A program made the position numbers and the translations under genes. Of a stretch of DNA of 64,000 nt, positions 1 through 64,000 are shown one piece after another. Numbering within the stretch: position 1 is the stretch's first letter; each line of letters starts with the position of its first letter. Origin of the DNA: Truepera sp. (lineage in GTDB: Bacteria; Deinococcota; Deinococci; Deinococcales; Trueperaceae); the NCBI GenBank assembly GCA_965218435.1, contig CBDCKW010000009.1, forward strand, positions 3,744,001 through 3,808,000, written 5' to 3'. Below the pieces are notes generated by a model. The model worked only from the letters and a program-made list of their open reading frames with translations, made no database searches and had not been told where the DNA came from.

Positions 1-2
1 AC

Positions 3-383
3 CGGCTCCTGACTTTGGCTGACCTGATAGAACCGGGTGAGTCGGCTCGTCAACAGTTACACCGGTATTACGCAGCCCTAGTGCAAATGAACGAACAGGA
101 GCGCGAATTAACCCGTGTGTTATACTCGAGCCTGCGACACGACGAGCTTCTTGCCCACGAACGTCCCGTCCCCGAGGCGGTGCTGCGTGCCATCCGCGAC
201 GGCCAAGAACACGGTGAGTTCAAACCCGAGGTAGATTTGTTTTTGGCTGCCGAGGTCTTGACTGCCGTCTATTTCGACACGCTTAGTCGGTGGCTGAGCG
301 AGGCCGGACCGCCCTTCAGTCTAGCGAGTGTCTTAGCTGGCAAGCTCAATTTGGTGTTGGTCGGTCTCGAGTCCGTCGCTTGA
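3..383 (+). CDS. TetR/AcrR-family regulator, C-terminal part (5' truncated by window edge)
   Basis: Frame is open to the window edge. The helical segment 'AIRDGQEHGEFKPEVD' is typical of TetR ligand-binding domains. Confidence 0.55.
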   Translation, partial: RLLTLADLIEPGESARQQLHRYYAALVQMNEQERELTRVLYSSLRHDELLAHERPVPEAVLRAIRDGQEHGEFKPEVDLFLAAEVLTAVYFDTLSRWLSEAGPPFSLASVLAGKLNLVLVGLESVA

Positions 384-606
384 GCAGCAGAAACCGTCCG
401 CTGAACCTATGGTTAGAAAATGGAGAATTGATGAGCCGCTACTTGATACAACACAAATTTTCTACCCTTTTATCAGGTTCCGTTAACTGTTGTGCAAGCT
501 TTTAGGTGGCAAGCGACGCAGTTTACAGGTTTTGTTTCAGTTTTATTTTGCTGATCTTTGGTTTTGCAGCTGTACCCTACTTCGGGAGAGTTGCTTTAAC
601 CAATCA

Positions 607-624
607 TTTGCATATATAGTCGCG
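607..624 (+). promoter_or_regulatory. Possible ARG box (ArgR operator) upstream of argF
   Basis: TTTGCATATATAGTCGCG loosely resembles the TGmAT-wwww-ATkCA consensus and lies 50-70 nt before argF. The second half is degenerate. Confidence 0.3.
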
Positions 625-676
625 TTTCCGGGCTTTTATGCCCCAACGCTAGAATAGCTGTGTCTCGAGGTCAACC

Positions 677-1633
677 ATGTCCGTTTTGCCTAAAACACCT
701 GTCATCGTCGAAAGTTTAAGAGGCCGCGACCTGCTCTCGCTGGCCGACCTGACACCGGAAGAGTTCAGCGGTCTGCTAGAGAGCGCACTAACGCTCAAAC
801 AGGCTTGGAAACGCGGCGACCGGCCTAAGCTTTTAGAGCACAAAACGCTGGCGATGATCTTTGAGAAACAGTCTTTGCGGACGCGTTCAACTTTTGATAT
901 TGCCATGTATCAGCTCGGCGGGCACTCGGTCTTGCTGTCACAAAACTATATCGGTTGGGGCGTACGCGAAACGATTCGGGACGTGGCGCATAACCTCGAG
1001 CGTTGGACCGAAGCGATTATGGCCCGCACCTACGGGCACGGGACGCTCTTAGAACTTGTTAAGCACGCCGATATTCCGGTCATCAACGGGCTTTCCGACC
1101 TCTTGCATCCGTGTCAGCTCACGGCGGACTACCTCACCTTAAAAGAGGTCTTCGGCGAACTGATGGGGCTCAAAGTGACGTTTGTGGGCGACGGCAACAA
1201 CGTCTGCAACTCGCATATCAACGCAGCGGCGCTGACCGGCGTCAGTTTAACGGTGGCCTGTCCGGAAGGGTTTGGGCCGGACGCGAAGATATTAGCAGCG
1301 GCCCGTAGTCAAGGCGCTGACGTTGCCATCGTTCACGACCCGCGTGAAGCGGTCACAGGCGCGGATGTGCTCTATACCGACGTGTGGATTTCGATGGGGC
1401 AAGAAGAAGATACCGAGCGCCGCCGTGAAGCGTTCGCGGATTACACCGTGACCTTAGACTGGCTGGATACGCTCTCAGACCGCGGCATTTTCATGCACGA
1501 CCTGCCCGCCCACTACGGCGAAGAGGTGACCGAAGAGGTCGTCTACAGCCCCCGCAGCCGCGTTTTCGACCAAGCCGAAAACCGTCTGCACGCGCACAAA
1601 GCGATCTTGTTTCAACTTCTGCGTGATGAATGA
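677..1633 (+). CDS. argF: Ornithine carbamoyltransferase
   Basis: FEKQSLRT carbamoyl-phosphate motif, HPCQ, GDGNNV, YTDVWISMG, FMHDLP, QAENRLH; in an operon with argC and argJ. Confidence 0.93.
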   Translation: MSVLPKTPVIVESLRGRDLLSLADLTPEEFSGLLESALTLKQAWKRGDRPKLLEHKTLAMIFEKQSLRTRSTFDIAMYQLGGHSVLLSQNYIGWGVRETIRDVAHNLERWTEAIMARTYGHGTLLELVKHADIPVINGLSDLLHPCQLTADYLTLKEVFGELMGLKVTFVGDGNNVCNSHINAAALTGVSLTVACPEGFGPDAKILAAARSQGADVAIVHDPREAVTGADVLYTDVWISMGQEEDTERRREAFADYTVTLDWLDTLSDRGIFMHDLPAHYGEEVTEEVVYSPRSRVFDQAENRLHAHKAILFQLLRDE

Positions 1634-2691
1634 AGCTTAAAGTCGGGATTCTCGGAGCGAGCGGTTACGGGGGTGCGGAACTCCTGCGCCGGTTGCTGAC
1701 GCACCCTCACGTCACGGTGTCGGGCGTCGCCAGTCGGCAGTTTTTAGGGCAGCGTGTCGGTGCATGTTGGCCGCAGCTGATAGGCAATAGTGAATTGATG
1801 TTTGAAGATACCGAGACTGTCATCGCTGGGTGTGACGTTCTCTTTTGTGCCACGCCGCACGCCGAAACCGCGCCACTCGTCAAGCGTGCGTTAGACGCCG
1901 ATAAACGTGTAGTTGACCTGTCGGCGGACTTTCGGCTCTCACCTGAAGATTATGCGGCGTGGTACGGGCCGCATCCGCACCCGGAGCTGTGCGAACGGGC
2001 TGTTTACGGCCTCGTCGAACTGCACCGCGATGAACTTAGAGGTGCCGAGCTGATCGCGGTGCCGGGGTGTAACTCCACCACGGCGAACCTGGCGCTTGTG
2101 CCGCTCGCGGCAAATGGGCTTTTAGGCCACGACATCATCATCAATGTGTTAGCTGGCGTATCGGGCGCGGGCCGGAGTACATCTTTAGAGTTTCACTACC
2201 CGGAGATGAACGAGAACGCCAAACCGTACAAAGTCGCCGGGACGCACCGCCACCTTGCAGAAATCGAAGCGACGCTCGGGCGCGTGCAAACCTACGGCAA
2301 AAAGGTTAAGACGCACGGCGACTTCGCTAAACCCACCGTAAGTTTTACGCCGCACCTTGTTCCGATGACGCGGGGGATTTTAGCGACCTGTATCACGCGG
2401 CCGGAAAAATCAGGGCTCAGTAGCGAGCGGTTGCTCGAGCTCTACCATAATTTCTACAACGGTGAAAAACTCGTGACTGTCCAAACCGACCTTCCCCAAA
2501 CCAAAGCTGTGTACGGCAGTGATCAAACCCTCGTTTCAGTACGGGCCGATGAGCGCACAGGGATGATCTCAGCGTTTGCTACACTTGACAACCTTGGCAA
2601 AGGCGCAGCGGGGCAGGCGGTGCAAGCCTTTAACGTAGCGAACGGCTTCGAGGAGACGACCGGACTTTTTACGCAGGGGGTATGGCCGTGA
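1630..2691 (+). CDS. argC: N-acetyl-gamma-glutamyl-phosphate reductase
   Basis: GASGYGG, DLSADFR, PGC catalytic Cys, GVSGAG, DNLGKGAAGQAVQ; ATGA overlap with argF. Confidence 0.95.
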   Translation: MKLKVGILGASGYGGAELLRRLLTHPHVTVSGVASRQFLGQRVGACWPQLIGNSELMFEDTETVIAGCDVLFCATPHAETAPLVKRALDADKRVVDLSADFRLSPEDYAAWYGPHPHPELCERAVYGLVELHRDELRGAELIAVPGCNSTTANLALVPLAANGLLGHDIIINVLAGVSGAGRSTSLEFHYPEMNENAKPYKVAGTHRHLAEIEATLGRVQTYGKKVKTHGDFAKPTVSFTPHLVPMTRGILATCITRPEKSGLSSERLLELYHNFYNGEKLVTVQTDLPQTKAVYGSDQTLVSVRADERTGMISAFATLDNLGKGAAGQAVQAFNVANGFEETTGLFTQGVWP

Positions 2692-3845
2692 GCCCTACCT
2701 TAACCTTGCCCCAAGGATTCTTAGCTGCTGCCGGAACCGCCGGGATCAAAGCCTCGAGCAAACCCGACTGTGCCCTCATCGTGTCTGATGCGCCGCTCCG
2801 TTGGGCACTCGCGGCAACGACAAATACCCTTAAAGCAGTGTGTGTCACGCGTAACCGAGAGCTTTACCGTGGTGATAAACCTATCCGGGCGGTTGTCATC
2901 AACAGTGGGAACGCCAACTGTGCCACTGGGACGGAGGGCGAGCGAAATAACGAACGGTTTGCTATTGCCGCTGCTACTGCCCTAAACGTCTTAGCTGACG
3001 AAGTGTTGACGGCGAGCACCGGCGTCATAGGAGAGCCTTTGCCGGTGGAGAAGCTCGAGCTTGCCCTCCCTAAAATCTCTTCACAGCTCGAGAACGGCGT
3101 AGAGACCCTAGCCCAAGCCATCTTGACGACCGACCTGGTACAAAAGACCGCTGCAGTCACCCTTCCCGGCGGTGCCCGCATCGTCGGTGTGGCTAAAGGC
3201 TCGGGGATGATTCATCCGAATATGGCGACGATGTTCGGCTTTGTTTTGACTGACGCCGACCTGCCGCAAAAGGCATTACGCACGCTCTGGCCGGAAGTTG
3301 TCGCCCGAAGTTTTAATCAGGTCACGGTAGACGGCGACACCTCACCGAACGACATGGCGTTTTTGCTCGCCACCCCGCACGTCAACGTTGACGAAGCCGA
3401 GTTTGCTGAGGGGTTGCTCGAAATTACACAAAGCCTCGCCAAACAGATTGCCGGAGACGGCGAAGGGGCGACGAAACTTCTCACTGTTGAGGTCACTGGT
3501 GCAGAGAGTGACGCCGAAGCGCGGCGGGCAGCGCGGGCCGTCGTCCTCAGTCCACTTGTTAAATCAGCGGCGCACGGCAACGACCCGAATTGGGGCCGTA
3601 TTTTGAGCAGTGTCGGGGCGACGGGGGTAGAGATGGCGTTGTCCAGCTTAAGTATTGAGCTTCAAGGCACGCTGGTCTATAAGGGAACGCCACAACCGTT
3701 TGACGCAGCTGAAGTTTCTAGGACGATGGACGCGCCCGAACTGCTCATCCGGGTAAATTTAGGCGTTGGCACTGGTACGGGCACCGCCTGGGGGTGCGAT
3801 TTGACCGCTGATTACGTTCGTATCAATGCGGATTATCACACCTAA
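2688..3845 (+). CDS. argJ: Ornithine acetyltransferase / glutamate N-acetyltransferase
   Basis: NSGNANC, KGSGMIHPNMATM autoproteolysis motif, DGDTSPND, DGEGATK, YVRINADY. Start is either GTG 2688 (GTGA overlap) or ATG 2682. Confidence 0.95.
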   Translation: MSPTLTLPQGFLAAAGTAGIKASSKPDCALIVSDAPLRWALAATTNTLKAVCVTRNRELYRGDKPIRAVVINSGNANCATGTEGERNNERFAIAAATALNVLADEVLTASTGVIGEPLPVEKLELALPKISSQLENGVETLAQAILTTDLVQKTAAVTLPGGARIVGVAKGSGMIHPNMATMFGFVLTDADLPQKALRTLWPEVVARSFNQVTVDGDTSPNDMAFLLATPHVNVDEAEFAEGLLEITQSLAKQIAGDGEGATKLLTVEVTGAESDAEARRAARAVVLSPLVKSAAHGNDPNWGRILSSVGATGVEMALSSLSIELQGTLVYKGTPQPFDAAEVSRTMDAPELLIRVNLGVGTGTGTAWGCDLTADYVRINADYHT

Positions 3846-3961
3846 AAATAAGTGTTTAGCGTCTTTGCCTAGAGGAGCAGATCGGGGCTCGAGGTTTGCA
3901 GATAGCGGCGTCCGTAAAACTTTAGACACAACCTTGCCTCGAGAAGCTGTTTACTAGAGGT

Positions 3962-4705
3962 ATGAAACGACTCGTCAGTGTGCTGCTCGTCAGTTTGCTT
4001 AGCTTCAGCTTTGCTTATACCCCAAGCACCTACAGCAGTCTGCTGGGGAAATATGTCGTTGACAGTGGCTTTGTAAATTACGACGCTTGGAAGGCCAATC
4101 CGGATGACGTGGCCAAGTTACAGGGGTTCGCTGCTGAAATGGCCGACTATGACCCCAGCGGCTTAGAACGTGAGGCAGAACTCGCTTTTTGGATCAACGC
4201 GTATAACGCACTCACCTTAAACGAGGTCTTAAAGCGTTATCCGTTAGAGACCGTCCGGCCCAGCTTTTTAGGTCTGCCCATCACCACTTTTTTTACTAAG
4301 GAGTCGCACACTGTAGGTGGTAAAACCTACAGTTTAGACGACATCGAAAATAACGTGTTGCGCAAGCTGGGCGAGCCCCGGATTCACTTTGCGATCAACT
4401 GCGCGTCGCAGAGCTGCCCGGTGCTGCGTCCCGAAGCCTACCGTGCCGGGGTCCTGAGCCAGCAGTTAGACGAGCAGGCCGTTACGTTTGTCAATGACCC
4501 CGCGCGTAACCGCTTCGACGCTGCAACGGATCAAGCGAGTCTGAGCAAAATTTTTGACTGGTTTAAGGGAGACTTCGACGCGGTTGGCGGCGTACCCAGC
4601 TTCCTGAGCCAATTCGCCACCGGCGACGCCAAAACGGTGCTGGAAAGTAGTGACCTGAAAATCAGCTATCTCCCCTACAATTGGGGGCTCAACCGGGCAC
4701 AATAA
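3962..4705 (+). CDS. Secreted DUF547-domain protein
   Basis: Signal peptide; AFWINAYNA, PRIHFAINCASQSCP, LSKIFDWF, YNWGLN. Confidence 0.85.
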   Translation: MKRLVSVLLVSLLSFSFAYTPSTYSSLLGKYVVDSGFVNYDAWKANPDDVAKLQGFAAEMADYDPSGLEREAELAFWINAYNALTLNEVLKRYPLETVRPSFLGLPITTFFTKESHTVGGKTYSLDDIENNVLRKLGEPRIHFAINCASQSCPVLRPEAYRAGVLSQQLDEQAVTFVNDPARNRFDAATDQASLSKIFDWFKGDFDAVGGVPSFLSQFATGDAKTVLESSDLKISYLPYNWGLNRAQ

Positions 4706-4960
4706 CGCGTCTCTCTCACCTAGCAACGCCCCTATTACTTCTGCGCTAGGTCTGTAACGGTGAACTCGAGCTTAACCTCGCGTCGCATTGTACTTGCGTC
4801 TGTGACGGCTTATAAGGCTATAAAACTTATTCTAACAAAAGCCTAAGACGAAAGTAAAGCCGCTCCCACCTCTGCATCACGCTCTTTACACCGCACTGAG
4901 AACGCTGACTCACCCACGGGTTTTACGATTGCTTCTGTTGGGTGCAGAAAGCACTCCAAG

Positions 4961-6325
4961 GTGAGGAGCATAACGATGAATATGAGAGCACGGTCAAAAG
5001 TACTGTTACCCTTATCGCTGACGGCGCTGTTAGCCGGGGGCGGTATGTTGTATTCGCAGTACGGAACCCCACTCGGAACCTACGCGCAGGCGCAGAGTGA
5101 GCACAGCGTTACGGCCATTCAACCGTTAGACCAAAAGCAGGCACTCTTACAAGACGAGACCAACACCATTGACATCGTTAAGACCTACGGGCCAAGTGTG
5201 GTGTCGGTGAACGTCAGTATTCCGGCGCAGCCTGCTTCCGGAATGCAGGGCGGACAAGGGCAGCTGCAAATACCGCCGCAGTTTCGGCAGTTTTTTCAGC
5301 AGTTTGGCGGGCAGTTCGGGCCTGGTTTCGGCGGACAGTTCGGCCAACCGGGGCAACCCGCTGAGCAGGGCGCAGGCAGCGGTTTTGTCGTAGACCAGCA
5401 GGGTCAGCTGATGACGAACTACCACGTGGTAAAAGACGCGCTTAAAGCGAATAGCACGGCGCTTAAACGGGGCGCGAAACTGACGGTCACGTTTACCGGG
5501 AGCAAGGCTGACTTGCCGGTGAAAGTCATCGGCGTCAATCCCTCTTATGACCTCGCGCTGTTAGAGCTGACGAACAAAAACGACCTGCCCAAAGGCGTTC
5601 AGCCTATCGGGATTGCGAACTCAAACAGCACCCAAGTTGGGCAAAAAGTGGTGGCCATCGGCAACCCGTTCGGCCTCGAGTCTACCGTCACGACCGGTAT
5701 TATTTCGGCTATCGGCCGCGATTTTACCTCGGTCGGGCAATTTAACTTTCCGGTGATCCAGACAGACGCCCCGATCAACCCCGGCAACTCGGGTGGCCCG
5801 CTGTTAGATTCGCAAGGTCAACTCGTCGGCATCAACGCGGCGATCTTGCCGGGAGTTGGGCCGGACGGTCAAGGGGCCTTTTTGGGGATCGGCTTCGCCA
5901 TTCCCAGCAACGTCGTGTCGCAAAACTTGGCGAGCCTTGAAAAAGGCGGCTTTACGGACGTTTACAGCAGCAAACCCCGAATGGGCGTGCAGGTGCAGGA
6001 CGTCTCGAGCTATCCTGACGGTCTGCGCAACTCGCTCGGTCTGCCGAATACAGGTGAACTCGTCATCTCGGTCGAACCGGGGAGCCCCGCTGCCAAAGCC
6101 GGTCTTAAAGGAAGCCAATTTACAGTCAACGTTGACGGTCAACAGCTGCCTGCGGGCGGTGATGTGATCGTCTCGGTTGACGGACAAAAACTCTCTGACA
6201 GCCAAAACCTGCAAAACGTCATCTTTGCTAAAAAAGCTGGCGATACGGTCAAACTCGGTATCGTCCGTGGGGGCAAAGACCAGACGCTGACAGTGAAGCT
6301 CGAGGTTGTGCCGCTTAAAAGCTAG
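4961..6325 (+). CDS. htrA: HtrA/DegP-family serine protease with PDZ domain
   Basis: GSGFV, TNYHVV, DLALL, IQTDAPINPGNSGGPL, C-terminal PDZ. True start is probably ATG 4976 or 4982 after AGGAG. Confidence 0.92.
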   Translation: MRSITMNMRARSKVLLPLSLTALLAGGGMLYSQYGTPLGTYAQAQSEHSVTAIQPLDQKQALLQDETNTIDIVKTYGPSVVSVNVSIPAQPASGMQGGQGQLQIPPQFRQFFQQFGGQFGPGFGGQFGQPGQPAEQGAGSGFVVDQQGQLMTNYHVVKDALKANSTALKRGAKLTVTFTGSKADLPVKVIGVNPSYDLALLELTNKNDLPKGVQPIGIANSNSTQVGQKVVAIGNPFGLESTVTTGIISAIGRDFTSVGQFNFPVIQTDAPINPGNSGGPLLDSQGQLVGINAAILPGVGPDGQGAFLGIGFAIPSNVVSQNLASLEKGGFTDVYSSKPRMGVQVQDVSSYPDGLRNSLGLPNTGELVISVEPGSPAAKAGLKGSQFTVNVDGQQLPAGGDVIVSVDGQKLSDSQNLQNVIFAKKAGDTVKLGIVRGGKDQTLTVKLEVVPLKS

Positions 6326-6350
6326 CCGCATAAAGCAAAACGTCAGACAG

Positions 6351-6380
6351 AAAGCTGAGGCTTCGGCCTTAGCTTTTTTT
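6351..6380 (+). terminator. Rho-independent terminator
   Basis: AAAGCTGAGGC-TTCG-GCCTTAGCTTT stem running into a T-tract, just after htrA. Confidence 0.85.
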
Positions 6381-6626
6381 GTGATAACCTATCCCAAACA
6401 CCTGACCTGCTTTACTATGCCTGCAATGATCAAGGTACCTTGCATAAAGGTAATGATGCTCAGAACGGCCGCGCTGTTTATGCAGTGGTTGGGCCGGTTG
6501 AACGCGCAATGCAGACATCTCGAAGTTGCAAAAGGTACACTACCAACAGCCAACCATCGCAATGTTTTCAAAACACTTTTGCTGCTTGCAAACTTCTCGT
6601 TTCTAAAAGTAGTTTGATCCCCATAC

Positions 6627-7898
6627 TCAACCTTTCACGCCTCCTGTTGTGTACTGGGCTGTAAGCGCGTTCTGAAAGGCGTAGAAGATAACCAAGATAG
6701 GTAGGCTGCCCAGCACGGCGCTAGCGGCGAGCGTACCCCACTGGGTTGCAAGAGCATTTGAGGCAAGCGCCCTTAAACCTAGTCCCACCGTCCACTTGTC
6801 GTTGCTGGTAATGAGCACGTTCGCCAGCAAAAATTCGCTATACGTGCCGATAAACTGTAAGAGAAAAATGAAGAGCAACATAGGCACGCTGATGGGTAGG
6901 ATAATGCGCCAAAACGCGCCCCAACGGGTTGCGCCGTCAACCATGGCAGCTTCTTCGAGACTCGAGCTGATCGACTCCAAGTATCCCTTAAAAATCCACG
7001 ACGAAAAAGCGATGGCTCCCCCCGAGTAGGCTAGAATGAGGCCCGCGTAGGTGTTTAAGAGACCGAGGTAATTCATCAGGTAAAAAATCGCCACGAGCGC
7101 CATAAAGCTCGGAAACATCTGAGCAAAAACAAATGTGAGCAGTGTTCCGTGCCGACCGCTAAACCTCATCCGCGCAAACGCGTAGCCAGCTGTCGTGCTG
7201 ATAAATACCGCGAACAAGCCCGTGAGTCCTGAAACGAGCAACGTGTTGCGGATGTAAAGCACCATCATGCCGCCGCTCGAGGCGCGGAGCCGCTGACCAC
7301 TCGGGCTAAGCGTGTAAAACTGTCCTGCACCGATACTCAACACGAGCGCCGCTACGAAAAGCAAAGTAGCCCAGCCGCTATAGCTGCGTAGACGCTCCGT
7401 CCAACCCCACCGCTGAACGATGCCTAGCGACAAAAATATGAGTGCAAAGAACAGTGCAAAGCCGATGATAAGCCACTGATAACCGTTGAGGTGTGTGTCA
7501 CCAAGAACCCTTTGATATTGAACCAGCGAGAAATCAGCGGGATTCGGCAGGACACCGGAACGGACGAGCAGATTGCCTTCGCGCGGCGGCACAGTAGCCA
7601 GCGCATTGTTCCGGTTGAACGATACCCCGATGAGATAAATCACCGGGTATAGCGTCGAAAGTACGGCGACCCATAAAAACAGGTGTTTGCAGGCGGTGAC
7701 GGCGTAATTCACAGCCTTGCGTGGCTTGGTGGCGCGCCCATACAGATAAGAGGCTAAAGCGACCACCCCTGTGACCAGGACGAACCCGGCTAAAAACCAG
7801 GCCCAGCCGTTGGGAACGACGATGAACCGGCCCGCCGTCTCCTGCTGCGCGGCAGCGTAAGAAAGCGACAGGACTATCAGAACAGCAAAGCGCCTCAT
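6627..7898 (-). CDS. Sugar ABC transporter permease (MalG/GanQ-like)
   Basis: EAA motif 'LEEAAMVDGATRW', multiple TM helices, C-terminal 'TGGVKG'. Confidence 0.9.
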   Translation of the reverse strand: MRRFAVLIVLSLSYAAAQQETAGRFIVVPNGWAWFLAGFVLVTGVVALASYLYGRATKPRKAVNYAVTACKHLFLWVAVLSTLYPVIYLIGVSFNRNNALATVPPREGNLLVRSGVLPNPADFSLVQYQRVLGDTHLNGYQWLIIGFALFFALIFLSLGIVQRWGWTERLRSYSGWATLLFVAALVLSIGAGQFYTLSPSGQRLRASSGGMMVLYIRNTLLVSGLTGLFAVFISTTAGYAFARMRFSGRHGTLLTFVFAQMFPSFMALVAIFYLMNYLGLLNTYAGLILAYSGGAIAFSSWIFKGYLESISSSLEEAAMVDGATRWGAFWRIILPISVPMLLFIFLLQFIGTYSEFLLANVLITSNDKWTVGLGLRALASNALATQWGTLAASAVLGSLPILVIFYAFQNALTAQYTTGGVKG

Positions 7899-9499
7899 AC
7901 GTTAGGTTCCTCCTTGAGCGCCCCGGTGACGCGGAAGTTGATCAGGCTCACGGCCAGCGTAATGACGAAAATCAAGATGGAGATGGCCGAACTCAGCCCG
8001 TAAGCGAAGCCACCTTGTGAGCGGAACGCCTCGTTGTAGGCCCATGAGATTAAGATATCGGTCGCCCTCGCGGTCGAAGTACCCCCCGCGTAGGCGGGCC
8101 CGCCGTCGGTAAGCAAAAAGATCACATTGAAGTTATTAAAGCCGACGGCAAAACTGGTCAGGGCGATAGGCACGAGTGCGTTACGCAGTAGCGGCGAGGT
8201 AACGCTCCAAAAGCTCTGCCAAGCTGAGGCCCCGTCGATACGCGCAGCCTCGTAAAGTTCGCTGGGGATGGCCGAAAGTGCGCTCAACGTGGCTGTCATC
8301 ATAAACGGGAAGCTGAGCCATAAGTTGACGAGCAGCACCGCTGCTTTCGCTGCCGTCGGGTCGCCCAGCCAGTTGATAACCGGCAGGTCAAAGAGGGCAA
8401 AAAGGCGGTTGATTGCGCCGAAGTTGTAGTTGAATAACCCACGCCAAATCTGAATGGTGATAACCGCCGGGAGCGCCCAGGGAATAATCAGCAGGGTGCG
8501 GTAGAGGTTTCGCAGCCGCAGTTCCGGGTCGTTGAGAAGCACGGCCAAAAAGACGCCGACGATGATATTGATAACGACTGTAAGAGTGGCAAAAGAAAGA
8601 TTCCAGACAAATATCGGTAGCAGCGAACGGCTCGCCTGAGCTAAAATCGTACGAAAGTTGTTCAGCCCGACCCAGCTAAAATCGTTGTAGCGGGTGACTG
8701 AGGTATACGTCAACCCTTCAGGGAGCGGCGCGCTCAGCGTTAAGGTGTCGCCCTCAACTGAGGTAACGCGGCGTTCGAGCCCAACCCCTGCGAGCGTCAG
8801 CGCCACAGTATCTAAATTGACCTCGCCGGGAGGCGTGCGGCCCAAGGTGAGCTGATTGCCGTCCACCGCCGTAACTGGGAACTGTGCGCGGATACCGAAC
8901 TCGGACAGCTCGAGTTCGGCGGCGCTGACTGCGCGCCCTGCTGGTGGTGCCGGGTCAACAGTCAGCGTGTCCCCCTCGAGGCTCACCCCACGGGTAGGAA
9001 AGGCACCGGCTGCTGTAAGCCTCACCCGTACGCCGTCACAGCCCCGGTAGAGGGCGTCACAGCGGAGCGATTCGGCGGATTCAAGCTGAACACTCGAGCC
9101 TTGAGCGGTAGTGATCGCCGTTTCTGTGGTCGGGTTGAGCTGCGTATTACGGTTCCCGGCATAATCGGTAAAGGCCAAAAAGATTGTGAGACCGACCGGC
9201 ATAATTGTAAAAGTAAGTAAGAACAGCAGCGACGGCAGCAGGTAGTACCACGGCATGATCCAAACAAAACGCCGCGCGACCCAGGCAAGCACCAGAACGA
9301 GCGCCAGTACGCCGATGATCAACCCCACATAGACAGGAGTGGCCGGGAGCAGCTGCTGGAGTAGCCAGGTACCTAGTACGGCGACCCCACTGGCAACAGC
9401 TAAAGCTGCGAATAAAAGCCCGATGGACGCCCAAAAGCTTGCGTGCGTGCCTCGAACTTTCTTGGGCAGATAATCCTTGGGAGACCGGGAAATGTCGAT
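7895..9499 (-). CDS. Sugar ABC transporter permease (MalF/GanP-like), probable ATC start
   Basis: EAA motif 'LYEAARIDGAS', FNNF, TDILIS. The frame extends 57 codons upstream of GTG 9328 to ATC 9499, which has AGGAG 6 nt upstream. Confidence 0.88.
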   Translation of the reverse strand: MDISRSPKDYLPKKVRGTHASFWASIGLLFAALAVASGVAVLGTWLLQQLLPATPVYVGLIIGVLALVLVLAWVARRFVWIMPWYYLLPSLLFLLTFTIMPVGLTIFLAFTDYAGNRNTQLNPTTETAITTAQGSSVQLESAESLRCDALYRGCDGVRVRLTAAGAFPTRGVSLEGDTLTVDPAPPAGRAVSAAELELSEFGIRAQFPVTAVDGNQLTLGRTPPGEVNLDTVALTLAGVGLERRVTSVEGDTLTLSAPLPEGLTYTSVTRYNDFSWVGLNNFRTILAQASRSLLPIFVWNLSFATLTVVINIIVGVFLAVLLNDPELRLRNLYRTLLIIPWALPAVITIQIWRGLFNYNFGAINRLFALFDLPVINWLGDPTAAKAAVLLVNLWLSFPFMMTATLSALSAIPSELYEAARIDGASAWQSFWSVTSPLLRNALVPIALTSFAVGFNNFNVIFLLTDGGPAYAGGTSTARATDILISWAYNEAFRSQGGFAYGLSSAISILIFVITLAVSLINFRVTGALKEEPNV

Positions 9500-9606
9500 G
9501 CTGAACTCCTTTCTGGTTTTGTCGTGTCAAACGTTGCCTGAGAAAGCCGCGAGAGCGGGAACCTCTCGCAGCTTCGTGTCCTCTGTTTCGTCAATAACTG
9601 CAGTGC

Positions 9607-10800
9607 TTATTCGCTGCCGCGAATTTCGCTGACGGCGTTTTGCAAGATGGTTGGAATGTCCGAGTCGGGGCTCTCGAGAATCAGCGAGAAAGCGGTCTGC
9701 ATCGGCGTCCACACTGCGCCCATCTCCGGAATGTTCGGCATCGGCTCACCATCCGCGAGCGCCTCGGCAAAACCGGCGATCACCGGGTCGTCCGACACCT
9801 GCTCAGCGGCGCTTTGCGAAGCGGGAATGCGTCCGCCCGCTTTTGATAAGCCGACCTGCGCGTCGGCCCGGATCAGCCATTTGGCGAGGTTGGCGGCCTC
9901 GAGCTTATTGTCTGAAAATTCGTTCAGGACGACGCCTTGCACGCCGATAAAACCGGGGTAGTCGGTACCATCTTTGCTCGGCGGAATCGGCATCACAGCT
10001 AAGTTGATGCCCGCAGCGAGGTAATCGGGAATCGCCCAGGGACCGTTGACAACCATTGCGGCAGCTCCCTCTAAAAACTGACCGTGCATGACGTCATAAC
10101 TCACGCCCGGCGGAATCAGGTTGGTGTCGTAACGGAGGCTGCGAACAAGTTCGGCACCCCGCACCGCCCCTTCGTTAGCGAGCCCGATGTCTGAGGGGTC
10201 GAGATTCCCCTGGGCGTCACGACCGAAGACGTAGCCGCCCGAACCCCGCATGTAACCGAAGTTGTGATAAAACGTGTCGCCGTCTTGCACCTGTAAAAAC
10301 CCGTAGGTGTCGTTAGTCGTTAATTTCCGGGCTGTAGCGATCAGTGCTTCAAAGGTGTCGGGGCCTTCGGGAACGAGGTCGCGGTTGACGATAAGCGCGG
10401 GGCCGTCTACGTACATCGGCAAGCCGTAAAGCTGACCGTTCAAGGTAAACGCGAGGCGAGACTGCTCGGTGAGGTCTTCGAGGTACTCAGGTGTAGCAAA
10501 CTGCTCCATGCTGGCGAGCACCCCGCCCTCGGCAAGCTGTCCGAGCTGGTCATGGGGGATCGTCACCACAAGGTCGGGGCCTTGACCTTCCGGGGCATTG
10601 AGGAGAAGGTTTTGTACCATTTCGTTGACCGGTACATACACGAGTTCAACTTTTGTGCCGAAAGCCGCTTGAAAAGCAGCGACTTCGCCCTCGAGCCACG
10701 CCAGACTTTCATCTTGAAAGTGCGTCCACACCGTCAGACTCTGGGCCTGCGTGACGCCCAAGGTCAGGGCGAGAGTTAAAAGAATCAGCAAACGTTTCAT
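9607..10800 (-). CDS. Sugar ABC transporter substrate-binding protein (MalE/GanS-like)
   Basis: Signal peptide; GPDL, HDQLG, NGPW, PMPNIPEMGAVW; AAGGAG SD. Confidence 0.9.
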   Translation of the reverse strand: MKRLLILLTLALTLGVTQAQSLTVWTHFQDESLAWLEGEVAAFQAAFGTKVELVYVPVNEMVQNLLLNAPEGQGPDLVVTIPHDQLGQLAEGGVLASMEQFATPEYLEDLTEQSRLAFTLNGQLYGLPMYVDGPALIVNRDLVPEGPDTFEALIATARKLTTNDTYGFLQVQDGDTFYHNFGYMRGSGGYVFGRDAQGNLDPSDIGLANEGAVRGAELVRSLRYDTNLIPPGVSYDVMHGQFLEGAAAMVVNGPWAIPDYLAAGINLAVMPIPPSKDGTDYPGFIGVQGVVLNEFSDNKLEAANLAKWLIRADAQVGLSKAGGRIPASQSAAEQVSDDPVIAGFAEALADGEPMPNIPEMGAVWTPMQTAFSLILESPDSDIPTILQNAVSEIRGSE

Positions 10801-10809
10801 AAATCTCCT

Positions 10810-11923
10810 TTATCTATGCTTAAGTGGCGCACCGAGCGCCGACAGCGAAGAGAGCGCGTTGCCTTCAAAATCGAATAAGGCTTGGTTGTCCCAGGCGTTG
10901 CCTTCTCCTGAGCGCCAACCGGCACCCTCAACCGGAATCCAGGTAGGTTCCCAGTAAAAGACGCCTAACCCCCTGCCACCGGGTACGTTTTGAACAACTT
11001 CTCTAAGGTCTCTTAAAAAGTCCGCTTGACCCGCCACGGTCGCGGGGTAACCCCCGGCAGCCTGCTGTTCGGCCCCGAAGATGTTCGGGTAGCCGTCACC
11101 ATCCTCAAGCGTAAAAGCGTAGGCCGTCTCGACGACCACCACATCTTTGTCGTAGTGCTCGCTGATGTCTGCCATATTTGCAGCGAGCTGCTCTAGGGTG
11201 CCGTGCCAGTAAGGATAAAAAGAAAGTCCGATCACGTCGAAGTCGGTAATGCCGCGCTTCGTGATCTCGCCAAACCACCAGCGGTAAAGACCGTTGTCGC
11301 CACCGTCGGCTAAATGCAACATGATCTTGACTTTAGGTCCGGCAACGTCTCTTACACCGTTTATCCCTGCACGCAAGAGCGGCGCGAGCCTATCAAACCC
11401 ACCGGAGCCTTCGCCCCAGGTTTTGCCGTCGGGCCACAACATACCGCTATTGAGCTCGTTGCCGATCTGCACCATCTCGGGTAGCGCGTGCGCCTTTTTA
11501 AGTGCTCGCATGGTCTCGGCCGTGTGGTCGTAGACGGCTTTCTCGAGCTCTGCGGGACTAAGTCCGACCCACGCCGTAGGTTTGTCTTGGCGTCCGGGGT
11601 CGGCCCAGAAGTTCGAGCTCGACAGTCTGAGAGAGATCGTTGTAACCGTCTACATCTACCGGGTCTTTCCAAATTTTAAGCCGCACGTAGTTGACGCCGT
11701 GACGCCGCAAGATGACGAGCGGGTCTTTACGTTTTCCCTTGTCGTAAAAGGTGCCGCCGTTATCTTCTACCTTTTTCAAGGTCGAGATGTCCGCTCCCCG
11801 AATCGTCTGACCGTAGGGGACATTTTGGACTGTAAGCTGTGGGATATCTGTAGCCGTCACGTCAGCGCAACCGACGAGCGTTAATAAAGTCAGTCCCATC
11901 ATGGCAACAACGATGTTCCGCAT
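10810..11923 (-). pseudogene. ganB: GH53 endo-beta-1,4-galactanase lipoprotein, disrupted by an internal deletion with frameshift near 11615
   Basis: The N-terminal ORF (lipobox LVGC, GADIS, GVNYVRLKIW, GYNDL) shifts frame into SNFWADPGRQDKP..AW, then VQIGNE, GLSFYPYWHG, VVETAY, FYWEP. The conserved segment ending DFHY is missing. Confidence 0.85.
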
Positions 11924-11925
11924 GA

Positions 11926-11976
11926 CTAGATCTCCTCACAATGCTGACCAGAGCGCGAACTTGAACCATCTATCAT
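11926..11976 (-). CDS. Possible 16-aa upstream ORF (MIDGSSSRSGQHCEEI)
   Basis: AAAAGGAG SD, ATG at 11976; the stop lies 2 nt before the GH53 ATG. Confidence 0.3.
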   Translation of the reverse strand: MIDGSSSRSGQHCEEI

Positions 11977-12036
11977 AATTTCTCCTTTTCGCCCTTTGAT
12001 GAGGGGCGTATCGTTCCAAAAGTTTGCTTCGACTCG

Positions 12037-12076
12037 AGTATAGATGTTTTTCAACGTGTAGTCAACACGCGTCGAT
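12037..12076 (-). promoter_or_regulatory. Sigma70-type promoter with overlapping LacI-type operator (GH53/ABC operon)
   Basis: TTGACT-17 nt-TATACT on the minus strand; near-palindrome TCAACACGCGTCGA at 12062-12075 overlaps the -35. Confidence 0.8.
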
Positions 12077-12083
12077 AGTTCAA

Positions 12084-14114
12084 TTATGTGATGCTCTTCT
12101 CTACCGCAATCCGCAACGTCTTAACTTCATAAGGGTGTAGCTCGAGCCCAGCACCCGCTGCCGCACGCTGATACCGCCCCAGCAAAGGCAGCGTTTGAAC
12201 TACGTCACTAAAGTTCATAATGAACACCATCTCAACGTCTTCGGCGCGCCGAACGGACACCGAAACCCCCACGGGCAGCCCCCACCGTTCAATTCCGCAA
12301 CGTTCCATCAGCTTGGCGTAAAAGTCGAACAAAAAGTCGGTGCCGAACCTCGTCGCCAGATAAAAAGCGCGCCCCGCCCCGTGTCGGTTGAGTGTCAGCG
12401 CAGGTGAACCCTTGTAGAACTCCCTAGCAAAAACTCCGAGCGGCTGAGCTGTCTCCAACCTGATGATGTCGGCTATGTGCCGGGTTTCGTAGCAGCCTGC
12501 CAGCGCAAACGCCGCGTCCGCTAGGGTTACCTCCTGGCGCTGGTTCTCGTAAAGATTATCAGTCTCCTCGACCCAAAGCCCAAGAGTACAGCGAAAGGGA
12601 TCAGGGAAGCCGCCCGGAAAGGCAAGGTCACTGTCACCCACCATTCCCGAGGTGTGCGTCGTGATGAGAGTACCCCCTGCCTGGACGAACGCCTCGAGCC
12701 GTTCAGCAACACCTGCCCGTAACATGTAGAGCATGGGCGCAATGACCACCCGGTACCCTCCAAAATTACTCTCAGAAGAGATGATATCTGTCGCCACGCC
12801 CTGCCGCCAGAGTGCTTCGTGATGCTCACGGCAGCAGGCTTGATAACCTTTCGCTTCGTTCTGCGGGAGCTGCGCATGGTTTAAGGCCCATTCGTTCTGA
12901 AAATCGTAGATGATGGCGACTTCAGCTTGAACTTCAGCGTCAACCACGTCGGCTAGTGTCTCGAGCTTGGCACCGACCTTGGCAACCTCGCGGAACACAC
13001 GTATGTCTTGTGTATTTAGGTGAGAGACAACCGCCCCGTGGTACTTCTCTTCACCGCCGCGGCTCTGCCGCCACTGAAAATATTGAACCGTGTTCGAGCC
13101 GTGGGCAACCGCCTGAAGCGAACTCAGCAGATGCATACCGGGGCGTTTTGGTCGGCTGATGCCCTGCCAGTTCGTGACCGATGGGGTTGATTCCATCAGC
13201 ATAAATGGCCCGCGTTTATAGGAGCGGTGGAGATCGTGATAAAAGGCCGTCTGTGCCGCCGTCCCCGCGTCGCCGGAAGGCTGGTGCCAACGCGGATACG
13301 AGTCCCACGAGACAATATCGATGTGTGGCGCAAACGCCCAATAGTCGAGCCCGACGTCCGGTTGCATAAAGTTCGTTGTGACGGGTACGCCAGGTGTAAT
13401 GTCACGGAGCGGCGTTGACTCGGCAATAAAAAAGTCCAGCGTTTGGTCGCTGGTAAACCGCTGCCAGTCGAGCATCAAGCCTTGAACGGACGGATCGACA
13501 GGTTTGATCTGCTCCCAAGCCGTATAGCGGTGGCTCCAGAACGTCGTCCACCAGGCGTGGTTGAGGGTCTCGAGGTCGCCGTAGCGTGCCTGCAACCAAG
13601 CTTGAAACGCTGTGTAACAAAGTGAGCAGTGACAGGCTCCGGCACCATACTCGTTGGAAACGTGCCACATTAAAAGCGCGGGGTGATCTGCGTAGCGTTC
13701 TGCTAGCAGCGTGTTGATGGTTCGGCATTTTTCTCGGTAAACCGGCGAGGTGCGGCAGTGGTTGTGCCGCCCCGCGTGCGGCGCACGAACTCCGGCGGCG
13801 TTCACCTGCCGCACTTCCGGGTAAGCCTCGGAGAGCCACACCGGACGTGCGCCGCTAGGGGTTGCCAGCAGCGCGTGGATGTCTTGCTCTGCAAGTGTAT
13901 CCATTAGCTCGTCGAGCCAGCTGAACTCATAGCGGCCTTCTTTAGGCTCGAGCTTCGACCAGGCGAAGATGCCGATGCTCAGCGCGTTAATGCCCGCAGC
14001 TTTCATCAGTTCAAAGTCAGCTTGTAAAACTTCCGGGTACTCGAGCCACTGCTCGTAGTTATAATCCGCACCGTGTAGGAGCGTAGGAAGGCGAAATGGT
14101 TTCGGGTCAGGCAT
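12084..14114 (-). CDS. GH42 beta-galactosidase
   Basis: GADYNYEQW, WHVSNEY (acid/base Glu), CHCSLC Zn motif, FMLMES (nucleophile Glu), EKYHG. Confidence 0.93.
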   Translation of the reverse strand: MPDPKPFRLPTLLHGADYNYEQWLEYPEVLQADFELMKAAGINALSIGIFAWSKLEPKEGRYEFSWLDELMDTLAEQDIHALLATPSGARPVWLSEAYPEVRQVNAAGVRAPHAGRHNHCRTSPVYREKCRTINTLLAERYADHPALLMWHVSNEYGAGACHCSLCYTAFQAWLQARYGDLETLNHAWWTTFWSHRYTAWEQIKPVDPSVQGLMLDWQRFTSDQTLDFFIAESTPLRDITPGVPVTTNFMQPDVGLDYWAFAPHIDIVSWDSYPRWHQPSGDAGTAAQTAFYHDLHRSYKRGPFMLMESTPSVTNWQGISRPKRPGMHLLSSLQAVAHGSNTVQYFQWRQSRGGEEKYHGAVVSHLNTQDIRVFREVAKVGAKLETLADVVDAEVQAEVAIIYDFQNEWALNHAQLPQNEAKGYQACCREHHEALWRQGVATDIISSESNFGGYRVVIAPMLYMLRAGVAERLEAFVQAGGTLITTHTSGMVGDSDLAFPGGFPDPFRCTLGLWVEETDNLYENQRQEVTLADAAFALAGCYETRHIADIIRLETAQPLGVFAREFYKGSPALTLNRHGAGRAFYLATRFGTDFLFDFYAKLMERCGIERWGLPVGVSVSVRRAEDVEMVFIMNFSDVVQTLPLLGRYQRAAAGAGLELHPYEVKTLRIAVEKSIT

Positions 14115-14164
14115 ATAAATAACTCCTCTGGGGTCAGTCGGGGAACTTAAAAGACTATTTGCTG

Positions 14165-14204
14165 AGCATAGAAGAGTTATGGCGTGCTGTCAACACGCGT
14201 TGAT
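14165..14204 (-). promoter_or_regulatory. Sigma70-type promoter with overlapping LacI-type operator (GH42 gene)
   Basis: TTGACA-17 nt-TATGCT on the minus strand; near-palindrome TCAACACGCGTTGA at 14190-14203 overlaps the -35. Confidence 0.8.
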
Positions 14205-14223
14205 TAATGAAACTGAGTACCGC

Positions 14224-15288
14224 TTAGCTTGTGTGTATCTTGTCGGGCTTCGAACTATGTGCCCCACATGAGTCACGAACGACCAGGTGTGTCGGCAACG
14301 TGACAAGAACCGGCGAGGACGCAACCGGCTCTACTAGCATTCTGACTGCTTGCTGCCCCAATTCTCGTTTGGGAACGTTGACCGTCGTCAGACCGGGCGA
14401 AGCAAATTCGGAAAGGTCGATATTGTCAATGCTCACGAGCGCGACATCTTCAGGAACCTTGAGCGTTTGTCGCCGAAAGCACTTCAAAATACCAAAGGCA
14501 ACCTCGTCGGTACCTGCAACTACAGCAGTGACACCTGTGGCACTAAATTGCGCCGCTGTTTGTTCAAAACCCGTATGTGCGTCGTCGGCTTCGGCAATAA
14601 ATTTCGGGCTGAGGTCGGCGTCGCTTAAGGCGGCGCGGAAACCTTGAATGCGCTGGTCTTTAGGCCCGATGTACGCCAAAGAACGATGTCCCAAGTTTAG
14701 CAGGTGGTTGGTCGCCTCTAAAGCTGCGCGGTGCCGGTCAAAGTTGACTGACGGTAAATCTTCACGCTGCCACTCGAGGCAGACAGCTCTATCTACTCGT
14801 TCGACAATCTGTTGGAAAAGCTGATCATCCGGCTCACCGTGTAATACTTGGTCAAGCGCCAGGAAGATAAGACCCGATACCTCCTGCTTATGGACAATTT
14901 GATTGAGGAGCGCCGGATTTCGGAGCGCCTCAAAGAGTCTGATAAAGCGGATGTGGTAGTTGCGCCGATGTGCCTCTTCGTGGATACCCGCCAAAATCTC
15001 CCCGTAATAGGGACGCTTAAACATGTTAACGCTGCTGATGATGACCCCGAGCTGATCGGCGGCAACCGAGTCCCACTTTTCCTGCATCAGCATTTGGGCA
15101 TGTTTGTTGGGACGGTAACCGAGTTCCTGAATTGCGTCTAAAACCCGGTTTCTTGTCTCCTCTGAGACGGACCTCGGTCCATTGTTGATGACATACGAAA
15201 CGATAGAGCGCGACACTTTAGCTAAACGCGCTACATCTGCCTGAGTAACTTGTCTTTGCCGAGTGCGTTCTGTAGGAGATGAGTTCAT
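14224..15288 (-). CDS. LacI-family transcriptional regulator
   Basis: HTH 'TQADVARLAKVSRSIVSYVIN', LGYRPN, VPEDVALV, LTTV. Confidence 0.93.
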   Translation of the reverse strand: MNSSPTERTRQRQVTQADVARLAKVSRSIVSYVINNGPRSVSEETRNRVLDAIQELGYRPNKHAQMLMQEKWDSVAADQLGVIISSVNMFKRPYYGEILAGIHEEAHRRNYHIRFIRLFEALRNPALLNQIVHKQEVSGLIFLALDQVLHGEPDDQLFQQIVERVDRAVCLEWQREDLPSVNFDRHRAALEATNHLLNLGHRSLAYIGPKDQRIQGFRAALSDADLSPKFIAEADDAHTGFEQTAAQFSATGVTAVVAGTDEVAFGILKCFRRQTLKVPEDVALVSIDNIDLSEFASPGLTTVNVPKRELGQQAVRMLVEPVASSPVLVTLPTHLVVRDSCGAHSSKPDKIHTS

Positions 15289-15470
15289 TAGAAAACAGTC
15301 TAAAATGTTTCTTCGCTGTGCCTATGAAATTGGTTTGAAAAAATGAGTGCTGAGAGATGACTTGTATGCGGTCGTTGAGCGCATTGACCGCCATAGCAAA
15401 GGTTTAAGAACGTCAAAGATATGGTTGCCCTTTTCTTGACCTCGAGACACCCGAAAGCCTTGTGTCCCTG

Positions 15471-15638
15471 CTACCGCTCGGCTTCTAAAGGCGCTTGGGC
15501 GGCGGGATCGTACGTCTCCCCGTCTTCTTCAACGACCGGATCGTCTGAAATCTCCTCGTCTATCTCCTCAACTTCTTGGTCGTCTCGTTCGTCGTCGTTT
15601 GTCCTATCTTCGTCATCTGTACGAACAGCGTCACGCAT
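15471..15638 (-). CDS. 55-aa highly acidic small protein (not in the ORF track)
   Basis: TTAGGAG SD, then ATG; MRDAVRTDDEDRTNDDERDDQEVEEIDEEISDDPVVEEDGETYDPAAQAPLEAER*. Confidence 0.65.
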   Translation of the reverse strand: MRDAVRTDDEDRTNDDERDDQEVEEIDEEISDDPVVEEDGETYDPAAQAPLEAER

Positions 15639-15777
15639 GGGTTTCTCCTAATCGCTATCTATTTTTACTCGAGCTTGATGCGCCTGGCAAAAAGTATAGC
15701 CGTTGCGCTTAAGCCTAAATCAAGTTTAGCTTAGGGGCTTGGGCCTCCCCATCGTCCGCCAGTATTTGAACCTTTGA

Positions 15778-16536
15778 CTAAAAGACGCCCTGCGCCCTGA
15801 GCAGCAGATAAAGCCCTACCGCGACAGCAGCGTAAAGGAGCCACTTACGGTATTTGGCAGCTTGGGTTCCGGCAAACGACTTCACTACGACCCGCGCCTC
15901 TTCGCTGTCGCGCCGCCTCGAGACCTTTTGTGCGCGCCGGATCGAAGCGACGCTTTTACTGACCTGCCCTTTACGGCGGTACGCCACGCCTAAATTATGG
16001 TGCGCGTTGGGGAAGCTTTCGTTCAGACGGATCGCCCGTTCGTAAAGCGCGATAGCTTCGTCCGTGCGGCCTTCCTCGAGCAGCAGATTACCTAAATTGG
16101 TCAGCGCCCGGTAGTGTTTAGGGTCAAGCTCGGCGGCGTGCTTAAAGGCGGTTTCGGCACGTCCCGTCTCGCCTAAAAAGACGTAGGCGGTGCCGCGCTG
16201 GGTTTCGTGCTCGGCCGCTAACAGGGGCGTGACGGGTTGCCCTAAGAGCGCGAGTGCTGCTTCGGCTTCACCGCGTCCCAAATGCGCCCCACTTTTTTCT
16301 AAAACTGCGACGCCTTGACGAAAAGGCCCCGGTTCAAAACCGCTTACCGGTCCCAGAGCGGAAGCGAGTTTAACCGCCTGTGGGTAACGTTTTTCGCGGA
16401 GACGCTCGAGCACCTCATCTACCCTTCGCAGGAGTGTCAGCATGTCTGGATCGGGGTCTGCCCGGGCGAGTTCAGCGGCTAGCGCACCGCTCAGCTGGCC
16501 CTCTTGCAGATAAAGCAAACTCTCTTGACGTGTCAC
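15778..16536 (-). CDS. TPR-repeat protein with C-terminal membrane anchor
   Basis: TPR motifs (ALTNLGNLL..AIALYERAIRL, AHHNLGVAY) and a C-terminal hydrophobic helix. Confidence 0.85.
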   Translation of the reverse strand: MTRQESLLYLQEGQLSGALAAELARADPDPDMLTLLRRVDEVLERLREKRYPQAVKLASALGPVSGFEPGPFRQGVAVLEKSGAHLGRGEAEAALALLGQPVTPLLAAEHETQRGTAYVFLGETGRAETAFKHAAELDPKHYRALTNLGNLLLEEGRTDEAIALYERAIRLNESFPNAHHNLGVAYRRKGQVSKSVASIRRAQKVSRRRDSEEARVVVKSFAGTQAAKYRKWLLYAAVAVGLYLLLRAQGVF

Positions 16537-16673
16537 CTCCTGAGTATAGTCCCAGGCACAGCGGGCCGGGTATAGCGGGCGCGTATTAAGGAATAAATCT
16601 CCCTTTTGCTCTCACGCACGCGCCGTATACTTAAACAGGTGAACCCCAAGGGTACACTTTTTTTGGAGGCACT

Positions 16674-18023
16674 ATGAAACGAAGGCGAACGCTCTTGGCC
16701 GTGGCGCTGCTCGGGTTGCCGCTTCTGGCAAGTGCGCAGTTCTTTAACAATTTTAGTGACGGCGGTGAGCTGTTAACCACGCCTGCAGGTCGGGCGCTGG
16801 CGCAAGTTTACGGCGCACTTAACGCCGGTTATCTCAACAAAGTAGATGACAACAAGTTGCTCGAGGGGTCAATTGACGGGATGATCAAGGCACTAGACGA
16901 CCCCTATACGAGTTACGCGCCCCCTGAACAGGCTGCGCAAGAGGTCGAAAACCGTAGCGGCTCGTTTCAAGGGATCGGCGCGACGCTGCAAGCACGAAAC
17001 CGCGAAAAGAACACCATCGTCGAGGTGATTACCGTCTACCGGGGTTCGCCCGCTGAAAAAGCCGGGGTTAAATCCGGTGACATCTTCGTTGAAATTGACG
17101 GCAAAGATGTAAGTAGTCAAACCACCGACGAGATTGTGCAAAAGGTCCGTGGTCCGGCCGGGACAAAGGTCGAGATCGGCTTTCGTCGTCACGGTCAAGC
17201 CAAACCGGTACGTCTGACGGTCACGCGCGGCAGCATTGACATCATTGACGTCGAGTCGGCGGTCTTGCCGCAAAACGTCGGTTATGTGAGCATCCGTTCG
17301 TTTGCCAACGCCAAGGTTTTTGATCAGCTCGATGCGGCGCTGAACTCGCTGAAAGCCAAGGGCGTCAGCTCGCTGATTCTCGATTTGCGCAACAACGGCG
17401 GTGGTTTGCTCGACCAGGGGATTCGCGTTGCCGACGAGTTTTTGAGCAGTGGCGATATCGTTTTCCAGCGGGCACGGGGCGTCACGCAGCGCCTCGCGGA
17501 AGCGGACCCTGCCTCGTTCAATTTGCCGATGGTGGTACTTGTCAACCGCAACTCGGCGTCGGCGTCGGAGATCGTCGCCGGGGCGCTGCAAGACAACCAC
17601 CGCGCTGAGATTGTCGGCGAGAAAACCTTCGGTAAAGGGGTCGGGCAGAGCGTGATTTCACTGCCGGACGGCGGGCAGCTTGTCTACTTGTCATTTGAAT
17701 GGCTGACGCCTGAGCGCCGCAGCATCAACAAAAAGGGCATTATCCCGGACGTCAAGGTCAACGACGCGCTCGTGCCGCAAGGAATAGCACTCGAGGGCCA
17801 AGGTGCCCAAAAAGGTCAAAAGATTGAGATTCTCGTTAACGGTAAAAAGCTGGGTAACGCCCGTATTGACGCCGACGGCAAGTTTACCTTCGTACAACCC
17901 TTTGACCGTCCGAAAGACAGCTCGGTTCAAGGCGAAGCCATTGTCAACCTCAAAAATGACCCGGCGCTGCAAACTGCCTTTAGCGAAGTCTTAAAGGTCA
18001 GCCGTCAGGTTGCCCAGCAGTAA
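16674..18023 (+). CDS. S41 family carboxyl-terminal processing protease (CtpA-like)
   Basis: Signal peptide, LDDPYT, PDZ, DLRNNGGGLL, SASASE, TFGKG. Confidence 0.92.
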   Translation: MKRRRTLLAVALLGLPLLASAQFFNNFSDGGELLTTPAGRALAQVYGALNAGYLNKVDDNKLLEGSIDGMIKALDDPYTSYAPPEQAAQEVENRSGSFQGIGATLQARNREKNTIVEVITVYRGSPAEKAGVKSGDIFVEIDGKDVSSQTTDEIVQKVRGPAGTKVEIGFRRHGQAKPVRLTVTRGSIDIIDVESAVLPQNVGYVSIRSFANAKVFDQLDAALNSLKAKGVSSLILDLRNNGGGLLDQGIRVADEFLSSGDIVFQRARGVTQRLAEADPASFNLPMVVLVNRNSASASEIVAGALQDNHRAEIVGEKTFGKGVGQSVISLPDGGQLVYLSFEWLTPERRSINKKGIIPDVKVNDALVPQGIALEGQGAQKGQKIEILVNGKKLGNARIDADGKFTFVQPFDRPKDSSVQGEAIVNLKNDPALQTAFSEVLKVSRQVAQQ

Positions 18024-18043
18024 CGCCTAGTTGTCGCTCAAAC

Positions 18044-18075
18044 CAAAGCCGGAGTGGGGTTCTACTCCGGCTTTG
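18044..18075. terminator. Bidirectional terminator between the S41 protease gene and pckA
   Basis: CAAAGCCGGAGT-N8-ACTCCGGCTTTG between convergent genes. Confidence 0.8.
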
Positions 18076-18094
18076 ACGTCTGGTCGGTTCTGAG

Positions 18095-19660
18095 TCAGCG
18101 GGGGCCAGCTTGCCGCACGTCGTCAGAGACATGATACTGAGCGAAGTTGGCCTTAAACATCGCAGCCAGTTTGTGTGCCTGGGCGTCGTACGCAGCCGGG
18201 TCGGGCCAGGTGGTTCTAGGCCTGAGTAATTCAGCCGGCACGCCGGGGCAGGCGCACGGTACCGCGACATTAAATACCGGATGGACGTCAAAGCTCGCGT
18301 CACTCAGCGCACCGGAGAGCGCGGCCTGCACCATCGTACGGGTATGGTTGAGCGCAATCCGCTGACCGACGCCGTACGGTCCCCCGCTCCAGCCGGTATT
18401 AACGAGCCACACCTCGGTGCCGTGAGCGCGCAATCTGTCGCCCAAGAGCCGCGCGTACACGTCCGGGCTGCGGGGCATAAAAGGTGCGCCGAAACAGGTG
18501 CTAAAGGTCGCGCTCGGTTCGGTAACGCCGCGTTCGGTTCCGGCGATTTTGGCCGTGTAGCCGCTTAAAAAGTGGTACATCGCGCCTTCAGGCGAGAGTT
18601 TGGCGATAGGTGGCAAGACGCCGAACGCGTCGGCGGTCAAAAAGATGACCGTACTCGGATGCCCCGCCTGTCCGCTTTCGCTGGCATTAGGAATAAATGC
18701 AAGTGGGTACGACGCGCGGGTGTTTTGGGTTTTGCGGGCATCATTAAAGTCAACGACGCGGGTGTGCGGGTCAAAAACGACGTTTTCTAAAATCGTGCCG
18801 AAGCGCCCGGTCGTCCCGTAGATTTCAGGTTCAGCCTCCGGCGTCAAGTTGACGACTTTGGCGTAGCAGCCACCCTCGAAGTTAAAAATCCCTGCCTTTG
18901 ACCAGCCGTGTTCATCGTCGCCGATAAGCGTACGCTCCGGGTCGGCGGAGAGAGTTGTTTTGCCGGTACCGGACAAGCCGAAAAAAAGTGCGCTGCACCC
19001 GTCTGCACCGACGTTGGCCGAGCAGTGCATCGGCAGCACGCCCACACCCGGAAGCGTAAAGTTTAGAACTGAAAAGATAGACTTTTTGATCTCCCCGGCG
19101 TACTCGGTTCCGCCGACGAGTACCAGTTTTTCACTGAACGATACGGCAATCACTGTTTCAGAGTGCGTTCCGTGCCTTTTGGGATCAGCCTTAAAACTCG
19201 GCAAGCAGAGTACCGAAAAGTCTGCGTCGGCGGCCTGTTCCGCGCCCTCACTGCGGATAAACATATTTTGGGCGAACAGGCTGTGCCACGCATACTCGGT
19301 CGTAATCCGGACGTGTAAACGGTGTTCGGGGTCGGCCCCGGCAGCTAAGTCTTGGGTAAAAAGTTCTTTATCTGCGGCAGCACTAACCATGTCGCACTTT
19401 AAGGTGTCGAAGTGCGCCTCGGTCAGCGGTTGATTGACCCCGCCCCAAGCCACGGCGTCTCGGGTAAGGCGGTCACGGACGATAAACCGGTCTTTGGGTG
19501 AGCGTCCGGTGAAGTAGCCGGTATCGGCGGCAAGTGCGCCGCCTGCAACCAGCGACCCTTCGCCGCGCGCTAGTGCACGTTCAACAAGAGCGGCACTGGG
19601 TAAATTGAGCTTGGTCTGCGGAAGCTGCGTGATGGGCGTGCGGGACACGGTATCGGCCAT
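18095..19660 (-). CDS. pckA: Phosphoenolpyruvate carboxykinase (ATP)
   Basis: TGRSPKD, YAGEIKK, GLSGTGKTTLS, IGDDEHGW, NFEGGCYAK, NTGWSGG. Confidence 0.97.
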   Translation of the reverse strand: MADTVSRTPITQLPQTKLNLPSAALVERALARGEGSLVAGGALAADTGYFTGRSPKDRFIVRDRLTRDAVAWGGVNQPLTEAHFDTLKCDMVSAAADKELFTQDLAAGADPEHRLHVRITTEYAWHSLFAQNMFIRSEGAEQAADADFSVLCLPSFKADPKRHGTHSETVIAVSFSEKLVLVGGTEYAGEIKKSIFSVLNFTLPGVGVLPMHCSANVGADGCSALFFGLSGTGKTTLSADPERTLIGDDEHGWSKAGIFNFEGGCYAKVVNLTPEAEPEIYGTTGRFGTILENVVFDPHTRVVDFNDARKTQNTRASYPLAFIPNASESGQAGHPSTVIFLTADAFGVLPPIAKLSPEGAMYHFLSGYTAKIAGTERGVTEPSATFSTCFGAPFMPRSPDVYARLLGDRLRAHGTEVWLVNTGWSGGPYGVGQRIALNHTRTMVQAALSGALSDASFDVHPVFNVAVPCACPGVPAELLRPRTTWPDPAAYDAQAHKLAAMFKANFAQYHVSDDVRQAGPR

Positions 19661-19910
19661 AGATCACCTGCTTTATCTGAGCTTACTCGTACGTCGTAAA
19701 CGTCATAAATAACGAAAGGGTATATATACACTATGCACATATACGACTGTGACATACAGCATAGCAGAGAGGACGCACCGGTGTGCGTAGGCTGTCACGC
19801 CTTGTGTATTTGTATAAGGCGGAGCGGTTCCAGACTGGGTTCACAGCGGTTTTTGCGATTTTTATAGCTGCTAAACGCGAATCTCATAAAGTTTGGTGAA
19901 GCTAGCGCAC

Positions 19911-22900
19911 TTACCAGGTAAAGCTGACCCCGAAGCCGACGCTGGTGTTTCGGCCCCTAGCGGCCGGGTCAAGTGAGGTGTTAAGCGCGGTGGTGTCAAG
20001 TGACGCGTCGAGGCTGATCAGCGGGGTAATCGCGTAGGAAAGCCCAAGTGAAAAGTCTGTGGCGGCGGACAAGGTACCCAGTCTGTCCGAGAAGTTGACA
20101 CCACCTGAGAGGCTGAGTTCTAAAGGTGCGGCCGTGTAGCGGAGCAAAAACTCGTTAGACAGGGCGTAGGCTTGTTCGGGATCGTCAAAGCGTCCGACTT
20201 GGACGCTGGCAAAAAGATTGTCGCTCAAGTAGCCGCCTACTTTGACCGAGACCCCGAAGTTCTTCTGACCTCCCTCAGTACCTAAAATGCTCGAGAACGC
20301 ACTCGTCCGAATCTCTAACAGGTCGGTACCGAGTACCTCGTTTAAGGCGTCTTGCAGTTCGGAAACGACGAGCAGGTCAACCGCTGTGTCGAGCGCACTT
20401 TCGGCTACGGTTCCGGCGAGGCTGTTCGCGCCCCCGACGGCGGTATCGAGTTGTAAGCGCCCGAGGGTCAAAAGTGAGACGAGTTCGGCTTCGGTGAGCG
20501 GTTGGGGGTTGCCGGTTCCCTCTTGTAGCTCTGCGTTGCTCGAGAGCGTCGGGGACAAGTCGAGCACGCGCCGACCCGACGTACTTTCTTCAAAACCACC
20601 GGTAATCTGCAAGTTGACCTGGAAGCTCGGACCGGGGGGTTCGACAAGCTCAGGCTGAGCAGTTTGCGTCGCCGGTATGCCCCCGAGGGCGCGTCCCTTA
20701 TCAAAGCTGGCGGTCGCCCCCAGCGCCAAGGTCGGATAAACGCCGCGCGCCGGGTCAAAGGTGGCGACCGCTTGGGTCAGCGAAAAGTCCTGGCCGGAAA
20801 AACGGATCGAGCCGTCAAGTGTCTGGGCCTGACCGCCTAGTAGGGGCTGCGCGGCCGTACCTGAGAGCGTCAAGTCAAGGCTCAGCTCGGCGCTGCCGAA
20901 AGCCTCGTTAAAAAGTACCTCACGGGGAGCCTGCAGCGTTACGTCATCAAAGCGGATACGGGCGAGGACCGGATTGGTCGCGCGGGGTGCGGCGCTTGGT
21001 ACGGCAGCCGGGGCTGTGATGAGGAGGTCGGCGGTGGGGTCGGTATTACCCACACTATTTGGGGCCGCACTACTTGAAGTTGTACCGGTTGAAGCTGTTA
21101 GGTTCGGGTCTAACGTGCTAAAGACTGTGCCTTGGGTCGTCGCCGGGTCAGTGACAGCCGACGCCGAGGCCGTTGACCCCAGTAGGTCCGGCGTCACCGG
21201 GGCTGCGTTAGAGGGTACGTCAGGGGCTGCGTCAGTTGGGTCAGTAGCCGGGGGTGCAGGGTTTGGGGCCGGTGCTGGTGGTTCGGCCGAACCGGTTGGC
21301 GCGCCCGCCGCCGGAGTTCCTTCGCTGCGGTTAAGTGAGAGCTGCGCCCGGTTGACAAACGCGCTACCCGAGAGCGTCAACCCGCCGCCGCCGGACTTAA
21401 GGGTCAGGTCAACGTCGGTACTGCTCGAGGCGACAAACAGCCGCCGCGCCTGGACGTCGAGGTTTTGCCCTCTAAGCTCGAGGTCGAGCGGGGTGAGGCT
21501 GCCGGACACCCGAAACGGTCGTCCGAGAACGCCCTCACTACTCAGTTGCAAACCTGTTTCGGACGGGGTGATGCGGCCCTGAAGCTGAGTGACGCGGCCG
21601 AGCGTCGGGACGGCCGCGTCACCACTAAAACGCAGGGCGAGACCGTTCGTGGCAAACGGCGCGAGGTTGAGCTGCCCGCTACCGGAGAGCTCGAGCCGCC
21701 CCTGAAGCGGCGCGACGCCTAAGAGCGACCCCTTGAGCCCGAACGCGCCGCCTGACAGCGAAGCGGTCGTCCCAACCGCGCGGTAACGGGTACCGGCGAC
21801 CTGCAGCGCCAACCGGGGGCTTGAGAGCGTGATGTCAGGCGCGGACGCGCTCCCCGACGCTCGCAGGTCTAAAGAGCCCTGTGCGCCGATGTTAAGTGCC
21901 GCGAGCGGCGGCGCGAGCCGGAGCAGCGGCGTAAAGTCGGCGTCTTGCGCCTCGAGGGTAAAGTCTAAGTTTTCCGGCGTTAACACACCCTGAGCCCGCC
22001 AAAAGCCGTCGCCCTTAAACTCGGCGCGTTCAACGTAAAGCCTACCGTTCTCAAACCGCAAGGCGACGTCGCCTTGGGTCGCCTTGCCGGTACTGTCCGG
22101 GCCGGTGCTTTGCAGGGTCAAGCGTTCGGTGGCGAGGCGCACGTACCCGGTGGCTAGGCGGCGCAGCGGCAGCTCGAAACGGGCCGCGCCCGTCACCGCC
22201 GCTTTAACCTGTGACGCGCCGACGAACGCTTCGGGCAGGGCTTGTAAGGGAAAACTCTCGAGCGTCACGAGCCCCGAGAGACTCGGCCCCCGGTCTTCAG
22301 TACCTGCTTGCTCCTTAGCGCGGTTGTAGCGGACGTTAAACCGGCTGTCGGCGACGGTCGCCCTGGCCTCGAGGCTCGTCAAGGTACCGTTAAAATCTAC
22401 TTGCGTCGGTAATTTGTTGGCGAGCACCCTGAGGTCGGGCGCAATCAGCTGACCGACGACCTGCGTCCCGCTAAACGTGGCCACGCCGCTGACCGGGGCG
22501 CTCAAATAGGGCAGCCTCGCTGAAACCTGCGGCACGTCGCCCAAGTTGAAGCGGCTGAGCCGCAGCTGCGCGCTCAGCGTCTCGGTGCCTGCAGGGGTCA
22601 ACCGCCTCAGCGCCTCCGGCAGTAGCCGCGCCCACCCCGCTGCGCCGCTGATCCTCAGGTTTCCCCCGGCGAGAGCGAGTGTCCCGTCGCCGGAAACGTC
22701 GGCGCGGCTGAGCGTCAATTGGCTGCTCAGCGTGCCGACCTCCGGACCGACGCTAAAAATCGGGACTGAACGCACCGTAAGCGTTCCCGTCGGCCCGTCG
22801 GCGCGGGTATAGCCCACCTCAGCCCGCAGGGTTCCTCGTCCGAGCGTCAGGTTGCTCTGAAGCGCAAAGTGGCCCGCGCTCGGATCAGGATCGTAGCGGG

Positions 22901-25900
22901 CGCTGAGCTGCCCCAGCTTGGCGCTCGTCAGGGCTAAGCGACCCGACGCCGCCCGAACGCGAAACGGTACGGCGTCTCTGAGCCAAGGGACAGGCGCAGC
23001 TTTGGTCCCGGACCAACGCCCGGTCAGGTCGGCCTCGAGGTTAGTCAGCGTCCCGGCCAAAGTGCTCGTTCCCGCAAGGGTCAGAGTTCCTGCGGGTGTC
23101 TGCCACCGCAGCGTTTGGGCCGTCAGCTGCGGGATAGGTTGCGCCTTAAGGACGAGGGTGCCGCTCAGCTGCTCGGCTCCCTGAAAGGTGACGCCCTTTG
23201 TCAGCACGGCGTAATCGCCTAAGTCAGCGGGTAAAACGGTGCGGAGAACGAGACCCGGCGCGGCCGGTGCGCCGACCTCGAGCACCAACTTGCGGTCCCC
23301 AGCCTCGCTAGCACGTAACGTCAGCTGCGCCGGACCTACGCCGAGCGCCAGCGCACCCGTGGACTCGAGCTGACCCCCTTGAAAGGCCAACTTTAGGGCT
23401 TGAGCCCCGTTTGTTTCGTTTCCTTTTTGTGTAGAAAGTTGGGGCGTAGAAAGCTCAAGTGCCAGCGGCCAGCCGTTCGCCTTGACGCTAACCGGCGCAC
23501 CCAACTGCGGACTCGTCACCTGAACGTCAAATGCCAGCGCCTCGCGGCCGACTGCAAAGGTGCCCTCCATAGCGTTGCCGTTTTGTGTCAGCTCGAGGTT
23601 CCCCACAAGTTTTGGTGCGGTCAGTGTCCCGCTCAGGCGGCTTGAAACCTGCGTCTGACCTTCGGGGGTCTTTTGGGTGACGTTGACCTGCCCGCGCCAA
23701 CGTTCTTGGTAACGCGCCTGCAGGTCTAACACGCCGACCGGCAGTTTCCCCCGGGCGCTCAGCGCCAGACCTTCTGAGCCGTAACGTGCGGTGAGCGGCA
23801 AAGAAAGCGAAGCTGCCGTCACGGTTCCGGTAACCCGGCCCTGCGTCCGCGTTCCCTGACCTGAAAGGGCGAGCGTGCTGCTTCCCGGCCCGGTGAGTTT
23901 TAGCTTGGTCAATGTCCACGGCAGGGTGCTCACCAAGCCAAGCTGAGCGTTCAGCGCGTCGCCGCTAAACTCGAGGGCGTTTGCCTGCCGCTTAAACGCC
24001 ACCTCGCCGAGACTGACCGGCCCGAAGGCGGCCTGCGTCAGCGTTCCGCTCAAGGTCCCTAAGGCGGCAGAGCCCGCGAGCGTCAACTTCCCTTCCAGTT
24101 GTGAGTTAAGACTCCCTAACGGCCCCGAAAGTGACAGCTGCTGCGGCCCATAAACGCCGTGCCAACCCGCTAATTTGCCGCTACCCTTGAGCTGGACTTG
24201 GCCGCCTTGCGTGGTCAGTTCGGTACGAAAGTCGCCGGAACGAAGCATTCCGGCGGCGCTGACGCCCGCGCGTGTCCGGGTCAAGGTCACGTCTGTTTTT
24301 ACGCCGAGGAGCGCCAGCGTACTGGTCAGCTCGAGCTGACCTTGGCGCGGCGTCAGGGCGGCTTGCAGCGTGCCGTCCGCACTTCCTTGACCCCGCAAGG
24401 CCGCCGTAACCGTCGGGTTGGGGACGCTGCCCGAAAGCTCGAGGTCACCGCCGAGCCGCCAGTCGGCTGCTTTCGGCCCGATATTTTGCAAACTCAGCGT
24501 GCCCGAGAGCGGCGAGTTGGCCGCTGCGCCCGTCAGATAGATAGGCCCCTCGACCCGGCCCTGCCAACCGGGAACGACGTCTTGTAACTGCACAGCTAGC
24601 GCAACCGTCCCTGAAAAGCCGTTACGAAACCGTACTCGGCTGGTCATTCGGCTCTGACCGCTGACGACCTCGAGGTCGGACTGGGCGTTCGGCGCAGCTC
24701 CCCAACGCCCGGTCGCGCGGAGTGCGCCGCTGAGGGTTGATGAGGACGTAAGCGGCAAGAGTTTACCTAACCCTAGTTGGGTCAGCGTCAACGTTGTTCT
24801 GTACCCCTCGGCGTTCGCCGACGCGACCCCGCGCAAACCGTCGCCCTTAAGCGAGAGGCTTGCCCCTTGCCGGGTCGCCTGGAGCGTGCCGTCCGCGCTC
24901 AGGGCTCCCCGTAAGTTGAGAGGTCCCGCCAGTTTCGGCGCAGTCAGGGTTCCTGAAAGCGCCAGCTCGCCCGCGACCGTCAGCGGGTCACCGAGCCATA
25001 CCGGGCTGAGTTTTTGGGCGGGCACGGACACACTCAGCGCACCGCTCACCGCCTGGTCACGCCACGGTTCGGCGCTTAAGGTCGCTGCTAAGGTGGCGAC
25101 CTGGACGTCCTGATACGCTGCTGTGCCCGTAAGCTTTAGCTGCGCTTGCCCCGCCAGCGTCAGCGTCGCTGCTGCGCTGCCCTGCCCAAACGTCGCGTCG
25201 GCGCGGCCGGAAAACCCTGCGCCCTCTTGCCACACCAGATCGCTTTGTAAAGCTACTAGAGGCCGCTTTAGCGTCCCAATCAGCCGGACGCGTTCAGGTA
25301 TGAAATTGGGGTTCAGCACCCCCCGTAAGATGAGGTCATCTTGCGTCAGTGAGACTAGATAACCGGTCTCGAGGGCGCTCAGCCGGAGCGCAATCGGCTC
25401 GCCCGCTGCCGGAACCGAGACGGTGCCGGTCAGCGCAGCTTGGGGGTCACCCCGGCCCGGTACCGTTCCTGAAAGGAAAAGTTGGTTCGTGCCGAACTGC
25501 GCGTTTAACGCCACAACCTCCAGCATCTGTCCGGCTTGGCTAGCCTGTAACGAGGCGCTTAGCGGCGTCTTTATACCCAACACGCCCGTCGGCGCTGCTA
25601 AGGTGGCGTCTAACGTGCGACTCGCTCCTGCTTGCGTGACGGTGCCGGTTAGCCGTGCGCCTCCCAAAGCCACGCGCAGCGTGCCGCCCCCCTGAGCCGG
25701 TGTATACGCGCTTTGAAAGGTGAGGGTTTGACCTTGCCAAGCCCCTTCGCCGCGCACGCTCAAGCTCTTGCCGAGGTCTAACTGCGACCTGAGCTCGAGC
25801 GGCGTCTCACTGTCTGCCACCCGCACGCTGAGCGTGTTAAGCGGCATCTCGCCCTCAACACGCACGCTCGCCCCGGCCACCGTTCCGGTCAACCCCACCC

Positions 25901-28900
25901 CGGTATCCCGGTCGGCGCTCAGCGCAAGGTCAAACGGTCGTCCGGCGGCGGTTCCCTGAGTTTTCAGATCGGCGAAATAACGCAGGCCGTTATCTGCGTT
26001 AGCTGGTCCCGTCGCCACCCGCACGTTGCCGGAAAGCGTGCCCTGAACGGGGGCAAAGGCGCTCAGCCCAACCGCGTCAAACTCGGCTTTGGCCTGGACG
26101 CGGCCCGCCTTACCCGCTACGGTAAGCGGCACCTGCTCCCCGGCAACCGTTAAGGTGGCTGCACCGTCATACCGTGTGCTGCGCCCGCTTACCGCTCCCG
26201 TCAGCGCCACCGGTAGCTCTCGGTAGGGTAGCGTCGTCTGCCCCGTCAGCTCGGCACGCCAGCTCAGGTCGGGCGACGCGGAGACGGTGGCCTCGAGCTG
26301 AGCGTCCGGCAACGCGCTGAGGTTAGGGGTCACCGCTACCTTGCCGTTTAATCCGTCTCGGCTCAGCGTCAGCGGCCCTTCTAAAATTTTTCCCTTGAGA
26401 TTAGCATCGAGAACAGGTTTGGCTAACGCCCCCCGCACCGTCCCGGTAAGGCGGTGCGGCTCGCCCCGCAAGGTAAAAGGTAGCGCCACGGTGCCGTTCC
26501 ATGCGCCGTTTTCCAGCTGGATATTAGCGCCGTCACCTTGAAGAGCGGCAGTGAGGCCGTTTTGCAACGACGCCGACAATCCAACCGCTCGAGCAGGCAA
26601 GGTAACTTGTCCCCCTAGATTCTGCGCAGCAGTCTTTATTTGGCCCCGGAGTCGGGGTTGACCCAAGCTTCCTTGCACCGCGCCCTGAAACGTCGCGGCG
26701 TCCGCGGCTTTGGCCGTCAGCGTCACGTCCAGCTCAGGTAACAGCGTCCCGGTCGCGTTAGCTTGCAGTGTGCCACGTTCAAAACCTGCGGTGAGTCGCA
26801 ACTGCTTGCCCTTACCGTGAAGCTGTGCGGTCGCGTCTCCGGCTGTCAAATTCAAAATTCCACGGTAGCCCTCAGGACTCGAGCCGAGCGTTCCCCCAAC
26901 CCGAGCATCTGTGTTTTGCAGCGCGTTTTGTAGCGCCGCCACCGGTAACTGTGCGAGTGCAACGTTGGTCGCCCGAACCGTCCAGCTGGGTTGTCCGGCT
27001 CGTGTGTCAAAACGAATGTCTAACCCGTTTCCCCGGACACTCGCTGTAATTTTGGCGCGTTGTCCGGTAGCGTTCAGCTTCAGCACCGCTTGGTTATCTC
27101 GTTCGTTATAGCGCCAGCTCGAGCGCACCTCATACCTCTGAGTCAAGGCGTCCACTTGCGCGTTAAGGCCGAGCGTTCCGAGCAGACCGGGTTGCAGCGT
27201 CTCAGCCGGAACGTCGCCGGTCACAGTAAGATTTTTGAGCGTCCCCGCCAGCTTGACGGGTGCGCCGCCGACCGACAAGGTGCCGCGAACCGTGCCTACA
27301 GGGTTTTGCGGCGTTCGGGTAAGGTCGGCGGAAAGCTCGAGCGGTTGACCGCGCAGGGTGGCGGGTTGCTCCAACCCTGCCGACAATGCCCACCCGTTTT
27401 TACCGCGCGTCGCCGTAACCCGCGACAACCCCACGTCGAGCGTCGCCCGGCCCTGCGCCAAATTACCCCTAAGTTGCCACGGCTGCGCGGGCAGCTCGAG
27501 CCCTGCCCGCGCAACCCCCGGTACGCGCCCCGACCCCTGGATGCTCAGCGCCGGGTAGCGGCCCTGCACCCGCGCCGCGCCGTACTCGCCGAGCTGTAAG
27601 GTCGCGTCGGTTTCCGGGAGCGCGGTGCCGGAGAGTGTCAGGGCTTGGCCGAGCACCTGTGACGACGCTTCGAGGGTGAGCCTGTCCCCTTGGGATTGGG
27701 CCTGGGCCTCGAGCGGGAGCCCGAACGCCGTTCCCTGTACCGCCGCCTGTCCTGAAAACTTGGCCCCTTGCCGCGCCAGCGTCGTCTGCACCGTGCCGTG
27801 TAGCGGGAGCCCGAGGGATTGACCTAACTCGCTGAGGGGCAACGTCCCTTCCGTTGACCACGACGCCAGCGAGTCGAAACGCGCCGTAAAAGCTTGCCCG
27901 CCGCTGGTCAGTTTAGCTTGAGTACGAAGTTTCCCCGACGCGTCAGGTTTAGCGGTAACGGACACGCCTACGCCGCCGAGTTTGCCTGAGAGGTCGGCCT
28001 TTTGCCCGGTCAGCGACGCGTTCCCGGATAATGTCAGCGGCTTTTCAAATGTCTGTCCGGCGAGCGTTGCGCCTTTTTCACTCTGGACCAAAAGCTTCGT
28101 CTGCTGCGCGTTGCCGGTTGCCTGAAGCGTCGTCGCGGGGCCGTTCCCGGTTGTTTTGGCGCGTAAGTCGAGCTCGAGGCTCTTACTGAGCTGCGCCGCC
28201 CGACCTTTTACGGTGCCCTTTGCTGCGAACGTTTCACCGAGCGCCCCGATACGGGCGTTGCTGAGTGTACCGGTCAGCTCACCGTTTTGAAGTGAGACGT
28301 CAACCCCGGCCTTCTTATCTTTGACCGACGCGGTGAGACCGTCTTGTTGCGTCAGCTTGACGCCCGCATTTAGGTCGGGGAGGCTGACACCTGAGCCGCG
28401 TAAGTTTTTTGTGACCAGCTGCGCCGTCGCCGAAAGCTGCCCCTGCCGGTTTCCTGACGGTCGGTTAAGTTGTCCATTTTGCACCGCGACGCTGCCCTGA
28501 GCGCGTCCGCTCAGCGGGGTAGGGGAGAGCGTATAACGCAGGTCGTTTAGAGTACCGGACACGTCAAGCGGGCCGAAATCGCCTTTTATTCCGGCAAGTG
28601 TCCCGTCTCTCAAGGTCGCTGTGGCTCTTCCGGCAAAGTTTGCTTCAGCCCTTACACCGCCCGTTGCCGGGTGAACCCCGTCGGGTCCTGTCACGCGTAA
28701 CGTCAGCGGCAGTTCGCTCAAGGAGCCGTCGGTTTTTGCAGTCACGGTTACGGGGTCGGCCAAACCGGGCAGCGTCAGCTGTGTTGCCTGCACCGTTCCG
28801 TCTAAGATGTTGCCTTTAAGTCCCGACTCTCCCGTCAGCCTCGCACCGAGAGCGTCTTGACCGGACAAGTCAACTCGCCATGCCTGAGGGTTCTTCTTTG

Positions 28901-30245
28901 CGTTGGCCCTAAGTGTGGCGCTCCGGCCGAGGACGTTGGTCTTCAGCTCGAGGTCGGTCGTCCCGGTCAGCGTGCCCCGTTGCGAGGTAAGCGCCACGTT
29001 GAAGTCTGCTTTAGTAGCCTGACCGAACTTTTGCAGCGGCAGGTTCTTCCCGTCCGCTGTCAGGGTAAAGCCTTGACCCTGTTGATGCGGTGTCAGGGCA
29101 AAGCGGAAGGGCGCACCGCCTAAAGTTGCCGTCGCTTGTACGTCCGTCCCGACTGCCGACTTAAAGCCGAAGTCAACGTTGAGCTTGCGGAGCGGTTCGC
29201 CGAGCAAGCGGCCCCGGCCGTTCGCCTGACCTGAAAGCGTAAAGGTTTGCCAGCCGCCGACGGTGAGGTCTATAGCGGCGCTGCCGGAGGGCTCGAGCAC
29301 CTTAACTACACTTTCGGGAAGCTGCCCCCGGCTCAGCCACGTCAGCGCGTCGCGCAATTTAGCGTCGCCCGTCACGTCGGCCTGCCACCGCCGCGCTCTG
29401 AGGTCTACCGTGCCGGTGCCCTCGAGCGGCCCGCCGAGCGCCCGCCCGCTCAGCTCAGTCGTGAGTTTTCGGTTTTTTAGGGTAAGGGGGCCGGACACCT
29501 GACGCAGCTCGAGCCCGACCAAATCAACTCTGCCGCCTTGCAACTTAAGGTCACCGGTCACGCCCTGCGCGTCCGCCTGCACCGTGCCCGTAACTATGCC
29601 CCCCCGCAGCCCGTCAAAATAGCTTTGAGCGAGCGCGACGTCGGCGCGCTGAACGGTTGCGTCAATCTTAAACGGGTCGAGCGCGACCGTCCCGTCAGCC
29701 TCTAACACCGCCTTTTTTACGGCGAGCGCGGTGCGAAAATCGAAGGTATCGCCGTTCTCTTTAAGCTCGAGCCGAGTGACCTTCCCGTCCGGGATAGCGA
29801 ACGGTGCGCCGGAAACGTCGAGGGCCACGTCCGCTATATTGGCCTGCTTAAGCACCGGCCGGACCCACACGCGCCGCTGCGCCGGAGTTGCGTTTGGCGT
29901 CGTCGTCGCTGGGGCCGGTGGCGCGAGTTTATTGACCTCGACACGGCCGCGCACCCCGGTAACGTCAGTTCTCAGCGGCAGTCTGCCCGTAACCAGCGCC
30001 GCTAAGGTGTAGCTGAGCTCCGCAGTCTCGGCCGTAACGTCTACTCCCGGCCCCGTAACTTTGAGGTTCTGGAGCCCTACCCGGTAGAGCAAATTACCGC
30101 TACTCGAGCTGTATAACACCGTGTACCCGGCTCGCGCCGCTAACGACGTGCCCCAGTGCAACAGGGCGTTTCTAACCGGCGGCAGACCCGGCAAGAAAAA
30201 CAGCAGTGCGAGCACCCCAAAGGCGATGAGTAGACGCTGCTTCAC
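19911..30245 (-). CDS. tamB: Giant translocation/assembly module TamB-like (AsmA/DUF490) protein, 3444 aa
   Basis: N-terminal signal anchor, long Gly/Leu/Thr-rich beta-repeat body, C-terminal DUF490-like region (LSSN..L..AELVSLL.LG, VGGYLSDNL) ending in an aromatic residue (FTW). Confidence 0.8.
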   Translation of the reverse strand: MKQRLLIAFGVLALLFFLPGLPPVRNALLHWGTSLAARAGYTVLYSSSSGNLLYRVGLQNLKVTGPGVDVTAETAELSYTLAALVTGRLPLRTDVTGVRGRVEVNKLAPPAPATTTPNATPAQRRVWVRPVLKQANIADVALDVSGAPFAIPDGKVTRLELKENGDTFDFRTALAVKKAVLEADGTVALDPFKIDATVQRADVALAQSYFDGLRGGIVTGTVQADAQGVTGDLKLQGGRVDLVGLELRQVSGPLTLKNRKLTTELSGRALGGPLEGTGTVDLRARRWQADVTGDAKLRDALTWLSRGQLPESVVKVLEPSGSAAIDLTVGGWQTFTLSGQANGRGRLLGEPLRKLNVDFGFKSAVGTDVQATATLGGAPFRFALTPHQQGQGFTLTADGKNLPLQKFGQATKADFNVALTSQRGTLTGTTDLELKTNVLGRSATLRANAKKNPQAWRVDLSGQDALGARLTGESGLKGNILDGTVQATQLTLPGLADPVTVTAKTDGSLSELPLTLRVTGPDGVHPATGGVRAEANFAGRATATLRDGTLAGIKGDFGPLDVSGTLNDLRYTLSPTPLSGRAQGSVAVQNGQLNRPSGNRQGQLSATAQLVTKNLRGSGVSLPDLNAGVKLTQQDGLTASVKDKKAGVDVSLQNGELTGTLSNARIGALGETFAAKGTVKGRAAQLSKSLELDLRAKTTGNGPATTLQATGNAQQTKLLVQSEKGATLAGQTFEKPLTLSGNASLTGQKADLSGKLGGVGVSVTAKPDASGKLRTQAKLTSGGQAFTARFDSLASWSTEGTLPLSELGQSLGLPLHGTVQTTLARQGAKFSGQAAVQGTAFGLPLEAQAQSQGDRLTLEASSQVLGQALTLSGTALPETDATLQLGEYGAARVQGRYPALSIQGSGRVPGVARAGLELPAQPWQLRGNLAQGRATLDVGLSRVTATRGKNGWALSAGLEQPATLRGQPLELSADLTRTPQNPVGTVRGTLSVGGAPVKLAGTLKNLTVTGDVPAETLQPGLLGTLGLNAQVDALTQRYEVRSSWRYNERDNQAVLKLNATGQRAKITASVRGNGLDIRFDTRAGQPSWTVRATNVALAQLPVAALQNALQNTDARVGGTLGSSPEGYRGILNLTAGDATAQLHGKGKQLRLTAGFERGTLQANATGTLLPELDVTLTAKAADAATFQGAVQGSLGQPRLRGQIKTAAQNLGGQVTLPARAVGLSASLQNGLTAALQGDGANIQLENGAWNGTVALPFTLRGEPHRLTGTVRGALAKPVLDANLKGKILEGPLTLSRDGLNGKVAVTPNLSALPDAQLEATVSASPDLSWRAELTGQTTLPYRELPVALTGAVSGRSTRYDGAATLTVAGEQVPLTVAGKAGRVQAKAEFDAVGLSAFAPVQGTLSGNVRVATGPANADNGLRYFADLKTQGTAAGRPFDLALSADRDTGVGLTGTVAGASVRVEGEMPLNTLSVRVADSETPLELRSQLDLGKSLSVRGEGAWQGQTLTFQSAYTPAQGGGTLRVALGGARLTGTVTQAGASRTLDATLAAPTGVLGIKTPLSASLQASQAGQMLEVVALNAQFGTNQLFLSGTVPGRGDPQAALTGTVSVPAAGEPIALRLSALETGYLVSLTQDDLILRGVLNPNFIPERVRLIGTLKRPLVALQSDLVWQEGAGFSGRADATFGQGSAAATLTLAGQAQLKLTGTAAYQDVQVATLAATLSAEPWRDQAVSGALSVSVPAQKLSPVWLGDPLTVAGELALSGTLTAPKLAGPLNLRGALSADGTLQATRQGASLSLKGDGLRGVASANAEGYRTTLTLTQLGLGKLLPLTSSSTLSGALRATGRWGAAPNAQSDLEVVSGQSRMTSRVRFRNGFSGTVALAVQLQDVVPGWQGRVEGPIYLTGAAANSPLSGTLSLQNIGPKAADWRLGGDLELSGSVPNPTVTAALRGQGSADGTLQAALTPRQGQLELTSTLALLGVKTDVTLTRTRAGVSAAGMLRSGDFRTELTTQGGQVQLKGSGKLAGWHGVYGPQQLSLSGPLGSLNSQLEGKLTLAGSAALGTLSGTLTQAAFGPVSLGEVAFKRQANALEFSGDALNAQLGLVSTLPWTLTKLKLTGPGSSTLALSGQGTRTQGRVTGTVTAASLSLPLTARYGSEGLALSARGKLPVGVLDLQARYQERWRGQVNVTQKTPEGQTQVSSRLSGTLTAPKLVGNLELTQNGNAMEGTFAVGREALAFDVQVTSPQLGAPVSVKANGWPLALELSTPQLSTQKGNETNGAQALKLAFQGGQLESTGALALGVGPAQLTLRASEAGDRKLVLEVGAPAAPGLVLRTVLPADLGDYAVLTKGVTFQGAEQLSGTLVLKAQPIPQLTAQTLRWQTPAGTLTLAGTSTLAGTLTNLEADLTGRWSGTKAAPVPWLRDAVPFRVRAASGRLALTSAKLGQLSARYDPDPSAGHFALQSNLTLGRGTLRAEVGYTRADGPTGTLTVRSVPIFSVGPEVGTLSSQLTLSRADVSGDGTLALAGGNLRISGAAGWARLLPEALRRLTPAGTETLSAQLRLSRFNLGDVPQVSARLPYLSAPVSGVATFSGTQVVGQLIAPDLRVLANKLPTQVDFNGTLTSLEARATVADSRFNVRYNRAKEQAGTEDRGPSLSGLVTLESFPLQALPEAFVGASQVKAAVTGAARFELPLRRLATGYVRLATERLTLQSTGPDSTGKATQGDVALRFENGRLYVERAEFKGDGFWRAQGVLTPENLDFTLEAQDADFTPLLRLAPPLAALNIGAQGSLDLRASGSASAPDITLSSPRLALQVAGTRYRAVGTTASLSGGAFGLKGSLLGVAPLQGRLELSGSGQLNLAPFATNGLALRFSGDAAVPTLGRVTQLQGRITPSETGLQLSSEGVLGRPFRVSGSLTPLDLELRGQNLDVQARRLFVASSSTDVDLTLKSGGGGLTLSGSAFVNRAQLSLNRSEGTPAAGAPTGSAEPPAPAPNPAPPATDPTDAAPDVPSNAAPVTPDLLGSTASASAVTDPATTQGTVFSTLDPNLTASTGTTSSSAAPNSVGNTDPTADLLITAPAAVPSAAPRATNPVLARIRFDDVTLQAPREVLFNEAFGSAELSLDLTLSGTAAQPLLGGQAQTLDGSIRFSGQDFSLTQAVATFDPARGVYPTLALGATASFDKGRALGGIPATQTAQPELVEPPGPSFQVNLQITGGFEESTSGRRVLDLSPTLSSNAELQEGTGNPQPLTEAELVSLLTLGRLQLDTAVGGANSLAGTVAESALDTAVDLLVVSELQDALNEVLGTDLLEIRTSAFSSILGTEGGQKNFGVSVKVGGYLSDNLFASVQVGRFDDPEQAYALSNEFLLRYTAAPLELSLSGGVNFSDRLGTLSAATDFSLGLSYAITPLISLDASLDTTALNTSLDPAARGRNTSVGFGVSFTW

Positions 30246-30493
30246 CTACGCAAGCCCGTACGATGGTCACCGGACGACGGCGTAGGTGTAAACCCAAACG
30301 CCGATCTAAAAAGTAGAAGGCGGGGTTTGCGGAGGTTTAGAGGGACGTACAAAAGCTGCGAGGTGCAAGACATGCTAATGTTGCAGCTTACCATCTTGCA
30401 GCAGGCAACTTTTATACGCCCCTACTCTTTTGATTCTAAGTACCTTAACTCACATTTAATCAAAGACTCAGGTTATAAATAAAAGGTGCAAGA

Positions 30494-30533
30494 CATTAAA
30501 AGCACAGGTCATTAAAAGCACAGGTCATTAAAA
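30494..30533. repeat. 16-bp tandem repeat (CATTAAAAGCACAGGT x2.5)
   Basis: Exact copies at 30494-30509 and 30510-30525, plus a partial CATTAAAA. Confidence 0.85.
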
Positions 30534-30592
30534 ACCAAGCTACCGCAAGCTGAGCGCAGCTGCGGCGGCGCTCGGTGCGTTAGCATAACGAA

Positions 30593-30874
30593 ATGTCCGA
30601 GACCGATTCTGTCCGCCTGACCGCTCTCATCTCCGGGCAGGTTCAAGGCGTCAATTTTCGTAATTACGTCCGGCGTTTAGCCCGTGACGCGGGGCTCACA
30701 GGCTACGCTGAAAACTTGAGTGACGGCCGCGTCGAAGTTGTCGCTGAAGGGCCGAAAGCCGAGCTGACGGCGCTTTTGCACCAGCTCCGGCGCGGCCCGA
30801 CCTACGCCGAAGTCAGCGCAGTTGACGTGACCTGGGGGGAGGTGAGCGGACTTGAAGGCTTTCAGACCTACTGA
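30593..30874 (+). CDS. acyP: Acylphosphatase
   Basis: GQVQGVNFR, GYAENLSDGRVEVVAEG. Confidence 0.93.
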   Translation: MSETDSVRLTALISGQVQGVNFRNYVRRLARDAGLTGYAENLSDGRVEVVAEGPKAELTALLHQLRRGPTYAEVSAVDVTWGEVSGLEGFQTY

Positions 30875-31721
30875 CCCGCCAACCGAGCTGGTCTTTCCTG
30901 CGCCCCTTACCGAGGCTGAAGCCGCAGGGGTTCCGGGAACGCTGGGCCGCATTACTGCCGAACGGGTCGCTGCTTATAAGGATGCGCCGGTGGGTCGGCT
31001 CATCGTGACCGAGCGGCCGAGCTTCGCCGCTGCGCTGAGCGCGCCGGGACTACAAATTATCGCCGAGGTCAAACGCAGCAGTCCGTCACTTGGGAAAATC
31101 GCCGACTTAAACCCGATAGAGGCCGCTGCTGCTTACGCTGCCGGGGGTGCGGCGGCGCTGAGTATCCTGACCGAACCGAACCACTTTGGGGGAGAGTTAA
31201 AACACCTCGAGCAAGTTGCAGCAGTAGTTACGTTACCTTTACTCCGCAAAGACTTTACCGTCCATCCGGCGCAGCTTTTAGAAGCTAAAGCGTCCGAGGC
31301 GAGCGCCGTATTACTTATCGTGGCGATTCTTGGGGAGCACACCGCCGCTTATCTGACCTTAGCGCGTGAATTGGGACTCGACGCGCTCGTTGAAATTCAC
31401 GACGAGGCTGAATTAGAAACGGCCCTAGCGAGCGGCGCTCAGCTGATTGGCGTCAATAACCGTGACCTCAAAACCTTAGAAATCGACCTCGGCACTGCGC
31501 CGCGCCTGATGACCCGCGCCCGTAACGCGGGCTTTGCCGGTCTGCTCGTTGCTGAATCGGGCTACACCGAGGCGGCTGAACTGGAGAGCGTGTCAGGTCT
31601 GGCAGACGCGGTGCTAATCGGCAGCAGCGTCGCGGGCAGTGGCGATTTAGAGGCGGCGGTGCGGCGACTTCGTACGGGTTTGGATGGTCTGTCCGAACGT
31701 TCCGTAAAAACCCATGCTTAG
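30852..31721 (+). CDS. trpC: Indole-3-glycerol phosphate synthase
   Basis: IIAEVKRSSPS, LSILTE, LLRKDF, GVNNRDL, VAESG. Confidence 0.95.
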   Translation: MKAFRPTDPPTELVFPAPLTEAEAAGVPGTLGRITAERVAAYKDAPVGRLIVTERPSFAAALSAPGLQIIAEVKRSSPSLGKIADLNPIEAAAAYAAGGAAALSILTEPNHFGGELKHLEQVAAVVTLPLLRKDFTVHPAQLLEAKASEASAVLLIVAILGEHTAAYLTLARELGLDALVEIHDEAELETALASGAQLIGVNNRDLKTLEIDLGTAPRLMTRARNAGFAGLLVAESGYTEAAELESVSGLADAVLIGSSVAGSGDLEAAVRRLRTGLDGLSERSVKTHA

Positions 31722-32418
31722 CAACCAGCATGTCTTAATTACCGGGGCCAGCAGCGGGATCGGGCGGGCGCTGACCCTGGCGCTAGCCCGCACTGAAGCG
31801 AGCTTGCACCTCGTCGGGAGAAACGGCGCAGCCTTAACCGAACTCGCGCGGCAGGCACGGAGTTGGGGAGCGCAGGCGCAGACGCACGTGCTCGAGCTCA
31901 CCGACGACGAGGCCGTCAAAACGTTTGCGCAAACGTTCTCCACGCCCCTCGATGTCTTAATTCACAGCGCCGGAACCATTTCACTAGGGGCGCTTAAAGA
32001 CGCGTCTATTACCGACTTAGACGCGCAGTACCGCCTTAATGTACGCGCCCCTTACCTCTTAACGCAGCTTTTCTTGGAGCGATTGGGGCGTACCCGCGGT
32101 CAAATCGTCTTTATCAACTCGGGTGCGGGTCTCAGCGCCAGGGCCGAATGGGGGCAATACGCCGCCACCAAACACGCGCTCAAAGCTGTCGCTGACAGCC
32201 TCCGCGCTGAGCTGACGGGGACGGGTATCCGCGTCATGAGCGTCTATCCGGGCCGCACTGCGAGCCCGATGCAGGCGCGGGTGCATGAGTATGAGGGCAA
32301 AGATTACGACCCTAAAAAGTTTGTCCAACCCGAAGACGTTGCCACGACGATTTTAGGGGCGCTCGAGCTGTCCCGAACGGCTGAAGTCACCGACGTGTCG
32401 GTACGGTCTCCGGGATAG
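31714..32418 (+). CDS. Short-chain dehydrogenase/reductase
   Basis: ITGASSGIG, YAATK. Confidence 0.9.
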   Translation: MLSNQHVLITGASSGIGRALTLALARTEASLHLVGRNGAALTELARQARSWGAQAQTHVLELTDDEAVKTFAQTFSTPLDVLIHSAGTISLGALKDASITDLDAQYRLNVRAPYLLTQLFLERLGRTRGQIVFINSGAGLSARAEWGQYAATKHALKAVADSLRAELTGTGIRVMSVYPGRTASPMQARVHEYEGKDYDPKKFVQPEDVATTILGALELSRTAEVTDVSVRSPG

Positions 32419-32760
32419 CCTTGCAAAGTGTCATGCTGTGGCGATTAGCTCGAGAACCGAGGCTCGAGTGCCCGTAACAAGAACGGTTTTGCGAAGCGTT
32501 TTGGTCTCGGCATTTTTAAGCGAGCTTGACACCACTGTTATCAACACCACTGTTATCTAAGTGTCGGTACAAGCTGTGTTGAAAGTATTTTCGGCAAGAT
32601 AGCAGCTACTCTTAGCATTTCCATAAGGGGTTACCACAAGTATCATCGCAGAATGTGCGTGCTGGTCAGCTAAACTTAGATTGAGAGCGTTGCCGACCAG
32701 CTGATACCTGCTATCTCTTGCAAACTCAGCCAGTTGGTATGCACCAAGAAAAATATAGGT

Positions 32761-32784
32761 AAAAACCGGGCGAACCCGGTTTCT
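32761..32784 (-). terminator. Rho-independent terminator
   Basis: Minus strand AGAAACCGGG-TTCG-CCCGGTTTTT, just after the 32818-33258 gene. Confidence 0.8.
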
Positions 32785-32817
32785 CAAACTTACCTTCTAA
32801 CTCTAAAAACTACAGCT

Positions 32818-33258
32818 TTACATGCCCCCGCCGGACATCATGCCGCCTGACACCGGGCCACCGCTCATACCGCTCGTAATGTTTCCCAAGAGACCGTTAC
32901 CGGCTTGAGTTAACACACTACCGAGTTCGGTCAGGCCGCTGTCACCACCCGCTGCAGCGGTCGTTCCCTTACCCAAACGGACCAAAAGGCCGCCAACTTC
33001 AGTACCGTCAATCGTATCGGCTTGTAACGCAGTTTTGAGCTCGCCGAGTTGTGACGATATGTCCTGCACCGCAGCGTCACTCGAGCCGCCCAGTTGAGCC
33101 TGCCAATCCTCAATATTAGCGATAGCAGCGTCAAGTGGAATTGCCGTCAGCCCACCTTTAAGCGCCGAGATGGTTTCGTCAACCGTCGGGGCGCTTGACT
33201 GCGCGAGGGCGAAGACAGCAGAAAGAGCCAAAACGGATAGTAGTGCGAGTCTTTTCAT
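32818..33258 (-). CDS. Secreted hypothetical protein with Gly/Met-rich C-terminal tail
   Basis: Signal peptide ending ALA-Q, CAGGAGG upstream, its own terminator. Confidence 0.75.
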   Translation of the reverse strand: MKRLALLSVLALSAVFALAQSSAPTVDETISALKGGLTAIPLDAAIANIEDWQAQLGGSSDAAVQDISSQLGELKTALQADTIDGTEVGGLLVRLGKGTTAAAGGDSGLTELGSVLTQAGNGLLGNITSGMSGGPVSGGMMSGGGM

Positions 33259-33735
33259 AGCTGTGTTGATGCCTCCTGAAAGTAGGTTTCTTACGCGCCG
33301 CTGGCGGTGGTCAGTGACGTTACTAACCTTTTTGGAATCCTCTTAAAGACTACGGGACCGCGGACGGTGCAACGTAGGAGGGGCCTACAGAGTTTGTGAG
33401 AAAGTGCCCTGCAGGACGTAAAAACCATCTTATAAGTGTGAACCAAAGTTACAATACAAATTGCCATTTTAGGCTGACAACTCCTAAGCTATTTATAATC
33501 TGATCGGCTGACACTACCGCGCCGCAAAACGTAGAGATGGTAGCAGCTCGAGCGGAAGAGAGTAGGTTTTATGGCTCGAGTAATCCTAAATAGTGGAGAC
33601 TAGCCTCAATAGCTTTTCTAACAGCCTATAGGGGAAAAGCTCAAACCTACCCGTCTTCACCCAACTGCCACGCTGCTCGAGCCAAGCGTAGAGAGACGAC
33701 CGGCGGCAACCTATGGCGGCGCTATAGTAGTAAAA

Positions 33736-35013
33736 ATGAATCCTATCCACACCCATACGTTTGACAACGGCCTCAAAGTGGTCGTGCAAGAGATGGCCTG
33801 GTTACCGTCGGCGTCGTTTAACCTGCTGTTGCCCTTGGGCGCAGTGACCGACCCGGAAGGTGCGGTCGGCAGTGCCGCAGTCTTGGCCGAATGGCTCGAC
33901 CGGGGCGCTGGTGAACGCGATTCGCGTACCCTATCTGATGAGCTCGACGCGCTCGGGGTGCGGCGGGGCGGCGGGGCTGGCGGTGAGAGCACCGTGCTTT
34001 CGGGCTCGCTGCTCGCCGACGCGCTCCCTGAAGCCTTGGCCCTTTACGCCGACATCGTGCGTCGTCCACATCTGTCCGACGCCGAATTTGAATCTGCGCG
34101 GACTGTCGTACTTCAAGAACTCGCCTCTTTAGACGACAGCCCGACACAGCGGCTTTTTATCGCGCTCTCCAAAGCTTATTTCGCGTCCGCTCACGGGCGC
34201 AGTTCTTACGGCGAAGCTGACGACCTCAAGGCGCTGACTGCTGCGCGTGTACGGCAAGACGCGGCGCGGCGGCTCGGGCCGCAAAGTGCTATTTTGAGCG
34301 TCGCTGGCGGCGTCCATTTTGCTGAGATTAAAGCTCTGGCTGAAAACCTTTTCGGTGATTGGACCGGCGAGGGCGTGGCGCTGCCCGAAGTGCAGGTGGC
34401 CAAAACGCACACGGAGCATATCGCCGCACAGACCTCCCAAACGCAGATTGGGGTCGCGTACGAGGCGCTCCCGCCCGGTCACCCGGACTGGTACAAAAAT
34501 GCGTTGTCGGTCGCGGTTTTAAGCAAAGGGATGGGCTCACGTTTATTTGCCGAAGTCCGCGAAAAGCGTGGACTCGTCTACAGCGTTGCAGCTTTGGGCC
34601 GTGCGGTACGCGGGTACGGCTACACGCTCGCCTATGCTGGCACAACGCCCGAACGCGCCGACGAAACCTTGCGCGTCTTGCTCGGTGAACTTTCACGGTT
34701 ACGCGACGGGGTGAGCGCCGACGAGTTGGAGCGTGCCCGTACCGGTCTCTTGTCGGGGCTCGTCATGGAAGGCGAACCCAGCGGCGGCGTCGCCTCGAGC
34801 CTCGCCCGCAACACCTTTTTGTTCGGTGCGCCGCGCCCGCTAGAGACCGTCAAAGCCGAACTCCTAGCCGTTACTTTAGACGACCTCAACACCTATTTAG
34901 CCGAACGCGCCGAACCGCACTTTACCGTCTTGACCCTCGGCCCGGACGCGCTGGCTGCTACACCACTTACAAAAAACGCTGCAGAGAACGCTACTGAAAG
35001 GGCAAATGTATGA
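33736..35013 (+). CDS. M16 family peptidase, non-catalytic subunit
   Basis: M16 fold motifs (SRLFAEVREKRGLVY); HxxEH is replaced by VLAEW. Confidence 0.88.
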   Translation: MNPIHTHTFDNGLKVVVQEMAWLPSASFNLLLPLGAVTDPEGAVGSAAVLAEWLDRGAGERDSRTLSDELDALGVRRGGGAGGESTVLSGSLLADALPEALALYADIVRRPHLSDAEFESARTVVLQELASLDDSPTQRLFIALSKAYFASAHGRSSYGEADDLKALTAARVRQDAARRLGPQSAILSVAGGVHFAEIKALAENLFGDWTGEGVALPEVQVAKTHTEHIAAQTSQTQIGVAYEALPPGHPDWYKNALSVAVLSKGMGSRLFAEVREKRGLVYSVAALGRAVRGYGYTLAYAGTTPERADETLRVLLGELSRLRDGVSADELERARTGLLSGLVMEGEPSGGVASSLARNTFLFGAPRPLETVKAELLAVTLDDLNTYLAERAEPHFTVLTLGPDALAATPLTKNAAENATERANV

Positions 35014-36230
35014 CGTTTAACGAAACCGTGTTGCCGAACGGCCTCAAGATTATCGGCGAGCACAATAGTCAAGCGCAATCGTTTGCCGCCGGGTATTTTG
35101 TCCGTACCGGAGCCAGGGACGAAACCTCCGACGTCTCGGGTGTGTCGCACTTTTTAGAACACATGATGTTTAAGGGCACCGACAAACGGAGCGCCGAAGA
35201 CATCAACTTGGAGTTTGACACGATTGGCGCAAACTACAACGCCTACACCTCGGACGAGCGCACGGTTTACTACGGCGCGGTCTTGCCCGAACGCGGCGCA
35301 GCTCTCGTTGATCTACTCTCAGACATGATGCGCCCCGCGCTCCGCGAGAGCGACTTCGACCTTGAAAAGAATGTCATCTTAGAAGAGATTGCGATGTACG
35401 AAGACCGGCCCGGTTTCAAGGTCTTTGAGGAAGGGAACGCCCGTTTTTATCAGGGGCATCCGCTCGGGCAGTCTATCTTGGGCTCGCCGGAATCCATCCG
35501 GGCGCTGTCGCAGGGGCAGATGCTCGAGTATTTTCGCGCCCGCTACGCCTCAGACAATTTGTTTTTAGCGGTGGCCGGGTCTTACGACTGGGATGAACTC
35601 GTCGCGCAAGTTGAAAGCTTGACGCAAACCTGGAATCCCAGCCAAGCCGAGCGGCGTTACCCCGAGCTGTCCGGTGCGACCGGCGACGAACAGCAAACGC
35701 TGCCGACGCTGGCGCGAACTCACACCGCACTCTATGCCCCCGGCGTCAGCGCCCAAGACCCACTCCGTTACGCCGCCGGGGTTTTGGCAAGCTGTATCGG
35801 GGATGGTAGCGGTCGCCTCTACTGGGCGCTCTTGGATAATGGTTTAGCCGACAGCGCGTCCTTGTCGCACGACGCGGCGGACGGGGTAGGCGTCTTTACG
35901 GGCTACCTCTCAGCCGCTCCCGAAGCGCAAGCGGAGGCGCTTCGGGTCTACCGCGAGGTGCTCCTCAAAGTTCAAGACGAGGGCTTAAGCGAAGACGAGT
36001 GGCAGCGGGCGCAGCGTAAACTGGCGACGAGCGCGACGCTCCGCGGCGAAACCCCTTTTGGTCGGTTGATGTCGCTCGGGGTGCGTTATGAACTTAACGG
36101 CTCTTACGCGTCGGTGCAAGATACTGTGTCGCAGATTATGGCGGCGACACTACAAGACGCGCGGACGCTGCTGGGGCGTAGACCCTTTGACCGGCTCTTT
36201 AGCCTGACCTTGGAACCAGCTCGAGACTGA
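35010..36230 (+). CDS. M16 family peptidase, catalytic subunit
   Basis: GVSHFLEHMMFKGT, NAYTS, VILEEIAMYED; ATGA overlap with the partner gene. Confidence 0.92.
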   Translation: MTFNETVLPNGLKIIGEHNSQAQSFAAGYFVRTGARDETSDVSGVSHFLEHMMFKGTDKRSAEDINLEFDTIGANYNAYTSDERTVYYGAVLPERGAALVDLLSDMMRPALRESDFDLEKNVILEEIAMYEDRPGFKVFEEGNARFYQGHPLGQSILGSPESIRALSQGQMLEYFRARYASDNLFLAVAGSYDWDELVAQVESLTQTWNPSQAERRYPELSGATGDEQQTLPTLARTHTALYAPGVSAQDPLRYAAGVLASCIGDGSGRLYWALLDNGLADSASLSHDAADGVGVFTGYLSAAPEAQAEALRVYREVLLKVQDEGLSEDEWQRAQRKLATSATLRGETPFGRLMSLGVRYELNGSYASVQDTVSQIMAATLQDARTLLGRRPFDRLFSLTLEPARD

Positions 36231-36306
36231 TCGGGTCCGGTTAGCTTGATGTAAAGCTCGAGGCTAGCCCGCTCGGGTTCAGCCTCGGCCGTCACCGCAC
36301 TTTGCC

Positions 36307-36336
36307 TTGACTTAAAGTGCTTTAAGTTTCTACGCT
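36307..36336 (+). promoter_or_regulatory. MerR-type promoter with dyad operator in the spacer
   Basis: TTGACT-18 nt-TACGCT; palindrome ACTTAAAG-TG-CTTTAAGT at 36310-36327; ATG 6 nt after the -10. Confidence 0.75.
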
Positions 36337-36342
36337 AGAAGT

Positions 36343-36828
36343 ATGAGCGTCTATACAAACCAGCAAGGCTATTCGATCAAAGAGGCGGCTCAGCTAATCG
36401 GCTTACCCGAGAGCACGCTGCGCTACTACGAGACGATTGGCCTCATGAATCCCGTAGGCCGTGATCCCAGCAGCAAGCACCGCAGATATACCGACCACGA
36501 CATTGACTACGCGGTCGTTGTGGCATGCCTGAACGCTACGGGTATGTCTATTGAAACTATGCGTGCGTATCTTGCTAACCGAGGCCAGGGGGCTCACTCG
36601 GCGAAAGAACAGCTCGACCTGCTCGAAAATCATCAACAGCACCTAGCCGAAGAAGCCTCGAGGCTTGGGCTCCGGCAACGTTACCTTGACGCCAAGATCG
36701 CGTACTGGCAGGCCGTGTTAGCGGGCGATACGGCCCAAGCGCAAGAGATTGGCAAAAGTGCCAAGCTTATCAGCCAAGAGCTGAGGGCGAGAGACAAGCT
36801 TCCTGACACGTCAATGGTCACGCTTTAG
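36343..36828 (+). CDS. MerR-family transcriptional regulator (AdhR/NmlR-like)
   Basis: YSIKEAA..GLPESTLRYYETIGL, HRRY, and a Cys in 'CLNATGMSI'. Confidence 0.88.
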   Translation: MSVYTNQQGYSIKEAAQLIGLPESTLRYYETIGLMNPVGRDPSSKHRRYTDHDIDYAVVVACLNATGMSIETMRAYLANRGQGAHSAKEQLDLLENHQQHLAEEASRLGLRQRYLDAKIAYWQAVLAGDTAQAQEIGKSAKLISQELRARDKLPDTSMVTL

Positions 36829-36933
36829 TAGCTGAGAAAACCCCAAAACTCAACTCATTGTCGGCGGTGGACGCCTGCTAGAACACAGTCATATACCGGT
36901 CAAACTTGCGCGGGATTAAAGGGGGAATCAACT

Positions 36934-37344
36934 ATGAACATCCGAAGAAACGGCCTACAGCCTTCAGAAAAGCCACCGGCGGAGTATTTTACCGGCACGG
37001 TGCGCCTCGACGCACCCTTCGGGGGAACCGATCCGGCAAGGGTCAGCGGCGCGACCGTCACCTTCGAGCCGGGTGCTCGTACCAACTGGCACACGCATCC
37101 GCTGGGACAGACACTTATTGTTACGGCGGGTTGTGGCTGGGTGCAGCTCGAGGGCAACCCGGTCGCAGAAATCAATCCCGGTGACACCGTTTGGTTTGCG
37201 CCAAACGAAAAGCACTGGCACGGAGCTACGGCAACCACCGCCGTGACACACATTGCCATTCAGGAAAAGCTCGCGGGGAGAACGGTTGATTGGCTGGAAG
37301 CGGTGACTGATGAGCAGTACCAGGCTCCGACGAAGGCCGATTAA
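36934..37344 (+). CDS. Cupin-domain protein
   Basis: [25 protein letters not shown]. Confidence 0.9.
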
Positions 37345-37360
37345 AGATGAAGTTCGTCGC

Positions 37361-38296
37361 ATGAAACCAATCAGTGACAACGCTCGAGGCGTCGGGTTTC
37401 TCGTTCTGGGTCTACTGATCTTTTCCCTCCAGGACGTCGCCGTCAAATGGATCGGCGGGGACTACCCCATCTTGGAAATCGTTGTTTTTCGCAGCCTTAC
37501 GGCCTTGCCCCTCACCCTGCTCTTTTTTCGCCTTGAAGGGGGACAGGGGCTACCGACCACGACGCGGCCCGGACTCGAGTATGTTCGCGGTCTGTGCTAT
37601 TTCCTCTCCTACACCACATATTTCATGGGCTTAGCAGCGTTGCCTCTCGCCGAAATTGCCGCAATCAAGTTTTCGGGGCCTTTGATGATCACCGCTCTAT
37701 CGGTGGTGATGCTCGGCGAAACGGTGGGGCCACGTCGCTGGGTGGCGCTGCTTGTCGGGTTTATGGGTGTGCTGCTGATCGTCCGGCCCAGTTTTGCAAC
37801 GTTCAACTTGGGCTCTGTATTTATCTTGATTTCCGTCCTCTTCTACGCACTCGCCGCCATCCTCACGCGCAGACTGCAAACCACCGACAGCAGCGCGACA
37901 ATGGCCTACTACAGCTCGCTCGTCTATCTGCTGGCGACGGTCGTCTTGGTTCCACCCATACTCCTCGTCGGCGATTTTCCGGACGCTCATCCGAGCGTTG
38001 CCTTTCTTTTTCGTACTTGGGCTATCCCGTCCCTGTTGGATGGGGTCGTCATGGTGGGGCTAGGGCTGGTTTGGGCAGGTGGGATGTATTTTATCGCTCG
38101 AGCCTACAGCGTGACGCTGGCCTCGGTCGTGGCCCCGTTTGAATATGTCGCGCTGCCCATTAACGTGCTGTGGGGTTTTGTCCTCTGGCACCAACTCCCG
38201 GCGCTGACGACCTGGGCGGGGGCTTTTTTGGCCCTGGCGAGCGGGTTGTACGTGCTGTACCGAGAACGGCAGGAACGCGTGGCGAAGGCCGTGTGA
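37361..38296 (+). CDS. DMT/EamA-family transporter
   Basis: About 10 TM helices, LGETVGPRRW, APFEY. Start taken as ATG 37361. Confidence 0.87.
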   Translation: MKPISDNARGVGFLVLGLLIFSLQDVAVKWIGGDYPILEIVVFRSLTALPLTLLFFRLEGGQGLPTTTRPGLEYVRGLCYFLSYTTYFMGLAALPLAEIAAIKFSGPLMITALSVVMLGETVGPRRWVALLVGFMGVLLIVRPSFATFNLGSVFILISVLFYALAAILTRRLQTTDSSATMAYYSSLVYLLATVVLVPPILLVGDFPDAHPSVAFLFRTWAIPSLLDGVVMVGLGLVWAGGMYFIARAYSVTLASVVAPFEYVALPINVLWGFVLWHQLPALTTWAGAFLALASGLYVLYRERQERVAKAV

Positions 38297-38357
38297 CGCT
38301 TACGTCCGGGTGTAACAATACTAGAAACGGCTTAAACACGGGTAAAGAGAGGATTTT

Positions 38358-39344
38358 ATGGATTACATAAAGCTCGGCAACACCGGCATGGACGTGTCGC
38401 GCATTTGCCTCGGGTGCATGAGTTTCGGCACCGCCGAGGGCTGGATTCATAACGAATGGGCGCTGGACAAGGAGGCGAGCCGCACCATCATCGAAAAGGC
38501 GCTGGACTTAGGGGTCAATTTTTTCGATACGGCGAACGTGTACGCTTACGGCACCAGCGAGGAGATTCTCGGGCGGGCACTCGAGGACTATGCAAACCGC
38601 GATGAAGTCGTGATTGCCACCAAACTGCACGGCAGAATGCGCGACGGCCCCAATGGTGGTGGGCTCTCGCGTAAAGCCATCCTGAGCGAGATCGACCACA
38701 GTCTGAAGCGGTTGAAGACAGATTACGTTGATCTGTACATCATCCACCGCTGGGACTACGACACCCCTATCGAAGAGACGATGGAGGCGCTGCACGACTT
38801 GGTAAAAGCTGGGAAAGCCCGCTATATCGGCGCGTCGGCGATGTTCGCGTGGCAGTTTCAGAAGGCGCTCTACGTGGCCGAAAAGCACGGCTGGACGCGC
38901 TTCGTTTCGATGCAAGATCACCTGAACCTTCTCTACCGTGAAGAAGAGCGAGAGATGCTGCCGCTCTGCCGCGCTGAAGGGATCGGCGTGACGCCGTACA
39001 GCCCGCTCGCCTCGGGACGGTTGACCCGTGACCCGTCGTCGGACAGCTCGCTTCGCGCCGAAACCGACAAAATCGCCAAGAGCAAATACGACGCAACCGC
39101 CGACACCGACCGGCAGGTCGTCGAGCGGGTTGCAGAAATCGCAGACAAGCACGGGGTTCCGCGCGTTCATATTGCGCTCGCGTGGCTGTTACAAAAGGAA
39201 CCGGTGACGGCACCGATCATCGGGGCGACCAAAATTTCGCATCTCGAGGGTGCCGTCGGCGCACTGTCCGTCGAGCTGTCCCCGGAAGAGGTCGTCTATC
39301 TGGAAGAACCGTATGTACCGCATCCCATCGTCGGTCATCAGTAA
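38358..39344 (+). CDS. Aldo/keto reductase
   Basis: CLGCMSFG, FFDTANVY, IHRWD, PIIGATK. Confidence 0.93.
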   Translation: MDYIKLGNTGMDVSRICLGCMSFGTAEGWIHNEWALDKEASRTIIEKALDLGVNFFDTANVYAYGTSEEILGRALEDYANRDEVVIATKLHGRMRDGPNGGGLSRKAILSEIDHSLKRLKTDYVDLYIIHRWDYDTPIEETMEALHDLVKAGKARYIGASAMFAWQFQKALYVAEKHGWTRFVSMQDHLNLLYREEEREMLPLCRAEGIGVTPYSPLASGRLTRDPSSDSSLRAETDKIAKSKYDATADTDRQVVERVAEIADKHGVPRVHIALAWLLQKEPVTAPIIGATKISHLEGAVGALSVELSPEEVVYLEEPYVPHPIVGHQ

Positions 39345-39371
39345 GCAAAGCACTCAAAATAGGGGGAGTAA

Positions 39372-40235
<864 letters not shown>

Positions 40236-40273
40236 GTTGACCCCAGCAACATTACGAGAGAACATGATGCTTA

Positions 40274-41106
40274 GGTTCAGGACTCATCAATCAGCTTCAG
40301 AGAAATTGCCCGTATATTCTATGGTAAGAGGGATTGCTATGAGCACACCTTTTTTACTGACAGAGCCGCAGCTTGAGCGCATCAAGCCGTATTTTCCACG
40401 TTCACACGGGATTGCACGGGTGGATGACTGGTGGGTGGTAAGTGGCATCATTTATGTTCTTCGTAACGGTCTGCAGTGGAAAGACGCACCACGTGCATAT
40501 GGCCCGTACAAGACGCTATATAACCGTTTTGTTCGCTGGAGCCGTCTAGGTGTGTTCAACCGGATATTCGAGGAACTGGCCAAAAGTAGCGAGTCCGAGC
40601 GGCTGATGATCGACGCCACGCATCTGAAAGCCCACCGCACGGCCGCAAGCCTGTTAAAAAAAGGGCTGTTCCTCGCGGTATCGGACGTACAAAAGGCGGC
40701 CTGAACTCCAAGCTTCATGCGGTATGTGATGGTGAGGGCAAGCTGGTGGCGTTGCTGCTGACCGAAGGGCAGACAAGCGATTATAAAGGCGCAGCCCGTT
40801 TGCTTGACGTCTTGCCCAAAGCCAAAGAGATGATTGCCGATCGAGGCTACGACGCCGACTGGTTTAGAAGCGCCCTGAAAGCCAAAGGCATAACGCCTTG
40901 CATACCGCCGAAGAACAATCGTAACGCCTTCACCGCTTATGACGCCAACCTCTACAAAAAACGTCACAAAATCGAGAACATGTTCGCTAAACTTAAGGAC
41001 TGGAGGCGCATCGCCATGCGCTACGATAGCTGCGCCCACACCTTCTTCTCCGCCATCTGCATCGCCGCAACCGTTATCTTCTATCTCAGTTAATGAGTCC
41101 TGAGCC
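40274..41106 (+). mobile_element. IS5-family insertion sequence (IS427-group-like), 833 bp
   Basis: 17-bp terminal IRs GGTTCAGGACTCATCAA / TTAATGAGTCCTGAGCC (2 mismatches), TA on both flanks, internal transposase. Confidence 0.9.
40339..41093 (+). CDS. IS5-family transposase expressed via -1 frameshift (orfA/orfB)
   Basis: orfA ..LMIDATHLKAHRTAASLLKK. A7GGG at 40656-40665 shifts into IGRTKGGLNSKLHAVCD..ADRGYDAD..YKKRHKIENMFAKLKDWRR. Confidence 0.88.
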
Positions 41107-41193
41107 TAGCTTTAAGTTTGACCTCGTTCATGACTTTTTCTAACAGTCATGCCTTAGAAATGTCAACAGAACCTAGCACGGTAAAAGCCTTGG

Positions 41194-41736
41194 TTACGAA
41201 AGGTCAGCTAGATAATTTGCATTAAAAAAAGCTTTGGGGTTGAGCTCGAGCGCCTCATAAGGCAAAATACGAGCGTTAGCCTTTTGAATGAACGTCTGAA
41301 TCTTAAATTGCCCATTTTTAAGCTGCGTTTCAGCTAAAGGCAAAAGGCTCTTGTGATATACCGCCGCGAGGGGCTCACGTTTCCCTTCCGGTCCGCTCAG
41401 CACGACAGCGTGTGTGCCCTCAGTTTGAGCTAACAGCTTTTGCCAGTATTCCGGCGTCAAAAAGGGCATATCGCAGGCTGCCAGCGCGACCCAATCTTGT
41501 TTTGCGTAGGTCAAGGCAGCGTGCAGCCCACCCAAACTGCTGCCGGGGTAGAGGTCGGGATAGACCGGGACATTAAAATTGTAGGGGCGGCTCGAGACCA
41601 AAAACCGTTCGTCAGCCTTTTTGAGACTCTCTAACGCCCACACCGCGAGCGGTTTGCCCTGATAGAGATAGCTTGCTTTGTCTTGACCGAAGCGGCTCGA
41701 GCTCCCCCCGGCTAAAACTGCCCCGCTAAACTTCAT
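41194..41736 (-). CDS. mobA: Molybdenum cofactor guanylyltransferase
   Basis: VLAGGSSSRFGQDKA, ACDMP, EPLAAVY, FFNAN. Confidence 0.9.
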   Translation of the reverse strand: MKFSGAVLAGGSSSRFGQDKASYLYQGKPLAVWALESLKKADERFLVSSRPYNFNVPVYPDLYPGSSLGGLHAALTYAKQDWVALAACDMPFLTPEYWQKLLAQTEGTHAVVLSGPEGKREPLAAVYHKSLLPLAETQLKNGQFKIQTFIQKANARILPYEALELNPKAFFNANYLADLS

Positions 41737-41739
41737 CGG

Positions 41740-42561
41740 TCATAACACTGTAGCGCCCCCCGGCTGAAACTGCAGCAAGTCTATCTGAGGTTTATGGGAA
41801 GCGTCATACAAAGCCAATTGAAACCCGGCGTCAACTGCTAACCCTAACGCGTCGTAGCCTGCGGCCCGCGCAGCTTTATCGCCGTAAAGCGCAGCGAAAC
41901 ACATCGGAAAATCAGATTCTTGTAAATAGGGAGCGATAACCTCGCGGCTATAGGCCAGTTCATCTGCGTCCAGCTCAGGTGTATAACCCGCGTAGGCCAG
42001 CACGCGGCCCTCTTGCTGCAGCATTTCTGCCAGCGTGTGCGGCGGGCCGACATAACGGCGGTGCAGCGCCCGGTAAAGTGCGCCCCTGACCTCTCTTTTA
42101 ATGTACGTTTCGGTAGCTTCTGTATCGGTCCAGAGCAAAACGCTGACCCACCTGTCGAATCCGTCCGCTGGGGCAGTTCGGGGACGTGTATCACCTTTGA
42201 CGGTAAAGCGCCACTCTGCGTCGGTAAGCTGCCGCTGCGTCCAGCCGTTCTTTGGTACATCGGCGACGACCAGCATGAGCCTGAAATGGTCAGGAAGCGT
42301 TAAAAAATCAGCAGCAACCTCGTTTGCTACAGTTTGGGCGAGCGTTTCGGCTCCAAGTGCGATAAGGCTGTCCAGATAAGCGGCCTGCCGTTCACCCATG
42401 GGGCTGAATGTTCCCAGAGGTAACGGTTCGCCTCGAGTCTTTTTGCCTCCACGAGAGGTTCCAGAGCTGAGCGAGACATAAGCGTCGAAACGCTCAAAGC
42501 GGTCAGCGATGGTGTAGAGCCCTCTTAAATCCTCGAGGATAGGAGTTAGAACGATGTCCAT
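41740..42561 (-). CDS. Hypothetical protein
   Basis: Long ORF with AAGGAG SD, co-oriented between hemY and mobA; no recognised motif. Confidence 0.7.
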   Translation of the reverse strand: MDIVLTPILEDLRGLYTIADRFERFDAYVSLSSGTSRGGKKTRGEPLPLGTFSPMGERQAAYLDSLIALGAETLAQTVANEVAADFLTLPDHFRLMLVVADVPKNGWTQRQLTDAEWRFTVKGDTRPRTAPADGFDRWVSVLLWTDTEATETYIKREVRGALYRALHRRYVGPPHTLAEMLQQEGRVLAYAGYTPELDADELAYSREVIAPYLQESDFPMCFAALYGDKAARAAGYDALGLAVDAGFQLALYDASHKPQIDLLQFQPGGATVL

Positions 42562-42616
42562 GCTGTCTCCTTCCTTTCAGCTTTCAGCATAAACGAGTTG
42601 CGGGCTTTCTAGCTGC

Positions 42617-43969
42617 TCAGTTCTGTAAGGTCTCGAGCACCGCTTCAGCCGTCTGACGTGCGTCTCTGACAGTATCGTTGACTCCTACCCCGTGATAGGC
42701 GTTGCCGGTTAAAAAGATAGGATACCCAGTGAGGGCACCCTTCGCCCTTTTAACCCTCCCCAAATGCCCCAGTTCATACTGCGGAATCCCTTTAGGCCAC
42801 GGGACGTGTTCGACAAACTCCGGTTCTGCGACAATCCCCATCGTGACGCGCAAATCGCGGCGCACCGCCGCCAGCGCCTCACCCGGCGACAAGGCGGCAA
42901 ACTCGGGGTCAACGCTGCCCCCGGCGATAATCCGTAAAAGTACCCGCCCGTTCGGGGCTTGACCGGGGAAAATTGACGAGCTGTAAAGGACACCCAAAAC
43001 CCGGACGCCTTCACCCCTCGGAACGAGGAACCCGAAGCCGTCTAGGGCGTTGGGTACATCAATCCGGTGGTAACCGAGGCCGAAAACCTGTACGTCGGCG
43101 TGAGGGATGCTGCGCAAAGCTACTGCCGCGTCTGGAGCAAAGGGATTGACGAACTCGGCTGAAATAAATGACGGGGTAGCTAGCACGACAGCATCAGCTT
43201 CTAAGCGTTCGCCCGAAACCGTAATCTCGAGAGCTTGTTCGGTAGGTCTAAGCTGCTGCACCGTAACGCCTGTCTCGAGCCTCCCGGTAAACTTTTCCTG
43301 TAACGTTTCAACCAGCACCCCACTCCCACCTGGAAAGCTCGTCAGGCGTGTGGGTTGATCAGGCTCAGAACTTTCTTTAGCTGCCCGTTGCTGACTAATT
43401 AAACCTCGGACTAGACTGCCGTACTGACGCTCGAGCGCCCGAAATCTCGGAAAAAGGGCGTCTAAACTGAGCTTTTTTGCGTCGCCTGAGGTGATGCCTA
43501 AAACGAACGGTCCCGCAAACACGTCGGCAACACCGCGCCCGAAGTGCCGCGCCATAAAGTCATACACCGTTTCCTCGCCGCTGTGCGCGCGGCCCAGTAT
43601 AGGTTCGGCGGCGGCGCGAAGTTTCTCGGACGGGAGAAGCAAGTTAGACGTTAAAAAAGCAGGCGGTGAGGCGGGCAGTTTTTGTAGTGCGCCGTTTTTG
43701 TACAAAAAGCGGTATTTGGCAACCTCGGCAACCTCACGCAGCCCCAACCCTAACTTACGCGCTAGTTCAAGCGTGTCAGGCACACTCGGCAAAAAGCCGT
43801 TGGCTGCCCAGTCCACCGTGTAGCCGTCCCTAAAACTCGAGCGGACTTTACCGCCCGCCTCGGGGTCTTTCTCGAGCACCGTAAGCTTCAGCTCGGGCCG
43901 CGCCTGCTGCAAAAAAAAAGCGGTGCTAAGACCCGCGAGTCCGCCCCCGATAATGACAATCTGCTTCAC
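42617..43969 (-). CDS. hemY: Protoporphyrinogen/coproporphyrinogen oxidase (HemY family)
   Basis: IIGGGLAGL FAD motif, GFGFLVP, IPQY, GNAYHGVGVND. Start revised to GTG 43969, 6 nt after a TATCCT -10. Confidence 0.9.
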   Translation of the reverse strand: MKQIVIIGGGLAGLSTAFFLQQARPELKLTVLEKDPEAGGKVRSSFRDGYTVDWAANGFLPSVPDTLELARKLGLGLREVAEVAKYRFLYKNGALQKLPASPPAFLTSNLLLPSEKLRAAAEPILGRAHSGEETVYDFMARHFGRGVADVFAGPFVLGITSGDAKKLSLDALFPRFRALERQYGSLVRGLISQQRAAKESSEPDQPTRLTSFPGGSGVLVETLQEKFTGRLETGVTVQQLRPTEQALEITVSGERLEADAVVLATPSFISAEFVNPFAPDAAVALRSIPHADVQVFGLGYHRIDVPNALDGFGFLVPRGEGVRVLGVLYSSSIFPGQAPNGRVLLRIIAGGSVDPEFAALSPGEALAAVRRDLRVTMGIVAEPEFVEHVPWPKGIPQYELGHLGRVKRAKGALTGYPIFLTGNAYHGVGVNDTVRDARQTAEAVLETLQN

Positions 43970-44101
43970 CCATCCAGGATACTCCGCAGCAAGTAGCATC
44001 TGGGAAGTGACGCCTTCAGTTTGAGATTTACTGATCAATAGGCGCGTTCCTAAAATGACAGTTGTAGCCGGTACTCGCGGATATGCTGGCGGGAAAAAGC
44101 C

Positions 44102-44131
44102 AAAAAACAACCCGGAGCCTTATGCTCCGGG
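44102..44131 (-). terminator. Rho-independent terminator
   Basis: Minus strand CCCGGAGC-ATAAG-GCTCCGGG-TTGTTTTTT. Confidence 0.85.
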
Positions 44132-44261
44132 CTGGGTACCCATCCGGTTCTGAGGATAACTGATGCCACGCCTCAAAACGGAACTATGGTCAGTTACCCT
44201 AGACGGGTACCTCCACTGGTCTGTTTCTTTTGTAAAATTAGGACCACCTCCTTTCTGTGGT
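44102..44261 (-). ncRNA. Candidate structured small RNA (~160 nt) with a 16S-3'-tail-complementary 5' end
   Basis: -10 TACAAT at 44273-44268; 5' hairpin ACCAC-AGAAAGGAG-GTGGT; two stacked 11-bp helices with G-U pairs (44135-44211); intrinsic terminator at 44102-44131. Confidence 0.6.
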
Positions 44262-44544
44262 AAAAAGATTGTACAGCAAAAAAGTCCGGGGGATGTGTTA
44301 TTCATTACGTTTTGGTGGTGAGGTCGGTTTAGGTTTACAAAAGGCTCGAGCTATCCCGTCTCGGACGGAAGTTCTCCGGTAGAGGTCGCTCTGATTGTAC
44401 CTAGGTATATTCCGTAAATCTATGTATAAAAGCCGTAGATAAAGGCTGTGCTGAAGCTCAGCCCTAATCAGCCTGCAACCGGCGCGGCTGTCGGGTAAGG
44501 CTCGAGGACATCTGCCCCGGTTCGTGCGCTCTATACTTTTGTCA

Positions 44545-45177
44545 GTGAAGCTTTCTGTCCGTCAACTCTGGACGCTCGTCGTCGTTGGACTAGCCGCGGC
44601 CGCTCTAGCAGGGTTTGCTTATGTCCAGTTACGAAACGTGCAGTTGCAACGCGTGGGTACGCCGCAAGACCAGCTCGAGTATTACGGCACGCCGCTCGAC
44701 ACGCCCGTTCAGGTTGCGCCGTTTACCCTGACCGACGCCAAAGGCAAACGGGTGACGCTTGCCAAGTGGCGTGGTGACCTCGTGCTGGTCTTTTTCGGTT
44801 TTACTCGCTGCCCCGACGTGTGCCCCCTGACGCTCGGGCGGTTGGCTAAAGTTTACGAAGATTTAGGCCAGCCCAGGGACTTGCAGGTTGTGATGGTCAC
44901 CGTTGACCCACAGCACGACACGCCGAAGCTGACCCAAAAGTATGCCGCTGGTTTTAACCCCTATTTCGTGGGTTTGGCTGGCAGCAGCAGCGACATCGCC
45001 AAGGCTGCAAAGACCTTTTTTGTCGGCTACCGTGGGTTAAAGAGCAAGGACTTCATCCATACCGATTCAGTGGCGCTCTTAGACCGTGAGGGCAAGATGC
45101 GGTTTGTTTACGGTCAAGATAAGGTCGCGCGGCTCGGTGAAGATTTGCCTAAGCTGCTCGCCTCGAGCGAGTTTTAG
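44545..45177 (+). CDS. SCO1/SenC-family copper chaperone
   Basis: N-terminal TM, FFGFTRCPDVCP, VDPQHDT, conserved His (FIHT). Start GTG 44545 after TATACT. Confidence 0.92.
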   Translation: MKLSVRQLWTLVVVGLAAAALAGFAYVQLRNVQLQRVGTPQDQLEYYGTPLDTPVQVAPFTLTDAKGKRVTLAKWRGDLVLVFFGFTRCPDVCPLTLGRLAKVYEDLGQPRDLQVVMVTVDPQHDTPKLTQKYAAGFNPYFVGLAGSSSDIAKAAKTFFVGYRGLKSKDFIHTDSVALLDREGKMRFVYGQDKVARLGEDLPKLLASSEF

Positions 45178-45346
45178 ACTGTGTTGAAGTTCTAAGCCTA
45201 ACCAGCAGCGTTATTCTTGCTTCTTTCATACGACGCGCCGTAAAAGAATGCAGAAATCGGTATCCTACAATCTACAAAAAACGGCGTCTCTTGCGCACGC
45301 AAAACATTATCGCAAACGCAAAAGCTGGAACGGCCTGGTAACACCG

Positions 45347-46276
45347 TTACAAAAGCTTGTTTAGTTCTTCGGCGACCGTCGGGCGTTTGAACGTAAAGTC
45401 TGCGCTCACCAGTTTTGTCGGAAGTACCTTTGCGCTCGCCAGAATGAGCGCGTCGGCGAGGCCGCCGAGCGCAATATGGAGGGCAAGAGCCGGAACCGGA
45501 ACGAAGGCGGGGCGTGAAAGTTTGGCCGCTGCTCGCCGGGTCAGTGTAAGCTGCCGCACCGGTTCGGGCGCAGTAAAGTTGTAGACCCCTTCGGCAGTGC
45601 TGATTTCAACCAAGAAGAGGATCGCCCGCGCGAGGTCGTCTGCGTCAATCCACGGAAACCACTGCTGACCGCTGCCAAGTGGCCCGCCGACAAAGAGCTT
45701 GATGGGCAAAAGTAGTTTTTGCCACGCTTCGGCCTCTTTAGCGAGGACGACGCCGAAACGCCCGGTCACCAGCCGCGCCCCGCCTGCATCTTCGGGGGAA
45801 GCTTCCCAAACTCTACAGATGTCACTGAGCGGCCCGTCGCCGCTAGGGGAACGTTCGGTCAAGGTCTCGTCGCCCCGGTCTCCGTAGTAGCCGGTTGCCG
45901 AAGCTTGAAACCAAACTTCAGCGGGTTGCTCTGCGCGTCTTTGAGCGAGTAAGAGTGCCCTGGCACTTTGAACACGGCTCTCGAGGATCAGCTGTCGCTG
46001 CGCCTTGCCGAGCCTACCTTCAGAGATCGAAGACCCGGCCAAATTGACGATGGCGTGTGCGCCGGAGACCGCCTTGGTAAGCGGCTCGAGCGCAGCTTCA
46101 TCACTCTGACTCGCGGCTTCAGGGTCCCAGGTTATCCAGTGACCGCTAGGGGACGTTCGGCCACTGCTCCGGGTAAGTAGTCGCAGGTCGTAGTTCGCTT
46201 TAGCAGCGTCTACAAGGTGTGAACCCACAAGGCCGGAAGCGCCGGAAATCACGAGGATGGGTTTGGGCGTCGTCAT
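45347..46276 (-). CDS. TIGR01777-family (YfcH/SDR39U1-like) NAD-dependent epimerase
   Basis: ISGASGLVG, VNLAG, ASATGYYG, GGPLGSGQQWFPWI. Confidence 0.88.
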   Translation of the reverse strand: MTTPKPILVISGASGLVGSHLVDAAKANYDLRLLTRSSGRTSPSGHWITWDPEAASQSDEAALEPLTKAVSGAHAIVNLAGSSISEGRLGKAQRQLILESRVQSARALLLAQRRAEQPAEVWFQASATGYYGDRGDETLTERSPSGDGPLSDICRVWEASPEDAGGARLVTGRFGVVLAKEAEAWQKLLLPIKLFVGGPLGSGQQWFPWIDADDLARAILFLVEISTAEGVYNFTAPEPVRQLTLTRRAAAKLSRPAFVPVPALALHIALGGLADALILASAKVLPTKLVSADFTFKRPTVAEELNKLL

Positions 46277-46347
46277 GGGTCAGGGTAGCGCCGCCGGTAC
46301 TGACAGACTGCGCTGTACCTGACTAATACCTACTGCTTACGTGCTCG

Positions 46348-46848
46348 TTACCGTCCGGCGAGCTGTTTGATGAGGGTCGGCGTCAGGGCACTATGAAGTT
46401 CCAAGCGGCCCGCTTTAAGTGGCCCGTCTAACCGAACGAGCATCCCTTTGCGAAAACGTATCCCCATCTGCGACTCTGCGCCGCAGAGCAGATAGCTTGT
46501 CAGGCCGCTCAAGTACGGTTCATGGCCGACGAGCGCGGCTGCCTTATCGGATTTTTTTAAGCTGACGCGAAGCGCGTCTAACACGCCGGGATAATCGTCG
46601 CCGGTAAGTTCAGCGAGAAGCTCACAGCGTCCGCCCCGAACATGCGGCGTCAGCGGCGCGGCAGTTTCAGCGGCGCGGGTATAAGGTGAGGAAAAAAGCC
46701 GGTCAAAGCGGATACCTAGTGTAGCGAGGGCTTGGGCAAGGGTTTCAGCTTGTTTTTGCCCTTTACGTGACAGGGGCCGCAGGTGGTCATCAGGGTCGTC
46801 GTGATGCGCTTCGCCCGCATGAGCGTGACGGATCAGATAGAGCGTCAT
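46348..46848 (-). CDS. sixA: Phosphohistidine phosphatase SixA-like
   Basis: LYLIRHAHA, RPLS, SSPYTRAAETA, LVGHEP. Confidence 0.85.
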   Translation of the reverse strand: MTLYLIRHAHAGEAHHDDPDDHLRPLSRKGQKQAETLAQALATLGIRFDRLFSSPYTRAAETAAPLTPHVRGGRCELLAELTGDDYPGVLDALRVSLKKSDKAAALVGHEPYLSGLTSYLLCGAESQMGIRFRKGMLVRLDGPLKAGRLELHSALTPTLIKQLAGR

Positions 46849-47495
46849 GACAGTGATGGTTCCGAAGGCAGCTGTTCTAAAAGCGTGAGCGCGAGGGTGA
46901 GTTTGTCCTCCGCGTGCGGCACCAGACCGGGTTGGTTGAGGGCTTGGGCGAACGTCTCCAGGTCACGCTCAGGAGTTTCGGGTAAGGCTTCAAGCTCGAG
47001 TTCACGAAATCTCACGCTCTGCTCGCCGCGCGTGCTCGTCACTTCGTCAAAGGTCAGTTCGGCCTGCGGTTGTCCGCCCTTAAGGAGCAGATACCGCTGG
47101 CGTTGGGTCGCCAATTCTAAAAGCGGAGCCAGCGTGTTGACGACGCCCAAGGGCTCGAGCTTGGCTGAAATCTCAGGAGGCCAAAAGCCGCCATCAGAAA
47201 AGTTGCGGCAAGGTAGCTCGAGTTCTTCGCGGGTATGCAGGCTTCCGTCTATTACGCCCGCACCCTTATACGTCGCTAGGGTCTGCTCACCGTTTTGGTC
47301 TTTAAGGTGCCTGACCCGCAGCGCGACGCCCGTATGCAAAAGCGTCAGGCTGGGGGTGTCGTAGTAAACATCTCGCTGAGTTCGGCTGCCTTTGGGTTGT
47401 AACGCAACGCCTAGCGCCGCGTACTGCTTGGTCAACTGCCGCACGTCGGGAAAATCTCCGTCAACCTTGAATTTATGTTCGCGTTCAAACGCCAT
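46845..47495 (-). CDS. CYTH-domain (triphosphate tunnel) protein
   Basis: EREHKF, DVYYDTP, ALRVR, REELE, ELELE; ATGA overlap with sixA. Confidence 0.9.
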   Translation of the reverse strand: MAFEREHKFKVDGDFPDVRQLTKQYAALGVALQPKGSRTQRDVYYDTPSLTLLHTGVALRVRHLKDQNGEQTLATYKGAGVIDGSLHTREELELPCRNFSDGGFWPPEISAKLEPLGVVNTLAPLLELATQRQRYLLLKGGQPQAELTFDEVTSTRGEQSVRFRELELEALPETPERDLETFAQALNQPGLVPHAEDKLTLALTLLEQLPSEPSLS

Positions 47496-47544
47496 GCTCT
47501 ACTTTAGCCCTATCGGAAGGTGTCGCCGCTTGCATCGGGAACGC

Positions 47545-47598
47545 TTGACACGCGCACGGCGGCTACCTATACTGAACTATACCTTAATTGCTTAGGTA
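47545..47598 (+). promoter_or_regulatory. Strong sigma70-type promoter of lexA with downstream palindrome
   Basis: TTGACA-17 nt-TATACT; TACCT-N9-AGGTA at 47580-47598 over the predicted start site. Confidence 0.75.
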
Positions 47599-47634
47599 AA
47601 TAACGGCGAGTGAAACGACGGGGGATGAACGAAG

Positions 47635-48258
47635 GTGAAGGTCATGAGCGAGCTACCCAAAATGCAGCGAAAAGTTTACGAGCGCCTCTGCGAGGTTAAA
47701 GAGCGCACCGGTAGAGTGCCAGATTTAGCCGTTTTTGCCCGTGAGCTCAACATCCACTACGTCTCGCTGCGGCAACACCTCGAGGCCCTCCACCGCAAAG
47801 GCTTTTTGGTGTTTGAGAGCCGTGGCCGTGGCCAGTCGCCACGTTTGGAACTGCCCCTCAGAGCGACCGGTGTCCCGGTGTTAGGGAGCATCCCCGCCGG
47901 GCCTTTAAGCGAAGCGCTACAAGAGCCCGAGGGCTTTTTGCCGCTCAGCAACGCCCGCGAGCAGTTTGCGCTGCGCGTCAGCGGTAACTCGATGGCCGAC
48001 CTGATTCAAGACGGCGACATCGTGTTGTTCCGTCAAGGGACGCCCGAGCGGAGCGGCGAAATCTGCGCGGTCCGCGTCGAGAGTAGCGAAGTTACGCTCA
48101 AGTATGTGGATAGGCTCGAGCCCAAAACCATCGCCCTGCGGCCACATAACCCGCAGTATCCAACGCTGGCTGTCCCCGCCCGCGACGTTCATATCGAAGG
48201 CGTTTACGTCGGTTTAGTCCGCGGTGAACTTATTGGAGCCCTTTATGAAGACTGTTAG
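47635..48258 (+). CDS. lexA: LexA-family repressor (winged HTH plus S24 peptidase)
   Basis: HLEALHRKGFL, VPVLGSIPAG (Ala-Gly cleavage site), LRVSGNSM (Ser), VTLK (Lys). Confidence 0.88.
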   Translation: MKVMSELPKMQRKVYERLCEVKERTGRVPDLAVFARELNIHYVSLRQHLEALHRKGFLVFESRGRGQSPRLELPLRATGVPVLGSIPAGPLSEALQEPEGFLPLSNAREQFALRVSGNSMADLIQDGDIVLFRQGTPERSGEICAVRVESSEVTLKYVDRLEPKTIALRPHNPQYPTLAVPARDVHIEGVYVGLVRGELIGALYEDC

Positions 48259-48370
48259 AAACGGCTAGAACGAGTGCCCGCGCCATCCGCCAAGATTTGC
48301 GGGCCTCACCCTGATCACGTCCTCGTACAGCTAAATCCGCTGGTATCCGACTCGAATCTAAGGAGAACGT

Positions 48371-48727
48371 ATGAACCATCCTGTCTCAACCTTTAGGGCG
48401 CTGTCAAGTGCGTTTCAGCACGACGCAGCCGGTCAGACCGTAGATATCTTAGCCGCTGAACTCGCCGCGCAAGTCGGGCGAGAGCGTCACCCACTTCTTA
48501 TCGGTCTCGTTCACCGCGACGCCGTGCGCAAGTTTTACGGCCTCGTCTACCTGCTTGACGGCTACGGCCTGACGCTCCGGCAGCGGCACCGCGAGCAAGG
48601 GGACGGTGTGTTCGTTTACGCTGAGCGCAAAGGCGACGCGTACGCTGAGTTTGATGGCGCAGTTGTTTTGGAGCGTGTCACCGAGCCCGCCACCGAAGCG
48701 CCTTACGTGTTCCCGCAGGCAGCCTGA
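48371..48727 (+). CDS. Hypothetical protein (118 aa, ends in -QAA)
   Basis: TAAGGAG SD with 5-nt spacing; co-oriented with lexA. Confidence 0.75.
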   Translation: MNHPVSTFRALSSAFQHDAAGQTVDILAAELAAQVGRERHPLLIGLVHRDAVRKFYGLVYLLDGYGLTLRQRHREQGDGVFVYAERKGDAYAEFDGAVVLERVTEPATEAPYVFPQAA

Positions 48728-49233
48728 GATAATTACAGGCTGATTCTATCGGCCTCCGTCTGCAGCTCAGACTGAGTTTTTTTGACTGACTTTTGCTGCT
48801 CTCTCGCTCTGTCGGCTCCAAATACGTCGCGTGAGATTCTTCGATAAACGCTGAAAGCTGCTCGTAACGTGCGCAAATTTCGGGGTACTTGATGAGAAGA
48901 CTTTTTGTACGCACGAGCTTTTGGGTAAGTTCCTCGAGCTCACGGCTCTTTTCAGGGCGAGGTTCGTATGATTCAAGCGAAACAGGTAAAACCATAACGC
49001 CAAGTCGCTGGAGAACTCACGAAGTGCCTGCGCTTTTTCTTCCCACACCTATTTTGTCAGTGAACGTCTGAACTTGCGCTTCTCGAGCCCGTTTTGCGTA
49101 ATGAATGACGCAACGAAACCGATGACTGTACCCATCAACGATGAAATAACCGGGTTACCAAAAGCTGAGAGTAGCCACTGAACCACGGTTTAGTTTAGAC
49201 CGCACCGCTTACCTAGAAAGAGAGATTTTAGAA

Positions 49234-49986
49234 ATGGAAACTAACATAAACTGGGCTTCGCTTATCGAAAAACTTTCTGAACCTTTTCCCGTAAACGTCG
49301 TTTCGTGGCGGGCAGGGCGAACCTCAAAAGACGGGAAGCGGGCACAAGCACTCCCTTACGCTGAACCAAGAGCTTATGAAGACCGCCTCAATCAGCTTTG
49401 CCCCGGCGACTGGTCGGTTTTATTCAAGCCTTGGGGCGAGCACAAAGTCATCTGTGAACTGACGCTTTTTGGCGTCGTTCGTTCCTCTACCGGAGAGTAC
49501 GAAGAGAACACCAAAAATACCATTGCTCAAGGAACTGTCGCGGAAGCGCAGGCGTTCAAACGGGCGTGTTCCAAGTTCGGCCTGGGCCGTTATCTCTATG
49601 ACCTACCGGTTTCTTGGGTCGGTTACGACGAGAGTACCCGTCGCCTGACCGAAACCCCGAATTTGCCCGTGCCCGTCCGCGCAGCACCAAAACCCCCGGT
49701 AGCTGCGGTGATAGACGAACGCGCGACGGACGAACGTGCCGCCGAACGCGTAACCGAATCCACCGGCCCGCTACTCTCGGTAAGGCGTGCTGACGCGATG
49801 GGGCGTGAGCTCGAGAAACTCGGGTTTTCAAGCCGCGAGCAGCGCCGACTCGCCGAGCGAGTTTTAGGTCATGAAGTTGCCGCCTTTTCCGGTTTGACCG
49901 AAGCCGAGGCGCTCGAGGTCTGGAACGTCGCGCGGCGTTCGCCGCCCAAAGCCGCTCCGCGTTCGGCGCACGCGGCAGGGCTCTAG
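49234..49986 (+). CDS. ddrA: Rad52/Rad22-family ssDNA-annealing protein, DdrA-like
   Basis: L.EPFP..VSW, DRLNQLCPGDWS, AFKRACSKFGLGRYLYDLP..W match the DdrA/Rad52_Rad22 pattern. Confidence 0.82.
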   Translation: METNINWASLIEKLSEPFPVNVVSWRAGRTSKDGKRAQALPYAEPRAYEDRLNQLCPGDWSVLFKPWGEHKVICELTLFGVVRSSTGEYEENTKNTIAQGTVAEAQAFKRACSKFGLGRYLYDLPVSWVGYDESTRRLTETPNLPVPVRAAPKPPVAAVIDERATDERAAERVTESTGPLLSVRRADAMGRELEKLGFSSREQRRLAERVLGHEVAAFSGLTEAEALEVWNVARRSPPKAAPRSAHAAGL

Positions 49987-50135
49987 TGCCTGCAGTGAAG
50001 TTGCCGCCGCCCGAAACTGAGGCGGCGGAGGTTCGTTACCGCTGCCCGAAGTGTCGGCTCGAGGTCGGTTTGATGTTAAAAGCGTCGGTCAGCTGTAGCC
50101 GCTGCGGACGGGCGATGAAACGCGTTGAGAAGTAA
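49986..50135 (+). CDS. 49-aa zinc-ribbon micro-protein (not in the ORF track)
   Basis: GTG overlaps the ddrA TAG; MPAVKLPPPETEAAEVRYRCPKCRLEVGLMLKASVSCSRCGRAMKRVEK with CxxC-x13-CxxC. Confidence 0.7.
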   Translation: MPAVKLPPPETEAAEVRYRCPKCRLEVGLMLKASVSCSRCGRAMKRVEK

Positions 50136-50140
50136 CGTAC

Positions 50141-50168
50141 TGGGAAGTGGGAAGTGGGAAGTGGGAAG
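50141..50168 (+). repeat. 7-bp tandem repeat (TGGGAAG)x4, G-quadruplex motif
   Basis: GGG-AAGT-GGG-AAGT-GGG-AAGT-GGG read directly. Confidence 0.9.
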
Positions 50169-50177
50169 TGAGGACCC

Positions 50178-50411
50178 GTGCTGCCCGAACTGATTTTGGT
50201 GACCTGCGGAGCGTGTAACGGTGAAGGTTACACGCTCGCCGTAACGAGCGCGGCAGGAGACGGGTTGCCTGCTGAGCAGAGCGAACCGTGCCCGGTCTGT
50301 GGCGGTTCGGGTGAGGTAGAAGTTTGTGCGGGGTGCCTCGAGATACCCGCTATTTCAGGGGGGCTCGAGGTTTGCGGCTGTGTCAGCGTGATGCTCAAAA
50401 GGGCCGCTTAA
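50178..50411 (+). CDS. 77-aa DnaJ-type zinc-finger micro-protein
   Basis: CGACNGEG, CPVCGGSG, CAGC, CGC; GAGGA SD. Confidence 0.75.
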   Translation: MLPELILVTCGACNGEGYTLAVTSAAGDGLPAEQSEPCPVCGGSGEVEVCAGCLEIPAISGGLEVCGCVSVMLKRAA

Positions 50412-50980
50412 TGCGATTGAACGTAAGCCGCTAAGTTTGTTAAAGCACTCGAAAGCGCATCCCGTAGTGCCGGGTCACGAATCTGTCTGTCAGCCCCGAT
50501 AGTCTCTCGCGGCACAGGGATACGAACACACGCCGACTCAGCGATGTCTGCGTTTAGATAACCTAGAACCTTCCGCAAAGAGGCGTGCGCGTCCGCCCCG
50601 CCTGTAGGCGCAGCGAGCGTTGCGGTATTGATCCACGCCACAGGTTTCCGGTACATCTCACTGCTCCCGACCGTCCAGTCGAGCAGGTTCTTGAATGAAC
50701 CCGGCAAAGCTCCTGCATATTCAGGCGTCGAAAAGAGTACAGCGTCAGCTTCGCCGATACGTCGGCGCAAGTCAAGGACAGCGGGGTGAAGTGGTTTGCT
50801 ACTGTCATGAGGGTCGTCGTCAGGATTGAAGTGAGGCAGCGCGGCAAGCCCACCGTACAGTTCGGCGCTTACCCCGGACGGTAAAAGCTCGAGCACTGTT
50901 CTTAAAACTGCGGTGTTGCTCGAGGCTGCCCGCAGGCTACCGCTTATCAGTAAAAACCGAACAGTAGCTGCCCGCATCAA
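50408..50980 (-). CDS. NADPH-dependent FMN reductase
   Basis: ISGSLRAASSN, LPHFNPD, STPEYAGALPGSFKNLLDW. Confidence 0.9.
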   Translation of the reverse strand: MMRAATVRFLLISGSLRAASSNTAVLRTVLELLPSGVSAELYGGLAALPHFNPDDDPHDSSKPLHPAVLDLRRRIGEADAVLFSTPEYAGALPGSFKNLLDWTVGSSEMYRKPVAWINTATLAAPTGGADAHASLRKVLGYLNADIAESACVRIPVPRETIGADRQIRDPALRDALSSALTNLAAYVQSH

Positions 50981-52156
50981 TTAAGCTCTAGCGAGCGCCC
51001 GCTCCCGTAATTCGGCAACTTTATCGGTCTTCTCCCACGGGAACCCCGCCCGGCCAAAATGCCCGTAGGCGCTCGTCTCCCGGTAGATGGGGCGTTTGAG
51101 GTCAAGCTGCGCGATAATCGCGCCCGGACGGGCGTCGAACACATCTTGTAAAAGTTCGGCTAGCGTCTCATCGGGTAGGTCCGAAGTGCCGAAGGTGTCT
51201 ACATAGATACCCACGGGTTGCGCGACGCCGATAGCGTAGGCGAGCTGCACCTGGGCGCGTTTGGCGAGGCCCGCCGCCACGAGGTTTTTGGCCATATAAC
51301 GCGCGTAGTATGAGGCGCTCCGGTCAACTTTAGTTGGGTCTTTGCCGCTAAACGCGCCCCCGCCGTGCGGCGCGGCCCCGCCGTAGGTATCGACGATAAT
51401 TTTGCGGCCCGTCAGCCCTGCGTCTCCTTCCGGGCCACCGATCACAAAACGCCCGGTCGGGTTGATATAAAAGCGGGTGTCGGCGGTGAGCAGGTGCTCG
51501 GGGATAACGGCGCGGATGATGTGCGTCTCGAGGTCACCTTGAAGCTGTTCTAAACTCACATCCGGGTGGTGCTGCGCCGAGAGAACGACCGCTGTCACCT
51601 CGACCGGCGTGTCGCCGTCGTAAGCAATCGTGACCTGCGCTTTCCCGTCAGGGCGGAGGTAGGGGAGAAGTCCGGTTTTTCTCACCTCGGCCAGACGGTA
51701 CGTCAGTGCGTGGGCGAGGGTGATCGGCAGCGGCATCAGCTCGGGGGTTTCGTCCGTGGCGTAGCCGAACATCAACCCTTGATCGCCAGCTCCGATAAGA
51801 TCGTATGGGTCGCCGGTACCCGCGTTTTGTGAGTGCGCTACGCCCTGGGCAATATCGGGCGACTGTTCGGTAATAGCAATCAGCACCGCCGAGTGGTCGG
51901 CGTCAATGCCGTAAGCCGCGTCGGTATAGCCGACTTCACGAACCGTGTCGCGCACGAGCCGCTGCACGTCCACGTAGCCGTTACAGGTGACCTCACCGGC
52001 AATCAGCGCGAGACCCTTCGTAAGGATGGTTTCAGCCGCGACGCGGGCGTCGGGGTCAACGGCTAACATCGCGTCGAGCACGCTGTCGCTAATGCGGTCG
52101 GCGAGTTTGTCGGGGTGGCCTTCAGTCACCGATTCCGAGGTAATGAGTTTGTACAT
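50981..52156 (-). CDS. metK: S-adenosylmethionine synthetase
   Basis: [40 protein letters not shown]. Confidence 0.98.
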
Positions 52157-52419
52157 AGTAATGACTCCTAATAAAAGGGTTGGGGTTTTCTCAAGTATCG
52201 CAGCGTCTGCCGCGCAGGTTGGGCGAGTATAGCAAGGGGTAAGACGGGTTTAAGCACGCTACCTTACGGCTTTTAGGGGTGCTGACCCGCTTTTTGATGA
52301 CGTGTTTGCTACCTCGAGCAGCACTTCGAAATACGGCCAAGCGGCGGCTGGGCGTGTGCCTGTTTATTGGGTTCTGGTGCCGATATCCTACCTAAAAAGT
52401 GGGGGTATACTGGCGCTCT

Positions 52420-52959
52420 GTGTCTGTCTCTGCTTCGCACAACGTCGTTATCCGCCCTGCAACCGTCTCAGACGCTGCCGGACTAGGGACTTTGCACCGC
52501 GGCATCTACGGAGAGGGTCGCTGGTTTGTCGGCGACGGCTCCCCGACAACCGAAACGCTGCGCGGGCGAATTCGGGCGCTCGCTCCTACTCGTTCGCTCT
52601 ACCTGGTTGCGGCGGAAACCGGTGACTTAGGAACTAAAACAGCCCTTAAAAGTGAATTGCGGGGCTGGCTCGAGCTCCACCGTTTAACGCCGCAAAAGCT
52701 CGAGCACGTCGCGGTTTTGACGCTGGCGGTCGGGGAACCGTTTCGGCGGCGGGGGCTGGCCGGAGCACTGTTAGCGCACGCCTATCCGTGGGCGCGTGAG
52801 GTCGGCGTGCTTAAAATTCAGCTGAGCGTCCGAGCTAGAAACGCAGCGGCAGTGTCGCTCTACGAGCGCGAAGGCTTTGAACTCGAGGGCCGTGAACGGA
52901 GTCAGGTGTTTGACGACGAGGGTTTTGAAGATAACCTCCTGATGGCCAAGTTTTTGTAG
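52420..52959 (+). CDS. GNAT-family N-acetyltransferase
   Basis: V..PFRRRGLAGALL, N.AA..LYEREGF. Start GTG 52420 after TATACT (the ORF track starts at 52399). Confidence 0.88.
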   Translation: MSVSASHNVVIRPATVSDAAGLGTLHRGIYGEGRWFVGDGSPTTETLRGRIRALAPTRSLYLVAAETGDLGTKTALKSELRGWLELHRLTPQKLEHVAVLTLAVGEPFRRRGLAGALLAHAYPWAREVGVLKIQLSVRARNAAAVSLYEREGFELEGRERSQVFDDEGFEDNLLMAKFL

Positions 52960-53008
52960 CCTTTGCGTCTTAGCTCCGTCAGGGCTGCCTTAGCCTAGTC
53001 TTATACTT

Positions 53009-53557
53009 ATGGTGATGGATACGCCTAGTCTAGCCTCGAGTATACGAATTGGTGAATGGCCCGAGCAGCGTGTCGCGCTCTTTGTGGATACGCAAAACCT
53101 CTACTACGCCGCCCGCGACGTTTATAGCCGCCACGTAGACTATGAAACGTTGTTGTCGCTGAGTATCCGGGGCCGCCACTTGGCGCAGGCGAGCGCCTAT
53201 GTGGTCGAGCGTGAAGGGGAGGCGACCGCCTACGGCTTTGTCACCAAACTCTCGTCGCTCGGTTACCGGGTTCGCCGCCGTAAAGTGCGCGTTCACCGCG
53301 CCGACAGCGGTGGACGGCCCGTGTTAGAAGGCGATTGGGATATGGGCGTCGCTGCCGACATCGTACGGGCGTGGGAGTTTGTCGAGGTGATTGTCTTGGC
53401 GAGTGGCGATGGGGATTTTGTGCCTCTGTTAGAACTGGCGCAGCAGCGGGGGAAACGCGTTGAGGTGTTGTCATTTCGGGAAGCCTCCTCTCAACTCCTC
53501 TTAGACATGGCCGACGCGTTTCAGAACCTCGCCGATGTTCCTGATATATTCGTCTAA
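53009..53557 (+). CDS. NYN-domain (LabA/DUF88) protein
   Basis: LFVDTQNL, GDWDMG, LASGDGDFVPL, GKRVEV. Confidence 0.9.
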   Translation: MVMDTPSLASSIRIGEWPEQRVALFVDTQNLYYAARDVYSRHVDYETLLSLSIRGRHLAQASAYVVEREGEATAYGFVTKLSSLGYRVRRRKVRVHRADSGGRPVLEGDWDMGVAADIVRAWEFVEVIVLASGDGDFVPLLELAQQRGKRVEVLSFREASSQLLLDMADAFQNLADVPDIFV

Positions 53558-53831
53558 ACCAGTCTAAAAATCCAGCTGGGCAGTGTCGGCATTTGCTTTT
53601 ATCGTTATGCTCTAAGTGTGTAAAGATGCTGTTTTCTTTTGTAAGCTGGTAGCTTCCGACTTCTTTATTCTGAATTCTTACTTCTTTTAGATAGCACGCT
53701 GGAAACGCTGCAAGCTGACTTTAGAAGGCTGCCAGACCCCAGCAATTGGGTTGACCACCGCTGAGGGTAGACTCAGCTTCACGTAGGGTAAAGTGTGAGT
53801 CTGTTACCAACCATCTCTTTGAGGCGTCGTT

Positions 53832-55325
53832 ATGGCTGCTGACCCGACCCCCAACTTAACTCCTGATTTGAACAAAGTCGCCGCCCGCTATGAAGCGGCG
53901 CTGCCCGCCGGTACGCTGCTGAGTTTTCCGGTGACTCAACTTGACGCAACGGGCGTACCGTCGTGGAGCGTGACGCTGATTCCGGGGAGTCCGAGCGGGG
54001 GTCACGGTTACGGCTGGGGCGACGCGCAAGCTAAAGTGAGTGCGCTGGGTGAGCTGCACGAACGGTTGCAAAGCCAACTCGTCATCCCGACGCTACCGAC
54101 CGAGCGGGCGTCATACGCTGAGCTCATACAAACTTACGGGGAACAGGTTGTCACCGACCCATTGACGCTTTCGCTCCCGGCAGGGAGCCCTTACACGCCG
54201 GAGACGCCCCGTTTGTGGGTCACGATGACGCGTTTTGGTACCGGTGAGGCGGTCTGGGTCCCGTTAGAAACGGCAGCCTCGAGCCCCGCTGAACTCCCTA
54301 CCGGCTACGAGCCCCTTTACTTAAGCGTTTCCAACGGTCTCGGCGCAGGGTTTAGTACCGAGCAGGCCCTCAGCCACGCCGTGTTTGAACTGTTACAGCG
54401 CGACGGCAATAGCGTCAACTACCGGGCACTCGATCAGGGCGTCGGGGTTGACCTCGCCGGGGCCGAGTTGCCGGAGCGGGTGACGGGCTTGCTGAGGCGT
54501 TTTGCCGATCTCGGGGTAGACGTGCAGGTCAAGCTCGCGGCGACCGACTTCGGCCTGACCAATGTCTACGTCGTCGGGGCAAATCCGGCGGGGGAGACGG
54601 TAGGAGCGTCAGTGGGCATTATGGCGGCGGGCGCAGGCGAGGCGTGTCATCCGGCTAAAGATGTGGCCCTCGAGAAAGCCCTGCTGGAATTCGCCGCCGC
54701 CCGGACTCGTTTGGCGTTTAATCACGGGTCTCTGGAGCGCGTGCAGGAGCTTGCGCCGCCGGGGTATCTCGAGACTTATCAGCGGGCATTCGGTAACCTG
54801 CCCGAAGAGGCGCGGGCGCTTTCAGCGATGCAGGCGTGGCTACAGCTCGAGCCCAAAACGCTCCGTGACCGTTTAGCAAAAGTTTATGAAGTCCGCCGTC
54901 AAGTGCCGTGGCGTGAGCTGCCACACGCGCAACCCGCCGACCCACTGACCGACGCCGTAACGCGGCTCGCAGGCTTTGACCTGCTCTACTTAGAACTCGC
55001 CAGCCCCAAAGCTCGAGAGCACGGCGTCACTGCAGTAAAGGCGGTGGTACCGGGGCTCGAGGTCGAAACGGTCAGCTATACCCGCCTGGGTGCGCGCAAC
55101 CTGACCCGGTTACTGGACAGAGAAAGTCCGTTTGCCGGACTGGGTATGCCCCCGGCCGGAGCCGCACCGATTCGGCTGACCGAAGAGGCTGAGGCTGCGT
55201 TCGGCACTCCCGCATGGCTCGGTATAGAAGCCCTGACCCGCTTTGCCGACCCTCTTTACCCGCTCTACCGTGAACCCAGCCGCCACGCGGCGCGTTGGGC
55301 TGAACTGGATACACTAGACCGGTGA
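53832..55325 (+). CDS. YcaO-family ATP-dependent amide-activating enzyme
   Basis: VTQLDATGVP, GYG..AKVSALGELHER, SNGLGAG, FELLQRDG, ALEKALLE, KAVVPGLE. Confidence 0.85.
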   Translation: MAADPTPNLTPDLNKVAARYEAALPAGTLLSFPVTQLDATGVPSWSVTLIPGSPSGGHGYGWGDAQAKVSALGELHERLQSQLVIPTLPTERASYAELIQTYGEQVVTDPLTLSLPAGSPYTPETPRLWVTMTRFGTGEAVWVPLETAASSPAELPTGYEPLYLSVSNGLGAGFSTEQALSHAVFELLQRDGNSVNYRALDQGVGVDLAGAELPERVTGLLRRFADLGVDVQVKLAATDFGLTNVYVVGANPAGETVGASVGIMAAGAGEACHPAKDVALEKALLEFAAARTRLAFNHGSLERVQELAPPGYLETYQRAFGNLPEEARALSAMQAWLQLEPKTLRDRLAKVYEVRRQVPWRELPHAQPADPLTDAVTRLAGFDLLYLELASPKAREHGVTAVKAVVPGLEVETVSYTRLGARNLTRLLDRESPFAGLGMPPAGAAPIRLTEEAEAAFGTPAWLGIEALTRFADPLYPLYREPSRHAARWAELDTLDR

Positions 55326-56353
55326 CCCAATTATCCACCCCGCTATCTTTTGAGCAGTTTGCGAAGTTGATGACGATCTGTGCCCGCCGTGACCTGCGGT
55401 TTGAAGGTGTCCCGATGTATTTGGGGTTGGCGGCTTTGGACAAAGCCGCCACCTTTACGCCCGCCGCCGCCGGAGCCGAGCTCGCCGCCGCTGCCGAGAC
55501 CTTGTTCGCCCAATTTTTAGCGCACAACCCCGACCCTTCGGTGCTCGAGCTGCGCCTGTTTGTCGAAACGCTCGCCCAAGGCTTGTTCAGCCCGACCCTG
55601 ACCCCGGCCCCTGAGCCGATTGATATTGTGCGGCCTGACGAAGAGGAGCCGTCCCTAATGCTTCCTAAACCGTTTGAGGCGTCGTTTAGGGAGCTATTGG
55701 CAAACTTTCGCGCGGGCAGCTACCTCCGCACCGTCAACTTTCACAGCACGCCGCGAAGTAGCGCCGCTTATTACGCCAAGCTCTTACGTTGGTACGCCGA
55801 GCACTTTTCCACACTAGATGAGGGTGATTTGGAGGAATTCTTTAACACCGGCCGCTGGCATAAAGAAAAGCCGCCGCTGCTGCTGTCTTTTTTTGAGGGA
55901 ACCCGTAACCACTATGAGGTCATCCTGCCGCTGTTAGAACGCTACGGACTCACCGCCTGGTTTTTTATCATTCCGCACTTTTTGGAGGTGCCGCCCGCCG
56001 AACAGGTAACCTACGCAAATACGCACTACATCGGCGTGACCCCCGGCGAGTACGGTGACGAGCGCCTCACGCTTTCTTGGAACGAGGTGCGGGAGCTGAG
56101 CCAAAACCACGTCATCGTCAGCCATACTTTGACGCACACCGCCCTGACGCCCGACTCGTCCGACGCGCTGATGATACGTGAAATTGAAGTGTCTAAACGC
56201 GTGTTAGAGGCGCAACTCGGCCGAGAGGTCGAGAGCTTCGCGTGGCTGCTCGGGGCTGAACACGGCCTCAACCCGAGGGCCGACGCCTATTTGCTGCGTG
56301 CCGGTTACCGCTATCTGTTCAGCACCTTTAAGCTGCAGCGGCTGCGCGGTTGA
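55322..56353 (+). CDS. Divergent polysaccharide-deacetylase (CE4/NodB)-like protein with unknown N-terminal domain
   Basis: NFH, LSFFEG (in place of TFDDG), LERYGLTAWFFI, LSWNEVREL, SHTLTH, SFAW; GTGA overlap with the YcaO gene. Confidence 0.75.
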   Translation: MTQLSTPLSFEQFAKLMTICARRDLRFEGVPMYLGLAALDKAATFTPAAAGAELAAAAETLFAQFLAHNPDPSVLELRLFVETLAQGLFSPTLTPAPEPIDIVRPDEEEPSLMLPKPFEASFRELLANFRAGSYLRTVNFHSTPRSSAAYYAKLLRWYAEHFSTLDEGDLEEFFNTGRWHKEKPPLLLSFFEGTRNHYEVILPLLERYGLTAWFFIIPHFLEVPPAEQVTYANTHYIGVTPGEYGDERLTLSWNEVRELSQNHVIVSHTLTHTALTPDSSDALMIREIEVSKRVLEAQLGREVESFAWLLGAEHGLNPRADAYLLRAGYRYLFSTFKLQRLRG

Positions 56354-56433
56354 CGTGCGTTTCTCCAGGCCGTAGCAGTACGGGTGTGCATTTCTAAACG
56401 TTTTCCTAAAAAGGCGCAAGGTAGGATGCTACG

Positions 56434-56802
56434 GTGTCCGAGGTAACGCCTGAAACCACGCAGTCCGTGCTGCCCCTGACTGTGACCCTGTGTGGCCGTT
56501 TGGGAAAGCTCACCGCGATAACTGAACCGGCCGCTGAAGCCGTAACTTCAGGAGGCAACACGGTTGGCGCGGACGGTTGCTGGGTCTGGCGAACCGACGA
56601 AGGGTTTTTGCGTACGGCTACACCTACGCACAGCTCGCTCCTCAGCCTCGCTTGCGACGTAGCCGAGCTTTATCATCAGCACTGCACGCTGCAGCTAAGT
56701 GGCTTGCCCGGTGAAAGGCTCGAGGTGATCTGGCTCGAGCTGGCTGCGGATAATGCCTTACTGGTTTTTTTGAAGCCGGTCGTTCCTAATACCTACACTT
56801 AA
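56434..56802 (+). CDS. Hypothetical protein
   Basis: GTG 6 nt after a TAGGAT -10; followed by a terminator. Confidence 0.55.
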   Translation: MSEVTPETTQSVLPLTVTLCGRLGKLTAITEPAAEAVTSGGNTVGADGCWVWRTDEGFLRTATPTHSSLLSLACDVAELYHQHCTLQLSGLPGERLEVIWLELAADNALLVFLKPVVPNTYT

Positions 56803-56811
56803 CTAAAGACA

Positions 56812-56856
56812 AAAGCCGACTGAGAAGAGCGACCCACGCTTTTTTCAGTCGGCTTT
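56812..56856. terminator. Bidirectional terminator
   Basis: AAAGCCGACTGAGAAGAGCG-N5-CGCTTTTTTCAGTCGGCTTT between convergent genes. Confidence 0.8.
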
Positions 56857-56906
56857 GGCATCAGGCTTGGGACTCGCCCAAAACTAGCCCTACAACTTCT
56901 AACTTC

Positions 56907-57554
56907 TTAAAAGTATTCAGACCAAACAAATGAGTCTGGAATAGCTCCCGAGGTTAGGACGGTACCGCTCTCTGTAAAGCTTGTGATGACCTGATTCCAA
57001 CCGGGAGCCAAAGTGATGTCAACAGCACTAAGACCCGTTTGTGAACCTACTACACAGGTTGCTTTGCTCTTATAGGCGTCTGTGACATAAATCCACGCTC
57101 CACGTTTCCCAGAGCCTTGTGGGTCTCCAAGATTGTAAAAGCCTACGACTTCAGCACTTGTAGTCGGCGTCGTCACCGCAGATGCGACAATAGAAATGAG
57201 AAACGCTGCCTTCGGGTCTGCTGCGGTGCAACCAAGGGGTATAAAGGTGCTTTCATCAGGAGCCGAAAGCTCGATACGAAACGCGCCGCCCGTTGAGACG
57301 TTACTTTTGTATAGCGGTGGGGCGAGCTCGAGCGTATCAGAATCGGGATTGGAGCCGACCGAGGCCGAGTAACCGGCTACTAGGGTAATAAAAGCTTCAC
57401 CCGCAGACCAACCTGTGAGCATGCCGGAAATCTCAGTAACCGGAAAAGTTCCGGGTAGCTGTTCGGGCGGCTTGGTGACGACAGGCTCTCGACATCCCGC
57501 TAAGATAGTAGTACAGCAGGTTAACAGTAAGGCCAAACGGGTACCTCTTAGCAT
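56907..57554 (-). CDS. Hypothetical lipoprotein
   Basis: Lipobox ILAGC, AGGAG SD, C-terminal 'LAPGWNQV' motif. Confidence 0.75.
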   Translation of the reverse strand: MLRGTRLALLLTCCTTILAGCREPVVTKPPEQLPGTFPVTEISGMLTGWSAGEAFITLVAGYSASVGSNPDSDTLELAPPLYKSNVSTGGAFRIELSAPDESTFIPLGCTAADPKAAFLISIVASAVTTPTTSAEVVGFYNLGDPQGSGKRGAWIYVTDAYKSKATCVVGSQTGLSAVDITLAPGWNQVITSFTESGTVLTSGAIPDSFVWSEYF

Positions 57555-57740
57555 CTTATAGACTCCTAACCTATTAGCATCAGATATTCTTAAACAGCTT
57601 GACAGAGCTCATGTTGGTTCAGTGAATTTATCAAGCTTCGTGATTTCATAGTTTTTACATCTTTTGCTCACATTTTTGGTGCGACCGTTTTGAAACGTTT
57701 CTGACGAGACGCACATTAAACTACGCGCTATAGTCCTCTT

Positions 57741-58916
57741 ATGACCAACAACCCGGTATTTGTAACAGCCCTGCGCACGCCTGTCGGTAGAGCGCACAAA
57801 GGAATGCTCAAAGACACCCGCCCCGACGACCTCGGCGGCTTTATCTTAAAAGAGGCGTTGGCCCATACGACCGGTTTAGACCCGGAGCGTATTGACGATG
57901 TGCTTATGGGCAACGCGCACCCCGAAGGCGAAGCGGGGTACAACGTGGCGCGAATTGCGCTGCAGATTGCCGGATTGCCGGATTCGGTCGCGGGCGCAAC
58001 GGTCAACCGCTTTTGCGCCTCGGGCCTGCAGACGATGGTGCAGGGGTCGCAGGCAGTGGCGGCGGGGATGTGTGAGGTCGTCTTTGCCGGGGGTGTTGAC
58101 TGCACCTCGAGAGTACCGATGGGCGGTCACACGGTGTCGATTAATAAGGCGCTCTATAAACGTTTGCCGGGAGCCTACGCCACGATGGGGCAGACGGCTG
58201 AGGCAGTCGCAAGGAAGTTCGGGATCAGCCGTGAGCAGCAAGACGCGTTTGCCCTCCGGTCACACCAAAAAGCAGTGGCGGCGCAGGAAGCCGGACGTTT
58301 TGAGACTCAGGTCGTCCCGGTTAAGACGAGGGTCAAAGATGAAGCGGGTGACTGGCGCGAGGTCACCCTCACCAAAGACGAAGGCCCACGAGCCGGTACG
58401 ACGATGGAAAAGCTCGCAGGACTTAAAACGGTCTTTGCCGATGACGCCGCCGCGACGGTGACGGCGGGGAACTCGAGCCCCCTCAACGACGGCGCGGCGA
58501 TGACCGTGATGATGACCGACACTATGGCCCAAAGCCTCGGCCTTAAACCGCTCGCGTCCCTCGTGCAGGCGGCAGTGGTCGGCGTTGACCCTGCGATTAT
58601 GGGCGTTGGGCCGGTTCCGGCAATTCATAAACTGCTCGGCAAGGTCGGGATGCAGGTCTCAGATATTGACCTTTTTGAGATCAACGAAGCGTTTGCCAGC
58701 CAGTGTTTTTACGCTCAACAAGAGCTCGGGATTCCGGACGAAAAGCTTAATGTAAACGGCGGCGCAATCGCCATCGGTCACCCCCTCGGCGCGACGGGCG
58801 CACGGATTGCCGCCGACCTCTTTGTAGAGATGACCCGCCGCGACGCCGAATACGGCGTCATCTCGATGTGTGTCGGCGGTGGACAAGGGATGGCGGCACT
58901 GTTTAAGCGTGCCTAA
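57741..58916 (+). CDS. Acetyl-CoA C-acyltransferase (thiolase)
   Basis: NRFCASG, NEAF, GGAIAIGHPLGATG, MCVGGGQG. Confidence 0.96.
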   Translation: MTNNPVFVTALRTPVGRAHKGMLKDTRPDDLGGFILKEALAHTTGLDPERIDDVLMGNAHPEGEAGYNVARIALQIAGLPDSVAGATVNRFCASGLQTMVQGSQAVAAGMCEVVFAGGVDCTSRVPMGGHTVSINKALYKRLPGAYATMGQTAEAVARKFGISREQQDAFALRSHQKAVAAQEAGRFETQVVPVKTRVKDEAGDWREVTLTKDEGPRAGTTMEKLAGLKTVFADDAAATVTAGNSSPLNDGAAMTVMMTDTMAQSLGLKPLASLVQAAVVGVDPAIMGVGPVPAIHKLLGKVGMQVSDIDLFEINEAFASQCFYAQQELGIPDEKLNVNGGAIAIGHPLGATGARIAADLFVEMTRRDAEYGVISMCVGGGQGMAALFKRA

Positions 58917-58971
58917 AGATAAAGGAATCTTCACGAGCGTAAGAAACTTGTAAGACTCTCTCGTTTACATT

Positions 58972-59343
58972 GTGAGCGTGGCAACTATCCTTATCGTCGA
59001 CGACCATCCCACCATGCGCTTTTTGCTCAAAAGTATCTTGAAGAGTGAGGGGCATCACGTCTTAGAGGCTGCCGACGGCCAAGCCGCGCTCGCCAGCCTC
59101 GCCGCGTCCCCTGACGTTGCGCTGTTAGTCACCGACGTAGATATGCCGGTGATGAACGGGCTCGAGCTGCTCCGTGCCCTCAGCTTCCGCGCCGACTTAC
59201 CCAAGCTCGTTATCAGCGGCGGCGCGGCCGCGCCGCCGCTGGCCGACCTTGGCGTCAGCGGCTTTTTTAGCAAACCCTTAAACCTAGCGCAGTTCAAACA
59301 CACCGTCGCGCGGCTTATCGGTCCTGAGGTCGCCGCAACTTAA
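58972..59343 (+). CDS. Single-domain response regulator (CheY-like)
   Basis: ILIVDD, TDVDMPVMNG, SKP. Start may be GTG 58978. Confidence 0.9.
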   Translation: MSVATILIVDDHPTMRFLLKSILKSEGHHVLEAADGQAALASLAASPDVALLVTDVDMPVMNGLELLRALSFRADLPKLVISGGAAAPPLADLGVSGFFSKPLNLAQFKHTVARLIGPEVAAT

Positions 59344-59420
59344 CCGCCAAGTAACGACGGTGCGGCGCTGTATGTGCCTATCTACGAGTTTATACGAGAT
59401 ACGGGCGGTATTCTGGAGGC

Positions 59421-60254
59421 GTGCCGAACGTCTCCCGCCGCGACTTTTTAGGTTACCTGCTGACCGGCGGGGCCGCGCTCTTGGCGGGCCGTGTTGCGGG
59501 CAACGTCTATCACGCCGAAGTTACGCACCACCGGCTGACGCTGCCCAACCTTAAAGCCCCGCTGCGCGTGGTGCAACTGAGCGACTTGCACTACGGCCCC
59601 TATATTCATGCCGGGTCGGTCAGAACGTGGGTGGCGCAGGCCCAAGCGGAGCAAGCTGACCTCACCGTGATTACCGGCGACCTGGTTGACCGCTGGTTGA
59701 GACGGCCTTTAGAACCGCTGACCGAGGCGCTTGCGGGTCTCAGTGCGCCGCTCGGCGTCTGGGCGTGTTTGGGTAACCACGACCGTGTTCGCTTCAAAGA
59801 CCGTATCGGCGTCCTCGAGGCCGCTCTAGCCGAAGCCGGGGTTACGCTCTTAGTCAATCAGGGTAAGCCACTCCGAGATGACCTTTATCTGGCCGCCGTA
59901 GACGACTACAGCACGGGTTACCCAAACTTGGGGGCAGCCCTTAAAGATGCGCCGGGGCGTATGGCGACGCTGCTACTCTGCCACCAACCCGACTACTTCC
60001 CGCAGATGACCATGCACACCGACCTGACGCTGACTGGACACACGCACGGTGGTCAGGTGCAGCTGCCTTTTATCGGCGCACCGGTCACCTCGTCGGCTTA
60101 CGGCGAGCGTTACCTCGAGGGCTGGGCACCGCCACCCGACCGGCGCTTCGGCAAAGCCTACGTCGTCCGGGGACTGGGTGTGAGCTTTTTGCCGGTGCGT
60201 CTAAATTGTCCGGCAGAGCTGGCGGTATTTGACATTTCTCCCGCAAACCTTTAA
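59421..60254 (+). CDS. Metallophosphoesterase (YkuE/YaeI-like) with Tat signal
   Basis: SRRDFL twin-arginine; SDLH, TGD, GNHD, GHTHGGQ. Confidence 0.92.
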   Translation: MPNVSRRDFLGYLLTGGAALLAGRVAGNVYHAEVTHHRLTLPNLKAPLRVVQLSDLHYGPYIHAGSVRTWVAQAQAEQADLTVITGDLVDRWLRRPLEPLTEALAGLSAPLGVWACLGNHDRVRFKDRIGVLEAALAEAGVTLLVNQGKPLRDDLYLAAVDDYSTGYPNLGAALKDAPGRMATLLLCHQPDYFPQMTMHTDLTLTGHTHGGQVQLPFIGAPVTSSAYGERYLEGWAPPPDRRFGKAYVVRGLGVSFLPVRLNCPAELAVFDISPANL

Positions 60255-60450
60255 GAAGTAAAATGTAAGAAATCTCACATCGTTCTATGAGTAACATGAT
60301 AATAATAGGACAAAATTAACTTCACAAAGGAATAGAACCGCTCAGCGTTCACCTCAACCAAAGTCTGGATAGACACTTGTAAAAGGTAGTTTTCCGGCTT
60401 CTAAACCCTTCTGGCTTGCAGAAAACTGGAGTTGGGTATGAAAAACAGTA

Positions 60451-61425
60451 TTGGTGGTTCGTCGGTGGTTCGTCGGTTTAGGAGTGCCCCTTTTACTTGC
60501 AGCGTGTTCGTCAACCCCTAATTTTAATTCTGAAGTTGCAACAACAGCAGAAAGCGTTGATTATCTAGCTGTCGAGCAGTATAAACCCTCGTTACCCGTT
60601 GTAGACGCGGCTACCTTGTCCGACGAAGCGTTGGCAGAAACAAAGTCCAAAGGTGACAAAAAGGTTCTTAAAGAGTTTAAGTTCAAAGACGGTAGTGTTA
60701 CCAGCTATATAACCGTTGGAGATTACGTTGTCGAGGGCGATCTGTTTTTAGGTACAATCGAGGAATTTGAAAATCAACTCAAGATTAAGAACGACAAGCT
60801 CAGTTCCAATGAACCATTGCTGTCACCTCAAGGTGCGTTTTTAGCTGACGTTAGAAGATGGCCTGGTGGCATTATTTATGTGGATTCGGCACCCTTAACG
60901 CCAACGTTCACGGCCTCCCAGAATCAAGACATTCAAGACGCGATGAATATCTACAACAACCGGACTGATATCAAGTTCAGGTTAGCTTCCAGCGGGAACC
61001 GAATCAAATTCACTAACACTAACAACGGGTGTTATAGCAACTCTTTAGGTATGGCTGGGAACGGCGTCCAGGTTGTGAATCTAGCGGACAACTGTTTTAC
61101 CAGCGCAAATGTGGGTACGATTATCCATGAACTTGGTCACGCCATCGGCATGATTCATGAGCACAATCGTCCAGAGAGGGACAATTATATAACGCCCTCG
61201 AGTAATCTGACTTCCTATGGACTCAGCCAATTTCAAAAGTCTGGGGCAACTGTGTGGAGTACATACGATTATCCATCTGTTATGCACTATCCGAAATATA
61301 CCTATGACACAAAGTTTGTAAAAGATCCTTCAAAGCCTATGTTCACGACTAAAGGGTATACCGGTGTTGTTCGAGGTCCAGGACTCTCGAACAAAGACGT
61401 TAGCACAGTCAACTCAGCTTATTAA
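60451..61425 (+). CDS. Astacin-like (M12A) zinc metalloprotease lipoprotein; 5' end possibly frameshifted
   Basis: Lipobox LAAC, VEGD prodomain motif, HELGHAIGMIHEH, RPERD, SVMHY Met-turn. Confidence 0.88.
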   Translation: MVVRRWFVGLGVPLLLAACSSTPNFNSEVATTAESVDYLAVEQYKPSLPVVDAATLSDEALAETKSKGDKKVLKEFKFKDGSVTSYITVGDYVVEGDLFLGTIEEFENQLKIKNDKLSSNEPLLSPQGAFLADVRRWPGGIIYVDSAPLTPTFTASQNQDIQDAMNIYNNRTDIKFRLASSGNRIKFTNTNNGCYSNSLGMAGNGVQVVNLADNCFTSANVGTIIHELGHAIGMIHEHNRPERDNYITPSSNLTSYGLSQFQKSGATVWSTYDYPSVMHYPKYTYDTKFVKDPSKPMFTTKGYTGVVRGPGLSNKDVSTVNSAY

Positions 61426-61500
61426 TATCTAAGTTCACATCTTAGCTATGTTCATCACTCAAAGATTAAGTGGTGAACATAGTTGTGTCTGGGAGATTAC

Positions 61501-62439
61501 ATGTCCTACAAGTTTGCCTATGTTTTGCTTTCAATCTTCACATTGCTAAGTGCTTGTAACCAAACACCGCCCCCAGAAGTTGGGCCGATAGATTACCGAA
61601 CCGATCCCCGCATTTTGCGCGGCGTCTGGGCAGGTAAGAATGAAAATGGCGTATCCCTGAAACTCAATCTCAAAACGAACGGCCCGACTGAACAGGAGTA
61701 TTTTTTTACAGGGACGTTTAAGTTGGGGGACGCATCAGAGCTTCCTGTTACAGGCCAGGTGGTAACGTCCCTCACAAACGTTCCTCTATCACCTGCTCAG
61801 CAAGCCGATGCGCTACCTTGCGACAAAGATGTTACAGGTGCCATTACTAATTTGCTTGGAAACCCAGTCGAATTGCGATACGACATCTGCGGCACCATAC
61901 CGGCGGGTTCACCTCCAGAATTTCAGATGACGTTAGTGGATCGGAACGGCCCCGAGCCTATCATTAGTAAATTTGTACTCACAAAGCAACCTGATGAACC
62001 TGTGCCAAACTTTCTAGTCAAAGGCACGGTTACGAGGCTTAGAGGCGTGCCTTTTACCTACGATGGCGAGTTCATTTTCACCAAGTCTTCGCGTGCCGTT
62101 GTACAACTCTGGTATTCGGCCTCTTATTTTGGCGATGCGCCAAGGGAATTGGTAAAAGAGATGATAATCAAACCTATCACAAGTCTACCGATCTCGTTTA
62201 AGCTTGAAGGAGACGCTGAAAAGACGTTTGAGCGATTCGGGGACTATTTCCTGATTGTTGGGGTGCTGTCTGATGATAGTGGCGGAACAGGTAAAAATCT
62301 TCGTTTTGCCGCAGGCGATCTCATCAACGAAACCTATACGCCCGTTCTAGCCGCAGGGGTTGAAGTGGATGTTGAAGTTACAGGTCTCGAACCTTGTCCT
62401 CCACCTGGAACTAATGAAGGCGGCCTATGTGCTCCATAG
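61501..62439 (+). CDS. Lipoprotein with possible C-terminal YbaY-like domain
   Basis: GGGAG SD, lipobox LSAC; C-terminal 'VKGTV..VVQL..DAP..I...LPISFKL' pattern. Confidence 0.7.
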   Translation: MSYKFAYVLLSIFTLLSACNQTPPPEVGPIDYRTDPRILRGVWAGKNENGVSLKLNLKTNGPTEQEYFFTGTFKLGDASELPVTGQVVTSLTNVPLSPAQQADALPCDKDVTGAITNLLGNPVELRYDICGTIPAGSPPEFQMTLVDRNGPEPIISKFVLTKQPDEPVPNFLVKGTVTRLRGVPFTYDGEFIFTKSSRAVVQLWYSASYFGDAPRELVKEMIIKPITSLPISFKLEGDAEKTFERFGDYFLIVGVLSDDSGGTGKNLRFAAGDLINETYTPVLAAGVEVDVEVTGLEPCPPPGTNEGGLCAP

Positions 62440-62618
62440 AACCAAGGATTTCGTTATCAGTGTTTGATGAAGTCATTGGTGGAAATGGATGTAGACCTCT
62501 CGAAAATGCTTTTAGCCGTGACGATGGCTCACGGCTAAAAACCATCTAGGAGACGCTACCAAGTTGGGCTCGAGCGCCTTAAAAAGGGAATCAACTCACG
62601 CAAGATAGTTGCGAATGG

Positions 62619-63602
62619 TCAGCCGCCAATCGCGACCATCGTCCGTGTCCGCTGCGTCGGCGTGGTGATTCCTGAAGCGACTTTGCGGTGCGCCGCGACC
62701 AAAAACATCTCCTGAACTGCTCTTATAGGTTCGGTAGCCTGAAGCGCAGGCCGCAGGTCGAACTCGCGGTCATTCAAAAGGCAGGGGCGCAGTTTCGCGT
62801 CCGAGGTTAGCCGCATCCGGCTACAGGCGCCGCAAAAGGGTTCGGAGACCGGGTTGATAAACCCAACTGCACCCTGCCAGCCCGGAACTTTGAACAACCG
62901 TGCCGGGGCGCTCGGGTCGGTGGGCACAGCTTCAAGCGTGCCGAACGCCTCTTCAACCTTTGAACGAATCTCTTTACCTGCGACAAAACTTTCTCTATAC
63001 CGCTCAGCGTCGGCGTTATTGAGGTGCATGTATTCGATAAAGCGCACGTGGAGCGGTAACGTTTCAGTCAGCGCCGCAAGCCGGGTGATTTCCGAATCGT
63101 TGACGCCGCGCATCACGACCGCGTTGATTTTTACGGGGTGCAAACCCAGCGACAGCAGTTTATAGATGCTCTCCCACACGGGTTTGCTGCTGCCCCCGCC
63201 GGTCGCCTGCTTAAACACCCCTTCGTCTACGGCGTCGAGCGAGATGTTGACGCGGTGGAGTCCGGCGGCTAAGAGTTCAGGCAAGCGGCGTTTAAGGAGT
63301 GTGGCGTTGGTGGTAATGGCAATATCTTCGACCCCGGCGTCGCGCGCGTAGGCGATCATTTCGGGGAGTTCTTTACGGAGTAGGGGTTCGCCGCCGGTAA
63401 AGCGAACCGAGCTGACGCCTAAACCGACAGCCGCGTCAATGACGTGTGCGACGTCCGCTACGCTCACCGTGCCGAGTGGGTCTCTGTGGCCCATACCGAG
63501 TGGGTCGCAGTAGCTGCAGCGAAAGTTGCAGCGCGGCGTCACGCTGATTCTCAGGTCGCGGATCACGCGGCCGTAGCTGTCGGTCAGGGGTAACGTGTTC
63601 AC
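62619..63602 (-). CDS. moaA: GTP 3',8-cyclase (molybdenum cofactor biosynthesis)
   Basis: LRISVT, CNFRCSYC, TGGEP, RFIEYM, FCGACSRMRL, C-terminal IGG. Confidence 0.96.
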   Translation of the reverse strand: MNTLPLTDSYGRVIRDLRISVTPRCNFRCSYCDPLGMGHRDPLGTVSVADVAHVIDAAVGLGVSSVRFTGGEPLLRKELPEMIAYARDAGVEDIAITTNATLLKRRLPELLAAGLHRVNISLDAVDEGVFKQATGGGSSKPVWESIYKLLSLGLHPVKINAVVMRGVNDSEITRLAALTETLPLHVRFIEYMHLNNADAERYRESFVAGKEIRSKVEEAFGTLEAVPTDPSAPARLFKVPGWQGAVGFINPVSEPFCGACSRMRLTSDAKLRPCLLNDREFDLRPALQATEPIRAVQEMFLVAAHRKVASGITTPTQRTRTMVAIGG

Positions 63603-63841
63603 GTAAGGTTAAGGCTACCCAATCTGTGGGGGTGAGTCGAGAACCCAGCCGACACTCGGTGACAGTGTGCCTAACCGAGTCGCGTATCGGCGAGCTTAAG
63701 CTGTCCTTGGTTTGTGACTCGTACCACTCAACTTACTTTCATTATGCAAAACGCTCGAGTCCAGAAGGAGTTACTTTTCCGTCCGTCTTCTGGCGTGGTG
63801 TCCGGTAACCTTTTTGCCGGGTAGTCGGTTGGACTCGAGCC

Positions 63842-64000
63842 TCAGACGATGCGAACACGCCGGGTTATTTGCCCATTACTCTCCCAATAGGTGTGTTTGT
63901 TGGCAATCAAGGAGTCGGTTGGAGCTGGTTGAACGTTGCCGTCGGTGTCTACTGCTCGTGAACTGATGTCGTGTTCACCTATAGCAGGATCGTTCCAGTC
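63842..64000 (-). CDS. C-terminus of a sulfite-oxidase-family molybdoenzyme (5' truncated by window edge)
   Basis: Reads DWNDPAIGEHDISSRAVDTDGNVQP...KHTYWESNGQITRRVRIV*. The RA.D..GN.QP motif is typical of the Moco dimerisation domain; lies upstream of moaA. Confidence 0.7.
   Translation of the reverse strand, partial: DWNDPAIGEHDISSRAVDTDGNVQPAPTDSLIANKHTYWESNGQITRRVRIV

Follow-up and report, generated by a model that had tools for sequence, protein, structure and literature searches.

The window analysed here is a stretch of 64,000 nt from the genome of a Truepera sp., and its minus strand carries at positions 44102-44273 a compact RNA unit made up of a -10 box, a complement of the 16S rRNA tail, an AUU-started frame of 14 codons, a long helix and, closing the unit, an intrinsic terminator. 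The -10 box, TACAAT, is read directly in the sequence at 44268-44273, and its absence from the output of a general promoter scan is due to the lack of a good -35 hexamer. A TANNNT box was found 4-9 nt 5' of the ACC in all 88 family members with at least 40 nt of upstream sequence present, at 6 nt in 75 of them, and from this fixed distance the transcription start is predicted at (U)ACCAC (44261-44262). A candidate CRP/FNR-like box lies near -41. The 5' region then reads ACCAC-AGAAAGGAG-GTGGT-CC on the minus strand, with AGAAAGGAGGTGGTCC at 44256-44241. At the other end, the predicted intrinsic terminator (44102-44134) consists of an 11-bp GC-rich stem (44134-44108) with a 5-nt loop, followed by a T run; by a crude test, a hairpin plus T run is present 3' of the unit in 71 of 87 homologues. 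The folding energy of the RNA is -67.8 kcal/mol, compared to -47.4 ± 4.2 in 200 shuffles (z = -4.9). The TACAAT box, the ACCAC...GTGGT-CC arrangement, the 16S complement, the ATT frame, the helices and the terminator were all found on the minus strand where the original prediction, made from the letters of the DNA, had placed them. As judged from these signals, the locus is a free-standing gene for an RNA of about 160 nt, with a predicted promoter and terminator of its own. The same is described for the rre small mRNAs of alpha-proteobacteria, transcripts of about 165 nt represented by rreB in Bradyrhizobiaceae and rreR in Rhodobacterales (Hahn et al., RNA Biol 2016/17; PMC5711450).

The genome's own 16S gene ends in ...GGATCACCTCCTTTCT, and the complement of this 16S rRNA 3' tail is the 16-nt element AGAAAGGAGGUGGUCC (44241-44256, minus strand), that is, an extended Shine-Dalgarno (SD) sequence. 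With that 16S end, 15 Watson-Crick pairs and one G-U pair are formed over the 16 nt, so the pairing at 15/16 plus a G-U that had been proposed from the window is borne out against the actual 16S sequence. When both strands of the 4.8-Mb genome (9.6 million positions) were searched, full 16/16 pairing was detected at just two sites, namely the antisense of the 16S gene and 44241-44256, and the next-best genomic sites paired at 15/16 with at most 13 Watson-Crick pairs. As the site is unique genome-wide apart from the 16S antisense, the match to the tail is beyond chance. Its length equals the minimum of 16 nt complementary to the own 16S 3' end by which rre genes are recognised (PMC5711450). In alignments that were judged by eye, with no script count, the variants within the purine run of the complement are all A-to-G or G-to-A, and thus A-U or G-U pairing with the 16S tail is preserved.

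Homologues of the unit were obtained by BLASTN, by a covariance model built from Deinococcota copies only (R1) and by a pattern scan, so that the RNA proposed from a single sequence does have conserved counterparts. BLASTN detected the locus in 30 of 37 genomes from the window's family, its own genome included, at E <= 3.2e-5, and in none of the 24 genomes that represent the other four families of the order (best E there 0.009). R1 found one copy in the window's genome, and also detected the unit in 12 of 12 other genomes of the family; in a second family, 4 of 82 genomes were positive. By these searches, the unit is conserved as a single-copy locus in Trueperaceae as well as in a few further Deinococcales. 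The pattern scan was assessed separately: 76 of its first 100 loci were true members at R1 E <= 8.4e-10. The remaining 24 did not reach E <= 0.001 with R1 and resemble random matches in coding DNA of high GC content. Among the pattern matches from outside the Deinococcales, the exception was L085/L161, labelled 'uncultured Actinomycetes', which passes R1 and is of the Truepera type. A weak Thermus-type match to R1 (E 0.006) was judged a chance match, the 5' block and the second motif being missing from what is apparently coding sequence.

Upstream of the unit, a divergent gene for a 4Fe-4S protein is present at about 17 of 30 Trueperaceae loci, with SCO1/SenC in the window's genus. The downstream genes differ among the 30 loci examined and are often convergent, and no consistent neighbour gene that could serve as a functional clue was found at these loci, the neighbours being varied in Actinobacteria too. 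In the window, an Amino_oxidase-family gene (protoporphyrinogen-oxidase-like, 42617-~44000) lies downstream on the same strand, with the terminator about 100 nt before its likely start, an arrangement that would suit a cis-acting leader formed by a leader peptide and an attenuator. However, a gene of this family is found downstream at only 4 of the 30 loci, all of them from the window's genus, and its place is taken elsewhere by convergent BioY, a GGDEF protein, a methyltransferase, a thioesterase or others; furthermore, no alternative anti-terminator pairing was found. Since no regulated gene is conserved immediately downstream on the same strand across the 30 loci, the unit does not behave as a leader, and we give this explanation very little credence.

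The secondary structure was derived from the fold of the window RNA and from an alignment of 65 sequences, on which the pairing statistics below are based (all coordinates on the minus strand). Helix P1a joins CCAC (44257-44260), invariant in 65/65 sequences, to GUGG (44213-44216), and P1b joins GGUC (44242-44245), which is also part of the 16S complement, to GACC (44218-44221), both 3' strands lying within the ORF. P1b is paired in 95.4% of the cells, with one G-C to A-U double change found in 2 sequences, and divergent Deinococcales copies show CCAGC/GUUGG in its place. The 5' arm of P2, GGUACCCGUCU (DNA GGTACCCGTCT; 44201-44211), is likewise within the ORF and pairs with the 3' arm GGAUGGGUACC (DNA GGATGGGTACC; 44135-44145); 91.2% of the cells are paired, and pair 62:163 is A-U in 25 sequences, G-C in 21 and G-U in 14. 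The 5' strand of P3 (DNA AGGGTAACTGA; 44190-44200) contains the stop codon and faces the 3' strand UCAGUUAUCCU (DNA TCAGTTATCCT; 44153-44163), and between the 3' strands of P2 and P3 lies an internal loop of 7 nt, CAGAACC (44146-44152), which is semi-conserved (R1 consensus A-a-u-u-C-c-A). The long rod originally described, with two 11-bp helices (44211-44201/44145-44135 and 44200-44190/44163-44153) and a 7-nt bulge, is therefore present in the window, the non-Watson-Crick pairs of both helices being all G-U, but the inner 11-bp helix is a feature of the window's genus alone. Other genera keep just the outer helix (P2) and the GAGGG/CCCUC part of P3 (85.6% of cells paired), around a variable branched insert.

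Covariation, which had been suggested as a check of the fold, is present but modest: double changes occur in 5 of the 23 pairs, and much of the core is invariant. RNAalifold run on a MAFFT alignment, the middle of which was poor, returned only local invariant hairpins, favoured over P1 and P2. The local hairpin ACCAC/GUGGU is invariant, and the few variants available are fitted better by the pairing of CCAC with the downstream GUGG plus that of GGUC with GACC. Thermodynamic folding predicts for the SD a mean unpaired probability of 0.54; the value exceeds 0.7 in 31 of the 89 copies and falls short of 0.3 in 23 of them. By this model the SD would not be consistently left free, and this may count against the reading of the RNA as a docking mini-mRNA that is preferred below.

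The mini-ORF, ILQKKQTSGGTRLG*, comprises 14 sense codons (44194-44238, minus strand), from the AUU start at 44238-44236 to the UAA stop at 44196-44194. Between the end of the 16S complement (44241) and the start codon (from 44238), two bases, UA, stay unpaired. The infC gene of the same genome has the same SD-to-start layout, with AUA 8 nt 3' of GGAGG in the sequence GGAGGUGACGUUU-AUA. In E. coli, an AUU start underlies the autoregulation of infC by its product IF3, which discriminates against such starts. When the reading frame was analysed in 89 distinct Deinococcota copies, a near-cognate start was found 7-10 nt 3' of GGAGG in every one of them (AUU 38, AUC 19, AUA 18, CUG 11, UUG 3) and AUG or GUG in none. 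The frame spans 12-15 codons in 89/89 copies, and both this length and the non-AUG start agree with rre genes, where an sORF of about 14-18 codons lies behind the extended SD and its GUG start keeps translation low (PMC5711450). The stop is located at the identical aligned codon in 88 of the 89, with UAA (64), UAG (23) and UGA (2) interchanging. Internal stops are absent from this frame in all copies, compared to 65/89 and 51/89 copies with stops in the other two frames, and indels within the mini-ORF occur only in multiples of three. Also, the distance from the start to GUGGAGGU is restricted to 16, 19, 22 or 25 nt, while the SD-to-start spacing takes freely the values 7, 8, 9 and 10. With the ATT frame kept in all 89 distinct homologues, the proposal in the original prediction of a message that encodes a micro-peptide from a non-canonical start codon is strongly supported.

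These data bear on two other explanations. The window also contains a 61-aa ORF (44120-44305, minus strand), named at the outset as the product that might replace the RNA, and small ORFs on the plus strand of the locus. The beginning of the 61-aa ORF lies 5' of the conserved -10 box, and this ORF lacks conservation: the frame it uses, +2 with respect to the mini-ORF, is the one with stops within the mini-ORF span in 51 of the 89 homologues, and neither this ORF nor three other small ORFs gave a Pfam match at E <= 0.1, so we attach next to no weight to any of them being the real product. The other explanation is a purely non-coding RNA that acts as a sponge, sequestering the anti-SD or the 30S subunit, with the open frame being incidental. 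In its favour, pairing extends over all 16 nt at a site unique in the genome, and the bulk of rreB resides in the ribosome fraction, where it co-sediments with the 30S subunit (PMC5711450). However, an incidental frame would not show, across 89/89 copies, indels only in threes, a near-AUG start, no internal stop and changes from stop to stop, and ribosomes, being far more abundant, could hardly be titrated by a single RNA species. In addition, overexpression of rreB in its ribosome-binding form, with putative overproduction of RreB, left growth unchanged (PMC5711450), which makes a simple ribosome sink doubtful. Thus, we regard the sponge as very unlikely.

No Rfam family matched at gathering thresholds in the whole window. 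Below threshold, the model of Ms_IGR-5 (RF02471), an RNA whose original description is reportedly that of Li et al. in 2013, aligned to the locus with 19.8 bits (gathering score 45; E 0.027 in a 701-nt search), and a search of the whole genome with the same model gave no match at E <= 10. In the opposite direction, R1 matched 30 of 30 actinobacterial Ms_IGR-5 loci full-length at their Rfam positions, 28 of them at E <= 0.001. P2 and the loop motif preceding it were found, with compensatory changes, in 10-11 of the 18 Ms_IGR-5 relatives examined. The order of elements is also shared, the equivalents of P1a and P1b being read by eye: the 5' end pairs with the middle of the frame (P1a, here as CACG(AG)/(CU)CGUG or CACA/UGUG in the actinobacterial relatives), and a (G)GAAGGAGGUGGUCC block, P1b and the terminator complete the series. 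A frame of 12-14 codons runs through GUG(G)AGGUG, with GUGAGGUG in the actinobacterial relatives at the position of the Deinococcota GGAGGU block, and the 3' arm of P2 is preceded by (C/U)GAAU(U/A)CCA, a loop that recurs in these relatives as CGAAUUCCA or UGAAUACCA. As in Deinococcota, Ms_IGR-5 is found as a single copy per genome with varied neighbours. By these structural comparisons, the Deinococcota RNA belongs with the Ms_IGR-5 family. Given this kinship, the weak sub-threshold Rfam match and its fit to the published rre concept, it is no new kind of RNA, a point that the original prediction missed.

The relatives differ from the Deinococcota copies in their peptide, which ends in ...TREVxxx* instead of ...SGGARRG*, since the extra G in GUGGAGGUG of Deinococcota changes the downstream reading phase. 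They differ also in their start codons: AUG, GUG, UUG and CUG, occasionally AUU or AUA, are used in Actinobacteria, which means that the class as a whole is not marked by an IF3-sensitive start; AUG and GUG do not occur in the Deinococcota copies. Ribosome-protected reads from Ribo-seq fall on Ms_IGR-5 homologues in mycobacteria (PMC4974804). In the literature covered, drawn largely from outside subscription journals, no function or coding frame is assigned to Ms_IGR-5 or to the Caulobacter RNA CC2171 considered below.

The N-terminal half of the peptide varies freely, its first 5-8 residues differing in sequence and number, and its C-terminal half is conserved as nucleotides, third codon positions included. 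The most common C-termini among the 89 copies are TSGGARRG (28), TSGGTRRG (18) and VGGGARRG (9). This half is encoded around an internal SD-like GGAGGU (44209-44214, minus strand), which lies in the invariant block GUGGAGGU (65/65 sequences) 10 nt 5' of the last sense codon. The 14-residue peptide could itself be the functional product, its amount being tuned by the extended SD, the weak start and the folded 3' part, as the maintenance of the frame in 89/89 copies and the well-conserved C-terminus might indicate; likewise, RreB and RreR show peptide conservation, each in its own clade (PMC5711450). Against this, there is the freedom of the first residues, and the codons of the conserved C-terminus do not vary at synonymous positions either and overlap with strands of P1, P2 and P3, so that RNA constraints alone explain their conservation. 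Moreover, the unrelated ...TREVxxx* of the actinobacterial relatives is encoded by the same RNA motif in a different phase, and, besides the unaltered growth upon putative RreB overproduction, synthetic RreB and RreR are unstructured in solution (PMC5711450). A peptide product is therefore considered unlikely.

The above results lead us to favour, with a probability of about 0.72, that the locus is a free-standing gene for an rre-type small mRNA, a ribosome-docking mini-mRNA likened to rreB and rreR by its layout. The anatomy of the unit, its conservation, its reading frame and its kinship with Ms_IGR-5 are direct observations on which this reading is built. A sigma-70-type promoter would start the transcript one or two bases before ACCAC, RNA bases 6-21 would pair with the entire single-stranded 16S 3' tail and the 30S subunit would dock very tightly. 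A deliberately weak start (AUU here) would be presented eight bases 3' of GGAGG, and a ribosome that does initiate would read 14 codons, a passage that requires unwinding of P1 (on its 3' strands) and of P2 and P3 (on their 5' strands). The ribosome would then stop at the UAA, just inside the structured 3' domain, with the second SD-like GGAGGU about 10 nt behind the P site, and the RNA would end at the intrinsic terminator. Binding to the 30S subunit, which the original prediction had put forward, and weak translation are features of rreB (PMC5711450) that the window RNA may share by analogy, and the same analogy would suggest a ribosome-dependent decay. Selection would maintain the engagement of the ribosome and the RNA fold, not the peptide, so the RNA most likely acts at the ribosome as a tightly held and poorly translated message. 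Its translation and turnover might report or buffer the state of initiation, such as free 30S subunits or, given the AUH start, the stringency of IF3; this link to IF3, as well as any physiological role, is speculative.

If the ribosome-docking mini-mRNA is the correct reading, what is new is a Deinococcota example of the rre/Ms_IGR-5 design, itself already known. Given the structural match, the widespread actinobacterial 'sRNA' Ms_IGR-5 would be a mini-mRNA and not a non-coding RNA. The start codon of the Deinococcota copies, held at near-cognate triplets and never AUG in 89 distinct copies, leads to the testable hypothesis of an IF3- or 30S-dependent gating. The copies also provide a comparative data set for an RNA class that is listed under different names in three separate literatures. 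The lineages of Deinococcota, Actinobacteria and alpha-proteobacteria are rich in leaderless mRNAs. It is conceivable, although quite doubtful, that the Deinococcota RNA, Ms_IGR-5 and rre/CC2171 constitute one ancient cross-phylum class of ribosome-docking mini-mRNAs, in which complete anti-SD pairing would hold the 30S subunit and a weak start (AUH/CUG, rejected by IF3) would gate translation and read out the stringency of initiation, helping to set the balance between SD-led and leaderless translation.

Among the known systems, infC resembles the unit in its AUH start at normal spacing behind a good SD, and differs from it in encoding a full-length protein. CC2171 (RF01867), a Caulobacter sRNA whose expression was confirmed in Methylorubrum, can be compared via its Rfam model alone, in which the family consensus begins with GAAAGGAGGUGAUCC and ends in a terminator; on the window locus this model scored 16.4 bits (gathering score 75; E 0.41), with the SD block and the terminal helix alone being aligned. 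A Caulobacterales rre analogue is mentioned in PMC5711450, and CC2171 is probably that analogue.

The closest comparison is with the rre genes themselves, which in the literature covered, largely without subscription journals, are not reported outside alpha-proteobacteria, and for which a search of a plasmid collection for the Azospirillum-type plasmid gene returned 5 irrelevant short matches. For small mRNAs that pair with the complete 16S tail, the only experimental description is that of rreB and rreR. The rreB gene of Bradyrhizobium produces an mRNA of 165 nt, whose SD spans 17 nt and whose sORF of 14 aa starts with GUG, and the RNA was stabilised when the start codon was changed to a stop codon (PMC5711450). 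By this published layout, the window RNA and rreB/rreR share an independent transcript of about 160-165 nt, equipped with a promoter and a terminator of its own, 16-17 nt complementary to the whole single-stranded 16S 3' end, an sORF of 14-18 codons with a non-AUG start directly behind the complement, a peptide conserved only within the lineage and neighbour genes that are not conserved across lineages. They differ in the start codon, which is AUU, AUA, AUC, CUG or UUG in Deinococcota and GUG in rreB/rreR, and in the reach of the complement, which ends 2 nt 5' of the start codon in the window RNA, whereas in rreB/rreR it extends to its first base (PMC5711450).

On the minus strand of 43700-44700, read directly, all elements of the original prediction were present. 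The -10 box TACAAT (44273-44268) is followed by UACCAC-AGAAAGGAGGUGGUCC, in which the 16-mer anti-16S block occupies 44256-44241, by the AUU-started frame ILQKKQTSGGTRLG with its UAA stop (44238-44194) and by a GC-rich hairpin with a T run (44134-44108), the closing intrinsic terminator also reported by a terminator scan. The two 11-bp helices, with G-U as their sole non-canonical pairs and a 7-nt bulge, were also found, and the 171-nt stretch folded at -67.8 kcal/mol, compared to -47.4 ± 4.2 kcal/mol in 200 shuffles. The neighbours of the unit are SCO1/SenC, divergently oriented on the plus strand (44524-45177), and, on the other side, a minus-strand gene of the Amino_oxidase family that probably encodes protoporphyrinogen oxidase.

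The 16S rRNA of this genome, in which a single 16S gene was detected, ends in ...GGATCACCTCCTTTCT, and the proposed complement of the entire tail involves all 16 bases, with 15 Watson-Crick pairs and one G-U. When pairing to this tail was scored at every position on both strands of the 4.8-Mb genome, 16/16 pairing was found at two positions, the antisense of the 16S gene and the site in this unit, and 15/16 pairing at five, each with at most 13 Watson-Crick pairs. As full pairing elsewhere is limited to the 16S antisense, the match is far from chance, and the block is the most complete Shine-Dalgarno (SD) sequence of the genome.

The distribution of the unit was analysed by BLASTN with a 196-nt query against 61 related genomes, in which 30 of 37 Trueperaceae genomes (the window's own counted) gave a match with E ≤ 3.2e-5 and no locus was found in the 24 genomes of the four other families of the order, where the best E was 0.009. 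Five of the seven Trueperaceae genomes without a strong match are fragmented (140 to 620 contigs), one of them being only 67% complete, and the remaining two, G029 and G035, consist of 2 and 30 contigs. In 185,579 species genomes, a pattern scan matched at least 108 stretches, those listed being mostly from Trueperaceae, Truepera or Deinococcales. The first 100 loci listed were checked with R1, a covariance model built on 65 distinct Deinococcota copies (L132-L139 lie outside this check, four of them being in the R1 alignment); 76 were confirmed at E ≤ 8.4e-10, whereas the 24 that did not reach E ≤ 0.001 appear to be fortuitous matches to GC-rich coding DNA.

Among 151 evenly sampled genomes of the phylum, that of the window and all 12 others from its family were found with R1 to carry exactly one copy each. 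Copies were also found in 4 of 82 genomes of a second family, in three small genera (2/2, 1/1 and 1/1), with no match in the 77 genomes of its largest genus or in the 8 of a third family; the single match among 48 genomes of a fourth (E 0.006) was rejected on reading its sequence. A Truepera-type copy (GUGGAGGUACCCGCC, UUG start, frame end GGTRR*) was seen in a MAG titled 'uncultured Actinomycetes bacterium' (L085 / L161), where Ms_IGR-5 scored only 18.4 bits; the copy could have been acquired by horizontal transfer, belong to a wrongly binned contig or mark a bridging lineage. Eight loci from Deinococcales MAGs (L033, L046, L047, L071, L074, L106, L123 and L131) form a divergent subgroup with a much longer 3' domain (~170-190 nt from the 5' end to the 3' arm of helix P2), CUG at the start position and CCAGC/GUUGG replacing GGUC/GACC.

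That the unit is self-contained was borne out by its relatives. A TANNNT box lies 4-9 nt upstream of ACC in all 88 members with enough upstream sequence (6 nt in 75), and a stable hairpin plus T run was found 3' of the unit in 71 of 87. At the 30 loci whose flanking genes were annotated with Pfam, no conserved downstream gene was detected: the Amino_oxidase-family gene is downstream at only four, every one in the window's genus, and the others show convergent BioY, GGDEF proteins, methyltransferases or thioesterases. Because the downstream gene varies in this way, the reading of the unit as a cis-acting leader was excluded. Upstream, about 17 of these loci (L001-L030), from many Trueperaceae genera, carry a divergent gene for a large 4Fe-4S dicluster-domain protein (>460 aa within the locus; for example L008, L009, L012 and L013), in place of which the window's genus has SCO1/SenC. 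Taken together, the results establish a small conserved gene that stands alone, is present in single copy and has a full-length anti-16S site unique in its genome.

Further signals were observed upstream. A box GT(G/A)A-N6-8-(T)CACA(T), at about 44300-44325 on the minus strand and in the same place in 88 homologues, is weakly conserved and of low information content; its centre, ~41 nt 5' of the inferred start, would fit the class II position of a CRP/FNR-type site, to which the box is similar. A weak Rfam SorY match (44436-44490, minus strand; 20.2 bits vs. a cut-off of 111, E 0.13) stems from a terminator-like hairpin GGGCUGAGCUUCAGCACAGCC and its U-rich tail and, with a second TACAAT at 44399-44394 on the minus strand, may mark a further short transcript upstream of the unit.

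The reading frame was analysed in 110 pooled sequences (the 76 R1-confirmed scan loci, 27 from the first alignment, three more family members and four from the second family), which reduced to 89 distinct copies. All 89 have a codon one step from AUG 7-10 nt after GGAGG (AUU 38, AUC 19, AUA 18, CUG 11, UUG 3; AUG or GUG in none), an open frame of 12-15 codons and an in-frame stop (UAA 64, UAG 23, UGA 2), whose aligned position is shared by 88 copies and shifted one codon upstream in the other. Thus, the predicted non-canonically started mini-ORF is retained throughout, whereas the other two frames contain internal stops in 65 and 51 copies. Between the start and the invariant GUGGAGGU there are exclusively 16, 19, 22 or 25 nt, while spacings of 7, 8, 9 and 10 all occur between SD and start; therefore, indels come in multiples of three only downstream of the start. 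Such a pattern would be very hard to explain without translation. The alternative product, a 61-aa ORF, had been named as what would count against the mini-frame; it was rejected, its frame being broken by stops in 51 of the 89 copies, its start lying upstream of the conserved promoter and no Pfam match being found for it.

Within the frame, codons 1 to 5-8 vary freely in sequence and number, and the last eight read TSGGARRG in 28 copies, TSGGTRRG in 18, VGGGARRG in 9, plus others. The block with these eight codons is nearly invariant in its nucleotides, third codon positions included, and provides the 3' strands of P1 and the 5' strands of P2 and P3, so that a conserved near-cognate-start frame overlaps conserved helices; judged from this pattern, the target of selection is the RNA rather than the peptide. 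The four helices, scored on a 65-sequence alignment, are P1a (CCAC with GUGG), P1b (GGUC with GACC, the purine-rich SD bulged out), P2 (GGURCCCGYC with GGCGGGYA(N)CC) and P3 (GAGGG with CCCUC). The cells paired in this structure amount to 92.3%, compared to 37-52% when one strand is slid by 1-3 columns. Double changes occur in 5 of 23 pairs, the best covarying one, in P2, being represented by A-U, G-C and G-U in 25, 21 and 14 sequences, respectively, and P1a is invariant; covariation support thus appears real but modest. RNAalifold prefers the predicted ACCAC/GUGGU hairpin on the same alignment, together with a local hairpin in the 3' part of the ORF, but the few GAUC variants produce a C-A mismatch in the ACCAC/GUGGU hairpin and favour P1b, with a compensated A-U pair. 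The long inner helix is present in the window but is an elaboration of its genus. The mean unpaired probability of the SD in single-sequence folding was only 0.54, and both GGAGG motifs face competing partners in the 3' domain, in stretches containing CCUC, so that alternative folds are likely.

That no familiar RNA class had been recognised was qualified by a permissive Rfam search of a 701-nt region, which gave, for the unit, only sub-threshold full-length matches, to Ms_IGR-5 (RF02471, Actinobacteria; 19.8 bits vs. a cut-off of 45) and CC2171 (RF01867, Caulobacter; 16.4 vs. 75), both with a consensus opening with the same anti-16S block. Ms_IGR-5 loci were taken from three pattern-scan genomes and otherwise from 151 sampled actinobacterial genomes, 44 of which matched at E ≤ 0.001 and 20 above the cut-off; these tallies include four genomes flagged unpublished, whose loci L179 and L189 were left out of the later comparisons. 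R1, which contains no actinobacterial sequence, matched all 30 remaining loci (L158-L190) where Rfam places them, with E ≤ 0.001 in 28. As in the unit, the 5' strand pairs with mid-frame (CACG(AG)/(CU)CGUG or CACA/UGUG) and a GGUCC/GGAC(U) helix is present; GUGAGGUG replaces the Deinococcota GUGGAGGUG, and in 10-11 of 18 loci examined CGAAUUCCA precedes a P2 helix that is perfect or nearly so and shows compensatory changes. A 12-14 codon frame follows the same extended SD in 30 of 30 loci (17 distinct strict-motif copies and 11 of the other 12 by script, one by eye, one duplicate), and so mini-mRNA seems a better description of the family than non-coding RNA. Its starts are CUG, GUG, AUG, UUG and occasionally AUU or AUA, whereas the Deinococcota copies never use AUG or GUG, and its frames end in ...TREVxxx* instead of, for example, TSGGARRG. 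The reading phase is equal in both groups up to the motif GUG, after which an extra G in Deinococcota shifts it, and therefore one RNA block gives peptides with unrelated ends. No other observation points so strongly to the RNA block and its being read, and not the peptide, as what matters. Ms_IGR-5 is expressed in Streptomyces (PMC8079986, PMC8780764), and its homologues in both M. abscessus and M. smegmatis have ribosome-protected reads at a significant level (PMC4974804); a literature search with most subscription journals outside it found no coding frame or function assigned to Ms_IGR-5 or CC2171.

By analogy with rreB, a small alpha-proteobacterial mRNA, the 30S subunit would dock tightly on the RNA, the mini-frame would be poorly translated and turnover would depend on ribosomes. 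From the geometry, a ribosome reading the frame would have to open P1, P2 and P3; when the stop codon occupies the A site, 10 nt separate the internal GGAGGU from the P-site codon downstream of it, and at this spacing renewed pairing of the anti-SD could occur. IF3 discriminates against such start codons (E. coli infC). The infC of the window's genome (L191; G000, contig C9, about 2,307,500, outside the window; 2000-2030, minus strand) itself appears to start at AUA, 8 nt after GGAGG (GGAGGUGACGUUU-AUA), in the same layout as the unit, its first in-frame AUG being four codons further on and without a good SD. Because of both points, translation of the mini-frame may, speculatively, track IF3 activity; since AUG and GUG are among the starts of the actinobacterial relatives, any such refinement would be specific to the lineage. 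The absence of AUG starts from 89 distinct copies makes a ribosome- or IF3-centred function directly testable.

Overall, the observation behind the original prediction was confirmed and its interpretation supported, and the layout has a published parallel in rreB of Bradyrhizobium. Hahn et al. (PMC5711450) describe rreB as an mRNA of 165 nt in which 17 nt are complementary to the 16S 3' end and a GUG starts an sORF of 14 codons. It is found mainly in the ribosome fraction, co-sediments with 30S subunits, is weakly translated and is more stable when a stop replaces the start codon; analogues, including rreR with 18 codons, are placed there in four alpha-proteobacterial orders only, and their function is termed elusive. 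No alpha-proteobacterial rre sequence was found in a plasmid search, nor rre-type genes beyond that class in a literature search with most subscription journals outside it. Size, order of parts and frame length equal those of rreB, but the window's RNA belongs to another phylum, starts at AUU instead of GUG, and its complement ends two bases before the start codon, whereas that of rreB includes its first base. The element is a newly found Deinococcota representative of a known type without an explained function, linking three separately named RNA families under one design.
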